From Deinococcales bacterium (GTDB lineage: Bacteria; Deinococcota; Deinococci; Deinococcales; JAAFIG01), in assembly GCA_031418155.1 (NCBI GenBank), contig JANOWZ010000417.1, forward strand, positions 1-15,931: a stretch of 15,931 bases of DNA. The letters run 5' to 3'. Shown here piece by piece: positions 1 to 15,931 of the stretch. Both the position numbers and the translations under genes were made by a program. Every line of letters begins with the position of its first letter. Positions within the stretch are counted from its first letter, which is position 1. Under the pieces are notes generated by a model that was given only the letters and a program-made list of their open reading frames with translations, did not search any database and had not been told where the DNA came from.

Positions 1-86
1 AAACTCAAACGCTCCTCGGCGGCCAAATTGTCAATCGCTTCAAGGCTCGAGGCTGCGAGCGGTGGCATTGGCTTGGCGACGGTCAT
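1..86 (-). CDS. Partial CDS (N-terminus only; continues beyond window start). Hypothetical protein, probably the next gene of the gvp operon. Translation begins MTVAKPMPPLAASSLEAIDNLAAEERLS
   Basis: The minus-strand frame is open from an ATG at 86..84 to position 1. That ATG overlaps the TGA stop of the upstream GvpL/F gene (ATGA at 83..86). The same coupling pattern recurs at four other junctions in the window. Only 28 residues are visible, which is too little to assign a family. Confidence 0.35.
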   Translation of the reverse strand, partial: MTVAKPMPPLAASSLEAIDNLAAEERLS

Positions 87-868
87 ACGATCGCCTCGAG
101 TTTCGGTTCTGCATTGGCAAACGAATACGGCGCGAACGGACCAGACAATTCTGCACGCATCGCCAAACGATCCGGCCAACCGGCAAGCTCACCCAGCAAA
201 AGCGATTCAGAAATCGAATCCAACAACACCGCACACTCGAGCAAACCCGGATTCGCAGCCTGAGACGCAGGAATTCGCTCAAGCACTTTGATTTCCGTGA
301 CCGCATCCTCGAGCCTCGAGAACGCCTCGCGGCGCAAATCGGGAAGAACTTTTTTAACCTCAACCTCGAGCGCATCTTTCAATTTGCGTTTGAACAAATA
401 CTGACGGCCCGGCGTCGAACCGTTCAACTCGGCCTGCAAATCATCCAACTCAGGATTCGCCTCGATCAAACGTGGCTCGAGTTCGTCACGGTCCACCCAA
501 ACCCGCACCGTGAATTCACGCTGACCGTGCAAGGATTTCAAACGATCAATCATGATTTGCGATTCACGCTCGAGCAAAATGTTCAAGCTTTCTAAATCCG
601 GCACGACCGAACCGAAACGCAACGGAATCACACCAGCATCAATAAAACTCGAGATCGTGCGGTCATGCAAAATCGCTTTACCAGCCACCCAATTTGGATC
701 TTCAACATTCTCGGTCAAGAGTTTTGAGAAATCATCGGCGTTCACAGCCTCACAAATTGCGCCAAGTTTCGCGTAAGAATGAACCTCGATTTTTCCACCA
801 CAAACGCCCTCAAGATTTTCTTCTCGAGCATCGGGAACGGTGAACCCATAGACGTAAAAACCCGTCAT
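83..868 (-). CDS. gvpL: Gas vesicle protein, GvpL/GvpF family
   Basis: The translation (MTGFYVYGFTVPDAREENLEGV ... VHSYAKLGAICEAV ... VIPLRFGSVV) has the conserved N-terminal YVYG and downstream RFG pattern of GvpF/L proteins. The ORF track starts it at 886 (MGGGAIMTGFYVYG). The ATG at 868..866 overlaps the gvpG TGA stop (ATGA), so it is the more likely start. Confidence 0.8.
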   Translation of the reverse strand: MTGFYVYGFTVPDAREENLEGVCGGKIEVHSYAKLGAICEAVNADDFSKLLTENVEDPNWVAGKAILHDRTISSFIDAGVIPLRFGSVVPDLESLNILLERESQIMIDRLKSLHGQREFTVRVWVDRDELEPRLIEANPELDDLQAELNGSTPGRQYLFKRKLKDALEVEVKKVLPDLRREAFSRLEDAVTEIKVLERIPASQAANPGLLECAVLLDSISESLLLGELAGWPDRLAMRAELSGPFAPYSFANAEPKLEAIV

Positions 869-1182
869 GATCGCGCCGCCGCCCATTCCGCCTTACGCGC
901 CTCAATCACTTCAATCTGCTCGAGCAACTCCGCCTCGAGGTCCATGAATTCATCCTCGGTGATGCGCCCCGCATCCAAATCCGCACCGAGCGAGGTGAGT
1001 TTGTGGATCAACGGTTTTTCATCCAGCAAGGTTTCTTCGGCCTGATCCGCGATTTGTTCCGCCACCCACAAGATCGGCCCCAGAATCAAATTCAACGGGC
1101 CGAGCAATTCCATGCCCTCGGTGCCAGCGCGAGCCATCAGCGTGAACCTCTGGAAAATGACTGTCTGGCGAGGGCTTGCCAT
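865..1182 (-). CDS. gvpG: Gas vesicle protein G (GvpG)
   Basis: A roughly 100 aa protein with the GvpG-like pattern ELLGPLNLILGPILWVAEQIADQAEETLLDEKPLIHKLTSLGADLDAGRITEDEFMDLEAELLEQI. The ATG at 1182 sits at the centre of a perfect 20 bp palindrome. An alternative internal start (MELLGPL, about 1113) is possible. Confidence 0.65.
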   Translation of the reverse strand: MASPRQTVIFQRFTLMARAGTEGMELLGPLNLILGPILWVAEQIADQAEETLLDEKPLIHKLTSLGADLDAGRITEDEFMDLEAELLEQIEVIEARKAEWAAARS

Positions 1183-1216
1183 GGCAAGCCCCTACGTACA
1201 GGGCGCTCAAGAACCA

Positions 1217-2011
1217 TCATTCCTCGTCATCCTCCCAACGCACGGTCATTTCGGAAAACGTGAATGGGGGCAATGGGCCGGTCAAACGAATCGTTAACAG
1301 GTCGTGTTGGTCGTCGAATTCGTGCAGTGCGTTTTCGACTTTCTCGAGTTCTGCTTGCGGCATCAGCACGGACAGGTTGGCGACGACCCCTTCGGGCAGC
1401 GTTCCGTTGGAGATGCCTTCGACGAGTCCGTTCAGTCGTTTCTCGAGCGCGGCTCCGACGTAATCGCGGCGTTTGAGAATCGCGTTTTCCATCATTTGTC
1501 CGAGTCGAATTCTGGCGTGATGGTCGGCGCTGGTGGCGATCTTGTCGCGCAGACTCGAGATTTCTGGGTGCTCACTTAAAACACGTTCGATGACTTCGGC
1601 CGGGTCGGTCCAGGTGGCACGAACGCTGAGTTCGACACGACCATCGACGGCATCGAGTTTGGCTTTCAACTCGTCGGCTTTTTGCGTCAAGAGTTTGCGT
1701 TCGATCACCTCTAAACTCGGACCGATGGTGTTGAAGCGCACCGGCAGAACGGGCGTGATCGCCATGATGGTTTCGACAATCGTTTTGTGGGCCAGTAAAT
1801 TCTTGCGGGCGATGCTGTAACGGTCACTCGAGTTCGCACTGAGGACCACGATCAAATCGCCGACGCGCAAGAGGAATGGTTGACCGGAATTCTCAATCGG
1901 TTTTTGCTCGAGCACGTCCGGTAAATCTGGGTGATTGCGGGCGACGGCGTAGAGATAAAACGGTCCTTCAACGGTTGCCAAATCCGGTTTTACGAGCGTC
2001 GCTTGCGTCAT
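1217..2011 (-). CDS. gvpF: Gas vesicle protein, GvpF/GvpL family
   Basis: The translation (GPFYLYAVARNHPDL ... VLPVRFNTIGPS ...) has the GvpF/L hallmarks. The ATG at 2011 overlaps the stop of the upstream gene (ATGA at 2008..2011). Confidence 0.8.
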   Translation of the reverse strand: MTQATLVKPDLATVEGPFYLYAVARNHPDLPDVLEQKPIENSGQPFLLRVGDLIVVLSANSSDRYSIARKNLLAHKTIVETIMAITPVLPVRFNTIGPSLEVIERKLLTQKADELKAKLDAVDGRVELSVRATWTDPAEVIERVLSEHPEISSLRDKIATSADHHARIRLGQMMENAILKRRDYVGAALEKRLNGLVEGISNGTLPEGVVANLSVLMPQAELEKVENALHEFDDQHDLLTIRLTGPLPPFTFSEMTVRWEDDEE

Positions 2012-2952
2012 GCGTTCACCGCTTTCGTGACGCGCACTCCGAGGCCATGCGTGCTTGCGGCCAGCAAATCTCGGGCCCAGGCGAGGTCGCGCATTTCGTC
2101 CGCCGCATTCGGGTTGTTCGGGTTGCGGTCCGGGTGACGTTCGAGCGCCAGTTTCTTGAAGGTTCGTGCGAGCGTATCGCCATCCACATCGTTATCGAGT
2201 CCGAGCGTTTTGCGGGCGCGATCCAAATCCAACGTGTTCGGCGTGATGATCTCGAGGCTGGCGAAGGCGAAGGCGGGTCCGGGGGCACCGATGCGCCAAG
2301 TGATCCGATCCTCGAGTTTCGCATCCAATTCCGTGATCGCATTTTCCATCGCTTCGAGTTGATCGCGTTTGACAAGGAGCGCCAGGTTGAAGGCGCTGTC
2401 TTCGCCGTTGCGTCCAACATTACCAACCTCGAGCACGCTGTCTTTCAGGCATTGGATTGCGAGGTTCAGCAGCGTTTCGCGTTCGCGTTCAAGTTGAGTC
2501 CCGATCATCATTCCGATTCGCGCCTGATCCTCGGTCGTGACCGTGCCACGCTCGAGCAATTCTTGACGGAACGCGCCGACATCTTCTTGAATAGCGGCGC
2601 GTGCAATCTCATCCTGAACATTCCAACGGGCCGCCAGATTGATTTGCGCCGTGTCCTGGAGCCGAGCGAGTTCGGACAAGAGCGTGTCCTCGTGCAATTC
2701 GAGTAGTTCGATCACCCGCTCACGGTTGGGCAGGTTCGCACCGAGTTTGCAGGGCAAGATGCTCGAGGCATTGACGCTGTGAATCGCGGTTTGATGCTCG
2801 AGCAGAATTTGTGTGAGTTGTGCAGGATCGGATGGCAGATTGATGCGTCCCTCACCGATCAACGCGGCGAGCGGTCCAACCCGCACGACCTCGAGCCCTG
2901 GAGACTGAATTTCTGTGGCATCGGCGCTGTAAATTCCGTAAATCGTGGTCAT
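2008..2952 (-). CDS. GvpF/L-family gas vesicle protein fused to a C-terminal DnaJ J-domain
   Basis: The N-terminal roughly 240 aa are GvpF/L-like (MTTIYGIYSADATE ... HSVNASSILPCKLG). The C-terminal roughly 70 aa (TLGLDNDVDGDTLARTFKKLALERHPDRNPNNPNAADEMRDLAWARDLL) form a canonical J-domain with the HPD tripeptide. Confidence 0.75.
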   Translation of the reverse strand: MTTIYGIYSADATEIQSPGLEVVRVGPLAALIGEGRINLPSDPAQLTQILLEHQTAIHSVNASSILPCKLGANLPNRERVIELLELHEDTLLSELARLQDTAQINLAARWNVQDEIARAAIQEDVGAFRQELLERGTVTTEDQARIGMMIGTQLERERETLLNLAIQCLKDSVLEVGNVGRNGEDSAFNLALLVKRDQLEAMENAITELDAKLEDRITWRIGAPGPAFAFASLEIITPNTLDLDRARKTLGLDNDVDGDTLARTFKKLALERHPDRNPNNPNAADEMRDLAWARDLLAASTHGLGVRVTKAVNA

Positions 2953-2968
2953 TTTGGGTTCCTCCCCA

Positions 2969-5119
2969 TCATCGCTTGCTGGCTTTAACCTCCCCGAGTG
3001 CGTTCTCGAGGTCGGATTGTGTTATCTCGAGGCTAATGCTTTCGTTGTCACCAGTTTCTTTCGTTGAATTAGGTATCGAGGCCACAATTGCGTTCTTGGC
3101 GAGGTGAGCTTGCAAGACCAGCATTGCCGCGCGTCGCACCAACCATTCGAGGTCGGCACCGCTCCAACCCTCTGTCTTTGCGGCCAGGGCATCCAGATTA
3201 AGCTCGCCAGCCGTCGCACGACCCCTCAAATGCACACCGAGGATTTCTGCCCGGTCCGATTCACTTGGCAATTTGAACTCGAGCACCTGTTCAAAGCGCC
3301 CAGGACGCAGTAAAGCCGGATCGAGCGATTCGGGCCGATTCGTTGCGCCCAAAATGATCACGTTCCCAAGACTCGAGATGCCATCCATTTCGGCCAGGAA
3401 TTGACCAATCACCCGGCTCGAGACGGCATCCGCATCGGCACGGTTCGCCAACAATGCGTCGATCTCGTCGAAGAAGACCACGCACGGGGCGCTGGCTCGG
3501 GCCTTGCGGAAGAGTTCGCGCACGGCCTTCTCGGACTCGCCGTAGTACCTCGAGAGAAATTGAGCACCACGCACGGCGATGAAATTCGCCTCGGATTCTT
3601 TGGCGACAGCCCGTGCCGTCAACGTCTTGCCGGTTCCGGGAGGACCCGCCAGCAAGATTCCACGCGGAGGCTCGAGCCGGAGTTGCGCGAACAATTCAGG
3701 GTGCTTGAGGGGAGCCTCGACCGCCTCGATCAATGCGGCTTTGACCTCAGACAAACCACCGATCTCCGTCCAACTCGCACCGGCAATATCGGATTCGGTC
3801 TCGCGGATCAAACTCGGTGAAACCTCACGCAGGGCTGCACGGAAATCCTCCACGCCAACCTCGAGTTGCAACATTTCCTGCGCACTCGGACCTCGACCTG
3901 AGGCCGTCCACGTTGGCAACTGTGAACGGACGCGGTGCATTCCAGCCTCTCGAGCCAAGGCCGCCAAATCCGCACCGACAAAGCCGTGTGTGATTCGCGC
4001 CAAGTCATCCAAATTCACGTCCGGCATCAATGGCATCGCCCGCGTGTGAACCTCAAGGATTTCGCGCCTGCCTTTTGCATCCGGCGGATTGATGACCACT
4101 TCGCGGTCAAACCGTCCGGGCCGACGCAAGGCCGGATCGAGGTTGTCCGGCAGGTTGGTCGCACCGATCACCACGACCTGACCGCGCCCGCCGAGGCCAT
4201 CCATCAACGAGAGGAGTTGCGCAACGACACGCTTCTCGACCTCGCCCTGAACCTCAGAACGCTTCGGACCAATCGCGTCGATCTCGTCCAAGAAAATAAT
4301 GCTCGGGGCTTTCGCTCGAGCCTCCTGAAAAATTTCGCGCAAACGCTTTTCCGAATCCCCATAAAACTTGCCAATGATTTCCGGGCCAGCCACCGAAATG
4401 AAATGCGCCCGTGTCTCACGCGCCACGGCTCGAGCAATCGTGGTCTTGCCGGTTCCGGGCGGGCCGTACAACAACACCCCTTTCGGAGGATCGATTCCCA
4501 ACTGCTCGAACACCTGCGGATAACGCAATGGCAACTCGACCAACTCGCGGACTCGAGCAACCTCACGCGATAAACCGCCGATGTCCTCGTAGCTTGCGCT
4601 CGAAGAAGATTGGGCTGGAGCTTGCGCCTCGCCGGAATTCTCGAGCGCCAAACGCGACTCGCCTCCGACCAACGCATGCGATCCAGGCTCGATGGATTTC
4701 ACCCGCAACTCCAATACCTTCGAGCCGAACAACTCCACGCGAACCCGATCACCCGCCGTCAACGCACGGTCCTGCAACAACGTCTTCAAATCCGAGATTG
4801 CCACGCCCGCACCAGAAATCACCTCGAGCACCACGCTCCGTGCCAAGACCGGCTCGAGTCTTGCAACACGCACTTTCGCACCGATGCTCGAACCCGCATT
4901 TTCTCGGGCCAAACCATCCAGCAACACGCCACGATCACGGTCCTCGGGTCTGGACGGCAACGCACGAACCGCCGTGCTGCGCTCACCCGTGACGACAATC
5001 ACACCACCGGCACGCACGCCCAAACGCTCGAGGTCGGCAGGGGACAGGCGGGCGAGGCCACGGCCCGCATCACGCGGCGCGGCCTCGGCGACGACGATCT
5101 CGAGGGCATCGATTACCAT
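2969..5119 (-). CDS. CDC48/VAT/p97-like AAA+ ATPase (N-domain plus two AAA modules)
   Basis: A CDC48-type N-domain ([21 protein letters not shown]) is followed by two complete AAA cassettes. D1 has [16 protein letters not shown] and [23 protein letters not shown]2 has [18 protein letters not shown] and [21 protein letters not shown]. The ORF track begins at a TTG (5131). The first ATG is at 5119. Confidence 0.85.
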
Positions 5120-5233
5120 GTTGGGTTCCAATTGCGGTTCTGTCGTAGGGGCATCGTGTAATGCACGCTGTTGCGTGACGCATGCCTCGCCCCTACATTC
5201 GCGTTCGCCGAATCAACAACTTGCATCAAACCC

Positions 5234-5725
5234 TCAACCCGCGAACGGAACCATCAACTCGAGGATTCCGTTCTGATAAGACTTCGTGAATTCACCTTTG
5301 ACGGCTTTGGAAAGCTCGAGCGTCTTCGCGTACTTGCGTGCCGCTGCACCGTTCGCTTCAAGCTTCAAGGTTTGTCCCTCGAGCGTGACTTGAATGCTGC
5401 TTTCAACCGCGCCTGGAAGTTCGGCAATCACGCTGTAATGTCCGGTTTCCTCTAGCACGTCAACCATCGGTTCGCGCACGGGTTCGACGCTGGGGTTGCC
5501 ACCGTTGTTCGCCATGTTGCCGAATGTGGAGACGGTCGGTTCACCATTTAAGTTCGTGCGAATGTTGACCCCGATCACACCCTCGAGTCCAGATTTTGTC
5601 GTGAAATTCTGCGTGCCGCCTTCAGCGTTTCCCGCCTGTTTTTGCAATTCTTGAACGACCTCGAGAAGATTGTTGATACCGGAAAAAATTCCGCCAAGTC
5701 CGCTGTTGTCGTTGGTTTTCGCCAT
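5234..5725 (-). CDS. Hsp20/alpha-crystallin family small heat-shock protein (GvpH-like)
   Basis: The alpha-crystallin domain is recognisable: VDVLEETGHYSVIAELPGAVESSIQVTLEGQTLKLEA ... KSYQNGILELMVP. An AGGAGA ribosome-binding site lies about 9 nt upstream of the ATG. The N-terminal region is Gly/Asn-rich. Confidence 0.75.
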   Translation of the reverse strand: MAKTNDNSGLGGIFSGINNLLEVVQELQKQAGNAEGGTQNFTTKSGLEGVIGVNIRTNLNGEPTVSTFGNMANNGGNPSVEPVREPMVDVLEETGHYSVIAELPGAVESSIQVTLEGQTLKLEANGAAARKYAKTLELSKAVKGEFTKSYQNGILELMVPFAG

Positions 5726-5756
5726 TGTGTTGTCTCCTGTTTTGTTGGGGATGTTG

Positions 5757-5812
5757 TGCGAAAAGGGCGAACGTCATGTGATACATGCTGAGCATGCTGA
5801 GTTCGCCCCTAC
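5757..5812 (-). terminator. Terminator-like or attenuator hairpin between the small ORF and the hsp20-like gene
   Basis: On the minus-strand transcript an 8 bp GC-rich stem GGGCGAAC...GTTCGCCC encloses a loop containing the palindrome AGCATGCT and the tandem CATGCTGAG x2. It is followed directly by TTTTCGC. Confidence 0.35.
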
Positions 5813-5830
5813 GGATTCAAAATTCTGGGT

Positions 5831-6121
5831 TCAGTACTCGAGCACCATTGATCCGCCTGATCCCATCGACCCCCGCTTTGGTGCGACCCGAGGGGAAATC
5901 ACTTCGGTTTCGTTTTGCAATTCAATGATTCGCGCTTCAAGTTTCGCCAGCGTTTTTTCACCGTCACTCACGCGCTGCCGCCAGTCGGCCAATCCTCGCT
6001 CGAGGCGCTTGCGTTCGGCGGTGAGTTGGTAGATTTGCAGGTACGTGCGGCTTTCAGATTTGGGCAAGGCCGAACGTCGCAAGCTCGAGGGTGCCAAAGC
6101 AGTTTTGCGTGGGGTGGTCAT
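5831..6121 (-). CDS. Hypothetical small protein (96 aa, basic N-terminus, predicted coiled-coil), gvp-operon member of unknown family
   Basis: A strong AAGGAG ribosome-binding site sits 7 nt upstream of the ATG. Its position between gvpN and hsp20 is consistent with operon membership. No family is recognisable by eye. Confidence 0.55.
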   Translation of the reverse strand: MTTPRKTALAPSSLRRSALPKSESRTYLQIYQLTAERKRLERGLADWRQRVSDGEKTLAKLEARIIELQNETEVISPRVAPKRGSMGSGGSMVLEY

Positions 6122-6137
6122 TGGGGCTCCTTCGGAG

Positions 6138-6229
6138 AGAGGAAAGTAAAAGCAGAGAAAAGAGGAAAGTAAGTTCAGATCAAGGTTTTAGGCTGTTACT
6201 TTCCTCTTTTCTCTTTAATCTTTCCTCTT
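6138..6229 (-). terminator. Long hairpin (perfect 19 bp stem AGAGAAAAGAGGAAAGTAA / TTACTTTCCTCTTTTCTCT, about 23 nt loop) immediately downstream of gvpN; possible intrinsic terminator or attenuator
   Basis: The perfect inverted repeat lies at 6154..6172 and 6196..6214. The outer flanks extend it to about 35 bp imperfect. On the minus-strand transcript it is followed by GCUUUUACUUUCC. Confidence 0.45.
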
Positions 6230-6235
6230 GTTTTT

Positions 6236-7240
6236 TTACAACGTCATGGCGCGTGATGGTTTGCGTTCACCACCGGCAAGCACGGGCTCGCGGATCTCGA
6301 GGATTTCCGTGCGTTCTGCTGTACGCTCGAGTGGTTTGATGGTGCGGGCTTTCGGCAAGAGGTGCAGCATTTTGGCAACCGCTTGGCTCGAGACGGTATG
6401 GCGTTCGTGTTCGTCGCTGATGCTGCCGGTCAGGACATCCAAAACCACGCGCTCGAACTCAAGGTTTCCGGCGCTGACTTCAAGGTTGCGGACGCTGGCT
6501 ACTCGAGCGATTTGCAGTGCGGCGCGAACGCTGTGTTTGATTTTCAGTTTGCTTTCGCCACGCACGCTGGCGACCAGTTCGGTGATGGCGAGCGCATCTT
6601 CGAGTTGCAATCCTGATCGGGCGGCAACAATTCCGCCTTGCGTCTCGAGGTCGAATCCCTCTAAACGCATGGTCACTAGGCGATCACGCAAGGCTTCTTG
6701 CGCGAGGTGCACTCCGGCGTAATCTTCCGGGTTGCTGGTGAAAATCGCTCGGAAGTCCGGGTGAACTTTCATGTACCCGCCCTTGCCCGCCGCGCTCGGG
6801 TAGATCAAAATACCTTCCTCGAGCACCGGCAACAGGACGTTGTTCGCTTCGGCTTTGGAGCGTGTGAACTCGTCATAAACGAGCGTGTAACCGTTCTTGC
6901 AGGCAATCGTCAGTCGTTCATCGACCCAGGAATTGCTGGAATCTTCGTCCACTTTCAAAACGCTGTGGATGTAGTTGTCCACGACTTTGCGGCGGCGAAA
7001 TCCGTTGTTCGCGCCCAGCAAATTGCTGGAACCAAACTCGTTGTCACCGGCGATCAGCACCATCGGGCGGCCCAGTTTCGTGGCGACATGCAACGCGAGT
7101 GTGGTTTTTCCGGTGCCGCTCGCGCCTTCAAAGTTCACGCCGAGGCCAGCCTCGAGATATCCCAAAGCGCGTTTGGTCAGGTCTTTGACCTGCGCGGTTT
7201 CAACGAAATCTTCGCGCTGTTTGGTGCTGATTTGACTCAT
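6236..7240 (-). CDS. gvpN: Gas vesicle protein GvpN (MoxR-like AAA+ ATPase)
   Basis: FVETAQVKDLTKRALGYLEAGLGVNFEGASGTGKTTLALHVATKLGRPMVLIAGDNEF matches the conserved GvpN N-terminus and Walker A closely. Walker B VYDEFTRS is present. The ATG overlaps the upstream stop (ATGA at 7237..7240). Confidence 0.9.
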   Translation of the reverse strand: MSQISTKQREDFVETAQVKDLTKRALGYLEAGLGVNFEGASGTGKTTLALHVATKLGRPMVLIAGDNEFGSSNLLGANNGFRRRKVVDNYIHSVLKVDEDSSNSWVDERLTIACKNGYTLVYDEFTRSKAEANNVLLPVLEEGILIYPSAAGKGGYMKVHPDFRAIFTSNPEDYAGVHLAQEALRDRLVTMRLEGFDLETQGGIVAARSGLQLEDALAITELVASVRGESKLKIKHSVRAALQIARVASVRNLEVSAGNLEFERVVLDVLTGSISDEHERHTVSSQAVAKMLHLLPKARTIKPLERTAERTEILEIREPVLAGGERKPSRAMTL

Positions 7241-7983
7241 GCGCCACTCGAGACGTAACCGTTATCGGAAAGTTTGATTTTGCCGCTGGCGACAAGGCGT
7301 TTGAGCATCGTGGCAACTTCGCTTTGATCGAGTTTCAAGCCTTGTGCGAGGTCCTCGAGTGACAATCCTGGAACGCTCGAGATGGTGCGCAAGACGATGT
7401 GCTCGCGGCGTTTCTCGACTGGGTTCAGCACGGCAACGCCGACGGAAAGAGCGCCCTGCGGCATTGGTTTGGCGGCAGGCTTGCTGGCTGGACGGGCCGC
7501 ACGCACGACTGGTTTGACATCCGATCCGCGCATTTGACGGGCGAATCCCTCGAGTTGTTCACGCATGACCGCACGTGCGGTGGCGTGAGCCTCGAGCAAT
7601 TGACCTGTTTCGGCACTGAGCGTTTCGCGTTCACTGGCGCGTTTGCTGGCATCACGGCGGGCGCTCGAGATTCGTTTTGCACCTTGAGCGGCAAGTGTTT
7701 CTTGCACCGTGGCTTTGCGTTGGTTGTTTTCGTGTGCGCGATCAGTTGCGCGTTGAGCGCCCTGGGTGCTGCGAATCTCCGCGATAATCTCGAGCTTCGC
7801 ATGAACGGCTTGCGCTTGGGTTGCAACCTCGTTTGCACGGGCGATGTGTTCAACGGCGCGGATGGTACTTGCCGCCACGAATTCTTCGCGGCGTTCCTGA
7901 TCAAAATTCAGGCGGTCGCTGGCGGATTTGTTCAGTTTCTCGCGCAGTGCGGCTCCAGCCTGGTCATCTAATGTCATCGGCAT
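7237..7983 (-). CDS. Hypothetical coiled-coil protein with KPAAKP-type linker and C-terminal winged-helix-like domain; gene directly downstream of gvpA (possible GvpC-like structural or regulatory role)
   Basis: It is Ala/Glu/Arg/Gln-rich and predicted helical over roughly the first 150 aa. A VKPVVRAARPASKPAAKPMP linker follows. The C-terminus HIVLRTISSVPGLSLEDLAQGLKLDQSEVATMLKRLVASGKIKLSDNGYV resembles a winged-helix (LexA/ArsR-like) fold. The ribosome-binding site is AAAGGTGA. Confidence 0.55.
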   Translation of the reverse strand: MPMTLDDQAGAALREKLNKSASDRLNFDQERREEFVAASTIRAVEHIARANEVATQAQAVHAKLEIIAEIRSTQGAQRATDRAHENNQRKATVQETLAAQGAKRISSARRDASKRASERETLSAETGQLLEAHATARAVMREQLEGFARQMRGSDVKPVVRAARPASKPAAKPMPQGALSVGVAVLNPVEKRREHIVLRTISSVPGLSLEDLAQGLKLDQSEVATMLKRLVASGKIKLSDNGYVSSGA

Positions 7984-8087
7984 GATTTCACCTTTTTGGA
8001 TGTGTCATTGGGTACTGGATGGATACGGGATATGGTTATCGAATAGGGCTTGAACTCGAGGTTTGGGCGGTAGGTGAGGTGTTGAGG

Positions 8088-8118
8088 CTTTTACTTTCCT
8101 CTTTTCTCTTTCCTCTCG
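8088..8118 (-). repeat. Second copy of the purine-rich intergenic element (19-mer TTACTTTCCTCTTTTCTCT identical to 6196..6214) in the gvpA-downstream intergenic region
   Basis: There is an exact 19 nt match to the gvpN-downstream hairpin arm, with similar flanks (GGCTnTTACTTTCCTCTTTTCTCTTT..CCTCT). On the sense (minus) strand it reads GAGAGGAAAGAGAAAAGAGGAAAGTAAAAGCC. Confidence 0.6.
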
Positions 8119-8164
8119 CCCCCAAGCAATTCGGGCGGGCCGAGCGTGATGCCCGACCCACCCG

Positions 8165-8180
8165 CAAGACCTGTGTCTTG
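8165..8180 (-). terminator. Small hairpin CAAGACctgtGTCTTG 17 nt downstream of the gvpA stop, followed by a second GC-rich stem (CGGGC...GCCCG); possible partial terminator or attenuator after gvpA
   Basis: There is a perfect 6 bp inverted repeat with a 4 nt loop. No U-tract follows, so termination is uncertain. Confidence 0.25.
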
Positions 8181-8196
8181 GCCTGAATCTAAAAGA

Positions 8197-8415
8197 TCAG
8201 ACTGCTGGTGCGGCGACCGTCGAGGTCAAACCGATGGCTTCGGCGTACTTCAAGTACGTCTCGACCGATGCAGCAACGACGCGGGCTTCGATGGCGATCA
8301 ATTCGATGCCGACCAGTGAGACGCGGGCGAATGCGTCGATGACGATGCCTTTGTCCAGGATGCGGTCCACAACTTCGCCGAGGCTCGAGGAGTTCATGCT
8401 TTTTTCGACTGCCAT
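8197..8415 (-). CDS. gvpA: Gas vesicle structural protein GvpA
   Basis: [64 protein letters not shown] is a near-consensus GvpA (72 aa). The ATG at 8415 is preceded by a GGAGGT ribosome-binding site. The ORF-track entry 8197..8592 is an in-frame upstream extension with no support. Confidence 0.95.
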
Positions 8416-8840
8416 ATGTACCTCCGTAAAATTTGAATTCTTGGTTCTTGCCCAGGGATAAATGGGGCGATGTTGGGAAAAGAGGTTCAAGAATTCTTTT
8501 GGGTGTTTTTCCGGTTCTTGCCGGTGTGTGAATGGTGCACCCTCGAGCAAGGTTTGAGTAAGCCTCTTCTGGGTATTGGGTATACCCCCCATTTGGGTAT
8601 GCCCGTTTGGGGCTGGTCAAGTTGCGGTCTCGCGCCTACTTTGTTTGGACTCGGAACTGTGGCAAAACTTGTGTGATGCACAGTATTTGTGGGTTCCGCT
8701 ACAGTTTGGTGGTTTGAAAGAATTTTGCAAGAGATGGTTCGGCAAACTGAAGCTCTGGCAAGGGCGAAAAGTTGAACAGGGCTTCTACAAGTTCAGGCCG
8801 ATAAGTTCCAGGCCAGCAGCACAACGAAAGGGGGCGTGAG
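8416..8840. promoter_or_regulatory. About 425 bp divergent regulatory region between gvpA (-) and the acidic E2-like gene (+)
   Basis: It holds no convincing ORF. It contains the GGGTATACCC palindrome plus two more GGGTAT half-sites (about 8570..8606), direct repeats GGTTCTTGCC (8443..8452 and 8513..8522) each near GAATTCTT, and TTGAAC hexamers on both divergent sense strands. Confidence 0.5.
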
Positions 8841-10661
8841 TTGAGTACACGAGGATTCGGCGACACAGACTGGACCGACGGGTTTTCTCGACCGTGGGAT
8901 GTTTCCGTGGCATCATTTGAAGCCATCGAAACCGACCTGGACGAGTTGATCGACCCGGACGGGATCGAGTCTGCATTGGCCATCGACGATCAGGGGAATT
9001 TCCTCGCCTGGATGGATTCGGAACGCGGGATGGCTCCAGTGCCGCTCGCGGCTTCAGAGTTCGAGGCTCCGGTGGCGCAAGATTTGAACGCGCCAGCGGC
9101 GAAAGTGTCTAAGGGTTTCAAACGGTTCACGCCGCCAGTTCCGGTGGTTGAGCCCAGCGAACCGACGACCTATCAGGCCAGCAGCGAGGCGATTGATGCG
9201 GTGTTTGCCGAACTCGAGGCGAGCGCCAAAGCCAGCACAGAACAGTCAGATGCACCCGAGGTTGAGGCGCAGGCAGATGTTCAGGTTCAGGCCGATTCGG
9301 ACATTTATGCTGAGGTCCATTCTGAAGATCAAGACGATCAGGGTGCGGTTGAAGCAAAGGCCAAGAAGCCAAAAATTGATCCGATGGCGCTCGAGGATGC
9401 GTTCGAGAGTGTGCCGTTTGACCTTCCAGAGTTGATGGGCGAACAGTCTGGCACTGTACTCAGTGAGCAACCTGTCGCGCTCGAGGGTGAAGCGGAGGCG
9501 GTCGAAGCTCAGGCAGAAGTTGAACTCCCAGCAGTTGAAGCTCAGGCAGAAGTGGTCGAGGTTGAAGTTCCAGCAATCGAAGCTCAGGTTGAAGTTGTTG
9601 AGGCCGAAGCAATTGTCATTCCCGAGGGCGAACCGGTCGAACCCGTCGCCGCCTGGAAGAAGCCCGTCAAACCCAAAAAGCAACCCAGCGAATTTGGCAT
9701 CGACGAAGTTCCACTCGAAGCGCTGCTCGAGATTGCGAATACCGAGGCCGAAGACGAAGAGAATCATGCCGAGGCCGAAGCCGTCACGATTGACCTGCAA
9801 CCCGAGGCGGATGCGCTTGCCGCAGTTGGCTTGGGCGAAGCAAGCCTTCAGGAAGGCATCATGGCCGCTTACGAGATGGAGGGTGCGCCAATCACCGATT
9901 TGAGCGCATTGATCGAGAGCAGCAAAGCACTCGAGGTTTCAACCGCCCGTGAAGCGGTCAACGAACCGGTCGCCACACCCGTTCATGCCGGATTTGTTGC
10001 TACTGCTGAAAGCAATGAATCGCCAGAGGCCGTGCTCCAGGCGCTCGAGACCAGCGTGCTCGGATTTGAAACACCAGAGATTCAACCGCTCGATGCAGAA
10101 CTCGAAACGGATTCCAGCGTCGCGGCAGTGCTGGCCCCAGAAATCATGAATGTCCCGATGATGCCCGCGACGACCACGTTGCGCCGTCACTTCGACGCGA
10201 CCGACCTGATCGAAGCGCAGATTCGTTTGCGTCACGCACTGCGCCCATTGGACGTTTCGATGGTCTCGCTCTTGGGTCGCGCCGCCGAACGTTGCGCCCT
10301 CGAGTTGCCGGGAATCAAAACGATTGCACTCGCCGAACTCGGCGACAATGGGATTGCAGTCACCGCCAAGATCAAAGCCGTCGAAAGCTTCCGCGAGATG
10401 CTTGCGGGCATCAGCGAGGGCTCGAGCGGCGTTCGTGGCGACCTGAGCGTCGTTGACATCAGCGACCTCGGCTTGGATGAAGTGGTCTTGCCACTCGCCG
10501 GACCGCACCTCTTGCTGACCCGTCTTTCGCCACACCCGGACAAACCGGGTCGCATGCGCGGCACGGTCTCTCTCTCTGGCCTCGTGAACCTTCGCGCTGG
10601 CGCATCATTCCTCGATCAGGTCGTCTCGAAACTCGAGGCTCCGATCACGCTGATGGTCTGA
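8841..10661 (+). CDS. Acidic tandem-repeat protein with a C-terminal 2-oxoacid dehydrogenase E2 acyltransferase (CAT-like) catalytic-domain homologue lacking the catalytic His/Asp
   Basis: A TTG start is preceded by an AAAGGGGG ribosome-binding site. The N-terminal roughly 430 aa are highly acidic and low-complexity with EAQAEV-type repeats. The C-terminal roughly 170 aa align to the E2 catalytic domain: RRHFDATDLIEAQIRLRH against HFDKTDITELEAFRK, VVDISDLGLDEV against FTISSIGGLG, and TVSLSGLVNLRAGASFLDQVVSKLEAP against ISLSFDHRVIDGADGARFI. In that alignment DHR is replaced by LVN. Confidence 0.7.
   Translation: MSTRGFGDTDWTDGFSRPWDVSVASFEAIETDLDELIDPDGIESALAIDDQGNFLAWMDSERGMAPVPLAASEFEAPVAQDLNAPAAKVSKGFKRFTPPVPVVEPSEPTTYQASSEAIDAVFAELEASAKASTEQSDAPEVEAQADVQVQADSDIYAEVHSEDQDDQGAVEAKAKKPKIDPMALEDAFESVPFDLPELMGEQSGTVLSEQPVALEGEAEAVEAQAEVELPAVEAQAEVVEVEVPAIEAQVEVVEAEAIVIPEGEPVEPVAAWKKPVKPKKQPSEFGIDEVPLEALLEIANTEAEDEENHAEAEAVTIDLQPEADALAAVGLGEASLQEGIMAAYEMEGAPITDLSALIESSKALEVSTAREAVNEPVATPVHAGFVATAESNESPEAVLQALETSVLGFETPEIQPLDAELETDSSVAAVLAPEIMNVPMMPATTTLRRHFDATDLIEAQIRLRHALRPLDVSMVSLLGRAAERCALELPGIKTIALAELGDNGIAVTAKIKAVESFREMLAGISEGSSGVRGDLSVVDISDLGLDEVVLPLAGPHLLLTRLSPHPDKPGRMRGTVSLSGLVNLRAGASFLDQVVSKLEAPITLMV
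9500..9620 (+). repeat. Imperfect tandem DNA repeat (about 3 units of 33 to 42 nt, core GAAGCTCAGGCAGAAGT) encoding VEAQAEV(V/E) repeats
   Basis: GAAGCTCAGG(C/T)(A/T)GAAGT recurs at about 9506, 9540 and 9582. Confidence 0.6.
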
Positions 10662-10689
10662 TGATGACGAACTTTCATCAATTCTCGGC

Positions 10690-10758
10690 TGTGCTAGACG
10701 CGAACAAGAATTTCTCGAGCAATATTTTAAAAATTATCATGCAGTGGAAAGGAAACAT
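10690..10758 (+). promoter_or_regulatory. AT-rich segment (TTTCTCGAGCAATATTTTAAAAATTATCATG) upstream of the HD-GYP gene; candidate promoter
   Basis: The local AT-richness is unusual in a window of roughly 58% GC. It lies directly upstream of the GGAAAGGAAA ribosome-binding site and the ATG at 10759. No exact -35/-10 assignment is made. Confidence 0.3.
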
Positions 10759-11403
10759 ATGAGTGATCTCTTCAGAGACGGTTTCATTGACGAGATCGTT
10801 GATGCCTACGTCAAGGACTTCGGCGACCGCGTGGAAAACACCGACCGCTTCGAGCACTACTCCCCAGGACATGCCCGTCGTGTAGCCGAAACCAGCGTCG
10901 CCATCTGCGAAGGTTTGGATTTCGAGGAAGAAGACATTCGCGTCGTCAAAACCGCCGGGTTGCTCCACGACATCGGCGAGGTCATTCAAAAGCACGCCTT
11001 CTACGGCGCACCTCGAGTCTTGACCCCAGAAGAAACCGTTGAGATGTGGCAACACAGCCTGATCGGTGAACGCGAAGTGGCACGTCGCGGTTTTGGACGC
11101 AAAGAACAGTTGCTGGTGCGTTGGCATCACGAACGCTGGAACGGTCAGGGCTACCCGGACATGCTGTTCGGACCCGACTTGCCGCTCGGTGCTCGCATCA
11201 TCCGTTTGGCGGACACCTGGGATGCGCTGACAAACGACCGTCCGTGGCGTTTGGCGATGTCTGAAGCCGATGCGCTCGAGGAGATCAAACTCGGTGCAGG
11301 CATGGAGTTCGATCCAGAACTCGTCGGCTTGTTCCTCGAGTTGCACCAATGCGGAGCCTTGATCCCAAGTGAAAACTTCGCCATCTCAGGAGGCAAACGA
11401 TGA
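10759..11403 (+). CDS. HD-GYP domain protein (stand-alone cyclic-di-nucleotide phosphodiesterase-like)
   Basis: The HD motif (LLHDIGEV) and the HD-GYP signature WHHERWNGQGYPD are both present. The start is assigned to the ATG at 10759, 5 nt after the GGAAAGGAAA ribosome-binding site. The ORF track begins at a GTG at 10744. Confidence 0.8.
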   Translation: MSDLFRDGFIDEIVDAYVKDFGDRVENTDRFEHYSPGHARRVAETSVAICEGLDFEEEDIRVVKTAGLLHDIGEVIQKHAFYGAPRVLTPEETVEMWQHSLIGEREVARRGFGRKEQLLVRWHHERWNGQGYPDMLFGPDLPLGARIIRLADTWDALTNDRPWRLAMSEADALEEIKLGAGMEFDPELVGLFLELHQCGALIPSENFAISGGKR

Positions 11404-12338
11404 GTGGCGTCAAAGAATACGTCGGCGCAGAAGTCATGCTGCTCTCAAAAGTCCTCAAGCTCGAGAGTGTCGCCGTACCCTTCGGTGGACGCAACCCAAT
11501 GTGGCTCGGCTGGTGGATGAAGACTTTGGGCAAGAGCGTGCACATGAACGACCTGTTGCACTTTTCATACATGGACTCGGTCGGCCTGATCGAAAACGAA
11601 GGCTTCTTGTTGGACGGCGACACCCTCGGCGAACTGACCAAAGACATCGGCGACGGCAAGCAACTGACCAACCCAGAACTCGCCCGTCTCGTCCCAATGC
11701 AAGACGCATACTTCTTTGATCAACTTCGTCCACGCATCGAAAAACTGCCAGCCCGTCAAAAAGGTATCGCCATTCGAGCCGGATACAACACCATGCGATA
11801 CGCCCAAGTCATGGACTCCTCGAGATTCGTGAACCTGCGCGTCTCCCTCGACAAAGTCTTCGCCCGTGAAGTCGAAGAGATCAACAAGCGCATCACCTCG
11901 AGCGGCAAAGGCCAAGCGTACATGGAAGAGGCCGGAAGCTTCGTCGGCAACGTTCGCGCCAGCGCCCTGTACATGCAACTGCCAAGCATGGGCGGCTTCA
12001 GCACCGAATACGCTGCGGGCGCACGTCCACGCGGACCACTCGGACGCGAAATCTGGGCACGCGGCCCAAGCAAAACCTGGATGCCAGAACTGAAGGCCGC
12101 CACCAAAGGCACCTTCGGCGACCGCTTCACCTCACGCGAAGCGTACTTCAAAATGGTCTCGGAATTCCTCGAGAAAGCCAACGATTACCCAGTCTGGGTG
12201 TTCAACCTCGAAGAAAGCGAATACCCCGATGTCCTGCGTGCCGTGATGCAGTTCCGTAAGCCAAAAGCCGTGCATCGTTTTGACACACGCGAAGCGAGCG
12301 GCGGGTACATGAGCTACTTCTTGATCGCAGAGAAATAA
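11400..12338 (+). CDS. Dam-like (D12-class N6-adenine methyltransferase fold) protein with a non-canonical motif IV (MQLPS in place of DPPY); translationally coupled to the HD-GYP gene
   Basis: An ATGA overlap with the HD-GYP stop spans 11400..11403. Residue patterns parallel E. coli Dam: KEYVGAEVMLLSKVL against KWAGGKYPLLDDI, VPFGGR against PFVGAG, HMNDLLHFSYM against ADINSDLISLY, and RAGYNTMRYA against NRYGYNGLCRYN. The position expected for DPPY reads YMQLPSMGG. No [DNS]PP[YFW] occurs anywhere in the protein. Confidence 0.5.
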   Translation: MSGVKEYVGAEVMLLSKVLKLESVAVPFGGRNPMWLGWWMKTLGKSVHMNDLLHFSYMDSVGLIENEGFLLDGDTLGELTKDIGDGKQLTNPELARLVPMQDAYFFDQLRPRIEKLPARQKGIAIRAGYNTMRYAQVMDSSRFVNLRVSLDKVFAREVEEINKRITSSGKGQAYMEEAGSFVGNVRASALYMQLPSMGGFSTEYAAGARPRGPLGREIWARGPSKTWMPELKAATKGTFGDRFTSREAYFKMVSEFLEKANDYPVWVFNLEESEYPDVLRAVMQFRKPKAVHRFDTREASGGYMSYFLIAEK

Positions 12339-12365
12339 GCTCGAGAATTTAACAAGCTGAATCAT

Positions 12366-12399
12366 TTCCCGCTCGAGGTTTGGGCGGGGAATTTTGTTG
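12366..12399 (+). terminator. Putative rho-independent terminator after the Dam-like gene
   Basis: The stem TTCCCGC..GCGGGGAA with loop TCGAGGTTTGG is followed by AATTTTGTT. Confidence 0.4.
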
Positions 12400-12509
12400 G
12401 TCTCAAGGCGGTAAGCCATTGAACGCATTGCCGTAGATGCCCGCGCTGAATATGCTTTCCCGAATGATTCAACCCACACTGATTCGGAAATCTGTCTCGA
12501 GCCTCGGGG

Positions 12510-14291
12510 ATGTTTGTGCCCGTAGATAGAGTGCCCGCTCCGGCGAATGGATTTTTCGGAACTCGAAGCAGAACATTTTTTTCGTATTACAAACCTTATC
12601 GGCGCTTGCTCTATACCGACCTGGCTTGCGCATTCGTTGTCTCGGCGATCACCCTGATCCTGCCATTGTGCGCAAGTTACGTCACCAAGAACGTGCTCGA
12701 GGGAAATCATCCCGATGCGCTCGGGCAAATTTTACTGGTGGGTGCTTTGATGCTGGCGCTGGTTATGGCTTACACGTTTTGCAACACCTTCGTTTCTTAC
12801 CAAGGTCACATGATGGGAACCCTGATGGAAGCAGACATGCGCCGCGACCTGTTTGCGCAGTACCAAACGTTATCGTTTGGTTTTTACGATGGGCAACGAA
12901 CGGGACAGTTGATGTCGCGCCTGACCAACGACCTTTACAACATCGGTGAGTTTGCGCACCACGGCCCAGAAGACCTCGCCATTGCCGTGGTGAAATTCGC
13001 CGGGGTCTTCGCCATTCTCTTGAGTGTGAATGTCCAGTTGACTGCGGTGGTGTTCTTGCTTTTCCCAGTGATGCTGCTCTGGGCATTGTATTTTAATCGC
13101 AAAATGAATCAGGCGCTGCGAGCCATGCGGCAACGCATCGGCGATGTCAATGCACAGGTGGAGGACACGCTTGCAGGGATTCGCGTGGCGCAGTCGTTCA
13201 GCAACGAACAGCAGGAACAAGCAAAGTTTGACCTTCAGAACCACCGTTTCGTTGAAAGTATGCGTGAAGGTCACAAAAGCGAGGCGTACTTCTCGAGTGG
13301 CATAACGGCTTTCAGTCAACTCTTGACGGTGGTGATCGTGGTTTTTGGTGGCCTTGCCATCGCCAATGTTTCGTTGGGTTTGCCAGATTTGGTGACATAC
13401 CTGCTGTACGTTGCCGTTCTGGTCGATCCGATTCAGCGGTTCGTGAATTTTGCCAGGGTCTTTCAGGAGGGCAGCACTGGTTTTGAGCGCTTCATGGAAA
13501 TCATGGAACTCGAGCCAGAGATTCAAGATGCCGACAACACGAGAGAACTCACTCAGGTTAGAGGGCAGGTACAATTTCAGGCGGTCAGTTTCAAATACGC
13601 CGAGGATTCTGAGAATGTGCTCGAGCAGCTTTCCTTGGACATCAAGGCTGGCGAGTTCGTCGCGCTGGTTGGGCCTTCTGGTGTTGGCAAGACCACACTC
13701 TGTTCGTTGATTCCACGGTTTTACGACGTGACTGAGGGACAAATTCTGCTCGATGGTCAGGACATCAAAGGCATTGCGTTGCAATCGCTCAGGCGGCAGA
13801 TCGGCGTGGTTCAGCAAGATGTCTACCTATTCGCCGGGACCGTCTTGGAAAATATTCGCTACGGTAAGCTCGAGGCCAGTCTGGAAGAGGTCATGGAGGC
13901 GGCCAAAAAAGCCAACGCCCACGGTTTCATCATGGCGCTGCCGAACGGATACGACACCGATGTTGGGCAGCGCGGCGTAAAACTTTCGGGCGGACAGAAG
14001 CAACGCCTGAGCATCGCTCGAGTCTTTTTGAAGAATCCACCGATCATCATTTTTGACGAGGCGACAAGCGCCCTGGACAACGAGAGCGAAAAGGCGATCC
14101 AGGATTCCCTCGAGACCCTGAGCAACAACCGCACCACCCTGGTCATCGCGCACCGGTTGTGCACTGTGCGAAACGCGCAACGAATCCTGGTCCTGACCGA
14201 TGGCGGCATTGCTGAACAGGGCACACACGCGGAACTGATCGCGGCGGGTGGGACGTATGCGAATTTGTACAACACGCGACTCAGCATGTAA
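12510..14291 (+). CDS. ABC transporter, fused permease/ATP-binding protein (MsbA/exporter type)
   Basis: The N-terminal transmembrane region begins YYKPYRRLLYTDLACAFVVSAITLILP. The C-terminal NBD carries Walker A GPSGVGKTT, signature LSGGQKQRLSIAR, Walker B IIIFDEATSALD and H-loop IAHRL. A GTG at 12516 is an alternative start with better ribosome-binding-site spacing. Confidence 0.9.
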   Translation: MFVPVDRVPAPANGFFGTRSRTFFSYYKPYRRLLYTDLACAFVVSAITLILPLCASYVTKNVLEGNHPDALGQILLVGALMLALVMAYTFCNTFVSYQGHMMGTLMEADMRRDLFAQYQTLSFGFYDGQRTGQLMSRLTNDLYNIGEFAHHGPEDLAIAVVKFAGVFAILLSVNVQLTAVVFLLFPVMLLWALYFNRKMNQALRAMRQRIGDVNAQVEDTLAGIRVAQSFSNEQQEQAKFDLQNHRFVESMREGHKSEAYFSSGITAFSQLLTVVIVVFGGLAIANVSLGLPDLVTYLLYVAVLVDPIQRFVNFARVFQEGSTGFERFMEIMELEPEIQDADNTRELTQVRGQVQFQAVSFKYAEDSENVLEQLSLDIKAGEFVALVGPSGVGKTTLCSLIPRFYDVTEGQILLDGQDIKGIALQSLRRQIGVVQQDVYLFAGTVLENIRYGKLEASLEEVMEAAKKANAHGFIMALPNGYDTDVGQRGVKLSGGQKQRLSIARVFLKNPPIIIFDEATSALDNESEKAIQDSLETLSNNRTTLVIAHRLCTVRNAQRILVLTDGGIAEQGTHAELIAAGGTYANLYNTRLSM

Positions 14292-14430
14292 GGCTCGAGC
14301 CCTGTACGACGCGGGGCGTTTCAAATCGTCCGGCTGACTGATTTCGATGGCCCGGAGCGGGCAGTGCCGATTGTGCAATGATGCTGCAAGATGTTGTCCC
14401 AAGCTGAACCGCTGGGAGAGAGGCACAATC

Positions 14431-15732
14431 ATGGCTCACGCCTTTCCCCGACCGCAACGGCCAAATGCTGACACGAAACTTGCCGCAAGACCGTTGACAC
14501 TCGAGTTGTACGGCCCACCGGGAGGTCTGCCCGAAGTGGCACTCGAGGCTGAACGCATCGTGGCGAACCCTTGGAAACCGCACAAGTTTGCGGCGAACAT
14601 CATCGCGGGTCGAGGTTTCGTGCGGGTGCGCAACGCCTCGTGGGAACTCGCCTGCGAACTCGCGTCACGGTTGAGCACGGTTCACGATGTCCGCTTGATG
14701 CTGATCGACACCCGAGTGCAACACTGGCATGACCTCGAGCTTGCCTTGAAACGTTCCACTTGGGCGGACGTGCTGCCCGATGGGGTCAACCTGAAATTAC
14801 ACGCCAAAGCCGGGCCGGGAACTTGCCCGCACGCGGGGCACCTCGAGGAGATCGCGCAAAAGTTTTTTGAATCTCGAGGCTTCACGGTGATCGAGGATGA
14901 ACCGAGCATTCGCGTGGACCTCGAGACGTTTGCCGATCATTTTCGCGTTCGGGTCAGTTTGGGCAACGATGCGCTGCACAAACGCGGCTGGCGGGCCGTG
15001 ACGGGAACACTCGCCACCCTACGCGAAGACATCGCCTGTGCCGCCCTGATGCGACTCTCCGTGTTTGAACCTCGAGCGTTGCAGGCGAGTCAGATCAGCG
15101 TTCCGTTCGCGGGCAGTGGCACGCTCGGGATCGAAACTTGGCACGCTTTGAACGGACTGCCGCCCGCAGTTTGGGATGTGGAACGCCCGTGGCAATACTT
15201 GCTCGAGCCGAAAGAAACAACGATCTCATGGTGGCGCAAACGCACCTTGCGGGCCGCACTTGAGGCGAAACTACCAACAATCAAATTTGTTGAACGCGAT
15301 GCACGACAGGCCGAGGAACTGACGGCGAACATGGTTTTTGCGCAGGCGAAACTCGAGGAATTCGGCCTGGTCTTTGCCGATGTCGAACTGATCGAGGAAG
15401 ATGTCTTCAAACTGCCGAACGAGGAAATGGCCCCGGCGGGTCAAGTCACCTTGCTGCCGTTGCATCCACCGTATGGCCTGCGCCTCGGCAGCCAGGATGA
15501 GGCGGTCACGATTTACTCGAGGCTCGGGCGTTCCGTGCAGGCTTGGGGCGAAAACGCGACTCGAGCCAAAATCCAGGTGGACGGTGGTGCGCTGATTGGG
15601 TTCTGTTTGTGCGGCGATGAAGCCTCATGGCGGGCGTTCATGGGTGGACTCAAAACAGCCCGATCTGAAACGAGTCACATCACCCAAGGTGGTTTGGACG
15701 TGCGCGTGGTCTGTTTCGAGTTCTCAATGTAA
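14431..15732 (+). CDS. THUMP-domain class I SAM-dependent RNA methyltransferase (RlmL/Trm14-like, COG0116 family)
   Basis: The N-terminal ferredoxin-like/THUMP region is followed by SAM-binding motif I (VPFAGSGTLGIE) and motif IV LLPLHPPYGLRLG. The start is assigned to the ATG at 14431, after a GGGAGAGAGG ribosome-binding site. The ORF track begins at 14347 with no ribosome-binding site. Confidence 0.75.
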   Translation: MAHAFPRPQRPNADTKLAARPLTLELYGPPGGLPEVALEAERIVANPWKPHKFAANIIAGRGFVRVRNASWELACELASRLSTVHDVRLMLIDTRVQHWHDLELALKRSTWADVLPDGVNLKLHAKAGPGTCPHAGHLEEIAQKFFESRGFTVIEDEPSIRVDLETFADHFRVRVSLGNDALHKRGWRAVTGTLATLREDIACAALMRLSVFEPRALQASQISVPFAGSGTLGIETWHALNGLPPAVWDVERPWQYLLEPKETTISWWRKRTLRAALEAKLPTIKFVERDARQAEELTANMVFAQAKLEEFGLVFADVELIEEDVFKLPNEEMAPAGQVTLLPLHPPYGLRLGSQDEAVTIYSRLGRSVQAWGENATRAKIQVDGGALIGFCLCGDEASWRAFMGGLKTARSETSHITQGGLDVRVVCFEFSM

Positions 15733-15742
15733 AGCTCGAGAA

Positions 15743-15931
15743 TTACCGTGCGGCTCGAGGATCAAGCGCGTCACGCAACGCATCACCAATCAAATTGAAT
15801 GACAGCACCGAAATCAGAATCGCCATTGCAGGCGCACTCGAGGCCCAGGGTGCGTTTGAAATGTAATTGCGGGTCAGGCTGACGGTTGCGCCCCATTCGG
15901 GAATCGGTGGTTGCGCCCCGAAGCCGATGAA
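15743..15931 (-). CDS. Partial CDS (C-terminus only): ABC transporter permease of the OppC/DppC/NikC family
   Basis: The minus-strand translation is ...QPPIPEWGATVSLTRNYISNAPWASSAPAMAILISVLSFNLIGDALRDALDPRAAR*. This is the characteristic C-terminal signature of BPD-type oligopeptide permeases (FNLLGDGLRDALDPR). The stop TAA lies at 15745..15743. The gene is convergent with the THUMP gene across a 10 nt gap. It is absent from the ORF track because it has no in-window start. Confidence 0.8.
   Translation of the reverse strand, partial: FIGFGAQPPIPEWGATVSLTRNYISNAPWASSAPAMAILISVLSFNLIGDALRDALDPRAAR

Follow-up and report, generated by a model that had tools for sequence, protein, structure and literature searches.

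The window, a stretch of 15,931 nucleotides from a Deinococcales genome, carries on its forward strand two genes joined by overlapping codons. The first (10759..11403) encodes a stand-alone, sensor-less HD-GYP phosphodiesterase of 214 aa, and the second (11400..12338) a 312-aa, catalytically degenerate protein derived, as its sequence relatives indicate, from a D12 methyltransferase. We use psMT as a working name for this 312-aa protein and for its degenerate clade.

The HD-GYP gene is taken to start at ATG 10759 rather than GTG 10744, because homologues align from residue 1, and a purine-rich, Shine-Dalgarno-like stretch, GGAAAGGAAA, can be read 5′ of the start codon (10746..10755, forward strand). 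Its TGA stop codon (11401-11403) overlaps the ATG of the 312-aa ORF (11400-11402), which confirms the ATGA overlap described in an earlier note on this DNA. Preceded by AGGAGG (11388-11393) and a 6-nt spacer, the ATGA completes a translational-coupling junction at 11388..11403 on the forward strand, and stop and start codons overlap or abut in distant pairs as well (L021, L022, L023, L024, L025 and L017). A consensus scan placed a terminator-like hairpin of 13 pairs 26 nt past the psMT stop, with TTTGTTGG on its 3′ side (12364..12392, forward strand). This hairpin is likely the end of the operon, a call supported by its position alone, terminator-like sites in the region being in total no more numerous than in shuffled sequence.

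Upstream, in the same orientation and 97 nt ahead of the HD-GYP gene, lies a gene for a 606-aa protein (8841..10661, forward strand), whose middle is a long stretch of acidic, low-complexity sequence and whose C-terminal part, some 140-210 residues, is conserved. An intergenic region at 8416-8840 separates this gene from gvpA. Family searches on the 606-aa protein returned no match, and a resemblance of its C-terminus to the catalytic domain of a 2-oxoacid dehydrogenase E2 was not supported. The C-terminal part is 42-48% identical to genes in the same position at two other loci (L002 and L001), and the gene may be a third operon member in Deinococcota.

The HD-GYP phosphodiesterase

The 214-aa protein matches Pfam HD_5 (PF13487) above threshold (E 4.7e-26; 92 bits, cutoff 27.2) and Pfam HD (E 2.8e-18; 66.7 bits, cutoff 22), and in NCBIfam it scores best against a c-di-GMP phosphodiesterase family. 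Positions 10966-10971 encode the HD dyad, H70-D71, and positions 11125-11157 HHERWNGQGYP, both on the forward strand; LLHDIG and WHHERWNGQGYP both fall within the translation of the ORF at 10759-11403 (+). The protein had initially been read as a stand-alone HD-GYP domain with these two signatures, and that reading stands. Both the metal-ligand set and the GYP loop (G131-Y-P133) are complete, with H38, H70-D71, H99, H123-H124-E125 and D152, which we take to be metal ligands from HD-GYP structures. The 77 unique HD-GYP domains partnered with psMT all share H38, H70, D71, H99, H123, E125 and G-Y-P (100%); 72 of them also have H124, and residue 152 is Asp or Glu. The dN/dS of the HD-GYP gene against its counterpart at L005 is 0.027. 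On these residues, the protein is most likely a catalytically competent cyclic-dinucleotide phosphodiesterase, with c-di-GMP as the predicted substrate.

HD-GYP proteins with accessory domains are known, including RpfG, PmGH, PA4781 and V-cGAPs, and their usual sensors are N-terminal REC, GAF or similar domains. The partner of psMT shares with them the HD_5 domain, the full HD...H...HHE...D set and the GYP loop. Here, the HD-GYP is always N-terminal and has no recognised sensor domain, and psMT, either C-terminal to it or encoded downstream, is all that constantly accompanies it. Its signature, HHE(W/R)WNGxGYPD, carries Asn where the textbook motif has Asp.

Origin and degeneration of psMT

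Direct searches with the 312-aa protein gave no match in Pfam, NCBIfam or the PDB sequences (phmmer and family profile against PDB), and PF02086 did not match it at E <= 1. The PF02086 threshold of 22 bits was also reached by none of 10 other members of the degenerate clade, the best being P0061 (16.4 bits) and P0070 (14 bits), both with N-terminal matches. Homology emerged through relatives instead. A profile built from 20 close psMT homologues retrieved 172 relatives, and PF02086 (MethyltransfD12) was matched by 62 of the 102 scanned. A sister clade that bears DPPY matches PF02086 as well as T4 Dam and DpnM in the PDB, and its profile aligns with that of the degenerate clade over 301 columns (hhalign, 99.94% probability, E 2.2e-37). 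Alignments to a single E. coli Dam sequence were weak: the degenerate-clade profile gave no significant result, and the canonical-clade profile aligned over motifs X and I only (92.7%). The evidence for the D12 link is therefore the PF02086 matches, the PDB matches found with the canonical clade and the profile-profile comparison.

Structure prediction agrees with this origin. An AF2 model from a 37-sequence alignment of the wider clade (pLDDT 90.8), used in place of a discarded earlier model from the 20 close homologues (pLDDT 61.7), has a class I methyltransferase fold of D12 topology with a helical insertion between the cofactor and catalytic halves, and E. coli Dam and DpnM are among its top full-length hits in Foldseek. 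In a rough tree, the degenerate clade is monophyletic, with fusions to HD-GYP scattered inside it. Sequence comparison thus establishes that psMT shares common descent with the D12-class N6-adenine methyltransferases (E. coli Dam, T4 Dam, DpnM, PF02086). The earlier note had proposed this relationship, had suggested a Pfam search for PF02086 and had allowed for a mis-assignment of the second protein; a direct match is absent, the relationship holds through the relatives, and mis-assignment is excluded.

The motifs of these enzymes have fared differently in psMT. Motif IV is lost: the 312-aa protein contains no PP dipeptide, hence no [DNS]PP[YFW], as originally observed, and no alignment restores the motif. 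In the hhalign register, Q193-L194-P195-S196 (11976..11987, forward strand) replaces the D-P-P-Y that is 100% conserved at each position in the canonical clade. Across the degenerate clade the first position varies among R, N, Y, A, Q, S, H, T and C, the second is L or F, the third is always P, and the fourth is variable. Motif X reads G9-A10-E11 (11424..11432, forward strand) where column statistics and the hhalign alignment give G-S-K in canonical relatives; the Lys, 100% in the canonical clade, is Glu in 81% of the distant degenerate members and in 100% of the Deinococcota family. Motif I persists as a remnant, P-F-G-G-R-N (11478..11495, forward strand), against D-A-F-S-G-S in canonical relatives. 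It keeps F28 and G30 (F 80-91%, G 89-95% in the degenerate clade), the leading acidic residue of the canonical form is gone, and the position after G30 is variable. The conserved Lys K41 is also retained. By column statistics motif II, N50-D51 (11547..11552, forward strand), is kept, its Asp, the acidic residue ending strand 2, standing at 93-100% among degenerate and 100% among canonical members; strand E46-50 comes directly before it in the AF2 model. The earlier note's comparison with D12 motifs needs correcting in one point, motif X, which is not conserved.

With motif IV lost, amino-methyltransferase activity is very unlikely, which bears out the original suggestion of a non-methylating Dam relative. 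The adenosine-holding half of the cofactor pocket (F-x-G and N-D) appears to be retained, and psMT may still bind a ligand there. The clade has also acquired its own conserved residues, Y134, R216, E217, W219, Y249 and R286, and its own motif, W-R-E-x-W-x-R-G, just past the former catalytic loop. The dN/dS of psMT against L005 is 0.047, and this value of about 0.05 rules out a decaying pseudogene. Positive charge was lost relative to the D12 enzymes: the median net charge is -1 in the psMT clade versus +10 in the DPPY-bearing relatives, with some psMT members down to -19, and the psMT of the window and its close relatives are mildly basic (+4 to +9).

Linkage and fusion with HD-GYP

The pair occurs at 12 distinct Deinococcota loci. 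Among distant stand-alone psMT genes (L019-L025), an HD-GYP gene lies immediately upstream in 7/7 readable cases, and 12 cluster representatives are HD-GYP-psMT fusions. A scan of metagenomes, queried with an alignment of the fusion subgroup, found HD-GYP at 65/65 informative loci with psMT, 47 of them fused and 18 split, which rules out chance adjacency. A protein homologue search with the wide psMT alignment returned 33 proteins, the fusions not being among them. Unlike the D12 enzymes, psMT was always coupled to HD-GYP in the data examined, never an orphan and never in a restriction-modification context. The taxa include Deinococcota, Acidobacteriota (Blastocatellia) and many soil metagenomes, and the pairing is constant across several bacterial phyla. 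The conservation of the gene pair, which the earlier note had made a test of its proposal, thus extends far beyond related genomes and includes gene fusions.

The linkers of the fusions are disordered, rich in Pro, Ala, Glu and Ser, and 50-320 residues long, and split HD-GYP partners often retain a linker-like disordered tail. Our literature search found no description of an HD-GYP/psMT module, and psMT is a previously undescribed domain, modelled by no family library searched.

Possible function of the pair

HD-GYP regulation is much less understood than that of GGDEF and EAL enzymes, and stand-alone HD-GYP proteins have, to our knowledge, no obvious input. The best reading, to which we give an even chance of being correct, is that the two proteins form a conserved signalling unit, in which an active HD-GYP works with an obligate, non-catalytic methylase-fold partner that is most likely a ligand sensor. 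The HD-GYP, sensor-less itself, would be the catalytic half, and psMT its obligate partner domain, having presumably arisen once from a D12-class DNA adenine methyltransferase whose function has since gone. We infer from the sequences that psMT binds HD-GYP directly, in a physical complex, as a non-catalytic accessory subunit. It would most likely sense a small molecule, SAM, SAH or another adenosyl ligand, and thereby switch phosphodiesterase activity.

Precedents for such a role exist in eukaryotes. METTL14 and DNMT3L are non-catalytic, methyltransferase-fold partners of an active methyltransferase. The proposed sensing is modelled on SAMTOR, a methyltransferase-fold protein that senses SAM and illustrates that such a fold can be a pure ligand sensor (PMC10883374). 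In all three, as in psMT, a methyltransferase fold has been kept under selection after the loss of catalysis, as a regulatory or partner subunit. These proteins belong to unrelated, eukaryotic lineages. In contrast to METTL14 and DNMT3L, psMT partners with a phosphodiesterase, and ligand binding by psMT is putative.

Several features temper the sensor interpretation. In D12 enzymes, the motif X Lys and the motif IV Asp are close to the methionine moiety of SAM, so that the Lys-to-Glu change together with the loss of the Asp may leave a pocket that no longer takes SAM. Linkers of 50-320 disordered residues would be no worse suited to tethering or targeting than to allosteric sensing. By analogy with other HD-GYP proteins, whose sensors are usually N-terminal, the C-terminal position of psMT also counts against a sensor. 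That psMT is a new kind of bacterial ligand sensor, which gates HD-GYP in response to SAM/SAH, to another adenosyl metabolite or to a nucleotide second messenger, is a tentative proposal with clearly less than an even chance. If true, methyl-cycle or nucleotide status would be directly coupled to c-di-GMP, and possibly to gas-vesicle buoyancy in Deinococcales. The operon may feed into buoyancy control there, as it is divergent from the gvpA gas-vesicle operon in this genome; throughout Deinococcales the pair keeps stable synteny with the gas-vesicle cluster, a link confined to one subclade.

These analyses describe a Dam-derived domain family under strong purifying selection, found only beside or fused with one HD-GYP subfamily. 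The family is a clear-cut bacterial example of a methyltransferase that has become a pseudoenzyme and been taken into second-messenger signalling. The constant pairing suggests that an accessory subunit of this HD-GYP signalling enzyme has so far gone unrecognised, and the two-protein system is directly testable.

The long, tether-like linkers, and the linker-like tails of split HD-GYP partners, also fit a different role, in which psMT is a targeting or scaffold domain that binds nucleoid DNA, RNA or protein and localises HD-GYP, causing local depletion of c-di-GMP. Its fold descends from DNA-binding enzymes, and the mildly basic charge of the psMT in the window and its close relatives would agree with such binding. 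However, a clade median of -1, with some members at -19, indicates that nucleic-acid binding is not a clade-wide property, the aromatic residue for stacking a flipped base is lost, and no conserved macromolecular partner gene was found across the psMT subclades. We consider targeting possible but unlikely, and the DNA-recognition role originally suggested for psMT is weakened by the same charge difference.

The roles of the two proteins could also be reversed, with HD-GYP acting as a trigger enzyme and psMT as the output, or with psMT itself being a cyclic-dinucleotide receptor. PdeR and PdeL are EAL trigger phosphodiesterases, c-di-GMP hydrolases that mainly control a bound partner; with an EAL catalytic fold and transcription-factor partners, they provide a conceptual analogy only. 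HD-GYP and psMT are obligately linked, with no further output domain, the clade-specific W-R-E-x-W-x-R-G, Y134 and Y249 comprise Arg, Glu and aromatic side chains such as are often in contact with guanine, and the Deinococcales operon is divergent from the gvpA operon. Yet complete conservation of its catalytic residues argues against HD-GYP being a degenerate receptor, neither an effector surface nor a DNA-binding motif is recognisable in psMT, and the association with gas vesicles does not extend beyond one subclade, which together make the reversed arrangement quite improbable.

It is very doubtful that psMT is still an enzyme, either an unconventional methyltransferase or a protein with another SAM-using activity on a non-DNA substrate. 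The strong purifying selection, the retained F-x-G and N-D and the sub-threshold PF02086 matches of P0061 and P0070 would accord with such activity, as would the automatic name 'adenine-specific DNA methylase' given to a few members, all from one source. Against this, motif IV is free to vary at positions 1 and 4, with no conserved catalytic residue replacing the Asp or Tyr, the motif X Lys has become Glu, and no tested member reaches the PF02086 threshold. Annotating psMT automatically as 'DNA adenine methylase' would be an error of consequence for surveys of methylomes and restriction-modification systems.

The earlier note also suggested a signalling or defence module; the pair is a genuine, conserved functional unit, and the defence idea is not supported. 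Defence systems do include HD-domain nucleases and methyltransferase-like proteins, and one locus (L022) lies near C5-methylase fragments and a faint HEPN match, but an anti-phage or toxin-type module of a second-messenger hydrolase and a DNA-recognition protein is scarcely credible when PADLOC gave weak, generic HD matches for HD-GYP (Cas3 and Cas10 HD domains, E >= 6e-5) and a single match for psMT (12.4 bits, E 0.013), GC content is uniform over the window, the gas-vesicle synteny is stable, and no mobile-element genes were seen at any locus examined. Across these loci the pair sits among genes for signalling, housekeeping or gas vesicles, not in defence islands, and in another psMT subclade histidine kinase, PatA_N-DnaJ and HAMP-SpoIIE genes make up a conserved signalling block.

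HD-GYP and psMT genes are obligately coupled

The first gene of the pair (10759-11403, + strand) is solidly identified as HD-GYP (Pfam HD_5, E 4.7e-26), with both LLHDIG and WHHERWNGQGYP present. It runs into the gene for psMT, the 312-aa methylase-like protein (11400-12338, +), through an ATGA overlap that was found in the sequence, and AGGAGG is located 6 nt 5′ of the psMT start codon. The earlier note had read this arrangement from one sequence; other genomes bear it out, as HD-GYP is followed by psMT in 12/12 distinct Deinococcota loci, with psMT identities from 99% to 53%. All seven distant stand-alone members with readable upstream DNA (L019-L025) likewise have an HD-GYP gene immediately 5′, the stop and start codons mostly overlapping; an eighth member, L017, is truncated where its contig stops and lies outside this count. 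In 12 representative clusters the two form a single polypeptide, HD-GYP N-terminal and psMT C-terminal, with disordered linkers of ~50-320 residues rich in Pro, Ala, Glu and Ser. A metagenome scan with this fusion subgroup gave 116 relatives, for which 80 loci were fetched. HD-GYP lies directly 5′ on the same strand in 65 of them (47 as one ORF, 18 split), and the remaining 15, with upstream DNA of 741 nt or less, have too little for an HD-GYP, so that the pair is present in 65/65 informative loci. This evidence, nearly all of it metagenomic, shows an obligate genetic coupling of HD-GYP and psMT, Rosetta-stone fusions included.

A rough neighbour-joining tree (simple distance) places the degenerate psMT relatives in one clade apart from the DPPY-bearing clade, and fusions occur at several points within the former. 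The tree suggests a single loss of catalysis and repeated fusion and fission. The HD-GYP fusions include no DPPY-bearing protein from the Pfam scan. Three split pairs look like recent fissions of a fused gene: their HD-GYP proteins (L021, 6622-8004; L022, 6644-8035; L023, 3880-5169) keep a disordered, Pro/Ala/Glu-rich C-terminal tail of 230-270 residues, akin to the fusion linkers, whose end is overlapped by the psMT start codon. In locus L001 a lone HD-GYP gene precedes two tandem psMT copies (8787-9713 and 10001-10927) that share 95% identity, owing to a recent duplication or else to an artefact of assembly.

psMT descends from the Dam family

By itself, psMT had no match in Pfam, NCBIfam, PADLOC or PDB sequences. 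Its close homologues form only 22 clusters, and the related loci from genome assemblies are all from Deinococcota MAGs (Deinococcales, Trueperaceae and others). The suspected kinship with Dam holds through profiles only. A profile from 20 close homologues, searched against 1.8 billion cluster representatives, retrieved 172 relatives, and PF02086 (MethyltransfD12) was matched by 62 of the 102 scanned (best E 4.5e-43). In the profile register these relatives split into a canonical group (Y-x-G-S-K, D-A-F-S-G-S, N-D and D-L-x-Y-x-D-P-P-Y) and a degenerate group (L-G-F-E, A-I-P-F-x-G, N-D and D-L-L-[FY]-x-x-[LF]-P-x), whose alignments hhalign matched to each other at 99.94% probability (E 2.2e-37, 301 columns). 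The canonical alignment also matched T4 Dam and DpnM in the PDB. No degenerate-group member scanned reached the Pfam D12 threshold, and thus no curated model covers the psMT domain. A confident AlphaFold model from the wider alignment (pLDDT 90.8, pTM 0.89) has the predicted strand order of a class I methyltransferase, and its best full-length Foldseek matches were 7m6b ('Mcbe1'), E. coli Dam and DpnM, with modest TM-scores of 0.36-0.46. Large proteins of 820-1280 aa score highest on the psMT profile among those bearing DPPY. P0044 and P0048 each have a tandem pair of complete D12-like domains; in P0056 the first such domain is full and the second partial.

The psMT domain is modelled by no family library, and full-text literature searches turned up no report of an HD-GYP paired with a methylase-derived protein. 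The pair belongs among HD-GYP signalling proteins and methyltransferase-fold pseudoenzymes and is not a new category.

Motifs lost, motifs kept and the role of psMT

As first noticed, psMT has no DPPY-type motif, and not one PP dipeptide; hhalign sets its residues Q193-L-P-S196 on D-P-P-Y, confirming the loss of motif IV. Each of these four residues is 100% conserved in the canonical group, whereas in the degenerate group position 1 is R, N, Y, A, Q or another residue, position 2 is either L or F, P is invariant at position 3 (100%) and position 4 varies. The motif X Lys (100% in canonical relatives) is replaced by Glu (81-100%). Motif I F-x-G is largely kept (F 80-91%, G 89-95%), as are K41 (canonical 96%, degenerate 90-100%) and the Asp of motif II N-D (100% and 93-100%), while Y134, R216, E217, W219, Y249 and R286 are conserved in the degenerate clade only. 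Class I methyltransferases bind the adenosine portion of SAM through motifs I and II, and their motif IV makes up the site that receives the target amino group. With motif IV lost and motifs I and II kept, psMT shows a loss of catalysis and may have retained an adenosine-binding site. Its gene is, judging by a dN/dS of 0.047 at an unsaturated dS of 0.21, under strong purifying selection; the comparison is with L005, a 2-kb contig from a Deinococcales MAG whose pair is 99% identical to that of the window.

Across 77 unique sequences, the partner HD-GYP domains retain the full catalytic set. Recognised sensor domains are absent. The HD-GYP is intact and psMT is a conserved, non-catalytic methylase-fold domain. 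The two may form a complex, in which psMT would be the accessory subunit of a phosphodiesterase otherwise without input. We give even chances to psMT regulating an active HD-GYP as its non-catalytic partner. Among specific models we tentatively rank first a ligand sensor, probably for an adenosyl compound, because F-x-G and N-D are selectively kept and SAMTOR offers a precedent (PMC10883374); taken by itself, we consider the adenosyl-sensor reading less likely than not. A tethering or targeting domain, ranked second, would suit the long disordered linkers of the fusions, but basic charge has been lost (median net charge -1 in the degenerate clade versus +10 in canonical relatives; window psMT +4). 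A trigger or receptor model for the two proteins comes third, and residual enzymatic activity of psMT last. The defence-type module considered earlier is unlikely, as nothing in the PADLOC profiles or the even GC of the window (0.53-0.60, without island signature) points there.

Genomic context

The window derives from a Deinococcales metagenome-assembled genome. By family matches, its minus strand holds a complete-looking gas-vesicle cluster (83 to ~8415): gvpA (about 8197-8415, within a listed ORF at 8197-8592), a MarR-type winged-helix protein (7237-7983), GvpN (6236-7240), an Hsp20-like protein (5234-5725) and a CDC48-like double AAA+ ATPase (2969-5131). Three GvpF/L paralogues complete it, at 83-886, 1217-2011 and 2008-2952, the last of which is fused to a J domain. 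Divergent from it on the plus strand are a gene for an acidic, low-complexity 606-aa protein (8841-10661) and the HD-GYP and psMT genes, followed by a terminator-like hairpin (12364-12392). Beyond the hairpin lie an ABC exporter-type gene with transmembrane and ATPase domains (12510-14291, +), whose PADLOC 'mad3' match seems to be generic to ABC ATPases, and a gene whose 461-aa product contains a UPF0020/RlmKL-like methyltransferase domain (14347-15732, +; E 1.3e-6); neither is kept beside the pair in the other loci compared.

Across subclades, the pair is the sole constant element of its context. The divergent gas-vesicle cluster is syntenic in other Deinococcales loci (L002, L006-L010), and in the more distant Deinococcota loci the pair is not divergent to such a cluster. 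In one split subgroup (L019, L015/L016, L085-L104) the pair belongs to a conserved block of five genes: histidine kinase (-), PatA_N(DUF4388)-DnaJ(-TPR) (+), HD-GYP (+), psMT (+) and HAMP-SpoIIE phosphatase (-). Neighbours vary in the fused subgroup, and one psMT member was found in a MAG of Blastocatellia (Acidobacteriota).

The 606-aa protein, which had no family or PDB match, has a Glu/Ala/Val-rich low-complexity centre of ~350 residues; an impression of an E2 acyltransferase-like C-terminus was unsupported on checking. Its conserved C-terminal part (~140-210 residues) is 42-48% identical to the products of genes in the same position 5′ of HD-GYP in L002 (409 aa) and L001 (138 aa). PatA_N proteins also occur 3′ of the pair in these two loci, and J domains recur, in the five-gene block subclade and in the GvpF/L-DnaJ fusion of the window.
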